Source: Bacteroidales bacterium
Lineage (GTDB): Bacteria; Bacteroidota; Bacteroidia; Bacteroidales; P3
Assembly (NCBI GenBank): GCA_024400665.1
Contig: JAKSML010000004.1
Coordinates: forward strand, 9,151-73,150
Length of the DNA stretch: 64,000 nucleotides
Direction: 5' to 3'
In this document: piece by piece, positions 1-64,000 of the stretch
Position numbering within the stretch: position 1 is the first letter of the stretch
Layout: every line of letters begins with the position of its first letter
Program-made: the position numbers and the translations under genes
The notes under the pieces: generated by a model
Databases searched by the model: none
Seen by the model: only the letters and a program-made list of their open reading frames with translations
Told to the model about the DNA's origin: nothing

Positions 1-81
1 ATTTATCGTCAAGGGTCATAGCTCTGGGGTCAATTATGTGTCATTCTCTATTCAAAAAACGGCCTCTTTTCAAATCCGCAA

Positions 82-3000
82 TTAAAACGAGTAGCGGAGG
101 TGGAGCAGCAGCTGCCAGGTGGAGAGGAAGTTGTTGTAGCTGTCCCAGACGGGGGCGGTGAAGGTGTATCTCCCCTCCTTGTAGGTGAGGATGGTCTCGC
201 TGCTGAGGTGCTTGAAGAGGCCCCAGTTGCTGCAAAGCAGGTTGGCTACATTGACCACGTCGGCACCAATCTGGAGCGTGTGGACATGGCTGCCGCGATA
301 GAAGTAGAACTCTTGGTCGAGCTTGAAGTCGATGCGGTTGAGCCATGGCGCGCGGGCGGCGTTGCGGGTGCTGTACTCGCCACGATGGGCGGAGAGGTAG
401 CGGTCGGAGGCGATGAAGTCCTCATACTGCTGGCGGTTCTCGTCGGACGAGAAGGGCATGGTCTGGAGCTCCTCCTCGGTGGGGATGTAGATAAGCTGCG
501 AGGTGGTCATGCCGCTCACGGCATTCATGAGATAGGAGACGCCAGACTTGGTGTAACTGCCAACGAAACCAATATTATAGCCCTCATAGAAGAGTCCCAT
601 CTTGGTGGCACAGCGAGGGCGCGGAAGGGCGAGGTCGGGATGGGCGGCGGAGCGTCCTTCGAGGAGCGTGTAGCCCAGGCTGGCGATGAGGCGGTCGGGG
701 ATGACGTATGCGGAGCGGCCCAGCTCGGGAGCGTTGTCGCCATGTACGGTGCTGACCTGTCCGAGGTTGCCGGCGAAGTTGCCGACGCCGTCGGTGACAG
801 ACTGCGAGAAGCTGTGGGTGTAGGCAGCCATGGCGTCCAGACCGCAGGCGAAATGGCGGCTCAGCGTGACAGAAAGGGAGAGATACTGGCCATGCAGCCC
901 TCTCGCATTGTGGAGGTAGCTGCCGCCAAGCACCTGTCCGAGGTCGTTGGCGATGCCCTCTTTCACGAAGGTGCGGCGCATCTCAGGCTCGCCAGGGAGC
1001 TGCATGAGGGGACCGTCGGCATAGCCCAGCGTGGTGGCGACGACCTCGTTGAAGTTGTAGGAATAGATGGCTTCGAGGAGGCCCTTGATGTCGAACGGCA
1101 GCTTGGCATCGAGGCTGAGCGAGCTCTTCCAGCTGGTGGGCATACGGAGGTTCTTGTCCAAGATGGTGGCGCCTGTGGGGGCCGAGAGGTCCTGCGGCAC
1201 GAAAGGACTGCCCGCGTAGAGGCTGTTGATGATGTCGGTGCGGTCGGTGAAGAAGGGTGCCACGGGAGCGTGGGTGTTATAGTTGGCAATATACTGATAC
1301 TGTATCACATTGGAGTTGCCCACAGCGCCGGCGAGCCAGACGTTGGGGATGCGGCCCGTGAAGAGGCCTGTGCCGCCATGGAACTGCAGACGGCGGTCGG
1401 GGGTGAGGAGCCAGTTGAAGCCCACGCGGGGCGAGACATTCACCGCGACGGCGGGGAGGTCGGCAGTGCTGAGGCCGGCGAAAGAGCTCTCGGGATGGGC
1501 GGCGGCGATGGCGGCGAACTCCTTGTTGCAGTTGTCGTAGGAATAGCTGACGGAGGGCACTTCGAGGCGGATGCCGGCGGTGAGGTCGAAGCGGGGCGAG
1601 AGCGCCACCTCATCCTGCGCATAGAGCGAGGCCTGGAAGATGTTGAAGGTGGGATATGCCACGGCGGCAGGGTCGTCGAGGTTGGCGTGCGAAATCATGA
1701 AGGAGAGCGGCTGAGCACCTGAGGTGAAAGAGTCCCAGGAGTCGTAGAGATACCAGCCTGTGCCGGCAGGGGTGTAGCCGTTGATGATGTGGTTGCCTTC
1801 AAGCTGGAAGCCGCCGACAAGATTGTGGGAGCCAGCGGTATAGGAGACCTCGTCGGTAATATTGAGGATGCTGACGCGGCGCACATTCATGGGGGTGATG
1901 GGATCGACGCCGAAGGTGGTGAACATGGCGTACTGCGTGGCGCCGGCCTCATCGGTGTAGGGCTCCAGAATATCTACCGTGGGGAAAAGGCTGCCGGGGT
2001 AGTCGCGCGGCTCGTTCTGGTAGGACCATGTGGCACGGAGGGTGTTGGAGCCCTTGCCGTCGAAGAGGCGGCTGTCGAGCTCGGCAGCCACAGAGGTGAA
2101 GTCGAGGACCTCGTAGTAGCAAGCCGACTCAAAATAGAGGGCATAATCGGAGAGGCGGCCAGCGTCGTAGCGGTTGAAGGTATAGGTGATGCCGCCAACG
2201 CTGATGGGGGTGTTGGTGCTGCCGAGAGGCGTCATGGTGGAGTTGGGCAGGCAGGCGTTGTAGGTGTGGGTGTGGCTGAAACGGATGTTGAAGCGGTTGT
2301 CGCTGTTGATATTCCAGTCGAGGCGGGCGAGGAGCTTATAGTCGGGGGTGTTGTAGGAATAGCCCTGATAGCGGCCGGGGTCGTAGCCGTAGCGCTCGAT
2401 GAGGTAGCTGCGCATCTCCTCCATCTGAGCGACGGTGGGACGGTTGAAGCTGGTGCTGCCGCCGAAAGGCTGGGAGGCGTCGGCACGAGCCTGGCGGGTT
2501 GAGCCCGCCACATTGTCGATGGTGTATTCCGCGTTGAGGAAGAAAAAGACCTTGTTCTTGACGATGGGGCCGCTGAGGGTGAAGCCCATGGCGTTGTTGA
2601 GCGAGGCAGCCTGGGCGAGGCTGTTCTCCCCCACCCTCTTGCCTTGCAGGTCGCTGCTGGTGAAATAGTTGTAGAGCGAGGCATGGAGGCTGTTGCCGCC
2701 CTGCTTGGTGACGACATTGATGGCGCCGCCCTGGAAGCCGCTCTGACGGACGTCGAAGGGGGTGAGGCTGATGGAGAGCTGCTCGATGGCGTCGAGCGAG
2801 ATGGGGCTGCCGCCTGCGGGGAGGTTGGACCCCATGCCGAAGGCATCGTTGAAGGTGGCGCCATCGACAGTGACCATGGAGCCGCGGTAGGTGCCGCCAC
2901 CTACGGCAAAGCCGCCAGCGACAGAGGTGCCCTGCGGGGTGAGCTTCATGACGTCGTTCATGCTGCGCGAGGCTGTGGGGACAGCCTCGATGGCTGCACG

Positions 3001-3414
3001 GTCAACCACGGTGCCCACGCCGTCGCTCTGCACATCGGGACGAGAGGCGGAGACGATCACCTCGCCGAGCGTGACAGTCTCGACATTGAGCATGAAATCG
3101 ACGACAACAGTCTGAGCAAGCGGCGCATAGACCTCTTGGAAGAGCTGGGCGCGATGGCCTGCGGCTTCGGCCTTGATGGTATAAGGACCGCCGGAGATGA
3201 CGCCCGAGAGGCGGAAGTTGCCGTCTTTGTTGGCAAAGGTGTGATAGACGACGCCCGAGGGGGTATAGACAGCCGTGACCATGGCTTCGGAGAGGGCTCC
3301 TGAGGTATCGGCCACATGGCCGGAGATGACGGAAGTGGTGGTCTGTGCCCGCAGCGAAGCCGTGAGCAAGACTCCTAAGAGGAGGAAGAAGGCATATCTG
3401 ATGGTTCTACTCAT
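82..3414 (-). CDS. TonB-dependent outer-membrane receptor (SusC/RagA-like, carboxypeptidase-regulatory-like N-domain)
   Basis: 1110-aa ORF with a signal peptide (FFLLLGVLLTASLRAQ). It has a CarbopepD_reg-like segment (ISGHVADTSG...DGNFRLSGV..YTIKAEAAGH), a plug and a long beta-barrel ending in a terminal aromatic (LHLRYSF). Overlapping antisense ORFs are low-complexity GC artefacts. Confidence 0.85.
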   Translation of the reverse strand: MSRTIRYAFFLLLGVLLTASLRAQTTTSVISGHVADTSGALSEAMVTAVYTPSGVVYHTFANKDGNFRLSGVISGGPYTIKAEAAGHRAQLFQEVYAPLAQTVVVDFMLNVETVTLGEVIVSASRPDVQSDGVGTVVDRAAIEAVPTASRSMNDVMKLTPQGTSVAGGFAVGGGTYRGSMVTVDGATFNDAFGMGSNLPAGGSPISLDAIEQLSISLTPFDVRQSGFQGGAINVVTKQGGNSLHASLYNYFTSSDLQGKRVGENSLAQAASLNNAMGFTLSGPIVKNKVFFFLNAEYTIDNVAGSTRQARADASQPFGGSTSFNRPTVAQMEEMRSYLIERYGYDPGRYQGYSYNTPDYKLLARLDWNINSDNRFNIRFSHTHTYNACLPNSTMTPLGSTNTPISVGGITYTFNRYDAGRLSDYALYFESACYYEVLDFTSVAAELDSRLFDGKGSNTLRATWSYQNEPRDYPGSLFPTVDILEPYTDEAGATQYAMFTTFGVDPITPMNVRRVSILNITDEVSYTAGSHNLVGGFQLEGNHIINGYTPAGTGWYLYDSWDSFTSGAQPLSFMISHANLDDPAAVAYPTFNIFQASLYAQDEVALSPRFDLTAGIRLEVPSVSYSYDNCNKEFAAIAAAHPESSFAGLSTADLPAVAVNVSPRVGFNWLLTPDRRLQFHGGTGLFTGRIPNVWLAGAVGNSNVIQYQYIANYNTHAPVAPFFTDRTDIINSLYAGSPFVPQDLSAPTGATILDKNLRMPTSWKSSLSLDAKLPFDIKGLLEAIYSYNFNEVVATTLGYADGPLMQLPGEPEMRRTFVKEGIANDLGQVLGGSYLHNARGLHGQYLSLSVTLSRHFACGLDAMAAYTHSFSQSVTDGVGNFAGNLGQVSTVHGDNAPELGRSAYVIPDRLIASLGYTLLEGRSAAHPDLALPRPRCATKMGLFYEGYNIGFVGSYTKSGVSYLMNAVSGMTTSQLIYIPTEEELQTMPFSSDENRQQYEDFIASDRYLSAHRGEYSTRNAARAPWLNRIDFKLDQEFYFYRGSHVHTLQIGADVVNVANLLCSNWGLFKHLSSETILTYKEGRYTFTAPVWDSYNNFLSTWQLLLHLRYSF

Positions 3415-3585
3415 AGCGAGGAATCGTTTTTTTTGCTGCGGCTGACGGCCAAAGGCAGGAGGCCTTCGAGGGCATCAGCCGCGGGTTATGTTTATCTTGT
3501 GGGTGACAGCGATTTTTTTAGAAATCGGAAAGGCGCGATCTTTGCGACCACGCCTTTCCCTTATTCTATTTAAAAGGACAAGCGA

Positions 3586-4320
3586 TTATCTGACATAATA
3601 GGTTAGACGCATATTGATGCTTGCTCTCTTTTTCTTGGAAGAGGTGTTGAAGGTGCCGCCCCAGGAGTAGTCCTCATCGCTGGAGTTGGGAGCGGTAATC
3701 TGGAAGACGCCCATGTTGGCAGTCTGAAGGCCGCCGAGGTGGGATCCCGCGTTCTTGGCGATGGTCTTGGCACGCTCCTTGGCGTTCTGGGTGGCCTCGG
3801 CGAGCATCTCAACCTTGAGGTCGGAGAGCTTGGTGTAGTAGAAAGAAAGGTCGTTATAGCCGATTTCGAGGCCTTGGTCGAGGAGCTCGGAAATCTCGCG
3901 GGAGATCTGCTCAACCTTGTTGACATCGCCGCTCTCAATCTTTACGACCTGCGTGAGACGATAGCCCAAGAACTCGTAATAGCTGTTGCCATCGTTGTAG
4001 TGGTACTCGGTCTCTTTCTCGCTATCGATAGCCAGGAACTCAATCTCATTTTCGGGAATGCCCTTCTTGGCGAGGTAGTTCTTGACCAGCGTGGTCTTCT
4101 CCTTGAGGGAAGCATAGCCCTGCTTCATATCTCTGTCGAGGACATTGTAGGAGAACTTCCACACGATAAGGTCGGAGGTGAAGTCGCGCTGTGCCATGCC
4201 CACGACGGAGACGGTCTTAGCGTGGCCCCTGGCCTTGTTGAGATAATGGCCGCCAATCCACACTGCGGCAATCATTGCGATGCTGAAAATGCAAGTCGCG
4301 ATAACAACTGATTTCTTCAT
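3586..4320 (-). CDS. SIMPL (DUF541) domain-containing periplasmic/membrane-anchored protein
   Basis: 244-aa ORF with an N-terminal anchor helix. Overall pattern is typical of SIMPL family proteins (VSVVGMAQRDF..., ...GVFQITAPNSS...). Assigned by recognition only. Confidence 0.55.
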   Translation of the reverse strand: MKKSVVIATCIFSIAMIAAVWIGGHYLNKARGHAKTVSVVGMAQRDFTSDLIVWKFSYNVLDRDMKQGYASLKEKTTLVKNYLAKKGIPENEIEFLAIDSEKETEYHYNDGNSYYEFLGYRLTQVVKIESGDVNKVEQISREISELLDQGLEIGYNDLSFYYTKLSDLKVEMLAEATQNAKERAKTIAKNAGSHLGGLQTANMGVFQITAPNSSDEDYSWGGTFNTSSKKKRASINMRLTYYVR

Positions 4321-4359
4321 ATTGATGATTTGTTATGAATGGTTTTCCCATCAAAGCGA

Positions 4360-5190
4360 TCAATAGGCGGGGAAGGCGATCTCGCGCTCAATGACCTGGT
4401 AGGCCACATTGTTGCGATAGATGGTCTGGCGCACCCAGTTGTCGTCCTCATCATACTCGAAGACATAGCTGTGCTTCCAGTTGAGGTGCTCGTCGTAGTT
4501 GAACGAGGAGAGCTCGATGAGGTTGTCATGGTCGTCGTAGTAGTAGGTGGTGAGGGCCACGAGGAAGTCGTCGGCATCGTAGAAACGCCATTCGATGCGG
4601 TTGCCGTGGCTGTCATACTTGTAGAGATAGCGCTGCATGAGCTCGCCGTCGCGGTCGTAGAACTCCATCTCGGTGTTGTTGCCGGCGTCGTCGTACTTAT
4701 AGACGCGCTTCTCGGTCATGGTGCCGTCGGGCGAGAAGCTCTGCTCCTCGACGAGGCGGTTGTTGTCGTAGCGGGAGGTCTCTTTCTTGGTCATGTGCTC
4801 GCCCATATAGACGGTACGCTCAATGCGGTTGCCGTTCTTGTCGTTGAGGTAGGCGGTACGGCCCGTGAGCTCCTTGGCGCGGTTATACTCGTTCCAGCCG
4901 AGGGCGTAGCCGTGGACGTCGAAATAGTAGGAATACCAAGTGTATTCGCCATCCTTAGTGCGGTATTTGTCTTGGAAATTGCCGCGCTTGTCGAAGGTGA
5001 TGGAGTCGATACATACGAGCTGACGGCCGCCGTTTCTGCCGCCGTGGATGTCGTAGGTGTACTCGATAACGTAGATGGCGTTGCCGTTGATGCCCATCTC
5101 CTGACGGGACGATTTGCGGGTCTTATTGCCAGCGAAAGCACTTCCGACGAGCAGAAGCATGAGTGCGAAGGTGATAATTCTTGTCTTCAT
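4360..5190 (-). CDS. Secreted/lipoprotein with YD (RHS-type) repeats
   Basis: 276-aa ORF with a signal peptide (MKTRIITFALMLLLVGSAFA). It has many repeated Y-x-YD-xx-GN motifs (YKYDDAGNN, YKYDSHGNRIE, YYYDDHDNLIE, FEYDEDDNWV). Confidence 0.5.
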   Translation of the reverse strand: MKTRIITFALMLLLVGSAFAGNKTRKSSRQEMGINGNAIYVIEYTYDIHGGRNGGRQLVCIDSITFDKRGNFQDKYRTKDGEYTWYSYYFDVHGYALGWNEYNRAKELTGRTAYLNDKNGNRIERTVYMGEHMTKKETSRYDNNRLVEEQSFSPDGTMTEKRVYKYDDAGNNTEMEFYDRDGELMQRYLYKYDSHGNRIEWRFYDADDFLVALTTYYYDDHDNLIELSSFNYDEHLNWKHSYVFEYDEDDNWVRQTIYRNNVAYQVIEREIAFPAY

Positions 5191-5244
5191 TTATTGTGAT
5201 TCTATTTTTCTAATTACTGATAACGCGATATTTTATTTATTATT

Positions 5245-6711
5245 TTATTCTTGTGCATCTTTTTTTTCAACATTCCTCGCACGACGCTTGCGGAGGAGGT
5301 GGAAAAAGAGGATTGTGATGTGGAGTGTGATGACGGCGCCGAGGGTGTAGCCCAGCCAGTGAGGGATGTACGAGCCCAGGCCTTCCCGCTCTGCCACGAG
5401 GAGGAAGCTGCTGGTGACCATGGTCATGAACATGGCGGGCAAGAGCGTGATAATGTAGGGCTTGCGTCGCTCGGCAAGGTACATGGTGATGGCCCACAGG
5501 GTGACCATGGCGAGGAGCTGGTTGCCCCAGGCGAAGTAGCGCCAGATGACGTCGAAGCCAGCGGCATCGACGAGCGAATAGACCAGGATGCCTGCCGTGA
5601 CGGCGAAGATGGGCACTGCCACGAAGAGGCGGTTCTTGATGGGCTTCTGGTCATAGCGGAAGAAGTCGGCCATGATGAGGCGTGCGGAGCGGAGGGCTGT
5701 GTCGCCCGAGGTGACGGCGGCAGAGATGACGCCGAGCACAGTGATGACGGCAATGGCCTTGGGGAACCAGGTGTTGGCAATCACGCTCACCATGGCGGGG
5801 CCGCCCTTGCCGGCGGTATCGACGGGACTGTCGGGACCGAAGAAGAAGGCTGCGGCAGCAGCCCAGATGAGGGCCACGACGCCCTCGGTAATCATGGAGC
5901 CGTAAAAGACGGGACGCGCCTGCTTCTCATTGGTCATGCAGCGTGCCATAAGGGGCGACTGTGTGGCATGGAAGCCGCTGATGGCGCCGCAGGCTATGCT
6001 GATGAACATCATGGGGAAGATGGGGTTGTGGGCGGCGTCGGGATGGCGGTTCTGAAGGCCTTCCCACACCTCGGGGATGGCGGGCTTATAGACCACGAAG
6101 GCTACCACGATGGCAACAGCCATGGCAAGCAGCAGGATGCCGAAGACGGGGTATATCTTGCCGATGACCTTGTCGATAGGCAGCAGCGTGGCGATGAGGT
6201 AGTAGGCAAAGATGATGCCCACCCAGATAAAGATGTTCCAGCCGGGGGTGAAGTTGCTGTGAAGCAGCACGGCGGGGGTGTTGACGAACACTGCGCCCAC
6301 GAGCACCATGAGCACGATGGTGAAGAGGCGCATGAACTGCTCCTTGCGGTGGCCGAGGCAGGCTCCGTGGATGTCGGGCAGCGAAGCGCCGTTCATCCGT
6401 ATGGAGATAAAGCCCGAGATAAAGTCATGGACGGCTCCGGCAAAGATGCTGCCGAACACAATCCAGAGGAACGAGGCTGTGCCGAACTGCGCGCCCATGA
6501 TGGCGCCGCAGATGGGGCCTACGCCGGCGATGTTGAGGAACTGGATGAGGTATATGCGCCACGGCTTCATGGGCACATAATCCACGCCATCGGGATGCGC
6601 CACGGCAGGCGTCGTGCGAGAGGGGTCCACCTCGATGATGCGCTCTATAATCTTGGAATAGACGAAGTATCCAAGCAGCAGCAATACGATTGCTATACAG
6701 AATGTAATCAT
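5245..6711 (-). CDS. cstA: Carbon starvation protein A family peptide/pyruvate transporter
   Basis: 488-aa polytopic membrane ORF. The N-terminus has the CstA signature (YSKIIERI..D..R.TPA....DGVDYVPM..W..YLIQFLNIAGVGPI.GAIMGAQFG). Confidence 0.85.
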   Translation of the reverse strand: MITFCIAIVLLLLGYFVYSKIIERIIEVDPSRTTPAVAHPDGVDYVPMKPWRIYLIQFLNIAGVGPICGAIMGAQFGTASFLWIVFGSIFAGAVHDFISGFISIRMNGASLPDIHGACLGHRKEQFMRLFTIVLMVLVGAVFVNTPAVLLHSNFTPGWNIFIWVGIIFAYYLIATLLPIDKVIGKIYPVFGILLLAMAVAIVVAFVVYKPAIPEVWEGLQNRHPDAAHNPIFPMMFISIACGAISGFHATQSPLMARCMTNEKQARPVFYGSMITEGVVALIWAAAAAFFFGPDSPVDTAGKGGPAMVSVIANTWFPKAIAVITVLGVISAAVTSGDTALRSARLIMADFFRYDQKPIKNRLFVAVPIFAVTAGILVYSLVDAAGFDVIWRYFAWGNQLLAMVTLWAITMYLAERRKPYIITLLPAMFMTMVTSSFLLVAEREGLGSYIPHWLGYTLGAVITLHITILFFHLLRKRRARNVEKKDAQE

Positions 6712-6805
6712 TTAGCGCAATATTATATTTTACTATTATTCATTATTTATTATGGCCTTTGCAGCCGCGATGGCTCTTCTGGCCCCCGACAGCCGCTCTT
6801 CGGCA

Positions 6806-8206
6806 TCAGAGCTCCACCTCCTGACGGAAGTCGGCAACCTCCACGCGCTTCCAGCCCTTCTTGGCGAGGTATTGCTGGAACTTGACCTGGGTCTCAGCCT
6901 CGCCGTGGACGAGGAAGAGCTTCTTCACCTTGCCTTTCTGCTGGCAGCTGATGTAGCGCACCATCTCCTCATAGTCGGCATGGCCGGAGAGAGACTCAAT
7001 ACGGCGCAGCTCGGCACGCACCTCGTGAAGGTGGCCGAAGATGGAGACCATCTTGTCGCCACGCATAATCTTGGCGCCCAGAGTGGAAGGCTCGCAGTAG
7101 CCCACGCAGAGGATGGTGGTGCTGGCGTCTTCGATATGGTTGGCAAGATGATGCTTCACGCGGCCAGCCTCCATCATGCCCGAAGCGGCGATGATGACGC
7201 AGGGCTTGTGGCGGACGTTGAGCGACTTCGACTCCTCGACCGAGCGCACATAGTGCAGGCGGTCGAAGCCGAAGGGGTCGGCGTTGTGCTCCATATACTG
7301 GAGCATCTCGGCGCCGAAGCATTCGTCATGAAGGCGCATGATATTGGTGGCGGAAATGCTGAGGGGGCTATCGACAAAGACGTCGATATCGGGCAGCAGC
7401 TCCTTGTTTTTAAGGCGGTCGAGGGCATAGATAATCTCCTGTGCGCGACCGATGGCGAAGGAGGGTATGATGAGCTTGCCCTTCTTCTTGGTGCAGGTGT
7501 CAAGCACCGCCATAAGCAGCTCCTGCTCAGCGTTGTCGAGGGTGGTGTGCAGGCGGTCGCCGTAGGTGGATTCCATGATGAGGTAATCGACCTGCGGGAA
7601 CGGCTCGGGGTCTTTGAGGATGCGCTTGTCGTAGCGGCCGATGTCGCCCGTGAAGCCGAGCTTGATCTTGCGGCGTCCGTCCTTGATTTCGAGATAGGCG
7701 CAGCTGCTGCCGAGGATATGGCCGGTGTCGTAGAACGTCACCGTCACCTCGCCCTCGATATTGAAGGGCTTGCGGTAGGGCACGCTGATGAAGCAGCCCA
7801 TGCACTCCTGCGCGTCCTTCTCAGTATAGATAGGCTCGACGGGCTCTTCGCCGTTGGCCTTGCGTTTCTTGTTAAACGTATGCACATCAGCCTCCTGGAT
7901 GCGGCCAGCGTCGGCAAGCATGATGGTGCAGAGGTCGCGCGTGGCAGGGGTGCAGAGCACGGTGCCGCGGAAGCCGAGGCGGTAGATATAGGGTATCAGA
8001 CCCGAATGGTCGATATGGGCATGTGAGAGGATGATGTAGTCGATTTCGGCAGGGTCGAAGCCGAGGTCGCGGTTCATCGCATCGGTCTCTAAGCCCTTGC
8101 CCTGATACATGCCGCAGTCGAGGAGGATCTTCAGACCCTTCTTCGTGGTGATGAGGTGCTTGCTACCCGTCACCTCTTTTGCGGCACCCATGAATGACAG
8201 CTTCAT
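6806..8206 (-). CDS. MBL-fold metallo-hydrolase with beta-CASP/RNA-metabolising domain (RNase J/CPSF-like)
   Basis: 466-aa ORF starting MKLSFMGAAKEVTGSKHLI, with the HAHIDHSG motif and C-terminal beta-CASP-like motifs (SGHAD). Confidence 0.8.
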   Translation of the reverse strand: MKLSFMGAAKEVTGSKHLITTKKGLKILLDCGMYQGKGLETDAMNRDLGFDPAEIDYIILSHAHIDHSGLIPYIYRLGFRGTVLCTPATRDLCTIMLADAGRIQEADVHTFNKKRKANGEEPVEPIYTEKDAQECMGCFISVPYRKPFNIEGEVTVTFYDTGHILGSSCAYLEIKDGRRKIKLGFTGDIGRYDKRILKDPEPFPQVDYLIMESTYGDRLHTTLDNAEQELLMAVLDTCTKKKGKLIIPSFAIGRAQEIIYALDRLKNKELLPDIDVFVDSPLSISATNIMRLHDECFGAEMLQYMEHNADPFGFDRLHYVRSVEESKSLNVRHKPCVIIAASGMMEAGRVKHHLANHIEDASTTILCVGYCEPSTLGAKIMRGDKMVSIFGHLHEVRAELRRIESLSGHADYEEMVRYISCQQKGKVKKLFLVHGEAETQVKFQQYLAKKGWKRVEVADFRQEVEL

Positions 8207-8465
8207 AGACAGTTCGTATTTTGTTCAACAATTCATTTTTTCCTGCGGGCTTCATGCCATGTCGAAAGAGGGCCTCGGCACAAGGCCTCCGCCGCCTTCC
8301 TTGCAATCCGCCACAATGGCCTTTTAGGCTCTTCGGCTGCGCAATTTCGACTTTTCGAGGGCCTCGCAGACCTTCGCACAGCCTCGTCCCGCAGCGTCCA
8401 ATCCTTTTATTGCCAATAATATATAATAACCCGCTCCCCTTTGCGGAGCCAGGCTATTTAAACGG

Positions 8466-8473
8466 CAAAAATA
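8466..8473 (-). promoter_or_regulatory. Bacteroidetes -7 promoter box TAnnTTTG (TATTTTTG on minus strand)
   Basis: Plus strand reads caaaaata. The surrounding block (caaaaatacaactttttttcgatatatc) is nearly identical to the promoter block upstream of yceD at 53026-53056. It lies ~260 nt upstream of the 6806..8206 gene. Confidence 0.45.
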
Positions 8474-8670
8474 CAACTTTTTTTCGATATATCAAAATTT
8501 ATGCGACATAATTGTCGAAAAACCTTCCTGCCCCTCCCCCCTCCTCTCCTCAACGCCCATTCCCTCCTGCCCTCTCCGACCCTTGCCGCAAGGCATGGCG
8601 GCAAGCCCTTTCGTGACGCTTTGGGGCGCTCTCGACACCCCCGCCTTTCGTCATGCCAAGCTCCGCCCTG

Positions 8671-8757
8671 CATTGCTACTGCATTGCTACCACATTGCTA
8701 CTGCATTGCTATGGCATAGCATACCAGTAGCTATGCAGATGCTATGCAGTAGCAATG
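8671..8757. repeat. 87-bp palindromic array of 11-bp units (cattgctactg x4, then inverted copies)
   Basis: Read directly: cattgctactg/cattgctacca/cattgctactg/cattgctatgg followed by ...agtagctatgc/agatgctatgc/agtagcaatg. The outermost units are exact reverse complements. Confidence 0.8.
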
Positions 8758-9127
8758 TACGGCGGAGGTTGAGCATTCTTTGGGCGGAGCGATGGCGCGG
8801 GCAAAGCTCGTGCTCCGCCTCCTTGTCTCGCGCCTTGGCTTTCAGCTTTTTTGCCATGGGCTGCCGCCCTGTCACGAAGGACTTGTCCATGCCTTGCCCT
8901 GCCGCCCTTCTTCCTCCGCCTTTCCTTCGCCTCACCTTCGCCTTTCCTCCGCTCTGAGGACGGCGGCTGAGTGGGGCTGGCGAGGACTTTCGGAGAGTTC
9001 TCGGAGAGGCATTTCTGTGGGTTGGGTAAGGGTTGGCGGAAGTCTTTCCCCACCCTTTGATGAGGGACCTCGGGAAAGAAATATTCTTAAAAAGAAAGAT
9101 TTTTTTTCACCAACCCGATTTTTTTTG

Positions 9128-9135
9128 TATTTTTG
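9128..9135 (+). promoter_or_regulatory. -7 promoter box TATTTTTG upstream of pfkA
   Basis: TAnnTTTG motif 67 nt upstream of the ATG at 9202. Confidence 0.5.
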
Positions 9136-9201
9136 TAAATTCAAGTGCGCAAGGCATTTTTGCGCAACCTATATATAAATCAATACAATAGTAATACAGC
9201 T

Positions 9202-10302
9202 ATGGCATTAAAAAGAGTTATGGTCCTCACAGGCGGCGGCGATTGCCCCGGTCTCAATGCCGTAATTCGCGGCATCGTGAAGCGCGCCTCCCATGAAAAA
9301 GATTGGGAAGTGATAGGCTGCATAGAGTCCTTCAACGGTGTGCTGCGCGAGCCCACCGAGGTGGTCGAACTCGACGAGAAGAGCGTCGAAGGGCTCCAGA
9401 TCCAAGGCGGCACCATCCTCGGCACCACCAACAAGGGCGGCCCCTTTGAATGGCCGGTGCGGCAAAAGGACGGCACCTGGACCACCGTCGATCGCAGCGA
9501 CGAGATGATCCGCAAGCTCCAGTACATGGGCGTGGACGCCGTCATCAACATCGGCGGCGACGGCTCCCAGCGCATCTCCCTCGGCCTCGCCGAGAAAGGG
9601 CTGAACATCGTGGGCGTGCCCAAGACTATCGACAACGACCTCTCCTCGACCGACTACACCTTCGGCTTCCAGACGGCTGTGCAGATATGCACCGAGGCCA
9701 TCGACAAGCTCGTCACCACCGCGGCCAGCCACAACCGCGTCTTCATCATGGAGGTGATGGGCCGCGACGCAGGCTGGATAGCCCTCCACAGCGCCATAGC
9801 CGGCGGCGCCGACGTGTGCATCATCCCCGAAATACCCTACGACGTCGAAAAAATCAAAGAGAAAATCGAACAACGCTACAACAAGCGCCACGGATACTGC
9901 ATCATCGTGGTGGCAGAAGGCGCCAAGCCCAAGGGCGGCAGCATCGTCGGCACCGAGACCGGCGAGGTGGGCTACCAGCACATCAAGCTCGGCGGCGTGG
10001 GCAACCAGCTGGCAGCCGAACTCAAGGCCGCGGGCGTGGAACACGACATACGCTGCACCATCCTCGGACACCTGCAGCGCGGCGGCACCCCCATAGCCTT
10101 CGACCGCATACTGGCATCCCAGTTCGGCGTGGCTGCCATGGAGCTCGTCATCAACGGCCAGTACGGCCAGATGGTGGCATACCGCCATCCCGACATCGTG
10201 GCAGTGTCGCTCGAAGAGGCCGTGCGCGCCCAGAACCTCGTCAACCCCGACAGCCGCCTCGTCAGCACCGCCCGCGGCCTCGGCATAGAGTTTGGCGACT
10301 AA
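9202..10302 (+). CDS. pfkA: ATP-dependent 6-phosphofructokinase
   Basis: Start moved to MALKRVMVLTGGGDCPGLNAVIRG. PFK motifs are present: GGDGS (INIGGDGSQ), PKTIDNDL, MGRDAGWIAL. The upstream part of the ORF overlaps the promoter. Confidence 0.9.
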   Translation: MALKRVMVLTGGGDCPGLNAVIRGIVKRASHEKDWEVIGCIESFNGVLREPTEVVELDEKSVEGLQIQGGTILGTTNKGGPFEWPVRQKDGTWTTVDRSDEMIRKLQYMGVDAVINIGGDGSQRISLGLAEKGLNIVGVPKTIDNDLSSTDYTFGFQTAVQICTEAIDKLVTTAASHNRVFIMEVMGRDAGWIALHSAIAGGADVCIIPEIPYDVEKIKEKIEQRYNKRHGYCIIVVAEGAKPKGGSIVGTETGEVGYQHIKLGGVGNQLAAELKAAGVEHDIRCTILGHLQRGGTPIAFDRILASQFGVAAMELVINGQYGQMVAYRHPDIVAVSLEEAVRAQNLVNPDSRLVSTARGLGIEFGD

Positions 10303-10340
10303 CACCTCTTTCATCTCAACGAACAAAACATCTTTAATAT

Positions 10341-11867
10341 ATGGAACCTAAAAAAATCAAATCAGCGCTCATCTCCGTCTTCTATAAAGACGGGCTGGAA
10401 GATATCGTCAGAGCTCTGGACAAACAGGGCGTCACCATCTACTCCACGGGCGGCACCTACAAGTTCATCCACGACCTCGGCATCGAACCTATCGCCGTCG
10501 AATCCCTCACCGGCTACCCCTCCATCCTCGGCGGCCGCGTCAAGACCCTCCACCCCAAAGTGTTCGGCGGCATCCTCAGCCGTCGCGACATGTTCTCCGA
10601 CGGCGAACAGCTGGCCGAATACGAGATTCCAGAGATAGACCTCGTCATCGTTGACCTCTACCCCTTCGAGGCCACCGTGGCAAGCGGCGCCCCCGAGCAG
10701 GACATCATCGAGAAGATCGACATCGGAGGCATCTCCCTCATCCGCGCAGCAGCCAAGAACTTCAAGGACGTCGTCATCGTCCCCGCCGTGAACCACTACG
10801 AGGAATTCCTCAACATCTACACCGCTCAGGACGGCGCCACCACCCTCGAACAGCGCCGCCACTTCGCAGCATGCGCCTTCAACGTCAGCTCTCACTACGA
10901 CACCGCCATCTTCAACTACTTCAACCAAGAGGAGAACATCCCCGCCTTCAAACTCAGCAGCACCCACACCAACGAGCTCCGCTACGGCGAGAACCCCCAC
11001 CAGAAGGGCTACTACTACGGCGACCTCGAAGGCTGCTTCACCAAGCTCAACGGCAAGGAGATTTCCTACAACAACCTCGGCGACATCGACGCTGCCTGCG
11101 CCCTCATCGACGACTTCAGCGACACCACCTTCGCCATCCTCAAGCACAACAACGCCTGCGGCCTCGCCTGCCGTCCCACCCTGCTCCAGGCTTGGACCGA
11201 CGCCCTCGCCGGCGACCCCGTCTCCGCTTTCGGCGGCATCCTCATCACCAACCGCACCATCACCAAAGAGGTGGCTGAAGAGATGCACAAGATCTTCTTC
11301 GAGGTCTGCATCGCTCCCGACTATGACGAGGACGCCCTCGCCATCCTCCGTGGCAAGAAGAACCGCATCATCCTCAAACGCAACGAGTTCAAAATGCACC
11401 AGACGATGTTCCGCAGCGTGCTGAACGGCATCCTCGTGCAGGATCGCGACAACGTGGTGCCCACCGCAGCCGACATGGCCAAGAGCGTCACCTCCACCCC
11501 CATCACCGAACAGCAGGCCAAAGACCTCGCCTTCGCCACCATCCTTGTCAAGCACACCAAGAGCAACGCCATCGTCCTCGCTAAGAACGGCCAGCTCTAC
11601 GCCAGCGGCACCGGCCAGACCTCGCGCGTCGATGCGCTGCGCCAGGCTATCGCCAAGGCCAAGTCGTTCAAATTCGACCTCAACGGCGCCGTCATGGCAA
11701 GCGATGCCTTCTTCCCCTTCGCCGACTGTGTCGAGATAGCCCACGAGGCTGGCATCACCGCCGTAGCACACCCCGGCGGCTCCATCCACGACCAGGACTC
11801 TATCGACTACTGCGAGAAGAACGGCATGGGCATGGCCATCACGGGATTCAGACATTTTAAGCATTAA
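10341..11867 (+). CDS. purH: Bifunctional AICAR formyltransferase / IMP cyclohydrolase
   Basis: 508-aa ORF. It has an MGS-like N-domain (ALISVFYKDGL...STGGT..F) and ends with the typical C-terminus ...AMVFTGFRHFKH-like (AITGFRHFKH). Confidence 0.95.
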   Translation: MEPKKIKSALISVFYKDGLEDIVRALDKQGVTIYSTGGTYKFIHDLGIEPIAVESLTGYPSILGGRVKTLHPKVFGGILSRRDMFSDGEQLAEYEIPEIDLVIVDLYPFEATVASGAPEQDIIEKIDIGGISLIRAAAKNFKDVVIVPAVNHYEEFLNIYTAQDGATTLEQRRHFAACAFNVSSHYDTAIFNYFNQEENIPAFKLSSTHTNELRYGENPHQKGYYYGDLEGCFTKLNGKEISYNNLGDIDAACALIDDFSDTTFAILKHNNACGLACRPTLLQAWTDALAGDPVSAFGGILITNRTITKEVAEEMHKIFFEVCIAPDYDEDALAILRGKKNRIILKRNEFKMHQTMFRSVLNGILVQDRDNVVPTAADMAKSVTSTPITEQQAKDLAFATILVKHTKSNAIVLAKNGQLYASGTGQTSRVDALRQAIAKAKSFKFDLNGAVMASDAFFPFADCVEIAHEAGITAVAHPGGSIHDQDSIDYCEKNGMGMAITGFRHFKH

Positions 11868-11929
11868 ATGAAACTATTTTCGGCTTTTTCCGTATAAGTA
11901 ATAATTAATAGGAAAATACAATATTATAT

Positions 11930-12955
11930 ATGGGTTTATTTTCATTCTTCAACAAAGAGGTCGCAATGGACTTGGGCACAGCCAATTCCATCGTCATTTA
12001 CAACGACCAAGTAGTTATCGACGAGCCCTCCATCGTGGCCATCGACCGCAACACCAACCACATCATCGCCGTGGGCAAACGCGCCCAGATGATGGCCGGT
12101 AAGACCGACAACAAGAATGTTGAGACCATCCGTCCGCTCCGCGGCGGCGTCATCGCCGACTTCGAGATGGCCCAGCACCTTATCCGCGAGCTCATCGGCA
12201 TGACCAACATCAACCGTTCCTTCATGCCCCCATCGCTGCGCATGGTCATCTGTATTCCCTCCGGCATCACCAATGTCGAAGAACGTGCCGTGCGTGAGTC
12301 GGCAGAACAGGCTGGCGCCAAAGAGATCCGCATGATCCACGAGCCTATGGCCGCCGCTATCGGCATCGGCATCGACGTGCTCGAGCCCGAAGGCCACATG
12401 ATTGTCGATATCGGAGGCGGCACCGCTGAAATCGCCGTCATCTCCCTGGGCGGCATCGTGTGCAACAACTCTATCCGCGTGGCTGGCGACGAGTTCAACG
12501 AGAACGTCGTAGAATATATGCGCAAGCAGCACAACATGGTCATCGGCGAGCGCACCGCCGAGCAGGTCAAAATCAAAGTCGGCGCCGCCGTCAGCGAGCT
12601 CGCCGACCCCCCAGAGGACTACCCCACCCTCGGCCGCGACCTCCTCACCGGTCTGCCCAAAGAGATCTCCGTCAACTACAAGGAGATTGCCCATGCCCTC
12701 GACAAGTCTATCGCACGCATCGAGCAAGCCATCCTCGACACCCTCTCCGCTACGCCTCCTGAGCTGGCTGCCGATATCTATCGCACCGGTATCTATCTGG
12801 CTGGTGGCGGCTCCCTGCTTCGCGGTCTCGACCAGCGCATCTCTTCCAAGACCAAGCTCCAGGTCCACATCGCCGACGATCCTCTGCGTGCTGTGGCTCG
12901 TGGCACCGGCATCGCCCTCAAGAACTTCAACAAGTTCTCCTTCCTTATCCGATAG
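11930..12955 (+). CDS. mreB: Rod shape-determining protein MreB
   Basis: 341-aa actin-fold ORF with DLGTANS, IHEPMAAAIG, VDIGGGTAEIAV and GIYLAGGGSLLRGLD. Confidence 0.95.
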   Translation: MGLFSFFNKEVAMDLGTANSIVIYNDQVVIDEPSIVAIDRNTNHIIAVGKRAQMMAGKTDNKNVETIRPLRGGVIADFEMAQHLIRELIGMTNINRSFMPPSLRMVICIPSGITNVEERAVRESAEQAGAKEIRMIHEPMAAAIGIGIDVLEPEGHMIVDIGGGTAEIAVISLGGIVCNNSIRVAGDEFNENVVEYMRKQHNMVIGERTAEQVKIKVGAAVSELADPPEDYPTLGRDLLTGLPKEISVNYKEIAHALDKSIARIEQAILDTLSATPPELAADIYRTGIYLAGGGSLLRGLDQRISSKTKLQVHIADDPLRAVARGTGIALKNFNKFSFLIR

Positions 12956-12984
12956 TTCGCGATTAAAGAAGAACAACGCATACA

Positions 12985-13026
12985 AGACTGACAGTTGGCT
13001 ACGTGCCAGCTGTCAGTCTTTTTTTC
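12985..13026 (+). terminator. Rho-independent terminator after mreB
   Basis: agactgacagttggc-tacg-tgccagctgtcagtct forms a 15-bp stem with 1 mismatch, followed by a T7 run. Confidence 0.8.
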
Positions 13027-13167
13027 ACCTCTGCCTTTATGGGTGACCAAGCAACATCGCTGTAGGTGGGGCTTTCTCTCTCATCATCTCTCCTCGCCTA
13101 TCACTATACCAAAACGGCCTCCACAAAGGTGGAAGCCGTCGTTGGTCTATTATGGAAAACGAATCTT

Positions 13168-14628
13168 CTACAGTTTGACAATCTCTTCGAGGATGTCTTT
13201 GATCATGGTATCCATGGTCTCATCATCGCAGTCGTAGTTGTTGCAGAGGACGGAGAAGCAGAACATCTCGTCGTCGGCATTAGTGAAGTAGCCCACATAG
13301 TTGCGGACGCCCTGCATGACGCCGCACTTGATCTTGAGGGCGCACTCGTCGGGGATGTCGGGGATGATGGCCGACTCTGGGAGGTTGGCGCTGATGCCAA
13401 GGGTGCCAACAAAGTCCCAGAAGAAGGGCTGACGGGCTATAGCATCGAGGAACTGGCAGACGAAATAGGGGGTGACATGGTTGTCGCGCGAGATGCCGCT
13501 GCCGTCAACCATATTGATTTCGGAGCCATCGAGGCCGAGTTCCTTGAAGTAGTCGCACATGAAGGCATGGCCAGACTTGTAGGTGCCATGTTCTTCGCGC
13601 AGGTAGCCCAAGAGTTTGAAGAGGCTCTCGGCGGCGATGGTGCTGTTGGTCTGGGTGGTGAGGGCGGAGATGGTGAAAAGGTTGAAGGAGGTGTCGGCGC
13701 AGATTCTGCGGTACTGCGTCGGCATGGTGAAATGCACCGAGGGCTCGCCCGAGACGGGCATGCCGTGGGTGTTGAGGTAGTGGGTGAAATCCTTAGCCAT
13801 AGTGAGTGCTGGCTGCGGGAGGGAGGCGCGGAAGTGGGTGTCGGAGGTGCCGAGGGGGATGATGCCGCAGCAGATGCGGCCTGCCTCGTAGGGGGAGCCG
13901 AAGAAGCTGATGTCGTAGTTGGTATCGCGGGCGCCGGTGACGACGTGGTTGGCGATGGGTATGTCGGGATGGGTGCTGGTGATGATGGCGGGGGTGCCAG
14001 CACGGCGTCCAGAACGGAGATGCACGTCGATGGAGTTCTCGTTGTAGTTGAGGCCGCAGGCGCCGCTGCCGTAGCTGTTGCCGATGTCGCGCCACTGCCA
14101 AGAGGGATGGACCATATCGTCGTCATAGAGGGAGGTATCGACATAGATATGGCCGTTGATGCGCTTGATGCCGTGCTTGCGCATAGCCGACATGAAGCGG
14201 AAGAAGGTTGAGTCGGTGTGCGGGAAGCGGTCGGAGCAGAAGAAGGGGTCGCCGGAGCCGATGATGATGATGTCGCCGTTGAGGTTGCCCTGTTTGTCGA
14301 TGGTGCCGGTGTATTCGACGTCGGTCTCGAAGGTGAACTTGGGACCGAGGCGGCTGTAGGCGGCGGCGGTTGTGAAGAGCTTATTGATGGCGGCGGGCAT
14401 CATAGCCAGGTCCTCGTTGCGGGTGTAGATGGTGCTGTCCTTGGTGATATTGTGGACGCAGACGCCGAGCGAGGCATGGCGGACATCGTGTTTGCGGGTG
14501 ATGTGACGGACAACGAAGTCGATACGGTCTGTGTTCTGCGCCGCGACGTCGAAGGCGGCGAAGGCCAGGAAGAGCATCGGCAGCATCCATTTAGCTTGGT
14601 GACGGTATGAACGAAGCATATATTTCAT
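13168..14628 (-). CDS. PBP4/DacB-family (peptidase S13) homolog with degenerate active-site motifs
   Basis: 486-aa ORF with a signal peptide. It aligns to DacB around MPAAINKLFTTAAAYSRLGPKFTF (E. coli: LPASTQKVITALAALIQLGPDFRF), DGSGISRDN and IKCGVMQGVRNYVGYF (E. coli: AKTGSLQGVYNLAGF). SxxK reads AINK and KTG reads KCG. Confidence 0.8.
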   Translation of the reverse strand: MKYMLRSYRHQAKWMLPMLFLAFAAFDVAAQNTDRIDFVVRHITRKHDVRHASLGVCVHNITKDSTIYTRNEDLAMMPAAINKLFTTAAAYSRLGPKFTFETDVEYTGTIDKQGNLNGDIIIIGSGDPFFCSDRFPHTDSTFFRFMSAMRKHGIKRINGHIYVDTSLYDDDMVHPSWQWRDIGNSYGSGACGLNYNENSIDVHLRSGRRAGTPAIITSTHPDIPIANHVVTGARDTNYDISFFGSPYEAGRICCGIIPLGTSDTHFRASLPQPALTMAKDFTHYLNTHGMPVSGEPSVHFTMPTQYRRICADTSFNLFTISALTTQTNSTIAAESLFKLLGYLREEHGTYKSGHAFMCDYFKELGLDGSEINMVDGSGISRDNHVTPYFVCQFLDAIARQPFFWDFVGTLGISANLPESAIIPDIPDECALKIKCGVMQGVRNYVGYFTNADDEMFCFSVLCNNYDCDDETMDTMIKDILEEIVKL

Positions 14629-14703
14629 GAAGATTTGAAGATTCGAAGGGTTGAAGATTTGAGGATTTGGAGATTTGAAGGGTGGGTGGGTCCGATAGCG
14701 TTA

Positions 14704-15327
14704 TTATTCACCCGGTGGGTCCTGGGGGGATTTTAGTTGTGCATTGATTTGATCTATATAGTCCAGCAGCTGGTCGCGGCCGTACTGCGACACAGATGAG
14801 GTGAGCAGCATGTAGGGCAGCTCTTCCCAATCTTCGTTGAGGACACGTTTGTAGCTATTGACCGTGGCGGCTACCTCGCGCTGGTTCTGTTTGTCTATCT
14901 TGGTGAAGACGATAGACATGGGGATGCCGTTGCGGCCGAGGAAATTGATGAACTCCAGGTCTATGGCTTGCGGGGGGATGCGGGAATCGACGAGGACGAA
15001 CACGTTGACCAGCTGTTCGCGGCGGAGCATGTAGTCGGTGATCATGCGTTGCCATTTCTCGCGGGCTGTCTTCGAGATACGGGCGTAGCCGTAGCCGGGC
15101 AGATCGACAAGGTACCACTCGTTGTTGATGAGGAAGTGGTTGATGAGCTGGGTCTTGCCGGGCTTGACGCTGGTCTTGGCCAGACCTTTATTGTGTGTGA
15201 GCATGTTGATGAGCGACGACTTGCCGACGTTGCTGCGGCCAATGAAGGCGTATTCGGGTCTGCCGTCATCGGGGCAGCGGCGGTAGTCGCTGTTACTCAC
15301 TACAAATGTTGCACTTTTTATCTCCAT
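14704..15327 (-). CDS. engB: Ribosome biogenesis GTP-binding protein YihA/EngB
   Basis: Start set at [10 protein letters not shown]1 is [13 protein letters not shown]3 is DLPGYG, G4 is TKIDK. The longer ORF start runs into the upstream repeat module. Confidence 0.9.
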
Positions 15328-15330
15328 GTT

Positions 15331-15437
15331 CTGTGAATTGTGATCTGTGAATTGTGATCTGTGACCTGTGACCTGTGACCTGACAAATGGCGGCAACCGC
15401 CCTCAGTTCACTGATCACCGTTCACTGATCACTGATA
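15331..15437. repeat. REP-like intergenic module: AT-rich microrepeat arms around a GGCGG-CAA-CCGCC core
   Basis: The left arm is ctgtgaattgtgat x2 plus ctgtgac x3. The core is ggcggcaaccgccc. The right arm is ttcactgatcac x2, and the arms are mutually inverted (gtgatctgtgaa vs rc gtgatcagtgaa). Confidence 0.75.
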
Positions 15438-16592
15438 TCAATTTTTCTGGCGGCGTTTCTCGCGGCGTTTCTCGCGGCGATGGCGGCGGTTGGCCAGACG
15501 GATATTGCGGCGGTTCTCGCGCTCGGTCATCTCTTTGAGGCGTTTGAGGCCGCGGAGCTCGGCGCGTTCTTCTTCGTCCATCTTCTTCCACCAAGGCATT
15601 TTCTTCATGTCGATGCGGAAGAAGTGCAGACGGTCGAAGACGTTGTTTTTGACCTCGTAAGACTCGAAGTAGCGTTTGCGTTTCTCGGGCAGAAGGTCGC
15701 GGAGATCGACGAGGATGCCGGTCTCGTCGGTGTTGCCGAAATCCTTGTTGATGGCTGTTCCGAAGGAGCGCATAGAGGGGGAGAGGCTCATGTAGGCGGT
15801 GATCATAGCGGGCACGGCGGAGCCGAGGGCACGGACGCTGCGCACGAGAATCTGATAGTCCTCCTTGTAGTTGCGGCCGTTGAAGAAGCTGTTGAGCTCG
15901 TTGAGGTCGCTCTCGATTTTGAGGGGCTCGGAGGGCCACACGAGGCCGTCGCGGTCGGGGAAGTGCTTCTGCATGAAGTAGAGCACGAGGTCTTTGGCAC
16001 GGCGGTTCATCTGTGGGTACATCGTAATCTTGCCGAAGAAATAGCGTGTCTCGGGTATTTCCAAGGCGATGCCGCCGAGGCCGTCCCAGAGGTTGTCGAG
16101 GGAGTAGAGGCCCTTGCGGAGGTTGTTGCCCGGCTGGAAGTCGGGCTGGACAAAGGCACGACCGAGCTCTACGGTGTAGGGGAGATACTGTTCCACGAAC
16201 TCGGGGGAGTATTGGAAGAGTTCGGCCGTTGGGGTGACGATGGGGCCGTTGTCAGAGCGTAGCATGTTGGTGCCGTGGATGAAGCGGTAGCCGCCGACGA
16301 TTTCTTCGTCTTCGGGGCTCCATACGAAGAGCTGCTTGAAGCAGTAGGGTTCCGGGAGGGTGTCGAACTGGTCGATGTCGCAGTCCTTGCCTGTGCCGCC
16401 GCCATCGAGGGCGTAGCTGAGTTCGCGGAGGCGTCCGATCTCACGCATGATGTTGGGCGAGAGGTGTGCGGTGGTGATGTATATTTCCTTGTTGCCGCAG
16501 TTAGTCTTGCGGAGGAAGTTCTTATGCTTCAGCTCGGCTCTTATGAGTCCGCGGGGGACCTTGGGGATGATATATGAGGTGTCGATATCCAT
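15438..16592 (-). CDS. GNAT-family lipid N-acyltransferase (OlsB/GlsB-like, glycine/ornithine lipid synthesis) with a highly basic C-terminal tail
   Basis: 384-aa ORF. It is adjacent to and co-oriented with a PlsC-type acyltransferase, as in the Bacteroides glsB-glsA pair. The C-terminal ~60 aa are K/R/E-rich (RRHRREKRREKRRQKN). Confidence 0.65.
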   Translation of the reverse strand: MDIDTSYIIPKVPRGLIRAELKHKNFLRKTNCGNKEIYITTAHLSPNIMREIGRLRELSYALDGGGTGKDCDIDQFDTLPEPYCFKQLFVWSPEDEEIVGGYRFIHGTNMLRSDNGPIVTPTAELFQYSPEFVEQYLPYTVELGRAFVQPDFQPGNNLRKGLYSLDNLWDGLGGIALEIPETRYFFGKITMYPQMNRRAKDLVLYFMQKHFPDRDGLVWPSEPLKIESDLNELNSFFNGRNYKEDYQILVRSVRALGSAVPAMITAYMSLSPSMRSFGTAINKDFGNTDETGILVDLRDLLPEKRKRYFESYEVKNNVFDRLHFFRIDMKKMPWWKKMDEEERAELRGLKRLKEMTERENRRNIRLANRRHRREKRREKRRQKN

Positions 16593-16697
16593 GCTGTGAA
16601 AAAAATGAATAAATTAATGAATAAAAAATAAAGAGTGGGCTGCCGCCCTTAATTGGCTCCAGGTCTCACCTGGCGGCTTCCGCCCAATTCTCAATTC

Positions 16698-17576
16698 TCA
16701 ATTCTCAATTAAAAAGCGGGCCTGGGGGTTTAATGCCAGACGGTAGCAGTGCTGCTTCACCAGTTCTGCCCACTCCTTGGGGGTGTGGCGGCTGTCGAAG
16801 GTCTGCCAGGCGATAGGCTCGCCCACCACGAGGCGGAGGCGTTTGCCGCGCTGGGCGAACATCTCGGCGGGGAGGAGAGCCATCTCGAAGTTGAACTTGA
16901 TGCCCAGCTTCTCGCGGAGACGAGCGAGGTTGTAGAAGCGACTACGGTTGCGGGCGTCGAAGAAGAAGGGGACGACGTCGCGGTGGTATTTCAGTGCTTT
17001 TTTCACGAAGGTGGGCTTCCAATCCAGATCGCGGATGCTGCCGTCTTTCTGCTTGCGGGAGCAGAGGCCTGCGGGGAAGAAGAGGAGCGTGTTCTCGCCG
17101 GCGAAAGCCTGTTCCAGGGCGTTCACGTTGGCAGTGTTGCGATGGACCTTATCGACGGGCACGAAGAGGGGAGCGGGGCCAGGGAGGTAGAGGAGGAAGT
17201 CGTTGACGGGAAACTTGATATCGTGCCTGTAGCGGCCGATGGCGCCCATGAGGGCGAGGCCGTCGGGGCCTCCGAGGGGATGGTTGCCGGCGATGATGGG
17301 GAAGCCCTGCTGTGGGATGTTGTCGCCGCCGACGACATCGAGTGAGACGTTGAGGTCGGAGCCCTGATTGCCTTCCAAAAAAGCATGCACAAAGTCGAGA
17401 CCGAACTTGTAGCGATGGCGGTAAATGACAGAATTGACCTCATCGAGATGCAGAAGACGCTCCAGGAAGCCCACCATCCAGTTGGGCAGCTTGACGTTCT
17501 TATTAGCCAAAACCTTTTGAATATCAATATGTTTTGGCGAAATGCTCTCGGGGTTGATATGCTCTAAAGTGTCCAT
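16698..17576 (-). CDS. Lysophospholipid/1-acyl-glycerol-3-phosphate-type O-acyltransferase (OlsA/GlsA-like)
   Basis: Start set at MDTLEHINPE, because the -7 box at 17600-17607 lies inside the longer ORF. The acyltransferase HX4D-type block reads IAGNHPLGGPDG. The C-terminus FLIEN is encoded by the attctcaatt repeat. Confidence 0.7.
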   Translation of the reverse strand: MDTLEHINPESISPKHIDIQKVLANKNVKLPNWMVGFLERLLHLDEVNSVIYRHRYKFGLDFVHAFLEGNQGSDLNVSLDVVGGDNIPQQGFPIIAGNHPLGGPDGLALMGAIGRYRHDIKFPVNDFLLYLPGPAPLFVPVDKVHRNTANVNALEQAFAGENTLLFFPAGLCSRKQKDGSIRDLDWKPTFVKKALKYHRDVVPFFFDARNRSRFYNLARLREKLGIKFNFEMALLPAEMFAQRGKRLRLVVGEPIAWQTFDSRHTPKEWAELVKQHCYRLALNPQARFLIEN

Positions 17577-17599
17577 AGTTCGACAAGAATTCGAAAATG

Positions 17600-17607
17600 C
17601 AAAGATA
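17600..17607 (-). promoter_or_regulatory. -7 promoter box TATCTTTG (minus strand)
   Basis: Plus strand reads caaagata, 24 nt upstream of the ATG at 17576. Confidence 0.5.
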
Positions 17608-17933
17608 CGAAAAAAAAATGACACAGAAGAAAATATCTTCCTATTTAAGTAATTATTAATAAATATACCGATGCGGAAGTCCGCCCGCCGTTGCCGAATG
17701 GCGGCACAGGCGAGAGCATGAAGAAAAGAGCGGGGGGATAATAATTAGCGGAGAATGGCCTTGCGACCACCCTCCGCTGATTGAGACAAGACAAGCAAAT
17801 AAAAAAACGACAAAACGACATTTTTTTAACATTTGTCTGTCCTTGTTCTTACTCACTTCTTACTCACGGCGGATTGAAATGTTAATTTTGGAGATTTGAG
17901 GATTGAGAGATTTTCTAATTGTTGGTTGTCGGT

Positions 17934-20858
17934 TTACCATGTGAAGAGCTGCTGGTAGGTGAGTTCGGTGACGGGGGCGTTGGGTGCGAGGAGGGTGCCG
18001 ACGGCGTGGGGGTTGAATTTCTTGCTGTTGCCGGAGATGATGGCGATGAGCGGTCGGTGGAGGATGTATTTGGCATGGAGGGCTTTGAGGTCGGCGATTG
18101 AGAGCTGGCTGATGCGGCGGGTGATGTCGGCGCGGCGGTCACGGTCCCAGCCGGAGAGTTCGACGGCGTCGCGCACGAAGGCGGGGAGGTCGCGGAAGGT
18201 GATGTAGGAGCTGTTGCGGGTGATGACCTGATGTTCGATGGCGGGGGCGAGTTTTTCAGGGCGTTCGGGGAGGGTGACGATGAGGTCGCGGAGCGCTTCG
18301 ACGCCTTCCTGTGTCTTGTCGCACTGGGTGCCGAGGTAGCAGGTGAGGCGGGCGGGGTTGCGGTTGAGGATGTCGAACCAGAGGCCGCCGTAGGTGCTGT
18401 AGCCGAGGGAGCGGAACTCGCGGATTTCTTGGAAGATAATGCTGTTCATACCTCCTCCATAGTACTCGTTGAAGAGGGCGACTGTTGGAAGGTCGGCGGT
18501 GTCGATGTCGATGGAGGGCACATAGATGTAGATGTCGCTCTGGAGAAATTTCTTGTTGCTGAGGTAGAAGGTCTGCGATTTGTTGTATTCTTTTTGCTTG
18601 ATGGCACGTTCGGGCACCATTTCGACGCTGTCGTTGAGGAGGTGGTGTTTGGTGAGCATCTGGGCGAGGTCGGAGGGGTCGGTGTTGCCGGTGAAGGTGG
18701 CGTAGCCGTTGCGTGTAAGGATTTTGAGGGCTTGGTGGTGGAGTTTTTCGCCGGTGCTGTGCTGGGACCATTGTCTGTAGGGGGTATGTGTGAGATAGGG
18801 GGAGTTTTTGCCGTAGCGCACGTATTGGTCGAGGGCGTCGAACCAGGTGTCGGAGCTGTTCTTGGCGGCTTTTTCCTCACCTTGAATAGCATCGGCTATG
18901 ATGGCAATCTGCTTAGCGTCGTGGGCGGGATGGCGGAGCCACTGTGAGGTGAGGCTGAGGATGGTGTCGAGGTTTTCTTCAAGGCCAGTGATATAGAGGG
19001 TGCTGGTCTGGTTGTTGGTTGAGCAGCCGAGGCCGATGGTGGCGCCGAGGCGGCTGAGGCGCACCTTGAGCTGGTCGGCGGTCATATCGCCGGTGCCGAG
19101 GGCGTTGAGGTACTGCACGGCGCGGTCCAGGTCGGGGTCGTCCATGAGGCCGTAGCGGTAGGTGATGCTGAGTTCGAAGAGGTTGTTCTTGGGGTTTCGG
19201 GCGCTATAGAGCTTGCAGCCGGAGGTGATGTCCTGGATGTCCACGTCCTTGCGGAAATCGACAGTCTGAGGCTTGATGGGGTCGGGGACGCTGGAGGCGA
19301 TGAGATAGGCAAAGGTGGATTGTGATGCCTCGTTATGAAGTTCAAGGTGATCCCACGAGGGTTTCACAGCGGCATCATGCTTGGGGAAGCCCATCTTGGA
19401 GCGGACGAGGGTGCAGCGGTCAGGGTTGAAATACTTGGCGGCGACCTCCATGACCTCCTCTCGGGTGAGGTCGCTCCACCGCTGGTTGTCGCGCAGCCAC
19501 TCTTGATAGCTGCTGCCTTGGAGTTCAAGCTCGAGCAAAAGGTTTGAGAGGCTTGCAAGGTCCTCGACGGCACGCTGGCGTTGCACCTCAGCTTTCATCT
19601 TCACGCTCTCCATTATCTCGTCCGAGAAAAGGCCCTGGCGCAGGGAGTCGAGGCAGTTCCACACCACCTTCTCGGCAGCATCGTGGCTTTGGCCGATGAT
19701 GTTGGGGATGTAGAGGACCACGCTGCTGCCAGCGTCTTCGAGCGAGAGGGGCATGAGCTGCGCAGCCATGAGGCGTCCCTGGGTGGCGGCGGGGTCGAGG
19801 AAGGCGGTGCTGAGAATCTCGGATGCCATCTGCAGCGGCAGATAGTCGCGGCTGGAGGCAGGCACGCCGGGGAAGATCATGAGGCCTGCCTTGACGGGGG
19901 TCTGCCTGACGGTCTTGACACGCTGGCGGTCGAAGGGTGGCAGGTGATACTGGGGAGGCTCGGGCAGGGTGCCGCTGCGCCAAACGGAGAACTTGTTCTG
20001 GACCAAGGGGCGGACGTCAGCGATGTCGAAGTCGCCCACGAGGATGAGTGTCATGTTGTTTGCCACATAGTAGGTGTCGAAGAATTTCTGCATCTCGCTG
20101 GGCTGCGGATTCTTCAGGTGGTCGGCCAAGCCGATGACGTCGCGGCTGTAGGGGTGGCTGCCGAACGACTCGGTGAAGATGTTGCGCGAGAAGTCGTACA
20201 TCGGCTGGTTCTCGTACATGTTCTTCTCTTCATAGACAGCCTCGAGCTCGGACTGGAAGAGGCGGAAGACGGGATTGCGGAAGCGTTCCACATAGACGTC
20301 CATCCAGTTGCTCAGCTGGTTGGCGGGCAGGGTGTTGTAATAGACGGTATAGTCGTAGCTCGTGCCTGCGTTGAGGCCGGTGCAGCCCATGTTCTGGAGA
20401 ATGGCATCGACCTCGTTGGGGATGGCGTACTCCGAAGCCGTGGCGCTGAGGCGGTTGAGCTGCTGCTGGAGCTGCTGACGCTGCTTCTTGTCGGAGGTGG
20501 CGCGGAGCAGGTCGTAGCAGTGCGATATGCTGTCGAGATAAAGTTTTTCCTCTGCCCAGTTGACGGTACCGATGCGGTCGGTACCCTTGAACATGATATG
20601 CTCGAAGTAGTGGGCCACGCCTGTGGCGGCGGGGTTCTCGTCCTTGCTGCCGGCATGTACCGCCACGCAGCCGTAGATCTGCGGCGTGCTGTGCTCCTCG
20701 CAGAGCACCACCTTGAGGCCGTTAGGGAGCTTGAAGGTCTCCACCTTCACCTGCTGCTGGGCCGCAGCCGTAACAGCGGCCACACACAGTGCCGCCAGCA
20801 CAAAAATACTTCTTGCAATAGTCGTGAAATATCTCATAACATATATAGTTTTTTCCAA
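17934..20858 (-). CDS. M16-family (pitrilysin/insulinase-like) zinc peptidase, double-module
   Basis: 974-aa ORF with a signal peptide and the inverted zinc motif HxxEH (HYFEHIMFKGT). The length is consistent with two fused M16 units. Confidence 0.85.
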   Translation of the reverse strand: MEKTIYVMRYFTTIARSIFVLAALCVAAVTAAAQQQVKVETFKLPNGLKVVLCEEHSTPQIYGCVAVHAGSKDENPAATGVAHYFEHIMFKGTDRIGTVNWAEEKLYLDSISHCYDLLRATSDKKQRQQLQQQLNRLSATASEYAIPNEVDAILQNMGCTGLNAGTSYDYTVYYNTLPANQLSNWMDVYVERFRNPVFRLFQSELEAVYEEKNMYENQPMYDFSRNIFTESFGSHPYSRDVIGLADHLKNPQPSEMQKFFDTYYVANNMTLILVGDFDIADVRPLVQNKFSVWRSGTLPEPPQYHLPPFDRQRVKTVRQTPVKAGLMIFPGVPASSRDYLPLQMASEILSTAFLDPAATQGRLMAAQLMPLSLEDAGSSVVLYIPNIIGQSHDAAEKVVWNCLDSLRQGLFSDEIMESVKMKAEVQRQRAVEDLASLSNLLLELELQGSSYQEWLRDNQRWSDLTREEVMEVAAKYFNPDRCTLVRSKMGFPKHDAAVKPSWDHLELHNEASQSTFAYLIASSVPDPIKPQTVDFRKDVDIQDITSGCKLYSARNPKNNLFELSITYRYGLMDDPDLDRAVQYLNALGTGDMTADQLKVRLSRLGATIGLGCSTNNQTSTLYITGLEENLDTILSLTSQWLRHPAHDAKQIAIIADAIQGEEKAAKNSSDTWFDALDQYVRYGKNSPYLTHTPYRQWSQHSTGEKLHHQALKILTRNGYATFTGNTDPSDLAQMLTKHHLLNDSVEMVPERAIKQKEYNKSQTFYLSNKKFLQSDIYIYVPSIDIDTADLPTVALFNEYYGGGMNSIIFQEIREFRSLGYSTYGGLWFDILNRNPARLTCYLGTQCDKTQEGVEALRDLIVTLPERPEKLAPAIEHQVITRNSSYITFRDLPAFVRDAVELSGWDRDRRADITRRISQLSIADLKALHAKYILHRPLIAIISGNSKKFNPHAVGTLLAPNAPVTELTYQQLFTW

Positions 20859-20949
20859 TCAGCCTCTATAACGGAAAATACCAATATATATTGTCCAAAA
20901 AAGAAAAAAGATTTGGCGACTTTGGCATTAAGATATTTTAGGACTTTTG

Positions 20950-21170
20950 GAGGAAAATGTTAAAATCCGAGGCTCAAAAACAGGCTCTTCGCCATTTTTT
21001 CGGCCAAGAGCCTAACCACCTTCGCCCCAGCTACATAGAAGCCCCGCCCTTGCTTCGCCTTTTTTCCGCCTTCCGAGCGGAGGTAGAGCGAAGGAAGAGC
21101 GAAGCTACGGCGGAGCTTCCCCGACGCAGCCCTGCCCCGACCCGAAATGTTAAAATCGCCCGCCCAAAAC
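20950..21170 (+). repeat. GC-rich ~200-bp intergenic element bounded by direct GAAATGTTAAAAT motifs (copy A)
   Basis: The aaatgttaaaat motif occurs at 20955-20966 and 21145-21156. The internal blocks ggctcaaaaacaggctct and cttcgccttttttccgccttccgagcggaggtagagcg match the reverse complement of 47385-47600. Confidence 0.75.
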
Positions 21171-21277
21171 CGCCCCTTACAAGCCCCTCTCCCGCCGCCC
21201 GCACCACCCCGCAACCCCCTCACGCCGCCCTCACAAAAAAGCCAAAAAATAATTTTACATATATGGATTTTTTTTCG

Positions 21278-21285
21278 TATCTTTG
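21278..21285 (+). promoter_or_regulatory. -7 promoter box TATCTTTG upstream of the NACHT gene
   Basis: TAnnTTTG motif 100 nt upstream of the ATG at 21385. Confidence 0.5.
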
Positions 21286-21384
21286 CACTATCAAATTTGG
21301 GCAAGCCACATCCTTTGGACTCATCCAACATTTTGATAAATAAAATATTATTATTCACCTTTAACCCCACAGAATACACCAGAT

Positions 21385-23775
21385 ATGAACACATTTTTCG
21401 ATTTTCCAAAACTAAACATAGGTGATTTTATTTCGATTGTGGTTGCTGTGCCAACAGTCTGTGGATTTTCATATAATATTTTTAAAGATATTGGCCTATG
21501 TCTGGGATGGTCATTGGCTTTAGCATTTCTCACAGTGGTAGTGACATTAGTGGTAGTATTACTTATCATAAAGTTTGTGAAAAGAAACAAGCCCAACAAT
21601 ACATCCAACGACAACGGCAAAGAGACTACGTCTCGTGGTGAGGGACACAAGAATGTCTATATTGAGTCCATGCTGACTGATACGCGTCCCCAATCACCCG
21701 ATTCCAAAGTCAATAATGTGCCGAGCAAACCATCTTGGAGAAAAGGTGTGGACAAATTCTTTTTGAATGAAGTGTTCCATGACGACTACAACGGGCCAGA
21801 TAAACACTTCTGCATCTTGGCAAGCGCGGGCATGGGCAAGACCACTGCGCTGAATCACCTATACGCCCAATACACCGATACCCCAGCCACTATCCTTGAT
21901 GTCAATGGCCGTCCTATCAATAAGCCACAACGGTCATACGACATCCAGTACATTCTTCTTTCAGAGGGCAATACCATCGATGCAATCAACAAGGTTCAGA
22001 ATAAGAATCGCTGCATCTTACTATTGGATGCTCTCGACGAATGTCCTGAGGCACAGGACATCAACACCTATCCAGCCTTCCGCCAACAATTAGTAAAAGC
22101 ATGTGCGCCTTTCGCTCGTGTGGTCATCACCTGCCGCCCCGCCTTTTTTGACAATGGCCGACAAAGACTCGGCGAGACGGACACCAAAAGCAATGGCTAT
22201 GGCATCACCTATAAAGAACTATATTTAGACTACTTCAGCGACGACCAAGTGCGACAGTACCTCAACAGAGCCTATCCAGAATTAAAGAACAAAGAAACAC
22301 GCGACAAGGCCGAGAGAATCATCCAAGCCTGCCACGACATTACTATGCGTCCTTTGATGCTTTCCTATATTGACTACCTGGTGGAAGAGAATAAGGATTA
22401 CCGCACTACGCGAGAGATATACGATGTCATCTTTAAGAGGAGTATTGACCGCGAAGTGAGCAAAGCTGTCAACCTTAATAGAGAAGAGCAAAAGGAAATG
22501 TGGAAAGAGATTTTTTTCATGGCGGCAAGTTTCATATACCGCAGTCATCCACGACAGCTATCCCTCTCCAAATCAGAATTCAGCAAAATCATAAAGAAAT
22601 ACAACCGCAAACATTGGAGATTTCTGGAACATCGCAAAATACCAAAAGTCAATGCCCTAACTTTTGGAGAACGATCGCTGCTGACCCGAGATGGAGAAGA
22701 ATACAAATTCTCGCACAAGTCCTTCTATGAGTTCCTGATGGCCTACATTTTCTTCCTCGATTGGGAGAATATCAAATCCCTGCAAGGCATGGACTTTGCC
22801 GTGCAGATCTTCGACGAGCTGTGTGCCGACTACCAAAAGGGGCACGGCGACGGCCTGATGCCCATCCAGCAGGTCTCTGAGGCAGACGCCGCCAGCGCTT
22901 TGCATAATATGGGCTACTCCCTCCAAGCCTTAAATCAGTTCAACGGTGCAGAAAAAGTGTACTCCGAAGCCTTGGAGATACGCCATCGTCTGGCCAAAGA
23001 CAACCCCGCCGCCTACGAGCCGCATGTGGCCATGACGCTGAACAACTTGGCCGCCCTCCACAACAATATGAACGACTACGCCCAAGCTGCGGAGGAGTAT
23101 GCCGAAGCCTTGGAGATTCGCCGCCGACTGGCTGCCACTAACCCCACCGCCTACGAGCCGGATGTGGCCCAGACGCTGAACAACTTGGCCATCCTCCACA
23201 ACGATATGAAAGACTACGACAAGGCTGCGAAGGAGTATGCCAAAGCCTTGGAGATACGCCGCCGTCTGGCCAAAGCCAACCCCGCCGCCTACGAGCCGCA
23301 TGTGGCCGGGACACTGAACAACTTGGCCGCCCTCCACAACTGGACGAACAACTACGCCCAAGCTGCGGAGGAGTATGCCGAAGCCTTGGAGATTCGCCGC
23401 CGACTGGCTGCCACTAACCCCACCGCCTACGAGCCGGATGTGGCCCAGACGCTGAACAACTTGGCCATCCTCCACAACGATATGAAAGACTACGACAAGG
23501 CTGCGAAGGAGTATGCCAAAGCCTTGGAGATACGCCGCCGTCTGGCCAAAGCCAACCCCGCCGCCTACGAGCCGCATGTGGCCGAGACGCTGGGCAATCT
23601 CGCCCTATTGCATAAAGCGCAGGGCAACTATTCCGAGGCTGAGGGCTACGCACAGGAGTGCTTGGACATCTTTCGGAGATTCGCCGAGATAAGCCACGAG
23701 GCGTTTGACGGATATGTGAAGAAGGCCGAAGAGTTGCTGAATGGCATCCGCGAGGCGATGAAGAACGATGATTAG
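21385..23775 (+). CDS. STAND NTPase: N-terminal 2-TM segment + NACHT domain + C-terminal TPR-like repeats
   Basis: 796-aa ORF. Two hydrophobic helices lie in aa ~13-65. Walker A is ILASAGMGKTTAL and Walker B is CILLLDALDE, followed by VVITCRP and MRPLML blocks. Seven or more 46-aa TPR-like units have the form A..L.NLA.LH......A..EY..ALEIRRRLA..NP.AYEP. Confidence 0.8.
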   Translation: MNTFFDFPKLNIGDFISIVVAVPTVCGFSYNIFKDIGLCLGWSLALAFLTVVVTLVVVLLIIKFVKRNKPNNTSNDNGKETTSRGEGHKNVYIESMLTDTRPQSPDSKVNNVPSKPSWRKGVDKFFLNEVFHDDYNGPDKHFCILASAGMGKTTALNHLYAQYTDTPATILDVNGRPINKPQRSYDIQYILLSEGNTIDAINKVQNKNRCILLLDALDECPEAQDINTYPAFRQQLVKACAPFARVVITCRPAFFDNGRQRLGETDTKSNGYGITYKELYLDYFSDDQVRQYLNRAYPELKNKETRDKAERIIQACHDITMRPLMLSYIDYLVEENKDYRTTREIYDVIFKRSIDREVSKAVNLNREEQKEMWKEIFFMAASFIYRSHPRQLSLSKSEFSKIIKKYNRKHWRFLEHRKIPKVNALTFGERSLLTRDGEEYKFSHKSFYEFLMAYIFFLDWENIKSLQGMDFAVQIFDELCADYQKGHGDGLMPIQQVSEADAASALHNMGYSLQALNQFNGAEKVYSEALEIRHRLAKDNPAAYEPHVAMTLNNLAALHNNMNDYAQAAEEYAEALEIRRRLAATNPTAYEPDVAQTLNNLAILHNDMKDYDKAAKEYAKALEIRRRLAKANPAAYEPHVAGTLNNLAALHNWTNNYAQAAEEYAEALEIRRRLAATNPTAYEPDVAQTLNNLAILHNDMKDYDKAAKEYAKALEIRRRLAKANPAAYEPHVAETLGNLALLHKAQGNYSEAEGYAQECLDIFRRFAEISHEAFDGYVKKAEELLNGIREAMKNDD
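23075..23584 (+). repeat. Intragenic tandem duplication (276-bp period, 234 bp perfectly identical)
   Basis: 23075-23308 is identical base-for-base to 23351-23584. Each copy encodes two 46-aa TPR-like units. Confidence 0.9.
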
Positions 23776-23848
23776 CAGCCACCGCAGAAAAAGTGACAGA
23801 GGGCTGAGATAGCTATTATGGCTATAATGGCTATCATAGCTATTATAG

Positions 23849-23881
23849 CTCTCGATGGGGCGTTTTACGCCCCATCGAGAG
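23849..23881. terminator. Bidirectional terminator hairpin between the convergent NACHT and GntR genes
   Basis: ctctcgatggggcg-tttta-cgccccatcgagag forms a perfect 14-bp stem. It is preceded by a 9-10-bp AT-rich microrepeat (atagctattatggctataatggctatcatagctattatagct). Confidence 0.8.
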
Positions 23882-23886
23882 GAGGG

Positions 23887-24249
23887 TTATTCGGCGGGGA
23901 GGGTCTTTATTAGCTCTTTGAGGTCGTCGAAGGTGAGGCCGAGGAGCTGCATCTGGTGGTAGAAGGTGGGGAGCTCTTCGTGGACGAAGGTTTCTTTCTG
24001 GAGGCTGACGATGTACTTCTTGGCCTGCGGGTCAACGAAATAGCCGACGCCGCGGCGGTTGTAGATGATCTGTGAAGACTGGAGATAGTCGAAGGTGCGC
24101 ATGACGGTGTTGGGGTTGACGCCGAGGGTGCCGGCGACGTCGCGCACGGAAGGGATGCGCTCGTCGGCAGCCCACTCGCCCGAGAGGATGCGCTCGCAGA
24201 GCGAGTCGGCTATCTGCAGGTATATCGGTTTCTGTTTCTTGAAGTCCAT
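23887..24249 (-). CDS. GntR-family (YtrA-subfamily, short) transcriptional regulator
   Basis: 120-aa ORF with a wHTH (PIYLQIADSLCERILSGEW..ERIPSVRDVAGTLGVNPNTVMRTFDYL) and a short C-terminal region typical of YtrA-type regulators. Confidence 0.85.
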   Translation of the reverse strand: MDFKKQKPIYLQIADSLCERILSGEWAADERIPSVRDVAGTLGVNPNTVMRTFDYLQSSQIIYNRRGVGYFVDPQAKKYIVSLQKETFVHEELPTFYHQMQLLGLTFDDLKELIKTLPAE

Positions 24250-24255
24250 GGTGCG

Positions 24256-25125
24256 CTATTCTTTAGTTTTGATAACAAGCTGGCTGTTCATGCCGTCCAT
24301 GTTCACGGAGCAGCGGCCGTCGCCGATGATGTCCTTGCCATCTTTATGGCTGACAGGGAAGTCGGATGTGAGCTCTTTGGCGAGGCCGTCCATCTCGATG
24401 GTGAAGCCCGCATCTTCGGGCACGGAGAGGCTGACGGTGGCACTGAGGCCGTCGGCGGAGATTTCGTCGGGCAGCTGGCTGAAGACGGCAAGGATGTGAG
24501 CCTCTACGCCATCGACATCGAGCTCTTTGCAACGCACCTCGCGGAGGTCGAGAGCGGCGTTGACGCCGTCGGCCGAGATGCTGCCGCAGCTCATGTCGGC
24601 GAGGTTGAGGGTCATATCCACGCCATCGACATCGATATCCTTGCAGTCGATGCCGCGCATGTTGAGGGTCACGTTCACGCCGTCAACAGACACGTCGTCG
24701 AGGCGGGTGCCTTGTGGCAGGCGGATGAGGAGGCGCTTATTCAGGCTGTCGGTCTGACCTTTTTCGTGCTTGCGGCACTTGCTGTAGCACACGCTCAGCT
24801 CGTTGTGGGCAACGCGGTAGCAGAGGGTGGTGAGGGAGTCGAGGGACTTGTCGGCGGTCTCGGAGAGCAGCACTTCGCTGCCATCGTAGTATTCGATGGT
24901 GATGTCGCCATCGAGCCATTCGACATCTATCTCGCTAATCTGCTGTGAGATGCTTCCACCGCCCAGGGTATAGGCCGAGAGATCTTTGTCGCCGAAGCTG
25001 GTGACGGCATTGTCGGGAGGGTTGATGCGGATGCAGGAGGCGAAGAAGAGCAGCATCAGCAGGGTTGTCAATACGGGGAGCGAGGTTCTTGCAGTCATGG
25101 TGTCTTGCTTTATACGGTGAATCAT
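24256..25125 (-). CDS. DUF4097/putative-adhesin (LiaG-like) beta-helical repeat protein, lipoprotein-like
   Basis: 289-aa ORF with a signal/lipobox-like N-terminus (LLMLLFFASC). It has repeated D(V/I)DGV-x-x-L-x-L units (VSVDGVNVTLNM, DVDGVDMTLNL, SADGVNAALDL, DVDGVEAHI). Confidence 0.6.
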   Translation of the reverse strand: MIHRIKQDTMTARTSLPVLTTLLMLLFFASCIRINPPDNAVTSFGDKDLSAYTLGGGSISQQISEIDVEWLDGDITIEYYDGSEVLLSETADKSLDSLTTLCYRVAHNELSVCYSKCRKHEKGQTDSLNKRLLIRLPQGTRLDDVSVDGVNVTLNMRGIDCKDIDVDGVDMTLNLADMSCGSISADGVNAALDLREVRCKELDVDGVEAHILAVFSQLPDEISADGLSATVSLSVPEDAGFTIEMDGLAKELTSDFPVSHKDGKDIIGDGRCSVNMDGMNSQLVIKTKE

Positions 25126-25172
25126 ATTGCTTTTCGAATTTTGAGATTTTTCAGACTTTCAGATGTTTAGGC

Positions 25173-25228
25173 TCTGAATATCTGAACATCTAATAATTAA
25201 TCTGAATATCTGAACATCTAATAATTAA
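25173..25228. repeat. 28-bp perfect tandem direct repeat x2 (tctgaatatctgaacatctaataattaa)
   Basis: 25173-25200 equals 25201-25228. The second copy supplies the stop codon of the 25225..26106 gene. Confidence 0.85.
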
Positions 25229-26106
25229 TAAGTCATTTTCTTCAGTCTGTGGCCGCTCCACCATACAAGGATGGCGAGAGGTATGGCCTGCAGGGCGATG
25301 CAAACCCATAAGATGGTGCGGGTGGCAGCGATGGGATCCATCTCGGCAAGGTTGAAGCGGTTGAGGAGCGACTCGAAGTCGGTGTTGACAGCCCATACGC
25401 CGATGAGAGGCGTGAGAATGAGCTGGAGGGCAAAGGAGATGAGCCATATCCAGAGGATGGTGGAGAGCACCTTGTGGCGCTTGAAGATGGTGTTGGTGAA
25501 AAGGAAGATTGCGACATCGAGCCACCCATTAAGAATAATCCAAAGCACAACCAGCACCATGCCGCCACCCCAAAACCATTTGGCATAGTAGTAGGCCGAC
25601 ATACCGTTGATCACACCGCCGTTGTCGATCATTTCCTGCGCCACAGCCTGGAGCATGTCGCACTGCCAGAGCCACGTCTGATAGGGGCCGAAGGGAAGGG
25701 CGGTGAGCAGCATATCGAGCAGCAAGCTGGCGCCAAGGCAGAGCAGCGGGCATACGATCAGCGAGAAGAGGAGCATGCTGAGGAATTTTTCCAGCTTGGA
25801 GGCAGGAAGCATGGCGTAGTAGATGCCCTCGTTGGTGAGGTTGCAGGTACGGTATAGCCGCGCGGGGGTGACGAGGGCGGCGAGGGTGACGACGCCCCAT
25901 ATCATGCAGCAGCGGAGCTCGGGAACGATGGGTGAATAATCATCGACGAAGCCTGTAATGACCCACCATAAGAGCCATATAGCCAGCGGCAGGAGGGTGA
26001 TGATGAGGAGGGTGGTGCCGGCATGGGACCAGATATTGCGGAAGTCCTTGCAGACCACTTTCTGGAAGCGGTCCCAGGAGAAGGTGTTATTGACGAGATT
26101 TTCCAT
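25225..26106 (-). CDS. Polytopic membrane protein (putative permease partner of the adjacent ABC ATPase)
   Basis: 293-aa ORF with about 6 hydrophobic helices. Its N-terminus FSWDRFQKVVCKDFRN is paralogous to FSLQRFGKVLRKDLRR of the next gene. Confidence 0.6.
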   Translation of the reverse strand: MENLVNNTFSWDRFQKVVCKDFRNIWSHAGTTLLIITLLPLAIWLLWWVITGFVDDYSPIVPELRCCMIWGVVTLAALVTPARLYRTCNLTNEGIYYAMLPASKLEKFLSMLLFSLIVCPLLCLGASLLLDMLLTALPFGPYQTWLWQCDMLQAVAQEMIDNGGVINGMSAYYYAKWFWGGGMVLVVLWIILNGWLDVAIFLFTNTIFKRHKVLSTILWIWLISFALQLILTPLIGVWAVNTDFESLLNRFNLAEMDPIAATRTILWVCIALQAIPLAILVWWSGHRLKKMTY

Positions 26107-26184
26107 GATGTATATTTTTTAATGTTGAATGGTAAATGTTGAATGGTAATAATTTAACACTTAACATTCAACATTTACCATTTG
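26107..26184. repeat. Intergenic inverted repeat (aatggtaaatgttgaatg arms)
   Basis: The left arm aatgttgaatggtaaatgttgaatggtaa pairs with the right arm ttaacattcaacatttaccatt, forming a 17-bp perfect inverted repeat. Confidence 0.75.
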
Positions 26185-26850
26185 TTAATATTTCATTCGT
26201 TTCAAACGGTGGACACCGAGCCACGAGAGGAGCACGATGGACAGCAGCATGATGCCTATCTGCAGCCAGTTGATGCTGCAGCCGATAGCTACCACTGCGA
26301 CAACAGCAGTGCAGAGGACGAAGATGATAATCTGCTTCACATAACGATAGCGCTGGAAGCAGAGGGTCGTGACCAGCCAGAACGTGCTACTGAGAAAAAG
26401 CAGCAGGCCATCGACAGCAAGGGATAAGGACGTGATGGACTTGTCCTGCCAGAGGAACTGGGATACGCCGCCAACGTGCAAGAGCGCCAACAAGCTGTCG
26501 ATGAGGGTTGCCACAACCACAGCCGAAAGTGTTGTCACGAGCACCACGGTGACGAACATGGAGAGGTATTTCTCCAATGCCGTGGCAGGCAGCAGCGCAA
26601 AGCCGACACCTGCCTGGGGGTCGTTGACCTTGCCGCAGAGAGCCTCGCAAATTATCATAGACGATATACCCGCAAGAAGGCAGACATTGAAACAGCGCTG
26701 GGAGACATCCAAGCCTCCGTCCATGAGATCGAGCGTCCAAAAAAGAACCATACCAACAGCAATGCCCAAGAGCATACGCCGCACACGGACAAGCCGACGG
26801 AGGTCCTTGCGCAGCACCTTGCCAAAACGTTGAAGTGAGAAATTTTGCAT
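26185..26850 (-). CDS. Polytopic membrane protein, paralog of 25225..26106
   Basis: Start set at MQNFSLQRFGKVL. The longer ORF start lies in the gtgaatt repeat module. Multiple TM helices are present. Confidence 0.6.
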   Translation of the reverse strand: MQNFSLQRFGKVLRKDLRRLVRVRRMLLGIAVGMVLFWTLDLMDGGLDVSQRCFNVCLLAGISSMIICEALCGKVNDPQAGVGFALLPATALEKYLSMFVTVVLVTTLSAVVVATLIDSLLALLHVGGVSQFLWQDKSITSLSLAVDGLLLFLSSTFWLVTTLCFQRYRYVKQIIIFVLCTAVVAVVAIGCSINWLQIGIMLLSIVLLSWLGVHRLKRMKY

Positions 26851-26865
26851 TATATTCCTTTTTTT

Positions 26866-26968
26866 GTGAATTGTGAAATAGTGAATTGTGAATAGTGAAT
26901 TGACAACAGAGAAGGTCACGTCAGCCTAATTCTCAATTCTCAATTAAAACACATTTTCAATTCTCAAT
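26866..26968. repeat. REP-like intergenic module (gtgaattgtgaaatagtgaattgtgaatagtgaattgac ... attctcaatt repeats)
   Basis: The same arm words occur in inverted order at 32336-32415. Confidence 0.7.
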
Positions 26969-27795
26969 TAAAAAAACAGCTCTTTTATCAGCGCGCGGTT
27001 GTGGAGGACGGCATTGAAGAGGCCTTCGATATTCACCTGGCTCTCGCGGCCGTCGCGGTTGACGCAGACGTTCATATAGCCGCCGGGGAGCTGCTCGGTG
27101 TAGAGGGCCTCGGGGTCGGCTGCGGAGTCGTAGTTGAAAGAGAGCTTGCTGGTGATGGCCTCGATGCTGGCGTTGAGCATCACATCGTCGTGGTTAAGGA
27201 TGATGATAGGGTCGATGAGGTTCTCGACGTCCTTGACCTGATGGGTGGAGATGATGATGGTGGTGCCCTCCTGCATACGTTTAGAGAGGAGAGTGCGAAA
27301 GTCCGACTTGGAGGGGATGTCGAGGCCGTTAGTCGGCTCGTCGAGAAGCACATAGTCCGTGCCGAGGGAGAGTGCGCAGGCGATGAGCGACTTCTTCTGC
27401 TGGCCGTAGCTCATCTCCTTGAACTTGCGCTCAGGATCCACCTCCATCTCCTGCATGAGGTGCAGGAAAGTGCCGTAGGCATACTTGGGATAGAACGGCG
27501 CCAGCTCCTTAATATAGCTCGTGGGAGTCACGTTGTCGGGCAGCGTGACGGCATCGGGCAGGAAGACAAGATTCTGCAAAAATTGCGGCAGGCGGTCGAA
27601 GCTTGCCATGCCATCCACCATGCAGAAGCCCGCCTGAGGCCGCTGGAGGCCGCTGATAATCTTCAAGAGCGTCGTCTTGCCCACCCCGTTCTCGCCAAGG
27701 AGGCCGTAGATGTTGCCCGGCTCAAAAGTGAGACTGATGTTGTGGAAAACGGGCGTTTTCTTGTAGCTGAAATCCAAATTTCTAATTTCTATCAT
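26968..27795 (-). CDS. ABC transporter ATP-binding protein
   Basis: Start set at MIEIRNLDFSY. Walker A is GLLGENGVGKTTLL, the signature is MSYGQQKK, and Walker B is YVLLDEPTNGLD. Confidence 0.9.
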   Translation of the reverse strand: MIEIRNLDFSYKKTPVFHNISLTFEPGNIYGLLGENGVGKTTLLKIISGLQRPQAGFCMVDGMASFDRLPQFLQNLVFLPDAVTLPDNVTPTSYIKELAPFYPKYAYGTFLHLMQEMEVDPERKFKEMSYGQQKKSLIACALSLGTDYVLLDEPTNGLDIPSKSDFRTLLSKRMQEGTTIIISTHQVKDVENLIDPIIILNHDDVMLNASIEAITSKLSFNYDSAADPEALYTEQLPGGYMNVCVNRDGRESQVNIEGLFNAVLHNRALIKELFF

Positions 27796-27888
27796 AAGTC
27801 TGTGTGTTATATTGTTTGCGTTTAATCTATTATTTCTCTGTTCGTTATCTGTATTATTGTTTATGTGTATTAGATTACTAACACACTG

Positions 27889-27896
27889 CAAATGTA
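27889..27896 (-). promoter_or_regulatory. -7 promoter box TACATTTG (minus strand) for the ABC/GntR operon
   Basis: Plus strand reads caaatgta, 94 nt upstream of the ATG at 27795. Confidence 0.4.
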
Positions 27897-28111
27897 ATAC
27901 TTTTTTTTGACATGGCAAATTTTTTTTCGCACTTCGGCAAAATTTAACATTTCGCACCTCGAAAATCCGCCTCGGAAAACAACAAGTAAAAAATTATCAG
28001 AAAATATTTCACAAATTTATACAATAATATAGAGCAAATGTCGTTTATAGGATTTATATAGCGTGATTTCGCTATTGAAATAATGAATATAAAAAAATAA
28101 CAATACACATT

Positions 28112-28996
28112 ATGGCAGAAAAATCTTTCGGCAACAGCTACGACCACAACGCCACCCGCCGCTTCTTCGGCAAATGGTGGAAACTGCTCCTCTGGGTATT
28201 CATCCTCGCCTTGATAGGCTCCGTGGTGGTATCGCTCTGCATCACCAAACGGTATAAATCCACAGCCATCCTATTCCCCACCAACTCCAACCGCCTCAGC
28301 AAGGCCATCATGGACTACCACTACAGTCTCGACTTCATGGACTACGGCATCGAGCGCGACTGCGAGTACTGCATCCAGATCCTCCTCTCCGAATCCATGG
28401 AACGCGATGTCTGCAAACGCTTCAACCTCATGGAGCACTACGGCATCAGCCCCGACGACCCCATCAAGATGTTCAAGCTGCATGAGCAGTACCGCGGCAA
28501 CGTGAACGTGAAGCGCACCGAATACCTCGGCGTCGAAGTCTCCGTGCTCGACGTCGATCCGCAGTGGGCTGCCGACATGGCCAACTTCATCGCCGCCAAC
28601 TACGACTCCGTGTGCCACCGCATACACCATGCCCGCGCCTGCAACGCCGCCGACATCATGCAGGGCGTGTGCGACAGCCTCGGCCTCGAAATACAGCTCC
28701 TCCAGGACAGCCTCAAGCGCAACCCCCAGTACACCCTCGGTCTCACTCAGCTCATCAACGAGAAATGCCATGAGCTCGCCGACCTCGAAACCCGCGCCGC
28801 TCAGACCAAGGTGGATATGAACGAGAGCGTGAGCTATAAGTTCCTCCTCGACGAGGCCGTGGCATCCGACAAGAAAGCCTATCCCAAGCGCGCCGTCATC
28901 GTGGCTCTCGGCACCCTCGGTGCCGTCGTGATGTGCATCCTCATCCTGCTGCTCCTCGACTACGCCAAGAAGGAAGAAGAACTTGTAGAAGCGTAG
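28112..28996 (+). CDS. Wzz/chain-length-determinant-like bitopic membrane protein
   Basis: 294-aa ORF with an N-terminal TM (LLLWVFILALIGSVVVSLCI), a coiled periplasmic region and a C-terminal TM (VIVALGTLGAVVMCILILLLL). It sits next to an O-antigen-ligase-like gene. Confidence 0.5.
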   Translation: MAEKSFGNSYDHNATRRFFGKWWKLLLWVFILALIGSVVVSLCITKRYKSTAILFPTNSNRLSKAIMDYHYSLDFMDYGIERDCEYCIQILLSESMERDVCKRFNLMEHYGISPDDPIKMFKLHEQYRGNVNVKRTEYLGVEVSVLDVDPQWAADMANFIAANYDSVCHRIHHARACNAADIMQGVCDSLGLEIQLLQDSLKRNPQYTLGLTQLINEKCHELADLETRAAQTKVDMNESVSYKFLLDEAVASDKKAYPKRAVIVALGTLGAVVMCILILLLLDYAKKEEELVEA

Positions 28997-29020
28997 CCCC
29001 TCCCCTATTATACCTTATAT

Positions 29021-30535
29021 ATGTCGTTCCCGAACTGGCTTAAGAAGAACAAGGCTGCCGTCATCGCCATCGCGCTGACGCTCTGCTTTGCCGTGGCCAA
29101 TTCCATCCTCCTCCTCAAGGACTTCTACTACCTCTCCCTCCTGCCCCTCGCCGGGCTGGTGCTGCTGCTCTTCATCACCAAGTTCGAGACAGGACTCCTC
29201 TGCATGGCGCTCCTCACCCCCTTTGCCATCGACATGGCCCTCTTCCCCAAGATGGAACTCTCCATGCCCGTAGAGCCGATGATGATACTCTTCACGCTGA
29301 TGTTCTTCTTCCGCGTGCTCGCCAGCCGCAGCTACGACCTACGCCTCTTGCGCCATCCCGTGAGCATAGCCCTCCTCGCCTCGCTGGCATGGATGCTCAT
29401 CACCTCCTGCACCTCGTCGATACCCCTCGTGTCGTTCAAATACCTCCTCGCCCGCCTCTGGTTCGTGGTGCCCTTCTTCTTCGCCGCCGCGCAAATCTTC
29501 CGCGACAAGAGCCGCATACGCCAGTTCTTCTGGTGCTACGCCATCGGCCTCATCGCAGTCGTGGCCATCGCCACCGCCAAGACCGTGGGCAACTTCAGCG
29601 ACCTCCAGACCCTCCACCGCGTCATGAAGCCCTTCTACAACGACCACACAGCCTACGGCTGCGTCATCGCCCTCTTCCTCCCCGCGGGCTTCTACTTCAT
29701 CTTCAGCCGCAACAGCAAAGGTTGGGCACGACTCTTCTTCCTCGCCATCTTCGCGCTCCTCGTGGTGGGACTCTTCTTCTCCTACTGCCGCGCGGCATGG
29801 CTCAGCGTGCTCGGCGCCATAGGCGTCTATGTACTCATACGCATGGGCATGAAGGTCAAATGGATGGCGCTGTTCTTCGCCCTCGGCGTAGGACTATTCT
29901 TCACCTACCAGAGCGACGTGATCTACAAGCTCGGCAAGAACCATCAGGACTCCTCCTACGACCTCCAAGGCCAGATCAAGTCCATCTCCAACATCTCCAC
30001 CGACGCCAGCAACCTCGAACGCCTCAACCGCTGGGCCTCGGCCTTCCGCATGTGGAAAGAAGACCCCATCCTCGGCTGCGGCCCCGGCACCTACCAGTTC
30101 CTCTACGCCAGCTACCAGCGCTCCTACCAGCTCTCCACCATCAGCACCAACGCTGGCAACCTCGGCAACGCCCACAGCGAATATATAGGCCCGATGACCG
30201 AGCAGGGCGTGCCAGGCGTGGCCCTCGTCATCTGTGTTTTCATGACCACCTTCGCCACAGGCGTGCGCGTCTATCGCACCGCCAAGGACAAGGTCACAGC
30301 CAACATGGCCCTCGCCTTCACCCTCAGCCTTCTCACCTATTATATCCACGGCTTCTTTAACAACTTCCTCGACACCGACAAGCTCTCAGTGCCCTTCTGG
30401 GCCTTCACCGCCATCATCGTCGCCCTCGACGTATATAGCGAGAAGCGCAGCCCAGAAGAGCCTGAGCCTCATGGGGAAGCACCTCGGCCGACCTCTTCCG
30501 CAGAGGACGCAAGCAAGCAAGCAAGCATCAAATAA
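29021..30535 (+). CDS. O-antigen ligase/polymerase family (Wzy_C-like) membrane protein
   Basis: 504-aa ORF with more than 10 TM helices. It has a large loop with the typical block NLERLNRW..A..M....P..G.G.G and AHSEY. Confidence 0.7.
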   Translation: MSFPNWLKKNKAAVIAIALTLCFAVANSILLLKDFYYLSLLPLAGLVLLLFITKFETGLLCMALLTPFAIDMALFPKMELSMPVEPMMILFTLMFFFRVLASRSYDLRLLRHPVSIALLASLAWMLITSCTSSIPLVSFKYLLARLWFVVPFFFAAAQIFRDKSRIRQFFWCYAIGLIAVVAIATAKTVGNFSDLQTLHRVMKPFYNDHTAYGCVIALFLPAGFYFIFSRNSKGWARLFFLAIFALLVVGLFFSYCRAAWLSVLGAIGVYVLIRMGMKVKWMALFFALGVGLFFTYQSDVIYKLGKNHQDSSYDLQGQIKSISNISTDASNLERLNRWASAFRMWKEDPILGCGPGTYQFLYASYQRSYQLSTISTNAGNLGNAHSEYIGPMTEQGVPGVALVICVFMTTFATGVRVYRTAKDKVTANMALAFTLSLLTYYIHGFFNNFLDTDKLSVPFWAFTAIIVALDVYSEKRSPEEPEPHGEAPRPTSSAEDASKQASIK

Positions 30536-30542
30536 CCGCAGC

Positions 30543-31121
30543 ATGAACATAAAACGCAACCTCATAATTGCCAGCATCCTGTGCCTCTTCGGCCTCACCG
30601 CAGCCGCACAGAGCCACGACTCCGTGCTCATCCCCACCCTTCAGCAGGCCATCGACAGCATCCAGGCCGAGCCCGACAGCGCCGACCTCCTCATCGACGA
30701 GGCCCGCAAGCACCTCGGCGCCCCCTATCACTACGGCGGCAAAGGACCCCGCAGCTTCGACTGCGCCGGCTTCGCACGCTACTGCTACCTCAAGATGTTC
30801 GGCATCACCCTGCCCCCAAGCAGCGGCGCACAGTATAACGTAGGCCACCGCATCAAGAAACGCACAGAGCTGCAGCGCGGCGACCTCGTCTTCTTCCAAG
30901 GCCGCTCCGGCCACGGCGGTGTTGGCCACACCGGCATCGTTACCGAGGTCGATACCAATACGGGCGTCTTCCGCTTCATCCATGCCGCCACCTCCACAGG
31001 CGTCATCCATTCCTACTCCACCGAGGCCTACTACTCCCGCCGCTACATCGGCGCCACACGCATCCTCGGCGACCGCCGCAAGCCCGAAGCCCCCCTCCCT
31101 TCTCGCAGCAAGAAACGCTGA
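30543..31121 (+). CDS. NlpC/P60 (C40) family peptidoglycan peptidase
   Basis: Start set at MNIKRNLIIASILCLFGLTAAAQ (signal peptide). The catalytic Cys block is FDCAGFARYCY and the His block is GHTGIVT. Confidence 0.85.
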   Translation: MNIKRNLIIASILCLFGLTAAAQSHDSVLIPTLQQAIDSIQAEPDSADLLIDEARKHLGAPYHYGGKGPRSFDCAGFARYCYLKMFGITLPPSSGAQYNVGHRIKKRTELQRGDLVFFQGRSGHGGVGHTGIVTEVDTNTGVFRFIHAATSTGVIHSYSTEAYYSRRYIGATRILGDRRKPEAPLPSRSKKR

Positions 31122-31167
31122 CCCTCCCTTCCCTCCTACCCGCACAATAGGGTTTCAATCCTGCCTC

Positions 31168-31268
31168 ACCCTTGACTTATCCTTGCCTCACCCTTGACTT
31201 ATCCTTGACTTACCCTTGACTTAGCCTTGACTCACCCTTGACTTATCCTTGACTCACTTTTGACTCGC
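31168..31268. repeat. Tandem array, 9 x 11-bp unit (yccttgactya)
   Basis: Read directly: cccttgactta tccttgcctca cccttgactta tccttgactta cccttgactta gccttgactca cccttgactta tccttgactca cttttgactcg. Confidence 0.85.
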
Positions 31269-31433
31269 TCGTTAGAGAGGAGTGATAAGGAATGGTCTTG
31301 CGGTGGTGGGGCTTTGGGGGAGTATCTTTTTTTATGATTATCCGCAATTGCTGCTAACAAATGGGGTCTTTGAGGTGCGCACGGGAGATGGCGGATTTTT
31401 AACATTTGGAGTTAGAAATAAATTTTTTTTCAG

Positions 31434-31490
31434 TCCTTACTTTGACCTTACTTTGACCTTACTTTGACCTTACTTTGACCTTACTTTCTC
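31434..31490. repeat. Tandem array, 5 x 11-bp unit (ccttactttga)
   Basis: Read directly: ccttactttga x4 followed by ccttactttct. Confidence 0.85.
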
Positions 31491-31650
31491 CCTAAGCAGT
31501 ATATGTTAAATAATGCTTTGATAGGGAGGTTTTTTTTTACATTCCGGCTGTTTTCTCTTTATCTTTTTTAAGAAATTCACACCTCTTTTTCAGCACTTGT
31601 TGCATTTGTTACTTGAACTTAAGCTCGACTTATCTCCTTTTCAGGAATGT

Positions 31651-31676
31651 AAAAAAAAGCCCCTCGCAAGAGGAGC
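31651..31676 (-). terminator. Rho-independent terminator downstream of the 61-aa ORF
   Basis: The minus strand reads gctcctc-ttgc-gaggggc followed by T8. Confidence 0.65.
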
Positions 31677-31761
31677 CTTTCTTTGTCGATTACATTTTTA
31701 AAGACGGAAAAATTAAATAGGGAGACATAATAATGCCTCCCTAAAATGGAAAATCTGCAAT

Positions 31762-31947
31762 TTATCCCCTATTCTTAGCCTCTTCCGTTGCAATTTTGAA
31801 TGCTTCATTTTTCTCGTAAACACTATCATTACGATAGGTAGCTGTGCCCACATAAGTACGATCGTTTTCATCCTTAGCAGTTACGATTACTTCTGTATAT
31901 GAACCATTATCTACTTCATGGATTTCAGTTATTGTTCTGTCTGACAT
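31762..31947 (-). CDS. Small hypothetical protein (61 aa) in an AT-rich islet
   Basis: An ATG is preceded by GGGGGGAATTAAT (SD-like G-run). It is followed by a hairpin (tagggag..ctcccta) and a terminator. The composition is acidic/polar and not low-complexity. No family was recognised. Confidence 0.4.
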   Translation of the reverse strand: MSDRTITEIHEVDNGSYTEVIVTAKDENDRTYVGTATYRNDSVYEKNEAFKIATEEAKNRG

Positions 31948-32078
31948 ATTAATTCCCCCCTGTTATACACCATCGGGGCCGTCGGCTTTGATTGATATAT
32001 TAAATTGTGTTGTTGTGCCAACTGATTTGGGAGTGAGGCGCACATAAAAAAGCGTGGCACATTTCTTCGCTTTCATTA

Positions 32079-32203
32079 GACATCTAACGGTCTTCCACAA
32101 CCTAATCATCCTAACTACAACGAGTAAAGTCCACGCCTTACGGCGGGAGCTCCGTTGCTTTACTCAAGGATGATTGAATTTAATGTGGAAGTTTTCAGAT
32201 GTC
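32079..32203 (-). ncRNA. Candidate structured RNA / long imperfect hairpin (5 nested helices, GNRA apex on minus strand)
   Basis: The nested pairings are gacatct/agatgtc, cttccaca/tgtggaag, atcatcct/aggatgat, gagtaaag/ctttactc and cgcc/ggcg. The apical loop reads GUAA on the minus strand. It lies ~130 nt upstream of, and on the same strand as, the 61-aa ORF. Confidence 0.3.
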
Positions 32204-32335
32204 CTTTGTCAAGCTACTTTGCTTTTCCTATATGTCTTACAATGTGCGTGTCAATTATATGCTATGCTTCATTGGCAGATTTGTTGGTGAATACTTTGTT
32301 TGTTCTCTGTTTTCGGACGGTTTGTCCTATTTTTT

Positions 32336-32415
32336 AATTGAGAATTGAGAATTGAGAATTGAGAATTTGGGCGGGGACCGGCGTTTGTATTGTCAATTCA
32401 CTATTCACTATTCAC
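32336..32415. repeat. REP-like intergenic module (aattgag x4 - tgggcggggaccggcg - gtcaattcactattcactattcac)
   Basis: Read directly. The arms are the reverse complement of those at 26866-26968. The core resembles those at 35950-35975 and 15384-15402. Confidence 0.75.
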
Positions 32416-32421
32416 AGGTTC

Positions 32422-34296
32422 TTATTTCTTCTTGCCGAGGCCGAGGCTGGGGAGTTCTACGCCACGGAAGGCGGAGAGGATGCCGCTGGGGGCGGGAGCC
32501 TCTTTGCCGTAGATTTCGGCGATGAGGGGTTTGTATTTCTCCATGAGCACGTTGCGCTTAATCTTGAGCGTGGGCGAGAGGAGTCCGTTAGCGGAGGTCC
32601 ATTCGTCGGCGACGAGGCGGAAGCTCTTGATCTGCTCGTGGGCGGCAAAGGAGGGGTTGATTTGGTCGATGACCTTCTTGAACTTTTCGCGGGTCTCGGG
32701 GAGGTTGAGGAGCTGCTGGTTGTCGCGGTAGTGGAGGTGGTATTTGAGTGCCCAGTAGTGGAGGGTGTTGAAGTTGGGGGAGATGATGACGGCGGCGCTC
32801 TTCTCGTTCTCGCCCACGACCATGGCTTGCTCGATGTATTCGGATTCGCGGAGCTTGTTTTCGAGGAGCTGGGGGGCGATGTACTTGCCGGCGGAGAGTT
32901 TGAAGATGTCCTTCTTGCGGTCGGTGATGCGGAGGTAGTGGGTGCCGGTGATGGTGGTGTCGAACTGGCCTACGTCGCCAGTGTGGAACCAGCCGTCTTG
33001 GTCGATGACCTGCGCGGTGGTCTCGGGGTCTTTGTAGTAGCCGAGCATGACGTGGGGGCCGCGGGTGAGGATTTCACCATCGTCGGCGAACTTGACTTCT
33101 ACGCCGCTGAGGACGGGACCGACGGTGCCGATCTTGACGGCGTTGTGGACGGGGTCGTTGACGGCGATGACGGGGGAGGTCTCGGAGAGTCCGTAGCCTT
33201 CGTAGATGTTGATGCCGGCGGCGGCGAAGGTGCGTATCATGCGGGGCTGTATGGAGGAGGAGCCTGTGATGACGATGAGACGGTTGCCGCCGAAGCGCTC
33301 GCGCCAGTGGCGATAGACCATGCGGTCGAAGAAGAGCTGGGAGAGCTGGTAGCCGAGGGAGACTTTCTTAATGAGGGTGTAGTCGTAGCGGGCGCCGTGC
33401 TTGAAGGCGCGGGTGTATATCTTCTTCTTGAGGCCTGTGAAGTCTTTGCCTGCGGCATAGAGTTTGTCGTAGAACATCTCCAGCACGCGGGGGACGGCGC
33501 AGAAGCCGTTGGCGTGGATCTCGGCGAGGTTCTGCTGGATGGTGCCCATGCTCTCGGCATAGTAGATGCTGACGCCTTTGAACTGGAAGTGGTAGTTCAT
33601 GCTGCGCTCGTACATGTGGTTGAGCGGCAGGAAGCTGAGGACGCGGCAGGTGCTGTCCATGGGGTTGACGCGGGCGTGGGCGAGGAAGTTGGAGCAGAGG
33701 TTGCGATGGGAGAGCATGACGCCTTTGGGCTGGCCTGTGGTGCCGGAGGTGTAGATTAGGGTGCACCAGTCTTCGGGCTTGATGGTGGCCTTGAGCTGCT
33801 CGACGATGGGCTCGTTCTTCTCACGGGAAGCGATGCCGGCCTTGAGGATTTCGAGCATACGGTGTTCGCCCTCAATCTGGGTGAGGGTGTAGATGGTGGG
33901 GGCATCTTCGCCCAGGCGTTCGAGGGCTGGGCGGATGCGGCGCAGGAGGATGTTGCTGCTGACGAAGAGGCAGGCGGCCTCGCTGTGGCGGAGGATGTGC
34001 TCGTAGTTATCGACGCTCAGCGTGGGATAGATGGGCACATGGATGATGCCGGTGAGGGCGAGGGCCATGTCGATGAAGTTCCACTCGGGGCAGTTGGTGG
34101 ACATGGTGATGACCTTGTCGCCGGGCTTGAGCCCTATTTCGAGGAGGCCGTAGGCCAGATAATGCGAATATTTATAATAGTCGCGGGTGCTATATTTTGT
34201 CCATTCACCTTTCTCTTTGCAGGCCAAGATATCCTCTTTGTCGGGATAATTGGTCGTGAGATGGTCTAACAGGTCAAAAGTTCGTGTTATTTCCAT
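32422..34296 (-). CDS. Long-chain fatty acid--CoA ligase (AMP-binding enzyme)
   Basis: Start set at MEITRTFDLLDH. The AMP-binding motif is LIYTSGTTGQPKGV, with later blocks GYGLSETSP and TGDVG. The upstream 83 codons of the ORF cross the promoter region. Confidence 0.9.
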   Translation of the reverse strand: MEITRTFDLLDHLTTNYPDKEDILACKEKGEWTKYSTRDYYKYSHYLAYGLLEIGLKPGDKVITMSTNCPEWNFIDMALALTGIIHVPIYPTLSVDNYEHILRHSEAACLFVSSNILLRRIRPALERLGEDAPTIYTLTQIEGEHRMLEILKAGIASREKNEPIVEQLKATIKPEDWCTLIYTSGTTGQPKGVMLSHRNLCSNFLAHARVNPMDSTCRVLSFLPLNHMYERSMNYHFQFKGVSIYYAESMGTIQQNLAEIHANGFCAVPRVLEMFYDKLYAAGKDFTGLKKKIYTRAFKHGARYDYTLIKKVSLGYQLSQLFFDRMVYRHWRERFGGNRLIVITGSSSIQPRMIRTFAAAGINIYEGYGLSETSPVIAVNDPVHNAVKIGTVGPVLSGVEVKFADDGEILTRGPHVMLGYYKDPETTAQVIDQDGWFHTGDVGQFDTTITGTHYLRITDRKKDIFKLSAGKYIAPQLLENKLRESEYIEQAMVVGENEKSAAVIISPNFNTLHYWALKYHLHYRDNQQLLNLPETREKFKKVIDQINPSFAAHEQIKSFRLVADEWTSANGLLSPTLKIKRNVLMEKYKPLIAEIYGKEAPAPSGILSAFRGVELPSLGLGKKK

Positions 34297-34402
34297 TATT
34301 CTAATGCTAATATTTAACCGATTGAAATCAAACACAATGGCACACAAGCTCCAACAGTCTGCGGCATCATGCCCGAAGTTCCAATCTTCGAAAAACGAAA
34401 TG

Positions 34403-34410
34403 CAAAAATA
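34403..34410 (-). promoter_or_regulatory. -7 promoter box TATTTTTG (minus strand) for the acyl-CoA ligase gene
   Basis: Plus strand reads caaaaata, 107 nt upstream of the ATG at 34296. Confidence 0.45.
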
Positions 34411-34463
34411 CACATTTTTTTTCAATAATGAAGATTTTATTGCACTATGTCTGATTTTTTTTG

Positions 34464-34471
34464 TATTTTTG
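34464..34471 (+). promoter_or_regulatory. -7 promoter box TATTTTTG for trkA
   Basis: TAnnTTTG motif 117 nt upstream of the trkA ATG. The REP-like palindrome 34489-34564 lies in the predicted leader. Confidence 0.45.
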
Positions 34472-34488
34472 CAGCCGCGAAAATCATT

Positions 34489-34564
34489 GATAATTGAAAA
34501 TTGAAAATTGAAAATTAGGGCGGTAGCCGTCGTTTTAATTATCAATTTTCAATTATCAAGTATC
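34489..34564. repeat. REP-like intergenic module (gataattgaaaattgaaaatt - agggcggtagccgtcg - aattatcaattttcaattatc)
   Basis: The arms are 20/21 inverted complements. Confidence 0.75.
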
Positions 34565-34587
34565 AGTATAATTATCATCAAAGACCC

Positions 34588-35928
34588 ATGAATATAATCA
34601 TAGCAGGTGATGGAGAGGTGGGCTTTTACCTCGCCAAATCGTTATCGGAACTGAACCACAATATCACGGTGGTGGATCCTAACTCGGAGCTTCTGAAGCG
34701 CCTGGAGAAGGAGACGGACCTATTGACGATAGCGGGGTCCTCGACCTCGCCGCAGGTGCTGGCGGAGGCCAACGTGGCAGGCTGCGACCTGTTTCTGGCC
34801 GTGCTGCACGACGAGAGCATCAACCTGATGAGCTGCGTGCTGGCCAAGAAACTCAAAGCCACGAGGACGGTGGCACGCATCTCGAACGCCGAGCTGCTCC
34901 AGCCCAAGCACCGCGACATGTTTCGCGACCTGGGCGTCGATGACCTCGTGTGTCCCGAGCGCATTGCCGCCAAGGAAATCACCAACCTGCTGAATGTCTC
35001 GGTGGCAACGGAGTTCTTCGACTTCTCGGGAGGACTGCTGACGATGTACCTCATACACCTCGACGGCGACTCCCCCGTGGCAGGCTGCAGCGTGAAGGAG
35101 CTGGTGCAGCGGTACAGAAACATCCATGTGAGGATTGTGGCCATTCTGCGCAACGGCGAGACCATCATACCCCACGCCGACAGCGTGCTGACATCCGGCG
35201 ACATGGTCTATCTCATCAGCCGCCCCAACCAGCTCGAAGCCATCAAGGAGGTGTCCGGCAAGCAGGACATCTCGGTGAAGAAGGCGATGATTGTGGGTGC
35301 CGGGCGCATAGGCCGCAATGCCGCCCAGACATTGGAGAAGAAGATGCGCATCACACTGTTCGAGGAGTCGCGCAGCCGCTGCGAAGAGGTGTCGGGGATG
35401 CTCAGCAACACCCTCGTCATCAACGGCGACGCCACCGACATCGAGCTGCTCAAGGAGGAGGGGCTGCAAAGCACCGACGCCTTCATAGCCGTGACAGACT
35501 CGTCGGAGACCAACGTCCTCACCTGCCTCCATGCCAAGAAGCTGGGGGTGCGCCGCACCATAGCGCTGGTGGAGAACACGGGCTTCATCAACCTCTCGCA
35601 GGATATCGGCATCGACACCATCATCAACAAGAAGCTCATCACAGCCAGCTATATCTCCCGCTTCCTCGTCCACGGCGAGGCCGTGCGCAGCAAGTGGCTC
35701 AGCGGCACCAACGCAGAGATCATCGAGTTCAGCGTGGGCAAGTGGGCGCCCGCCACACGCCATCCCATACGCGAGCTGCCCCTGCCGCAAGGCTCCACCA
35801 TCGGCGGCATCATCCGCGGCAACGAGACCATCCTGCCCAAACGCGACACCCAGATCAAGGAGAAGGACCGCGTGGTGGTATTCGCACTGCCCAAAGTGAT
35901 GAACATCGTATCGAAACTGTTTGTGTGA
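34588..35928 (+). CDS. trkA: Trk system potassium uptake protein TrkA (tandem RCK/NAD-binding domains)
   Basis: 446-aa ORF with two Rossmann GxGxxG blocks (IIIAGDGEVGFYLA and MIVGAGRIGRNAA), each followed by an RCK_C-like segment. Confidence 0.9.
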   Translation: MNIIIAGDGEVGFYLAKSLSELNHNITVVDPNSELLKRLEKETDLLTIAGSSTSPQVLAEANVAGCDLFLAVLHDESINLMSCVLAKKLKATRTVARISNAELLQPKHRDMFRDLGVDDLVCPERIAAKEITNLLNVSVATEFFDFSGGLLTMYLIHLDGDSPVAGCSVKELVQRYRNIHVRIVAILRNGETIIPHADSVLTSGDMVYLISRPNQLEAIKEVSGKQDISVKKAMIVGAGRIGRNAAQTLEKKMRITLFEESRSRCEEVSGMLSNTLVINGDATDIELLKEEGLQSTDAFIAVTDSSETNVLTCLHAKKLGVRRTIALVENTGFINLSQDIGIDTIINKKLITASYISRFLVHGEAVRSKWLSGTNAEIIEFSVGKWAPATRHPIRELPLPQGSTIGGIIRGNETILPKRDTQIKEKDRVVVFALPKVMNIVSKLFV

Positions 35929-36011
35929 ATTGTGATCTGTGAACTGACAATACAAGCCGATGGTTCCGCCCTCACTTTTTATTTCTTAATTCTTCATTCA
36001 TCAATTAAAAA

Positions 36012-36080
36012 AACGGCTCCCGCCCTGAAGAAAGTCCAGTGGACTTTCGATAGCGTAGCGGAGAACAAACATTCTCAATT
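36012..36080 (+). repeat. 69-bp element, copy 1 (identical to 37600-37668)
   Basis: aacggctcccgccctgaagaaagtccagtggactttcgatagcgtagcggagaacaaacattctcaatt. It contains the palindrome gaaagtcca-g-tggactttc. Confidence 0.9.
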
Positions 36081-36101
36081 TTCAATTCTCAATTAAAAAA
36101 G

Positions 36102-37601
36102 ATGTCTGCTTTTAGGCCGCACATAGAACGCATAGGGGTACGCAAGTTCAACCTCAAGCTGATCTTCAGGCTCATGGGGGTGCTGCTCATGTACCATGCC
36201 CTCGGCATGGCCCTGCCCTTTGCCATCTCTATCTACTGCCACGACGGGGCACAGTTTGCCCTCGGCATGGCGGCCGTGGGCATCCTCATCCCCGGACTCT
36301 TCTTCCGCAACATCCTCGGCAAGAACCCCACCTACGACATCGCCGAGAACGAGAGCTACTGGGTCACGACCATCACCTGGCTCACCATCCCGCTGAGCGG
36401 CACCCTGCCCTACATCCTCACAGGTGCCACAGGCAGCTTTGCCGACGCCCTCTTCGAATCCTTCAGCGGCTTCACCACCACAGGCTCGTCGGTGATGGCG
36501 CATCCCGAAGAGCTGCCGCAGGGGCTGCTGGTCTATCGCGCCTTCACCCAATGGGTCGGAGGCCTCGGGCTGATGCTCTTCGTGGTGGCTATACTGCGCA
36601 GGCTCACCCTCGGCGCGGAACAGATATACGAAGCCGAGTTCAGCGGCACCCAGCAGCGCAAGCTCCACCCCCGGCTGGCCAAGAGCGTCACCCGTCTGTG
36701 GGTCATCTACAGCGTGCTCACCCTCATGCTCTTCCTCCTGCTGCTCATCCAAGGCACCCCGCTGGTCGATGCGATATGCCTTGCCTTCAGCACAGTCTCC
36801 ACAGGCGGCTTCGTCACCCACAGCAGCGGTCTCTCCATCCTCAGCGACGGATGCCTCTGCACCATCACCCTCTTCATGCTCCTCAGCGGCATCAACGTGG
36901 CGCAGCTCTACCGCATCTTCACCCTCAAGCTCCGCCACTGGGGACGCGACGAGGAGACCCGCGCCTACCTTCTCCTGACGCTGTGCTCGATAAGTCTCTG
37001 CGTCATCGGCTTCGTCGCTGCGGGGCAGGATGTCGGCACATCGCTGCGCTACAGCGTCTTCCATATAGCCTCGACGGTCTCCACCTGCGGCTACTACCTG
37101 CCACGCCCGCAGCACTGGTCGTTTGTCGTCAGCGTCCTCACCTTCCTGCTCATCGTCGTGGGCGCCTCGGCAGGCTCTACGGGCGGCGGCCTCAAGCTGC
37201 GCCGCATCATCATCTTGTCAAAATACATCGGCAACTACTTCACCCGCATGATGCACCCCAACGCCGTCTTCCGTGTCAAGGTCAACGGCGAGGTGGTGCA
37301 GCACGACTATATCACCAAGGTCTTTGCCTACTTCTTCCTCTACATCGCCTTCATCGTGGCGGGAGCCTTCGTGCTGACGCTCTGCCGCTGCTCCATACCC
37401 GACGCCATCTGCATGGCCGCCGCCAACATCAGCAACCTCGGCCCCTCGCCACTCATCAACAACCTCGGCGGCAGCCTCGACTACGCCATGCTCCCCACCA
37501 TCGGCAAGCTGACCCTCACAACCCTCATGCTCGCCGGACGCCTCGAACTCTTTGCCCTCATAGCCGTCTTCTCCCCAGCCTACTGGCGCCGCGGCACCTA
37601 A
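36102..37601 (+). CDS. trkH: TrkH-family potassium transporter subunit
   Basis: 499-aa polytopic ORF. TrkH-type selectivity-loop blocks are present (SGFTTTGSS, STVSTGGF, STVSTCGY, GSTGGGLK). Confidence 0.85.
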   Translation: MSAFRPHIERIGVRKFNLKLIFRLMGVLLMYHALGMALPFAISIYCHDGAQFALGMAAVGILIPGLFFRNILGKNPTYDIAENESYWVTTITWLTIPLSGTLPYILTGATGSFADALFESFSGFTTTGSSVMAHPEELPQGLLVYRAFTQWVGGLGLMLFVVAILRRLTLGAEQIYEAEFSGTQQRKLHPRLAKSVTRLWVIYSVLTLMLFLLLLIQGTPLVDAICLAFSTVSTGGFVTHSSGLSILSDGCLCTITLFMLLSGINVAQLYRIFTLKLRHWGRDEETRAYLLLTLCSISLCVIGFVAAGQDVGTSLRYSVFHIASTVSTCGYYLPRPQHWSFVVSVLTFLLIVVGASAGSTGGGLKLRRIIILSKYIGNYFTRMMHPNAVFRVKVNGEVVQHDYITKVFAYFFLYIAFIVAGAFVLTLCRCSIPDAICMAAANISNLGPSPLINNLGGSLDYAMLPTIGKLTLTTLMLAGRLELFALIAVFSPAYWRRGT

Positions 37602-37668
37602 CGGCTCCCGCCCTGAAGAAAGTCCAGTGGACTTTCGATAGCGTAGCGGAGAACAAACATTCTCAATT
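37600..37668 (+). repeat. 69-bp element, copy 2 (identical to 36012-36080)
   Basis: 69/69 identity. It starts within the stop codon of the first trkH. Confidence 0.9.
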
Positions 37669-37770
37669 CTCAATCAACCGGCACCCGCCCCAATTCTCAA
37701 TTCTCAATTCTCAATTAAAACCCAACACCCTATCACCGACTTCAAGTACATACTACGTTTTCTCGGCATC

Positions 37771-39183
37771 ATGCTGATGGTTGAAGGCAGCCTCATGCTC
37801 TCCTGCCTCATCCCTGCCCTGCACTTCGCCGACGGCACAGCCTCCGCCATCTCGGCGTCGGGGCTCTTCACCTTCTTCCTCGGACTGCTGCTGCGGGTGA
37901 GCTACCACGACGCCCGCACCATCACCGACCGCCGCAACGCCTACCTCCTCGTCGTCCTCCTCTGGGTCGTCCTTGCCCTCTTCGGCACCCTCCCCTTCCT
38001 TGCCACAGGCACCCTCCACACCTTCAGCGACGCCCTCTTCGAATCCATGTCCGGCATCACCTCCACCGGTGCCACCGTCTTCTCCGCCGTCGAGTGGCTC
38101 CCCGCCTCCATACTCCTCTGGCGCAGCATGACGCAATGGTTCGGCGGCTTCGGCATCGTCCTCCTCGTCCTCGCCATCGTCCCCTCTCTGGGCATCAACA
38201 AATACAGCCTCTACACCGCCGAAGCCTCCGGCGCCGACAACACCGGCAAGCAGTCCTCCACCATGGCCGCCACCATCCGCCAGACCCTCGGCGTCTATCT
38301 CACCCTCACCCTCCTCTTCGTCTTCCTCCTCTGGAAAAGCGGCATGCACCCCTGGGACGCCCTCAACATCACCTTCACCAACATCTCCTCCGGCGGCTTC
38401 TCCATCTACAACAACAGCCTCGAACACCTCACCCACCTCCAGCAATACATCGTCGCCCTCGCCATGCTCCTCAGCGGCGTCAACTTCATGCTCATCTTCC
38501 ACCTCGTCACCTTCCGCTGGGACCGCATACGCACCAAGCTCGACCAGCTCTCCTTCTTCCTCGGCACCTTCGTCATAGCCTCCCTCTTCGTCTGCTTCGC
38601 CCTCCGCGCCACCGCCCACATCCCCTGGGCCGACGCCCTCCGCTGCGCCACCGTACAGACCATCAGCGTCCTCACCACCACCGGCTCCCTCGTCGCCGAC
38701 ACCTCCTCCTGGTGGGTCCCCATCACCTTCCTCTTCGTCATCCTCTCCCTCTGCGGCGGCATGGCAGGCTCCACCACCGGCGGACTCAAAGCCATGCGCG
38801 TCCTCATCCTCCACCGCAACGTCCGCAAAATCCTTCACGACCGCCTCCACCCCCATGCCGTCAACCCCGTCCGCCTCAACGGCCGCCCCGTCTCCTCCGA
38901 AATCATCACCAACGTCATGGTCATCTTCGTCGTCTATGTCCTCGTCATCACCGTCGGCATCATGCTCCTCATGCTCTGCGGCATCAATGCCACCGAGTCC
39001 GTCGGCGCCATCATCGCCTGCATCACCGGCTACGGCCCCGGCCTCGGCCTCAGCGGCGGCTTCGGATGCTACGGCGCCTTCACCACCGCCGCCAAATACC
39101 TCTGCGCCTTCTTCATGCTCCTCGGCCGTCTCGAATGCCTCACCCTCCTCATCCTCCTCGTCCCCGCCTTCTGGAAAAAATAA
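37771..39183 (+). CDS. trkH: TrkH-family potassium transporter subunit (second paralog; true start probably upstream of the first ATG)
   Basis: 470 aa from the first ATG, with blocks SGITSTGAT, TNISSGGF, LTTTGS and GSTTGGLK. The in-frame upstream codons (IKTQHPITDFKYILRFLGI) resemble the N-terminus of paralog 1 (FNLKLIFRLMGV) but contain no ATG/GTG/TTG. Confidence 0.8.
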   Translation: MLMVEGSLMLSCLIPALHFADGTASAISASGLFTFFLGLLLRVSYHDARTITDRRNAYLLVVLLWVVLALFGTLPFLATGTLHTFSDALFESMSGITSTGATVFSAVEWLPASILLWRSMTQWFGGFGIVLLVLAIVPSLGINKYSLYTAEASGADNTGKQSSTMAATIRQTLGVYLTLTLLFVFLLWKSGMHPWDALNITFTNISSGGFSIYNNSLEHLTHLQQYIVALAMLLSGVNFMLIFHLVTFRWDRIRTKLDQLSFFLGTFVIASLFVCFALRATAHIPWADALRCATVQTISVLTTTGSLVADTSSWWVPITFLFVILSLCGGMAGSTTGGLKAMRVLILHRNVRKILHDRLHPHAVNPVRLNGRPVSSEIITNVMVIFVVYVLVITVGIMLLMLCGINATESVGAIIACITGYGPGLGLSGGFGCYGAFTTAAKYLCAFFMLLGRLECLTLLILLVPAFWKK

Positions 39184-39418
39184 CCGACCCCTACCTCAAC
39201 AAAAAGCCGTTCCTCCCTCTCCGCCAGTCCTCGTCCAATCCTCAATCCCTCCCATACACGGTTAATCTCTATTAGTTTCTACCTAATGTCAGTGGCATCA
39301 GGAGAAAGTCTGTATGACACAAGAATTCCTGATTAATTTCCAACAATTTCTTTCAGTCTTGTAAATTCGCAATAGCAAACTACAAGCAAAAAGTATCTAT
39401 AGAGCCCACTTTTACTCG

Positions 39419-42619
<3,201 letters not shown>

Positions 42620-42733
42620 ATCTTATGAATTTGGTAGGTATTTTGAGTGGTGAATTCAACCTATCGAGAAGAATGTGTTAAGAAATCACGTTTTTTTTAA
42701 CTTGTAACATTCCTCATGTGTAAAATTATCGTT

Positions 42734-42768
42734 TTTTTACCCACGTTTTGATCTCACCTGGGTAAAAA
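42734..42768. terminator. Hairpin between fic and hsdR (tttttaccca / tgggtaaaaa, perfect 10-bp stem)
   Basis: Read directly. It has A/T runs on both sides and lies 11 nt downstream of the fic stop. Confidence 0.6.
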
Positions 42769-42778
42769 TTGAAAGTTT

Positions 42779-43879
42779 TTACCCACGACCTTGGTTGATA
42801 AACAATTGGCATAATGCATCGTTTATGTAGTAATTTTCCTTGCCTAATTTCGTTTTCGTAAGCAAACCGTCTTCAACAATCATATCAAGATACTTGCTGG
42901 CAGTCTTGCGTGTGACCAACATATCCTTCTCCACATATTCTATCTTGGTGTAAGGATGCCGAAACAGATTATTCAGCAAGTCGTGCTTGTATTTGTTGCC
43001 CAATAGTTTCCTTAACCTTGCCTTGAATTCTGCCATCAGCACAGAGATGGATTTGATCAGGTGGATTGTTTCTTCCGCAGTCTCCTCTATTCCTTTTAGG
43101 ACAAAGAGAATCCAGTCTTCCCATTCTTTCGAGTTGTTGCCATCATTATCTCTAATAGCCTGTATCAATTGGTAGTATCTGCCTTTGTTGCGTGTAATAT
43201 AACGGCTCAAATACAAGATAGGCAAATCGAGTAGGTCATTCGTGACAAGCATCAGTATATTGATAATACGGCCAGTTCTTCCATTTCCATCAAAGAACGG
43301 ATGGATGCTTTCAAACTGATGATGTACGATTGCAAGTTTTATCAAAGGGTCAATGTCAGAAACCGTTTCGTCGTTTATGAACAGTTCCAAGTTGCTCATC
43401 ATCTTTACAATCTCATCATACTCCTGTGGCGGTGTATAGACCGTCTCACCAAGATTGTTCTTTAGATGAGTTCCTGGCACAGCTCGGAAACCTGCTCTGT
43501 TTGATTCCAGTTCAGATTGGATTTGTTGAATAATATTACAGGTGAGCAATTTGTTCTTCTTCACCAACTCAAATCCTGTTTGCATTGCACGGCGATAGTT
43601 CAACACTTCCTTGGCTGCCGCGTTGGATATTTCTGTTTGAATATTGAGGTCCTCCTTGAACAAATCGTCCTGAGTCGTCACAATGTTCTCAACAGAAGAA
43701 CTCTCCTTTGCCTCCTGTAGGGTAAGTGTGCTGAGTAGGATGTTCTCGTTAGGGATAGTGAGTGCAACACCTTTCAACTCAGCCAATTTCTTGTTAGCGA
43801 GGTTCAACTGCTTCAATACGGCCTTTGTCTCAAGGTCGTAAGGCAGTGGCAGATGAGGTATCTTATATTTGTCAGTCAT
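42779..43879 (-). CDS. Fic-family protein (AMPylase-type, canonical active site, N-terminal inhibitory motif, C-terminal wHTH)
   Basis: 366-aa ORF. The Fic motif is HPFFDGNGRTGR. The [ST]xxxE[GN] inhibitory motif is present as SSSVEN upstream of the core. The C-terminal region is typical of a DNA-binding wHTH. Confidence 0.9.
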   Translation of the reverse strand: MTDKYKIPHLPLPYDLETKAVLKQLNLANKKLAELKGVALTIPNENILLSTLTLQEAKESSSVENIVTTQDDLFKEDLNIQTEISNAAAKEVLNYRRAMQTGFELVKKNKLLTCNIIQQIQSELESNRAGFRAVPGTHLKNNLGETVYTPPQEYDEIVKMMSNLELFINDETVSDIDPLIKLAIVHHQFESIHPFFDGNGRTGRIINILMLVTNDLLDLPILYLSRYITRNKGRYYQLIQAIRDNDGNNSKEWEDWILFVLKGIEETAEETIHLIKSISVLMAEFKARLRKLLGNKYKHDLLNNLFRHPYTKIEYVEKDMLVTRKTASKYLDMIVEDGLLTKTKLGKENYYINDALCQLFINQGRG

Positions 43880-43890
43880 ACTATTTTCTT

Positions 43891-45030
43891 TTAAGGTTTC
43901 ACTTCCAACTTGCCAGACATTAGGCGAGGAAGGAGGAGGTCGCGTTGCTTCGTAAGTAATGCAATCTGACGCTGAAGATATTCCTTATCGTTCTCCATTA
44001 TTTTGATAATTTCAGAAAACTCTTGTTGTAGTTTTATATTTGGTATAAGAACTTTCATTGCCATTAATCTTCCCCAATGTCTTTTGTATTCCTCAGTCTC
44101 AATAAGTTTATGGGTTGCATAGAATAGATAATACCTATTTGTTCTTTCCTCATCGTTGGAAACAAAAGGTATAACATTCTCGCCCAAAGAGAAATTTTTA
44201 ATCATCAACTGAAATTTACAAGAATGGTCTCCGAAGATAATAATAGGTGCATCTAAAGTTGCAATATGGGAGGGTTCGTTATTATGAAAGCCAAGATACC
44301 CCTTAGTTGATTGGTCAATCACAATAACATTTCCTTCTTGTTTGAGTTCAAATTCTTTGTATGTTCTATTGAAAGGTAATCTTTTCACAATCTCTTTCAA
44401 TTTTGCTATTGACCATCCTTTGGGCACACCTCTTTCCATTTCCACATTCTCGTGTCCTGGGAAACGGAAGCGGACGAACCATTCTTTGTATAAGTTCTCT
44501 GCCATCTGCTCTAACAGTCGGATGCGTTTGGTGTTGTTCTCTATTAGGTTGTCATAGGTTGAGAGAATGGAGGCTATCTTTTGCTGAGTAGGGAGTGTTG
44601 GTAAGTCAAACTTTATTTTCTTAATATACTTTAAATCAGCTCGTTGTCGTCCACTTGCACCACTCATACTATTAGCTGCAAGATTCCTAATATATTGCTG
44701 TCTGAGGAAATAATAAACGAATTCGTTGTCTGTTACATCTTTTTTGCCTCGAAAAACAAAGAATTCCGTAGAACCAATACCCTTGTCTGGGACTGAAACC
44801 ATCGCCATCTTTCCATTTTCAAGGCAAGGCGTTATTCTCGCCATCAAAGTGTCTCCATTCTGAAATTTACAACCACTCTGCTTGTCATACACGATAGTTT
44901 CCTTATTGGTTACAAGTTTTCTTCCTACTGTGATTTTATCTATATCAATAAGTGGGTATTCAATCCCTTTTGTTAACTTGACAGTAGGATTACATTCAAT
45001 ACAGTCTCCTATTCGTACTTCCATACTCAA
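43891..45030 (-). CDS. hsdS: Type I restriction-modification specificity subunit S
   Basis: 379-aa ORF with two target-recognition halves. They are separated by conserved coiled regions (LPTLPTQQKIASILSTYDNLIENNTKRIRLLEQMAENLYKEWFV and a C-terminal LLPRLMSGKLEV). Confidence 0.85.
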   Translation of the reverse strand: MSMEVRIGDCIECNPTVKLTKGIEYPLIDIDKITVGRKLVTNKETIVYDKQSGCKFQNGDTLMARITPCLENGKMAMVSVPDKGIGSTEFFVFRGKKDVTDNEFVYYFLRQQYIRNLAANSMSGASGRQRADLKYIKKIKFDLPTLPTQQKIASILSTYDNLIENNTKRIRLLEQMAENLYKEWFVRFRFPGHENVEMERGVPKGWSIAKLKEIVKRLPFNRTYKEFELKQEGNVIVIDQSTKGYLGFHNNEPSHIATLDAPIIIFGDHSCKFQLMIKNFSLGENVIPFVSNDEERTNRYYLFYATHKLIETEEYKRHWGRLMAMKVLIPNIKLQQEFSEIIKIMENDKEYLQRQIALLTKQRDLLLPRLMSGKLEVKP

Positions 45031-45035
45031 CCTCC

Positions 45036-45413
45036 TTATTCAAAATTTCCTTTAAGATTATTCTCATTCAAATTCCGCAACAGTGTAGCGGAATTTGAAT
45101 ACTCAATGAAGAATTTTCGTGATTTTTCAAGCGTATCTACCGACCACCCATTGCCATATCTCTCTGACAAGCGTGCAGATAGACGCTTCAACACGCTTTT
45201 CCCATAAGCTGCACGAGTTTCTCCACCTTGTTCAAATTCCACAATATACTGTCCCACGCCATAGTAAGTATAAACCATTGCGCTGTTAACGGTCTTTGCG
45301 ATTTGCTTGCGACCATCATCAATGAGTTTGGCGATACAATCAAACAGAGTGTCTTCTGCAACTATTGTCGTTGCAGCATCCTGCGTGGTTATCATTTTGT
45401 CTTTCTTTTCCAT
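45036..45413 (-). CDS. DUF1016 N-terminal-domain (YhcG-like) protein lacking the PD-(D/E)xK nuclease half
   Basis: 125-aa ORF. The pattern (LI...R..I...VN..MV..YY.VG..I......GE.RA.YG..VL..LS..L....G.G.S...L...R.F) matches the N-domain of YhcG-type proteins. It sits between hsdM and hsdS. Confidence 0.55.
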   Translation of the reverse strand: MEKKDKMITTQDAATTIVAEDTLFDCIAKLIDDGRKQIAKTVNSAMVYTYYGVGQYIVEFEQGGETRAAYGKSVLKRLSARLSERYGNGWSVDTLEKSRKFFIEYSNSATLLRNLNENNLKGNFE

Positions 45414-45475
45414 AACTTAATCATCCTGTTATGTGTCCTGCTAATTTGTCTCACCTGCGATGAGAGTTTTCCATA

Positions 45476-47182
45476 CTATTCCCCTCCAAACAGTTCCTTT
45501 AGATTCTTTTCAATCTCACTCTCCAAAGCCTTAGCCTCGTTGGAGAGGGCAGAGAACTCGCTATTGAGGTTTAGCATTTCGGCACGGAATTCCTCTTCGG
45601 TCATTCCATCGTCCTCAATCACCACACCTACATATCGACCAGCGTTGAGGCTATAGTCATTGTCGATGATGCCGTCCTCGCCTTCCAGTTTGGCAACCTT
45701 ACACAAGCCTATCACATCCTGGTATTTGCCATCAGGCCAACGCTCCAAAAGCCAATCCACCTCGTCCTGTTTGCCTTCTGCTTTGTATTCATCCACCAAA
45801 GCCCAGAAAGCATCGCTATCGCCTTCATAAAGTCGGCTGATGACTCCCAGGTTCTTAATCTGCTCGTCAGAGAATTTGCGATGTGCCCTATCCACCTGCA
45901 TGAAGATATTGCGAGCATCAATGAAAAGAATCTCATCACGCTTGGCTCTCTGTTTGTTGAAGAACCAAAGGGTGGCAGGAAGCGTAACTGTAGAGAACAT
46001 ATTGCTCGGAAGCGTCACCATCTGACTGATGATGCCGTCCTCTATCATCTTCTTGCGTATCTCCAATTCAGAGCCACCTGCATCGCTGGCAGAGTTGGCC
46101 ATTACGAGGGCTGCCTTGCCATTCTCATTGAGCGCTGTGGCAAAATAGCCAATCCACAGATAGTTGGCATTAGGCACGGTCTCTTTCTTGTCAGAAGCCT
46201 TTTTGGTTGATTTGGTCTTGTTGCGAGGCACACCGTATGTATTAAAGCGGGCATCATCTATCACCTTATCAACCACCACTTCATCCACATTGAATGGAGG
46301 ATTTGCCATCACATAGTCAAACTGGCCAAAGGCATTGTAGGGGTCGCTGTAGAAGGAGTTGGCTTCAGTAATATCACCACGAATATTGTTCAGCAGGAGG
46401 TTCATCTTGGCCAGCTTCACCGTGTCAGGTTCTTTCTCCACGCCATAGCAACGGAAGCGCATCATCTCTGCCTGTGCATTTCCTGAGGGTTCTCCCTCAG
46501 GCTTGTTATGCCTGTGCATATAACGGGCTGCCTGCACAAACATACCTCCCGAACCACAGGCAGGGTCGAGGAACTTCTTGTCGCCAGTAGTAGGCTGAAG
46601 CACCTCCACCATATATTGAACCACACTGGCCGGCGTGTAGAAGGCTCCACCACCCTGACCTTCGGCCAAGGCAAAGTTGCCCAGGAAGTACTCATATATC
46701 TGACCGAAGATATCAATGCTGATGTCTTCGGGAATATCCTTAAACACACGAAGGATCTTACTCAGCAGGTCTGGCTCCTCTTCGGGGACAAGCTGGCCAT
46801 ACACCTCCTTTGGCAGCACACCATCCATGCGAGGATTCTCCCTTTCGATAGCTTCCATAGCCTTCTTCACCAGGGTGGCCTTATTGGCATCATCAGGGGC
46901 GTTGTTTAAGAAATCAAAGTAAGCACACTCTGGCAGGAAGAAGCCGCATTTCTCAACGGCAACCTCCTTGTATTCACGTTCCATGCGCGACCCCTTATAC
47001 TGGTTATACTCTGCATCAATCTCTGCCTTATGCTGCTTGAAAAGAACGTCAGCATAGCGCAGAAAGATTAGTCCAAGTATTGGCTGGCCGTACTTGTTTG
47101 CAGCAAGATGAGCACCAGCACGCAACATATCCGCAGACCGCCAAAGTTTATCTTTAAGTTTCTTGAGTTCAATATCTGTCAT
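45476..47182 (-). CDS. hsdM: Type I restriction-modification DNA methyltransferase subunit M (N6-adenine)
   Basis: 568-aa ORF with an HsdM N-domain (LWRSADMLRAG). The AdoMet motif is DPACGSGGMF and the catalytic motif is ANPPFN. Confidence 0.95.
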   Translation of the reverse strand: MTDIELKKLKDKLWRSADMLRAGAHLAANKYGQPILGLIFLRYADVLFKQHKAEIDAEYNQYKGSRMEREYKEVAVEKCGFFLPECAYFDFLNNAPDDANKATLVKKAMEAIERENPRMDGVLPKEVYGQLVPEEEPDLLSKILRVFKDIPEDISIDIFGQIYEYFLGNFALAEGQGGGAFYTPASVVQYMVEVLQPTTGDKKFLDPACGSGGMFVQAARYMHRHNKPEGEPSGNAQAEMMRFRCYGVEKEPDTVKLAKMNLLLNNIRGDITEANSFYSDPYNAFGQFDYVMANPPFNVDEVVVDKVIDDARFNTYGVPRNKTKSTKKASDKKETVPNANYLWIGYFATALNENGKAALVMANSASDAGGSELEIRKKMIEDGIISQMVTLPSNMFSTVTLPATLWFFNKQRAKRDEILFIDARNIFMQVDRAHRKFSDEQIKNLGVISRLYEGDSDAFWALVDEYKAEGKQDEVDWLLERWPDGKYQDVIGLCKVAKLEGEDGIIDNDYSLNAGRYVGVVIEDDGMTEEEFRAEMLNLNSEFSALSNEAKALESEIEKNLKELFGGE

Positions 47183-47384
47183 AGAAGAAATTTTTTCACT
47201 ATTGTGAAAAACGCAAAAATATATTTTTTATTGTGCCGCTGTGTTTATAAATCTATCTCTACTCGAAGAGCCATACTTCTCTCCGCAGAGGGGCTTGTTT
47301 CTTGCCGACAGGTGTTTTCTTCCATACACGGATAATCTTTGTCGTGGGGATTAGAGACGCTCAAAAAACATGGAGTTTTGGGTG

Positions 47385-47600
47385 GCGGATTTTAACATTT
47401 CGCGGCGGGACGCTCTTGGCTCGGCATAGCTCCGCTTTAGCTCCGCCTTAGCTCCGCTCTAACTCCGCTCGGAGAGCGGAAAAAGGGCGAAGCGTGGGGG
47501 AAGCATCTATACGGCTGTGGCGTAGTCTGTTGCGTGCTTTGGCGAGAATGTGGCACAGAGCCCGTTTTTGAGCCCTAAATTTTAACATTTCGCCTTTGAA
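47385..47600 (-). repeat. GC-rich ~200-bp element bounded by GAAATGTTAAAAT motifs (copy B, inverted relative to copy A)
   Basis: attttaacattt occurs at 47399-47410 and 47579-47590. The reverse complement aligns block-wise with 20950-21170. Confidence 0.75.
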
Positions 47601-47885
47601 GTCTTAAAAATTCATAATGAAAAGAGCCTCGGCAAAAGGCATAGCAGCAGAGGCAGGACAGGTGCGTTCGACTGTTCTACTGAATGGAACAACAAGATGA
47701 GGAAGAGTGAGTTATCAGTCGAATGCCAATTCGACTGAGGTTCGATTGGAGGATAGAGGAGTAGAATGAGTAGAACGACCTCTTCTACGGTTGTGAAAAC
47801 AATCTGGCGCACTACAAATCTTCCTTTATTAGTGGCGATTGCGGACAATCATAAAAAAAGTTTTTCATATATAAAAAAAAAGTAG

Positions 47886-47893
47886 TATCTTTG
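47886..47893 (+). promoter_or_regulatory. -7 promoter box TATCTTTG upstream of the ftsE-like gene
   Basis: TAnnTTTG motif 19 nt upstream of the ATG at 47912. It overlaps the longer ORF start, which is therefore rejected. Confidence 0.5.
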
Positions 47894-47911
47894 CATTTTG
47901 AAATACTGTAT

Positions 47912-48592
47912 ATGGAGGCTCCTATTATATCACTCAAAGAGGTGACTATCAGTCACGATGACGGCCCACTGCTGTCGCACGTCACCCTCAAGGTTGACGC
48001 GGGCGAGTTCGTCTATCTCATCGGCAAGAGCGGCGCGGGCAAGACTTCGCTGCTGCGCACCCTTTATGCCGACCACAGCATCGACAGCGGCGAAGCCCAG
48101 GTGTGCGGCTACGACCTCATGCACCTCAAGCGCCGGCAGGTGCCCCTGCTGCGCAGGAGGGTGGGCATAGTCTTTCAGAACTTCCGCCTGCTCAAAGACC
48201 GCGACGTGTATGGCAACCTGCTCTTCGTGCTGCAGGCCACAGGCTGGGAGCGCGAGAGGATGGACGGCCAGGTGATGAAGGTGCTCGAAGCCGTGGGCAT
48301 AGCCGACAAGGCCCACGCCTCCATCCACCACCTCTCGGAGGGGGAGCAGCAGCGTGTGGGCATAGCCCGCGCCCTCATCAACGAGCCCACCCTCGTCCTC
48401 GCCGACGAGCCCACGGGCAACCTCGACCCCGCCACCTCGTCCGACATCATGCAGCTCCTGGTGGAGCTCAACCGGAAGACCGGCACCACCATGCTCATCT
48501 CCAGCCACGACTTCATGATGATCGACAAGTACCAGTCGCGCATGATAGTGTGCGAGAACGGCACCGTCACCGACCCTTCGGCCACGAGCTGA
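47912..48592 (+). CDS. ftsE: Cell-division-type ABC ATP-binding protein (FtsE-like)
   Basis: Walker A is GKSGAGKTSLL, the signature is LSEGEQQRV, and Walker B is LVLADEPTGNLD. At ~226 aa the size is typical of FtsE. No ftsX is adjacent. Confidence 0.75.
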   Translation: MEAPIISLKEVTISHDDGPLLSHVTLKVDAGEFVYLIGKSGAGKTSLLRTLYADHSIDSGEAQVCGYDLMHLKRRQVPLLRRRVGIVFQNFRLLKDRDVYGNLLFVLQATGWERERMDGQVMKVLEAVGIADKAHASIHHLSEGEQQRVGIARALINEPTLVLADEPTGNLDPATSSDIMQLLVELNRKTGTTMLISSHDFMMIDKYQSRMIVCENGTVTDPSATS

Positions 48593-48670
48593 CGCCCGTC
48601 ACTTTTTTTGCAGCTAAGACAATAAAAGAACAATATACACGTTATACTTCATAATATCAATATTCACAAG

Positions 48671-49747
48671 ATGAAAAAGAACATCCTCATAATCTGCCTC
48701 GCCGCCCTGATGCTCCTCCCCGCTCTCGACGCCCAGGCTCAGTATCGCAAGAAGAAACCTACCACCGAGATAGCCAAGGAAGGCTACAACAAGCGCCTCT
48801 GGCTCCGCAGCAAGGCCGACACGAACTGGCACCCCACCCCGGGAGGCCTCTACGAGCAGGTGACGCTCCCCGAGCTCGCCGGCAAGAAGGGCAAGAAGAC
48901 CGAGCCCATCATCGACCAGAGCGGCAAGCACAAAGTGCGCGAGGCTGCCTACGACACCGTGTGGAAGTTCACCGCTTTCGATGCTAAGAAGTTCTACTAT
49001 ATCGACTACGACTACAACCAGTTCCGCACCGTGAAGTGGCAGAAGGACGACAAGCGCGACTGGGGCGCCTTCGACCCCGTCTGGGACTACCTCTCCTCCG
49101 CCGGCCGCATCCCTATGCACATCTGCGCCATCTACGCCATCAACCCCACCATCAAGGATCAGGACCAGCATGACGAGCTGGCCGCCAAAGCCCAGATGGA
49201 AGCCCTCATCTCGCTCGACTACTTCCGCGACATCGTCATCGAGAAGGAGATGAAGAACAAGATCACCTACAAGGTCTCCGAAGTCGATTGGCGCTACTGG
49301 AAGGACGACGCCTACTACAGCGAGGAACAGCCCACCTCCGACTACATCCGCGTAGGCCTCATCGTTGATTTCAGCTCCAAGAAGGTCGATCTCCTGCCCA
49401 GCCCCGCCAAGGACGCACAGACCTTCCCCGTCATCAAGTTCTTCGCCAACGACGCCACCATCCAGGCCTCCTACTACCCCGAACTCGACAACCTTGCCAG
49501 CTACCTCAAGCAGGAGAGCGGCCTCGAAGTGCTCCTCACCGGCTATAGCGACAACGTGGGCACCGAGACCTACAACATGGGCCTCTCACGCCAGCGCGCC
49601 GTGGAAGTGAAGAAAGCCCTCATCAAACGCGGCATCGAGGAGACCCGCATCGAGGTCATCGCCAAGGGCGAGGACGAGCCCGTGGGCGACAACAACACCC
49701 TCAACGGACGCATGGCCAACAACCGCGTCACGGTGGTCATCCAATAG
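48671..49747 (+). CDS. OmpA-family protein (C-terminal OmpA/peptidoglycan-binding domain)
   Basis: 358-aa ORF with a signal peptide. The C-terminal block is LTGYSDNVGTETYNMGLSRQRAVEVKKALIKRGI...NNRVTVVI. Confidence 0.8.
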   Translation: MKKNILIICLAALMLLPALDAQAQYRKKKPTTEIAKEGYNKRLWLRSKADTNWHPTPGGLYEQVTLPELAGKKGKKTEPIIDQSGKHKVREAAYDTVWKFTAFDAKKFYYIDYDYNQFRTVKWQKDDKRDWGAFDPVWDYLSSAGRIPMHICAIYAINPTIKDQDQHDELAAKAQMEALISLDYFRDIVIEKEMKNKITYKVSEVDWRYWKDDAYYSEEQPTSDYIRVGLIVDFSSKKVDLLPSPAKDAQTFPVIKFFANDATIQASYYPELDNLASYLKQESGLEVLLTGYSDNVGTETYNMGLSRQRAVEVKKALIKRGIEETRIEVIAKGEDEPVGDNNTLNGRMANNRVTVVIQ

Positions 49748-49753
49748 TCTTTC

Positions 49754-50665
49754 ATGACAGATAAAGAACAATACAGAATACTATGCGAAACAGAGGGGTC
49801 TAACATCCCTCTGTTTCTGCAATATTGGTGGATGGAATCCGTCTGCTGCGGCAAGCGGTGGGACGTCATCCTCCTCCGCGACGGCCACGGCACCATCACC
49901 GCAGCCCTCCCCTACCTCATAGGCTCCAAGCTCGGCCTCCGCTACATCCTCCAGCCACAGCTCACCCAGTACAACGGCCCCTGGTTCCGCCCAGGCACCA
50001 ACGTTCCCGCAGCCACCCAACAGCTTATCCAAGAGCTTCGCAAGCTCCACCTCACCTTCTACCGACAGAGCTTCGCCCCCGCCACCCCCAACATCGAGGC
50101 ATGGCAGGGCTACGAGAAGCAAGCCCGCGTCACCTACCGCATCGAGGACATTTCCGACCCTCAGCAGCTCTTCTCTCACTTCGACAAAAGACATCGCCGC
50201 ACGCAAATACGCAGTGCCTCAAAGGTGCTGCACCCCGCAGATATCACCCCCGAGGCCTTCGCCGACTTCCACACCCGCTACTGGAACTCACGCGGCGAGG
50301 ATGACCTCCTCTCGCGGCCCTTCATCATCCGCATCATCACCGCAGCCCTCCAGCGCGGCCAGGGGCTCCTCGTCGCCGTGGCCGACGACAGCGGCGTCAT
50401 CCATGCCGCACGCTTTGTCGCCTTCGACGCCAACAGCGCCTACAGCCTCCTCTCTGCCCTCGCTCCCGACCACCACAACGGAGCCTCACCCTACACCTTC
50501 TGGCTCATACTCCAGCAGCTGGCAGGCAAGACCCGCGCCTTCGACTTCGAGGGTAGCATGACGCCCTCCATAGCCCACGCCTACAGCCTCTACGGCTCCC
50601 AGCCCACAACATTCTATCAACTGACACGATGCAAGAATCCCATCATACGCAAGATAATCAAATAG
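49754..50665 (+). CDS. GNAT-fold acyltransferase (FemAB/BioF2-like acetyltransferase family)
   Basis: 303-aa ORF. Assigned by general resemblance to Acetyltransf_6/FemAB-like proteins (LQPQLTQYNGPW..., ...AFDFEGS). No catalytic motif was verified. Confidence 0.45.
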   Translation: MTDKEQYRILCETEGSNIPLFLQYWWMESVCCGKRWDVILLRDGHGTITAALPYLIGSKLGLRYILQPQLTQYNGPWFRPGTNVPAATQQLIQELRKLHLTFYRQSFAPATPNIEAWQGYEKQARVTYRIEDISDPQQLFSHFDKRHRRTQIRSASKVLHPADITPEAFADFHTRYWNSRGEDDLLSRPFIIRIITAALQRGQGLLVAVADDSGVIHAARFVAFDANSAYSLLSALAPDHHNGASPYTFWLILQQLAGKTRAFDFEGSMTPSIAHAYSLYGSQPTTFYQLTRCKNPIIRKIIK

Positions 50666-51609
50666 CGCAGCAGCTCCGCAGCCTCGACTATGCCGCCCTC
50701 CCCATCAGCGACTACAGCCGCAGCTACATCCTGCGGCTGCTGCCCAACCTCGACTACTACCTCGACATCTACCGCCGCTGCCTCGCACAGATGCTCGCAG
50801 CCCTCGGTCTCGCGCCCGCGCAGGTCGTCATGGTCGATTACGGCGGCGGCCACGGATTCCTCTCCCTCTTTGCCAAAAGCCAGGGCATAGGCCGCGTCGT
50901 CTATATCGACTACAACCCACAGGCAGCCGAGACCGTCACCGCCATAAGCAGCCAGATCGGGCTTTCGCCCGACGTCATCCTCTGCGGCTCCTCAGCAGAG
51001 CTGCGCCAATGGTGCCGCGACAACGGCGTCGTCCCTCACGCCCTCCTCGGCATGGACGTCATCGAGCACATCTACCGCCTCGACACCTTCTTTGCCGACC
51101 TCCAGGCCATCAACCCCAAGCTCTACCAGCTCTACACCACCGGCTCCACCCCTTACAACCGCCATGTGGTAAAGCGGCTTCATCAGTTCATGCTCGCCGA
51201 CGAACTCGGCCACAACGGACAGCCCGGATTCTTCCAACTGCGGAGAGACCACATAGCCGCCCACTTCCCCACCCTCACAGCCTTGCAGCTCGACGCCTGG
51301 GCACAAGCCACCCGCGGCCTCGCCTACGACGACATACTACAAGCCGTCGAGACTGGCATCCCCGACCCCATCTCCGACCCCTACAACACTTGCGACCCCG
51401 CCACCGGCAGCTGGACCGAGCGCATCCTCACCCTCGCCCAGTACCAAGAGCTCGCCCGCCCATGCGGCTTCGACCTCGCCGTCGCCAACGGCTTCTACAA
51501 CGACAGTCGCCACGGCCTCAAAGGCCTCATCTCCAAAGGTCTCAACATATTGTTACACTGCAGACGCCTCCGCGCCCTCGCCCCTTTCATCATCATCCAC
51601 ACACCATGA
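50629..51609 (+). CDS. Class I SAM-dependent methyltransferase
   Basis: 326-aa ORF with motif I VVMVDYGGGHG and a post-I acidic residue (VVYIDYN). It overlaps both neighbours, by 37 nt upstream and 4 nt downstream. Confidence 0.6.
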   Translation: MQESHHTQDNQIAQQLRSLDYAALPISDYSRSYILRLLPNLDYYLDIYRRCLAQMLAALGLAPAQVVMVDYGGGHGFLSLFAKSQGIGRVVYIDYNPQAAETVTAISSQIGLSPDVILCGSSAELRQWCRDNGVVPHALLGMDVIEHIYRLDTFFADLQAINPKLYQLYTTGSTPYNRHVVKRLHQFMLADELGHNGQPGFFQLRRDHIAAHFPTLTALQLDAWAQATRGLAYDDILQAVETGIPDPISDPYNTCDPATGSWTERILTLAQYQELARPCGFDLAVANGFYNDSRHGLKGLISKGLNILLHCRRLRALAPFIIIHTP

Positions 51610-52079
51610 ACATCAAGCTCCTCGTCGTTTCCAAGACCGACATCCCCTACCTTCAGGAAGGCATCGACATCTACGTCAAAAGACTGAAGCACTACGTCAA
51701 CTTCGACCTCGAAGTCATCCCCGCTCTCAAAGACCAGAAGGGCGCCTCGCCCGAGGAAATCAAAGAGCGCGAAGCCGCCCTCCTGCTCAAACGTCTCGAA
51801 GGCGCTGACCGCATCGTCCTCCTCGACGAGCATGGCAAAGAGCACACCTCCGTGGGGTTCTCGCAATACCTCCAGAAGCAGATGAACGCCGGCACCCGCA
51901 GCCTTGTCTTCGTCGTCGGCGGTGCCTTCGGCTTCGCCCCCAGCATCTACAACGTGGCGCACGACAAGATATCCCTCTCCCAGATGACCTTCAACCACCA
52001 GATGGTGCGCCTCTTCTTCGTCGAACAGCTCTACCGCGCCTTCACCATCCTCCATCACGAGCCCTACCACAACAACTAA
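51606..52079 (+). CDS. rlmH: 23S rRNA (pseudouridine1915-N3)-methyltransferase RlmH
   Basis: 157 aa starting MNIKLLVVSKT. It has a SPOUT C-terminal knot (FVVGGAFG...LSLSQMTFNHQMVR...EQLYRA. .I...PYH). The longer ORF 51009.. is a GC artefact. Confidence 0.9.
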   Translation: MNIKLLVVSKTDIPYLQEGIDIYVKRLKHYVNFDLEVIPALKDQKGASPEEIKEREAALLLKRLEGADRIVLLDEHGKEHTSVGFSQYLQKQMNAGTRSLVFVVGGAFGFAPSIYNVAHDKISLSQMTFNHQMVRLFFVEQLYRAFTILHHEPYHNN

Positions 52080-52194
52080 CACCCATGCCTGCAAAGGGCG
52101 GAAAGAAGACTATTGTCCGCAGCCTTGCAAGGCCGAATCTTTCGTCATATTTCAGTCCGAGCCTAATCCCGCTCGGCGAGGGACGTTGAAGTCA

Positions 52195-52235
52195 ACAGAA
52201 AAACAAAGAACGGCCCTCCGTGGGGAGAACCGTTC
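52195..52235 (-). terminator. Terminator after rpmF
   Basis: The minus strand reads gaacggttctccccacggagggccgttc, followed by tttgtttttc. Confidence 0.7.
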
Positions 52236-52262
52236 TCATTCTTTTAGCCTGACAGCGGAGAA

Positions 52263-52448
52263 CTATTCTTCAGTGTTCTTCTCGATGGCTAACTTACCTC
52301 TGTAGTATCCGCATTCGGGACATACGTGGTGGTACATTACAGGAGCACCGCAGTTGCTGCAAGTCGTAATCTGCGCTTTCTCCAAGCTGTCGTGCGTTCT
52401 TCTCTTAGCAGTTCTTGTCTGCGAGAATCTGTGTTTTGGATGTGGCAT
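52263..52448 (-). CDS. rpmF: 50S ribosomal protein L32
   Basis: 61 aa starting MPHPKHRFSQTRTAKRRTH, with two CxxC zinc-ribbon pairs (CSNCG, CPECG). Confidence 0.9.
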   Translation of the reverse strand: MPHPKHRFSQTRTAKRRTHDSLEKAQITTCSNCGAPVMYHHVCPECGYYRGKLAIEKNTEE

Positions 52449-52468
52449 AATTTATAATTTTTATTTGT

Positions 52469-53005
52469 TTATTTATCTAATAAGTTTTTGAGTGCGGCCC
52501 AACGGGGGTCGGTCTCACCCTCACCCAGCTCTCTCACCTCCGTCTCGTCGTCCTCTTCGTGCGCCTCCGTGATGTATTGGAGCATCTCTTCGTCGCACTG
52601 TCCTTCGGGATGCACATGCTGCATGGGCATACTCACAGCCACATACTCATACATCCACTGGGCCAGGTCTATCTGGTAGGCGCCTTCGGGGAGGAGCACC
52701 ACGTCCTCGTCCTCGCTGGTCTCGGTGTCGCTGAACTTCACACACAACATCTCTTCTCCGCTCACCGGCACCTCTATGTCGCCCAAGCAGCGGTCGCATA
52801 CCGACTTCACGCTCCCCTCGAAGGTGAAAGTGAAGAGCAACATGCGCTCGCGTCGCTCCAGAATGACCTTAAAAATGACTTTTCCATCCCTCAATTCCTC
52901 ATTTTCGTACCCTTCAAAGAAGGTCTTGTCCAACACGTAGTCATACTCGTATCTTCCTGGCTTTAAGCCACTAAACTGGACAATTGTACTATTCTCACTT
53001 GTCAT
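52469..53005 (-). CDS. yceD: YceD/DUF177 family protein
   Basis: 178-aa acidic ORF immediately upstream of rpmF (conserved gene pair). It has the CDRCL..(V/I) motif. Confidence 0.75.
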   Translation of the reverse strand: MTSENSTIVQFSGLKPGRYEYDYVLDKTFFEGYENEELRDGKVIFKVILERRERMLLFTFTFEGSVKSVCDRCLGDIEVPVSGEEMLCVKFSDTETSEDEDVVLLPEGAYQIDLAQWMYEYVAVSMPMQHVHPEGQCDEEMLQYITEAHEEDDETEVRELGEGETDPRWAALKNLLDK

Positions 53006-53026
53006 TTTTGCATTCTATTGAGTTTG

Positions 53027-53034
53027 CAAAGATA
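53027..53034 (-). promoter_or_regulatory. -7 promoter box TATCTTTG (minus strand) for yceD-rpmF
   Basis: Plus strand reads caaagata, 22 nt upstream of the ATG at 53005. Confidence 0.5.
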
Positions 53035-53152
53035 CAACTTTTTTCTGATATATCGAATTTTATTTGCTTTTTTTCGCAAAAAAATATTATGGAAGTCCTT
53101 TTCGACTTGTCTGTCGAAAGCCGTTTGGCAGCGGCGGCGAGTCTTTCGCGTG

Positions 53153-53797
53153 TCACTTTTCGACAGGCAGACAGAAGTGCATGGGATGCAACTCGCCCAC
53201 CTCGATGGCCTGCATCAGTTGATTGGCGCCGCGCATCCGTTCCTCGCCCAGACGGGGGTCGATGGGGAACATGGCATAATCCACGCGCGGGTGATCGTGC
53301 CGTATGTCGCGAACGATGGAAAGGAAGAGCTTCTCCATCTGCTCGGGCGTAATCTTCACGCGGTCGGTTTCCTCGTGCGGGAAATACCAGTTGTTGCAGT
53401 CGCCGGCATGAAAGAGCTTGGTGCCATCGCGCAGGGTTACAACGCAGCACACGCCCACGTCGGTGGAGCGATAAGCCTGAAGGCGAAAAAAGGGCGTCTC
53501 CACGCTCTCGCCAAAGCGGAGCACTGCCAGAGGCAGTTCGCGCGGTATGCGGCGGCGCTTCACAGTGTCGTAAGAGGGCAGCAGATGCCAGCCCGTATGG
53601 CTGGCACAGAGCGACGGCAACACTGCATTATAGTGGTCCTCGTGGAAGTGCGAGACCACGAAATAGACCTCGCGGCCCTCACTACGGCTCAGCAGTTCAG
53701 CCAGCCGCCCATCAGGGTCGCGCCAATAGTCGAAGACAATGAGGCAGTCCGCCTCCTCAGCGACAAAACAGCTATGATAAATATAATGAAGCGTCAC
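53153..53797 (-). CDS. MBL-fold metallo-hydrolase
   Basis: 214-aa ORF with the HxHxDH motif as SHFHEDHYN. The opposite-strand ORF 53018..53818 is low-complexity. Confidence 0.65.
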   Translation of the reverse strand: MTLHYIYHSCFVAEEADCLIVFDYWRDPDGRLAELLSRSEGREVYFVVSHFHEDHYNAVLPSLCASHTGWHLLPSYDTVKRRRIPRELPLAVLRFGESVETPFFRLQAYRSTDVGVCCVVTLRDGTKLFHAGDCNNWYFPHEETDRVKITPEQMEKLFLSIVRDIRHDHPRVDYAMFPIDPRLGEERMRGANQLMQAIEVGELHPMHFCLPVEK

Positions 53798-53901
53798 GAA
53801 GAGAAATGTTACGTATAATAAATTAGACGGCCTTTTTTATTGATGATTGGGCTGGCGAGGTTTTTCAATTCTCCACCTTCTCTCCCATCATCGCTCTTAC
53901 C

Positions 53902-54306
53902 TCAGAACGGCTTAGGGGTGAAGTCGATGATGACCCACTGTTCGTCAAACATGATATCTTCCAACGTGATGCGGTCGAAGAGCTGAGCCGTCTGCGGGTT
54001 CTTGCCCAACATGAGGCGGAGCTGGTTGCCGCCCATCATCTCCAGCATGTCGCCACCCGGACGTCCTTGAGCCTGGCTGAGAGCGGTGCGAAGCATAAAC
54101 TCGATGCCGGCACCACCGCCGAAAGAGAGATAGATGTCGCTGCCGAACACGCGGTCAACGGTGATGTCGAGCCCCACAGAGCTCATAAGCGGCACCTTAT
54201 AAGAGATGCGGACAGTGTGCGGTCCGCCGTAAGACATGGGAAGTTCTTTGCCCGACTTGCTGGAAATCAGCTGCTCGGCTTCGGTATAAGAGATACGGAA
54301 CTGCAT
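53902..54306 (-). CDS. Hypothetical protein (134 aa)
   Basis: The ORF has balanced composition and fills the gap between flanking genes. No family was recognised. Confidence 0.45.
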   Translation of the reverse strand: MQFRISYTEAEQLISSKSGKELPMSYGGPHTVRISYKVPLMSSVGLDITVDRVFGSDIYLSFGGGAGIEFMLRTALSQAQGRPGGDMLEMMGGNQLRLMLGKNPQTAQLFDRITLEDIMFDEQWVIIDFTPKPF

Positions 54307-54460
54307 AGTATGATATTATTTTATGACAATAACGTGCCCACCCCGCAAAAAATTGTGTCCCCTACCGAAAAAAGAAAGCCATCCCTCGAAGTCTCTGAAC
54401 CATCCTAAAAAGGACGAAAGGCCTCTACCCTACTCTTAATTCTCACACTGCTTAGCCTTA

Positions 54461-54500
54461 TAAAAACAGCCAAGGGGACAGACGGTGTCTGTCCCCTTGG
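54461..54500 (-). terminator. Terminator after rimO
   Basis: ccaaggggacagac-ggtg-tctgtccccttgg forms a 13-bp stem. The minus strand continues with ctgttttta. Confidence 0.75.
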
Positions 54501-54526
54501 TTGTTATGGATGCGGGCGAAGCCCAA

Positions 54527-55837
54527 TCAGACTATCATGCCGTAGAGGTCGTGTTCCAGAGCCTGAGTGATGCGGACCTGGTAGAAGGTGCCAGGACGGA
54601 GGACGCGGGTGGCTTCGACGAGGATTTCTTCATCGACTTCGGGACTGTCGTATTCGGTACGGCCGACGTAGTAGTCGCCCTCACGGCGGTCAATGAGGAC
54701 ACGGTATTCGCGTCCCACGCGAGCCTGGTTCTTGGCCAAGGATATCTCATCCTGCAGAGCCATGAGTTCGCCGACACGACGAGCCTTCTCCTGCTCGGTG
54801 ACGGGGTCGCCAAGGATCTCGGCAGGGGTGCCCTCTTCGAGGGAGTAGGCGAAACAGCCCATGCGGTCGAACTGCGCCTCGCGGACGAAGTCTTTAAGCT
54901 CCTGAAACTCCTTCTCGCCCTCGCCGGGGTAGCCGACGATGAGGGTGGTGCGGATGGTGACGTCGGGCATCTGTTCGCGGAAGTGGCGCAGGAGCTGGAG
55001 GGTTCCCTCGCGGTCGATTCCGCGCTGCATGGAGGAGAGAATGCGGCTGTTGATGTGCTGGAGGGGTATGTCAATATAGTTGCAGATGTTGTCGTGGCGG
55101 CGCATGACCTCGATGGCATCGAGGGGGAAGGAGCGCGGATAAGTGTAGTGGAGACGTATCCATTCGGCGCCGGTCTCGGTGGCGAGGCGTTCGAGGAGGT
55201 CGCCCAAGCAGCGACGGCCGTAGAGGTCGAGACCGTAGTATGTGGTATCCTGGGCGATGATGATGAGTTCTTTGACACCTTGCTGCACAAGGCGACGACC
55301 TTCGGCGACAAGGTCGTCGATGGGACGCGACTGATGACGGCCACGGATGAGAGGTATGGCACAGTAGGAGCAGCCACGATTGCAGCCTTCAGCAATCTTG
55401 AGGTAGGCATAATGCTTGGGCGTAGAGGTGGTACGAAGGCTGAAGAAGTCGTCGCGGGACTTGTCCGCAACTTCGCGCTCAACAATCTCGTTCCACTGAT
55501 GGACACCGTACCAGGCATCGATTTCGGGCATGGACTGCTGGAGGTCGCGGCGGTAGCGTTCGACAAGACAGCCGAAGGCTATGAGGCGGCGGGTGCGGCC
55601 GTCTTTCTGGTGACGGCGATTGTAGTTGGCCTTGGCAGCGGCCTGTTCGAGGAGAGTGTTGACGGACTCCTCTTTGGCGTCGCCGATGAAGCCGCAAGTG
55701 TTGACGAGGACGATGTCGGCATCGTTCTTGGGGCAGTCGAAGACCACTGTATGACCGGCTTTGGCGAAGTGGCCGGCGAGGTTTTCGGAATCGACGGTGT
55801 TCTTGCTACAGCCGAGGGTGATGATGTTTACTTTCAT
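54527..55837 (-). CDS. rimO: Ribosomal protein S12 methylthiotransferase RimO (radical SAM, TRAM domain)
   Basis: 436-aa ORF starting MKVNIITLGCSKNTVDSE. The radical-SAM cluster is CNRGCSYC, and there is a C-terminal TRAM-like domain. Confidence 0.9.
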   Translation of the reverse strand: MKVNIITLGCSKNTVDSENLAGHFAKAGHTVVFDCPKNDADIVLVNTCGFIGDAKEESVNTLLEQAAAKANYNRRHQKDGRTRRLIAFGCLVERYRRDLQQSMPEIDAWYGVHQWNEIVEREVADKSRDDFFSLRTTSTPKHYAYLKIAEGCNRGCSYCAIPLIRGRHQSRPIDDLVAEGRRLVQQGVKELIIIAQDTTYYGLDLYGRRCLGDLLERLATETGAEWIRLHYTYPRSFPLDAIEVMRRHDNICNYIDIPLQHINSRILSSMQRGIDREGTLQLLRHFREQMPDVTIRTTLIVGYPGEGEKEFQELKDFVREAQFDRMGCFAYSLEEGTPAEILGDPVTEQEKARRVGELMALQDEISLAKNQARVGREYRVLIDRREGDYYVGRTEYDSPEVDEEILVEATRVLRPGTFYQVRITQALEHDLYGMIV

Positions 55838-56784
55838 TTGTTTTCGAAGAGACTATCGACAAAATCGTCGGCATTGAAGACTTGGAGGTCGGTCATTTTC
55901 TCGCCCAAGCCGATGTAGCGGACGGGGACGTCGAACTGGTCGCTGATGCCGATGATGACGCCGCCCTTGGCGGTACCATCGAGTTTAGTGAGTGCCAAAG
56001 CGTTGACATCGGTGGCTGCCGTGAACTGGCGAGCCTGCTCGACAGCGTTCTGGCCGGTGCTGGCATCGAGGACGAGGAGCACCTCGTGGGGCGCGTCGGG
56101 CATAAGTTTCTGCATGACCTTCTTGATCTTGCCGAGCTCGTTCATGAGACCCACCTTGTTGTGGAGACGTCCGGCGGTGTCGATAAGCACCACGTCCATC
56201 TCTTTGGAGATGGCGGACTGGAGGGTGTCGTAGGCCACAGAGGCGGGGTCGGCGTTCATGCCCTGCTGGACGATGGGGACGCCCACCTTGTCGGCCCAGA
56301 GCTGCAGCTGCTCGACGGCGGCGGCGCGGAAGGTGTCGGCAGCGCCGAGCATGACCTTCTTGCCAGCCTGCTTGTACTGATAGGCGAGCTTGGCAATAGT
56401 GGTGGTCTTGCCCACGCCATTGACGCCGACGACGAGGACGACGTAGGGCTTACGTGGGAGCGGTGAGTCGAAATCCTCGGGGAAGTCGTGCTCGTGCTTG
56501 CGCAGGAGGGTGGCTATCTCGGCACGGAGGATGGAGTTGAGCTCGTTGGTGCTGATGTATTTGTCGCGCTTGATGCGTTCTTGGAGCCTGTCAATGATTT
56601 TGAGGGTGGTTTCAACACCCACGTCGGAGGTGATGAGGGTCTCTTCGAGGTTGTCGAGGACGCTGTCATCGACCGTAGATTTGCCCAAGACCGTCTTGGA
56701 CAGCTTTGAGAAGAAGCTCTCCTTGGTCTTGGTGAGTCCTTGGTCGAGCGTCTCTTTCTTTTCTTTTCTGCTAAATAGTCCCAT
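55834..56784 (-). CDS. ftsY: Signal recognition particle receptor FtsY
   Basis: 316-aa ORF with GVNGVGKTTTIAKLA, DTAGR and TKLDGTAKGG. Confidence 0.95.
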   Translation of the reverse strand: MGLFSRKEKKETLDQGLTKTKESFFSKLSKTVLGKSTVDDSVLDNLEETLITSDVGVETTLKIIDRLQERIKRDKYISTNELNSILRAEIATLLRKHEHDFPEDFDSPLPRKPYVVLVVGVNGVGKTTTIAKLAYQYKQAGKKVMLGAADTFRAAAVEQLQLWADKVGVPIVQQGMNADPASVAYDTLQSAISKEMDVVLIDTAGRLHNKVGLMNELGKIKKVMQKLMPDAPHEVLLVLDASTGQNAVEQARQFTAATDVNALALTKLDGTAKGGVIIGISDQFDVPVRYIGLGEKMTDLQVFNADDFVDSLFENK

Positions 56785-56857
56785 ATCGCGTTATGTATTA
56801 TGAGTTAAGGCTTTGGCGTAGGCGTGCGGACACCCAGGCTTTCAGCCCATGCTATTT

Positions 56858-57424
56858 TTATTGGATGCCCAGCTTTTTGTTCATCGTGGGACGGATTTCC
56901 TTGTCGAAGATCTTGACGTATTTATCGAAAGCGTAATGCTTGTAGTCGCCCGAGGCGAAGAACCAGAGCATAACGACGAGGTCTTCGGGTGTCTGATAGC
57001 CTTGGATAACGGTGATCTGCGACTTGTTGGAGGCAAAGATACCGAAGGAGGGGAAGCCCATCTGGGTGCCTAAGACCTTGCGGGCGAAACTGTGGGTGCT
57101 GGGTCGGGCACCGGGGGCGGTGATGGTATTGTTGTACTTGGTGCCGTTCCAGGTGAACTCGGAGCTGCCCTCAGCGTCGAACTTCACGGGGATGTAGTAG
57201 GTGGAGAGTATTTTTGCCACCGTAGCGTTGGTAAAAGTGTTGCGATCCATCTTCTTGCACCAGCCGCACCAGGAGGTGTAGAAATCGACAAAATAGAGCT
57301 TGGCATTGCCCTTGGTGTCGATTTTGGCTGCCTGTTCGATAGACTTCCATTCGATATGCTGAGCCTGGATGCCGCCTGCGAAGAAACAGGCGAGGGTGAG
57401 AAAGAGGAGTAGTTTTTTTGTCAT
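56858..57424 (-). CDS. Thioredoxin-fold protein (secreted, CxxC)
   Basis: 188-aa ORF with a signal peptide and the motif FYTSWCGWCKKM. Confidence 0.7.
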   Translation of the reverse strand: MTKKLLLFLTLACFFAGGIQAQHIEWKSIEQAAKIDTKGNAKLYFVDFYTSWCGWCKKMDRNTFTNATVAKILSTYYIPVKFDAEGSSEFTWNGTKYNNTITAPGARPSTHSFARKVLGTQMGFPSFGIFASNKSQITVIQGYQTPEDLVVMLWFFASGDYKHYAFDKYVKIFDKEIRPTMNKKLGIQ

Positions 57425-57465
57425 ATTGTGATATATTTTTGTTACTTATATATTTTAAAGTTCGG

Positions 57466-64000: not shown

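Follow-up and report, generated by a model that had tools for sequence, protein, structure and literature searches.

A hairpin in a Bacteroidales contig forms the centre of a probable 5'-leader RNA from a large, uncatalogued family

Introduction

The window (the whole stretch of 64,000 nt that was analysed) contains a hairpin of about 125 nt in non-coding DNA. Is this structure an RNA, from which strand is it made, and what does it do for the genes beside it? The original prediction preferred a minus-strand leader or cis-regulatory RNA and named an independent small RNA and a DNA-level element as other options.

Here, we report that this hairpin is the central part of a structured minus-strand RNA in leader position, which recurs in many copies across Bacteroidales and belongs to no catalogued family. 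Two properties had been missed: the hairpin is multicopy, and it has an alternative fold of terminator shape.

Results

The hairpin is the inner part of a longer rod

All five complementary segment pairs of the original prediction were located at 32079–32203. As minus-strand RNA, this segment folds with -51.7 kcal/mol (z -7.33), and none of 200 dinucleotide shuffles was as good; the plus strand reaches -44.8 kcal/mol (z -5.83; both RNAfold). The hairpin is real, but its extent was underestimated: it is the inner part, from P3 through the apex, of a rod of ~215 nt (Table 1).

The comparative fold added two helices outside of the predicted hairpin. RNAalifold placed 61 pairs in the rod of 15 genus copies, 25 of them with both sides changed, and found the outer helices P2 (AAAAGC:GCUUUU) and P1 (AYGCACAU:AUGUGCRU). 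The resulting duplex is near-continuous, imperfect and ~45 bp long. The fourth predicted helix, GAGUAAAG:CUUUACUC, does occur in the window, but it is only 76% paired family-wide. The pairing GCAACG:CGUUGU, which excludes it, is better supported (87% paired).

In the window copy, AUGUGC is present twice (32038–32066, minus strand): in the 3' bubble and after the U-run. Hence, the 5' strand of P1 is able to pair with either. In the minimum-free-energy fold of a truncated window transcript, it takes the AUGUGC of the bubble.

Table 1. Positions of the features of the window copy and its surroundings
Feature	Position	Strand	Remark
Hairpin of the original prediction	32079..32203	minus	P3 through apex of the rod
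Rod RNA	32036..32251	minus	match of covariance model R1, 197.5 bits
Rod P1	32249-32243/32044-32038	minus	ACGCACAU:AUGUGCGC-type pairing
Rod P2	32227-32220/32054-32047	minus	AAAAGC:GCUUUU
Rod P3	32204-32194/32088-32078	minus	
Rod P4	32191-32185/32098-32092	minus	
Rod P5	32173-32165/32114-32106	minus	
Rod P6	32158-32153/32122-32117	minus	
Rod apex helix	32148-32142/32137-32130	minus	
3'-half self-fold, candidate terminator arm	32046..32138	minus	base helix 32137-32126/32066-32051, then U-run 32051-32046
Weak local hairpin AAGC-N6-GCUU	32211..32224	minus	uses the 5' strand of P2; 89% paired in 99 copies
Pentamer GUGCC in the 3' bubble	32056..32060	minus	pairs in the terminator arm or with downstream GGCAC
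GGCAC, partner of the pentamer	32015..32019	minus	
Portable leader module, 373 nt	31959..32331	minus	ends ~10 nt before the start of the 61-aa ORF
Conserved 5' motif UGCCAAUGAAGCAUAGCAUAUAA	32255..32277	minus	upstream of the rod; contains CCRAUGAA, which recurs in the 3' bubble
Start-proximal hairpin GGCCCC-GAUGGUGUAUAACA-GGGGGG	31955..31980	minus	stem CCCC:GGGG in the window
61-aa ORF	31762..31947	minus	downstream of the leader; orphan without Pfam family
Two terminator-like hairpins with U-runs	31743-31718 and 31673-31660 (31660..31743)	minus	after the 61-aa ORF

Covariation and base pairing identify a minus-strand RNA

Pairs were counted in the 99-copy model alignment (A6). As this alignment was fitted to the rod model, the rod pairing is inflated in the following figures: 92.5% of the rod cells were in standard pairs, compared with 70.6% after shuffling and ~40% when the partners were slid by 1–3 columns. 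P2 (AAAAGCG:CGCUUUU) and the alternative fold described below lie outside the model and are unaffected; P2 was 90% paired although absent from the model. Covariation at homologous loci, proposed as a check in the original prediction, was found in the same alignment at 48 of 55 pairs, with 1015 cells changed on both sides.

The rod contained 466 G-U or U-G pairs and 106 A-C or C-A mismatches (4.4-fold). This excess marks the rod as an RNA of the minus strand of the window rather than a DNA cruciform or a plus-strand RNA. The predicted strand was right: it is borne out by the G-U excess together with promoter boxes and downstream ORFs on the same strand. The reason given for it, a GNRA apical loop on the minus strand, is invalid since the loop is not conserved: GUAA, GCAA, UUUU, AAAA, AUUU, AAUA and others were found across copies.

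The compensatory changes are also visible within the genome itself. Another copy (G000:C3) is 77% identical with a 166-nt query and 81% with a longer one. The flanks of the two copies are identical over tens of bases, and the outer stems differ by compensatory changes: GACAUCU/AGAUGUC in the window against GUCAUUCUG/CAGAAUGAC, CUUCCAC/GUGGAAG against CUUGGAC/GUCCAAG, and AUCAUCC/GGAUGAU against AUCCCCC/GGGGGAU.

Copies are numerous within Bacteroidales

The Rfam/Infernal scan suggested in the original prediction returned nothing at gathering thresholds over the whole window (Rfam 15), and a permissive scan of 31400–32900 gave only chance-level matches over the rod (E above 8). A full-text literature search found no paper describing this leader family.

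BLAST homologues were present in 12 of 24 congeneric genomes. A covariance model (R1) built from genus copies found seven good copies in the own genome, which is 65% complete. Among the other genomes of the taxonomic family, 78 of 120 had matches, covering 16 of 18 genera, and some of these genomes carried at least 19 copies. When each genome was taken from a different Bacteroidales family, 38 of 150 had matches. In a phylum-wide draw of 150 other genomes, there were only eight, all with weaker scores: two from the same order, five from elsewhere in the class and one from another class. An exact-pattern scan of contigs gave many chance matches in GC-rich genomes and served only to name Bacteroidales carriers; among the matches listed, these were, by their MAG labels, Alistipes, Rikenellaceae, Tidjanibacter, Paludibacteraceae, Prevotellaceae, Bacteroidaceae and Porphyromonadaceae.

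Copies within a genome are ~70–80% identical (77–81% for the two best copies of the own genome). At some loci (L022, L078 and L008), tandem copies lie ~1 kb apart.

A large share of the copies start 100–500 nt from a contig end (e.g. G134:C57:195-392, G119:C39:117-320 and G152:C6:119-319). The DNA just upstream of the module may therefore often be hard to assemble or contain a longer or more identical repeat. Two divergent copies of the own genome, L053 (G000:C10) and L054 (G000:C44), have direct repeats of AGACAGATAACACATTARAT upstream of the rod, and each is then followed by a nearly identical ORF of 63–65 aa.

The rod is part of a portable module in front of unrelated genes

When window positions 27000–37000 were compared by blastn with two other loci (L207 and L208, copies in G090 and G001), only 31959–32331 aligned, with 77% identity. 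In an alignment of four copies, the similarity stops ~10 nt before the start codons of unrelated ORFs. As the shared unit is confined to the module and the flanks are unrelated, the element is a portable leader module.

In 46 of 48 copies, the 3' end of the rod is followed within 140 nt, mostly at 30–90 nt, by the start of a co-oriented ATG ORF of at least 45 aa. In 23 of 49 copies, the rod is preceded by a TAnnTTTG promoter box (Bacteroidetes -7) that ends 58–73 nt upstream of it. The leader or cis-regulatory RNA that the original prediction had put first is thus favoured by covariation, G-U asymmetry and fixed orientation, and backed by the short distance to the start codon and by the promoter box in about half of the copies.

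Many of the downstream ORFs have N-termini resembling those of lipoproteins or signal peptides. Most had no family in Pfam; the matches obtained were PKD lipoproteins, a BspA-type LRR protein with a T9SS sorting domain, a radical SAM/SPASM enzyme, a CsgG-like protein, and HNH and HTH proteins.

Two further elements of the module are conserved. In the 5' motif, the ATGAA columns are invariant and GCC is nearly invariant (15 genus copies). In the window, this motif can be read as a mini-ORF (AUG AAG CAU AGC AUA UAA, 32255–32272, minus strand). In other copies, the mini-ORF has two to six codons and always stops shortly upstream of P1. As it shrinks to two or three codons in some copies and is absent from the wider family, the idea of a leader peptide is doubtful and was set aside. 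The start-proximal hairpin has a conserved loop, GAUGGUAUAUAAC, and a stem of 3–5 bp, and stands before many unrelated start codons. By eye, its stem covaries (UGCC/GGCA, GUCG/CGAC, GAC/GUC and CCCC/GGGG). The Shine-Dalgarno-like G-run in front of the 61-aa ORF is thus the 3' strand of this hairpin.

Two other readings of short motifs were dismissed. A sigma-54 -24/-12 element was considered for TGGCAC downstream of the rod, but the GC that should stand at a set distance is missing, and the pentamer covaries with the 3' bubble instead. For CCRAUGA as a kink-turn, the GA on the opposite strand is missing (by eye).

The window copy sits in a variable islet

The window copy is solitary and lies between an AMP-binding enzyme gene and an NlpC/P60 gene. 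The 61-aa ORF behind it is of doubtful reality; a query with this ORF found no homologues in the 120 other genomes of the taxonomic family.

No TAnnTTTG box was found on the same strand within 2 kb upstream of this copy. The nearest one upstream is at 34403–34410, before the AMP-binding enzyme gene. As there is no minus-strand terminator-like site between this gene and the leader, co-transcription is possible, and polymerases that run on from the AMP-binding enzyme gene may supply the transcript of the window copy.

In the closest relative (G001), the AMP-binding orthologue is 97% identical as a protein, and positions 31555–32401 are replaced by ~160 unrelated bases. The exchanged AT-rich islet, compared with positions 570–733 of L211 (G001:C62), spans ~31546–32405 and holds the leader, the 61-aa ORF and the terminators. 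No direct repeats were seen at the indel boundaries against G001. The module was absent beside the AMP-binding orthologue in 13 of 13 congeneric loci, with no filled orthologous site.

Just after the stop codon of the AMP-binding gene (32336–32420), heptamer microrepeats (GAGAATT four times, ATTCACT three times) surround a GC-rich core, GGGCGGGGACCGGCG; similar pieces occur at 36071–36100 and several times in G001. Positions 31332–31554 hold a CCTTACTTTGA array with an 11-bp period, which is 82% identical to G001 with a different number of units. As it is conserved in G001, the array belongs to the conserved flank and not to the variable islet.

The 3' half has a second conserved fold that ends at the U-run

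The 3' half of the rod also folds on its own (fold B; the rod is fold A). Taken alone, the 3' half of the window copy reaches -28.5 kcal/mol (z -3.84, with none of 200 shuffles as good), and its base helix abuts the U-run. When the 5' half of the window copy was folded in the same way, its structure was no better than chance (z -0.44). The base helix, GCGUGG..CUUU:AAAG..CCACGC, is G+C-rich and is directly followed by 6–8 U. It forms because the invariant CCACGC 5' of the U-run (CCCACG in other sub-groups) complements the 3' strand of the rod apex, GCGUGG (CGUGGG).

In the 99 copies of A6, the base helix was 88% paired. Alignment column 245 covaries with its partner in the rod (205) as well as with its partner in the terminator (353; GC 79, AU 10). 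Divergent copies have changed both strands: CGCGGU/ACCGUG, CUCCACUU/AAGUGGAG, GACCACG/CGUGGUC, GUCCACA/UGUGGAC and UUCACG/CGUGAG. As the 3' strand of the apex is nearly invariant, the covariation of this key helix comes from about a dozen divergent copies. The inner helices of fold B, AUUGG:CCRAU and AGGY:RCCU, were 86% paired, and the column pair 275/321 was GC in 32, UA in 25 and UG in 9 copies. Fold B was predicted in nine of the ten copies analysed, which came from different sub-groups; the tenth (L061) gave no fold, its 3' half not having been extracted.

The apex hairpin and P2 share nucleotides with the terminator base helix, so the two folds are mutually exclusive. The blocks AAUUGGG, CCRAUGAAAGCG and AGGU..ACCU are unpaired in the rod, and their conservation is explained by their pairing in fold B. 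The best structure that contains the terminator helix falls short of the rod by 10–20 kcal/mol (by 2 kcal/mol in one copy); hence, fold B needs a helper. The terminator arm encloses ~50–70 nt, far beyond a textbook terminator loop. A simple local terminator at the U-run, AAAGCG..CGCUUU, was discarded, as it exists only in a sub-group (e.g. the window copy and L023).

Three smaller pairings touch both folds. A small 5' hairpin with a GAAA:UUUC core is 77% paired overall. Going by the fold model, its loop CUUCGAC (5' strand of P4) and the terminator-arm loop GUCGAAG (3' strand of P4) could kiss through P4. The weak local AAGC/GCUU hairpin competes with P2 for the A-run. Finally, in 50 of 97 copies, the pentamer in the 3' bubble has a perfect Watson-Crick, class-specific complement that lies downstream of the rod at a distance of 5–35 nt: GGCAC for GUGCC (19 of 24), GGAAC for GUUCC (7 of 16), GGGAC for GUCCC (8 of 15), and further pairs such as UGUCC with GGACA, AUCCC with GGGAU and AACCC with GGGUU. 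Pentamers of the wrong class match zero to two times (at most 1 of 24 for the GUGCC class). This helix is possible only in read-through transcripts, and its nucleotides are also needed by the terminator arm.

Discussion

A probable transcription-attenuation leader

Our preferred reading, which we hold with moderate confidence, is that the module acts as a transcription-attenuation leader, with the rod as antiterminator and the self-fold of the 3' half as terminator. The elements expected of an attenuator are present: a 5' leader position, a G+C-rich helix with a U-tract, and an alternative fold that shares nucleotides with it. In fold A, the two halves pair with each other through seven helices, and the basal ones (P2 and P1) join the upstream A-run to the U-run and to the CGC that precedes it. 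Fold B pairs the apex 3' strand with the segment directly 5' of the U-run, giving the shape of an intrinsic terminator.

During transcription, the rod would zip up from the apex. As it is also thermodynamically favoured, read-through into the downstream gene is probably the default state. If the 5' half were held by something, or the apex opened, the 3' half would become available for the terminator. From the two folds, we infer that fold B would terminate, that the rod would act as antiterminator and that a factor would switch between them; this effector could be a protein, another RNA or a metabolite.

A more speculative extension, which we consider possible but doubtful, is that the dozens of portable leaders per genome, with their shared CUUCGAC/GUCGAAG and CCRAUGAA, form the regulon of one trans-acting factor. 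Such a factor might be an RNA chaperone-like protein or an RNA, and it would act on transcription elongation to turn on or off a whole set of surface, secreted and defence genes that are exchanged horizontally.

Comparison with known systems

In trp/pyr-type attenuators, T-boxes, ANTAR/RAT systems and riboswitch platforms, mutually exclusive helices compete, one of them abutting a U-tract before an ORF. The rod leader is similar in its mutually exclusive helices, which share nucleotides and one of which lies at a U-tract upstream of an ORF. It differs in having no recognised aptamer or protein-binding repeat and no Rfam match. Moreover, its competing structures are ~100–200 nt each, and it is portable and highly multicopy.

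The rod of 6S RNA is similar in size (~200 nt) and has a large internal bubble between helices; the Bacteroidales rod differs in being multicopy, in its leader position and in its variable stems. It is not a 6S RNA: the Rfam 6S model matches neither the rod nor anything else in five genus genomes. ERIC, Correia and BOX repeats and MITEs share with the rod that they are dispersed, imperfectly palindromic, intergenic and 100–250 bp long, are co-transcribed with their neighbours and fold as RNA hairpins. In contrast to these, the rod is fixed in orientation to the downstream gene, with a promoter in about half of the copies, and is deeply diverged with compensatory changes and a second conserved fold ending at a U-run; no terminal inverted repeat or target duplication was seen for it. 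The possibility raised in the original prediction, a terminal inverted repeat of a MITE or IS, is not supported, given the fixed orientation, the 70–80% identity with compensatory changes and the missing target duplication at the indel boundaries.

Integrons with attC sites and rAID-1-type arrays are co-oriented low-GC cassette arrays downstream of a tyrosine recombinase, in which each cassette is bounded by a repeat. The window copy is solitary, and a few tandem copies exist elsewhere; the rAID-1 motif is given only in a figure (10.1101/471110).

The closest described device is cATTpLS20, a zipper-type transcriptional attenuator of Bacillus conjugative plasmids (Gonzalez-Alvarez et al., Nucleic Acids Res 2026, PMC13401043), and the likeness is one of analogy only, not of membership. 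There, a long stem is extended when the strand of a weak upstream hairpin pairs with the terminator region; the antiterminator forms by default, and the effector is unknown (PMC13401043). The rod leader resembles it in the long 5' leader with a long imperfect stem-loop, and in a weak upstream stem-loop and a downstream U-run segment that are complementary and extend the long stem into an antiterminator. The AAGC/GCUU hairpin (89% paired, with P2 at 90%) would be the analogue of SL-2. A default antiterminator is described for pLS20 and predicted for the Bacteroidales rod.

There are also differences. The two have no sequence relationship and come from different phyla. In the Bacteroidales rod, the 5' strand of the terminator is the 3' strand of the apex, and the whole 3' half folds on itself rather than forming a small local hairpin. 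There are seven to at least 19 copies per genome before unrelated accessory genes, whereas pLS20 has a single one before a conjugation operon. The rod has an extra covarying helix to the pentamer downstream of the U-run. Finally, a local terminator hairpin exists only in a sub-group of the copies, and the downstream genes are not conAn1.

FopS and GibS (Ruttiger et al., Nat Commun 2025, PMC11697453) are multicopy RNAs of Bacteroidales with sigma-ABfr-type promoters and a link to the expression of surface or outer-membrane genes, which likens them to the rod leader. FopS is short, with a single-stranded 5' seed and one terminator hairpin, and acts in trans on susC mRNAs (PMC11697453). The rod, in contrast, has 215 nt and a fixed place before an ORF. 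An identity with FopS or GibS was rejected, as both are in Rfam, the rod has no match and the architecture differs (PMC11697453).

Alternative explanations

The copies could instead be independent small RNA genes with a promoter of their own, ending at the U-run and acting in trans, so that the genes downstream would be incidental. Exposed CUUCGAC/GUCGAAG loops or CCRAUGAA could then base-pair with targets or act as a sponge for an RNA-binding protein (e.g. RbpB). We judge this unlikely, though it accounts for the promoter box in about half of the copies, for a stable structure followed by a U-run and for loop sequences conserved in all copies, and RbpB-bound multicopy sRNAs do exist in Bacteroides (FopS; PMC11697453). 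It fits poorly with the finding that 46 of 48 copies have a co-oriented start codon no more than 140 nt away, with homology between copies that runs past the U-run to ~10 nt before the start codon, and with a covarying helix between the rod bubble and the pentamer beyond the U-run, which is present in read-through transcripts only; nor does the rod match the Rfam models of FopS/GibS or BTnc. As a terminated leader would accumulate as an sRNA, this reading keeps some weight.

Quite improbable, in our estimate, is an element that works as DNA: a MITE-like palindrome or a cassette-exchange site (integron attC-like or rAID-1-like) whose hairpin would form in single-stranded DNA and move or swap the downstream gene. 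Such an element would explain why the 373-nt module stands before unrelated genes with unrelated flanks and why module and ORF are missing beside the AMP-binding orthologue of G001 and beside 12 further congeneric orthologues; copies 100–500 nt from contig ends and tandem copies ~1 kb apart (L022, L078 and L008) would agree with it, and integron-like repetitive intergenic sequences are found in the rAID-1 arrays of Bacteroidales (Ross et al., 10.1101/471110). The 4.4-fold excess of G-U over A-C, however, is expected of an RNA made from one strand and not of DNA hairpins formed on either. Orientation is fixed to promoter and ORF, copies within a genome are merely ~70–80% identical, the indel boundaries have no terminal direct repeat, a BLAST of the module against plasmid and phage collections gave no match, and there is no recombinase gene among the three annotated flanking ORFs. 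A second fold with a U-run also has no obvious role in DNA. Portability and RNA function are compatible and do not exclude each other. We give the least weight to a stability or processing element (an RNase III-type substrate or a 5' stabiliser), which would set the half-life of the transcript or split the leader off and would take no termination decision. The ~45 bp of near-continuous imperfect duplex would suit this role, and a constitutive rod is the thermodynamic expectation; however, it would leave unexplained both the conserved, covarying alternative fold ending at the U-run and the conserved sequence of those rod loops for which this fold alone provides partners. It is very improbable.

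Significance

RNA-based regulation has been charted only poorly in Bacteroidales, which are dominant in the guts of humans and animals. The family is large and order-wide, and it would rank among the most abundant cis-regulatory RNAs of Bacteroidales. As a leader family, it offers a testable handle on the post-initiation control of variable surface and accessory genes, and the module could serve as a portable part for expression control. As the module is linked to swapped cargo genes, it also bears on the joint acquisition of accessory genes and their regulation. The single-factor regulon, if it proved true, would add a new type of global regulon to a dominant order of gut bacteria.
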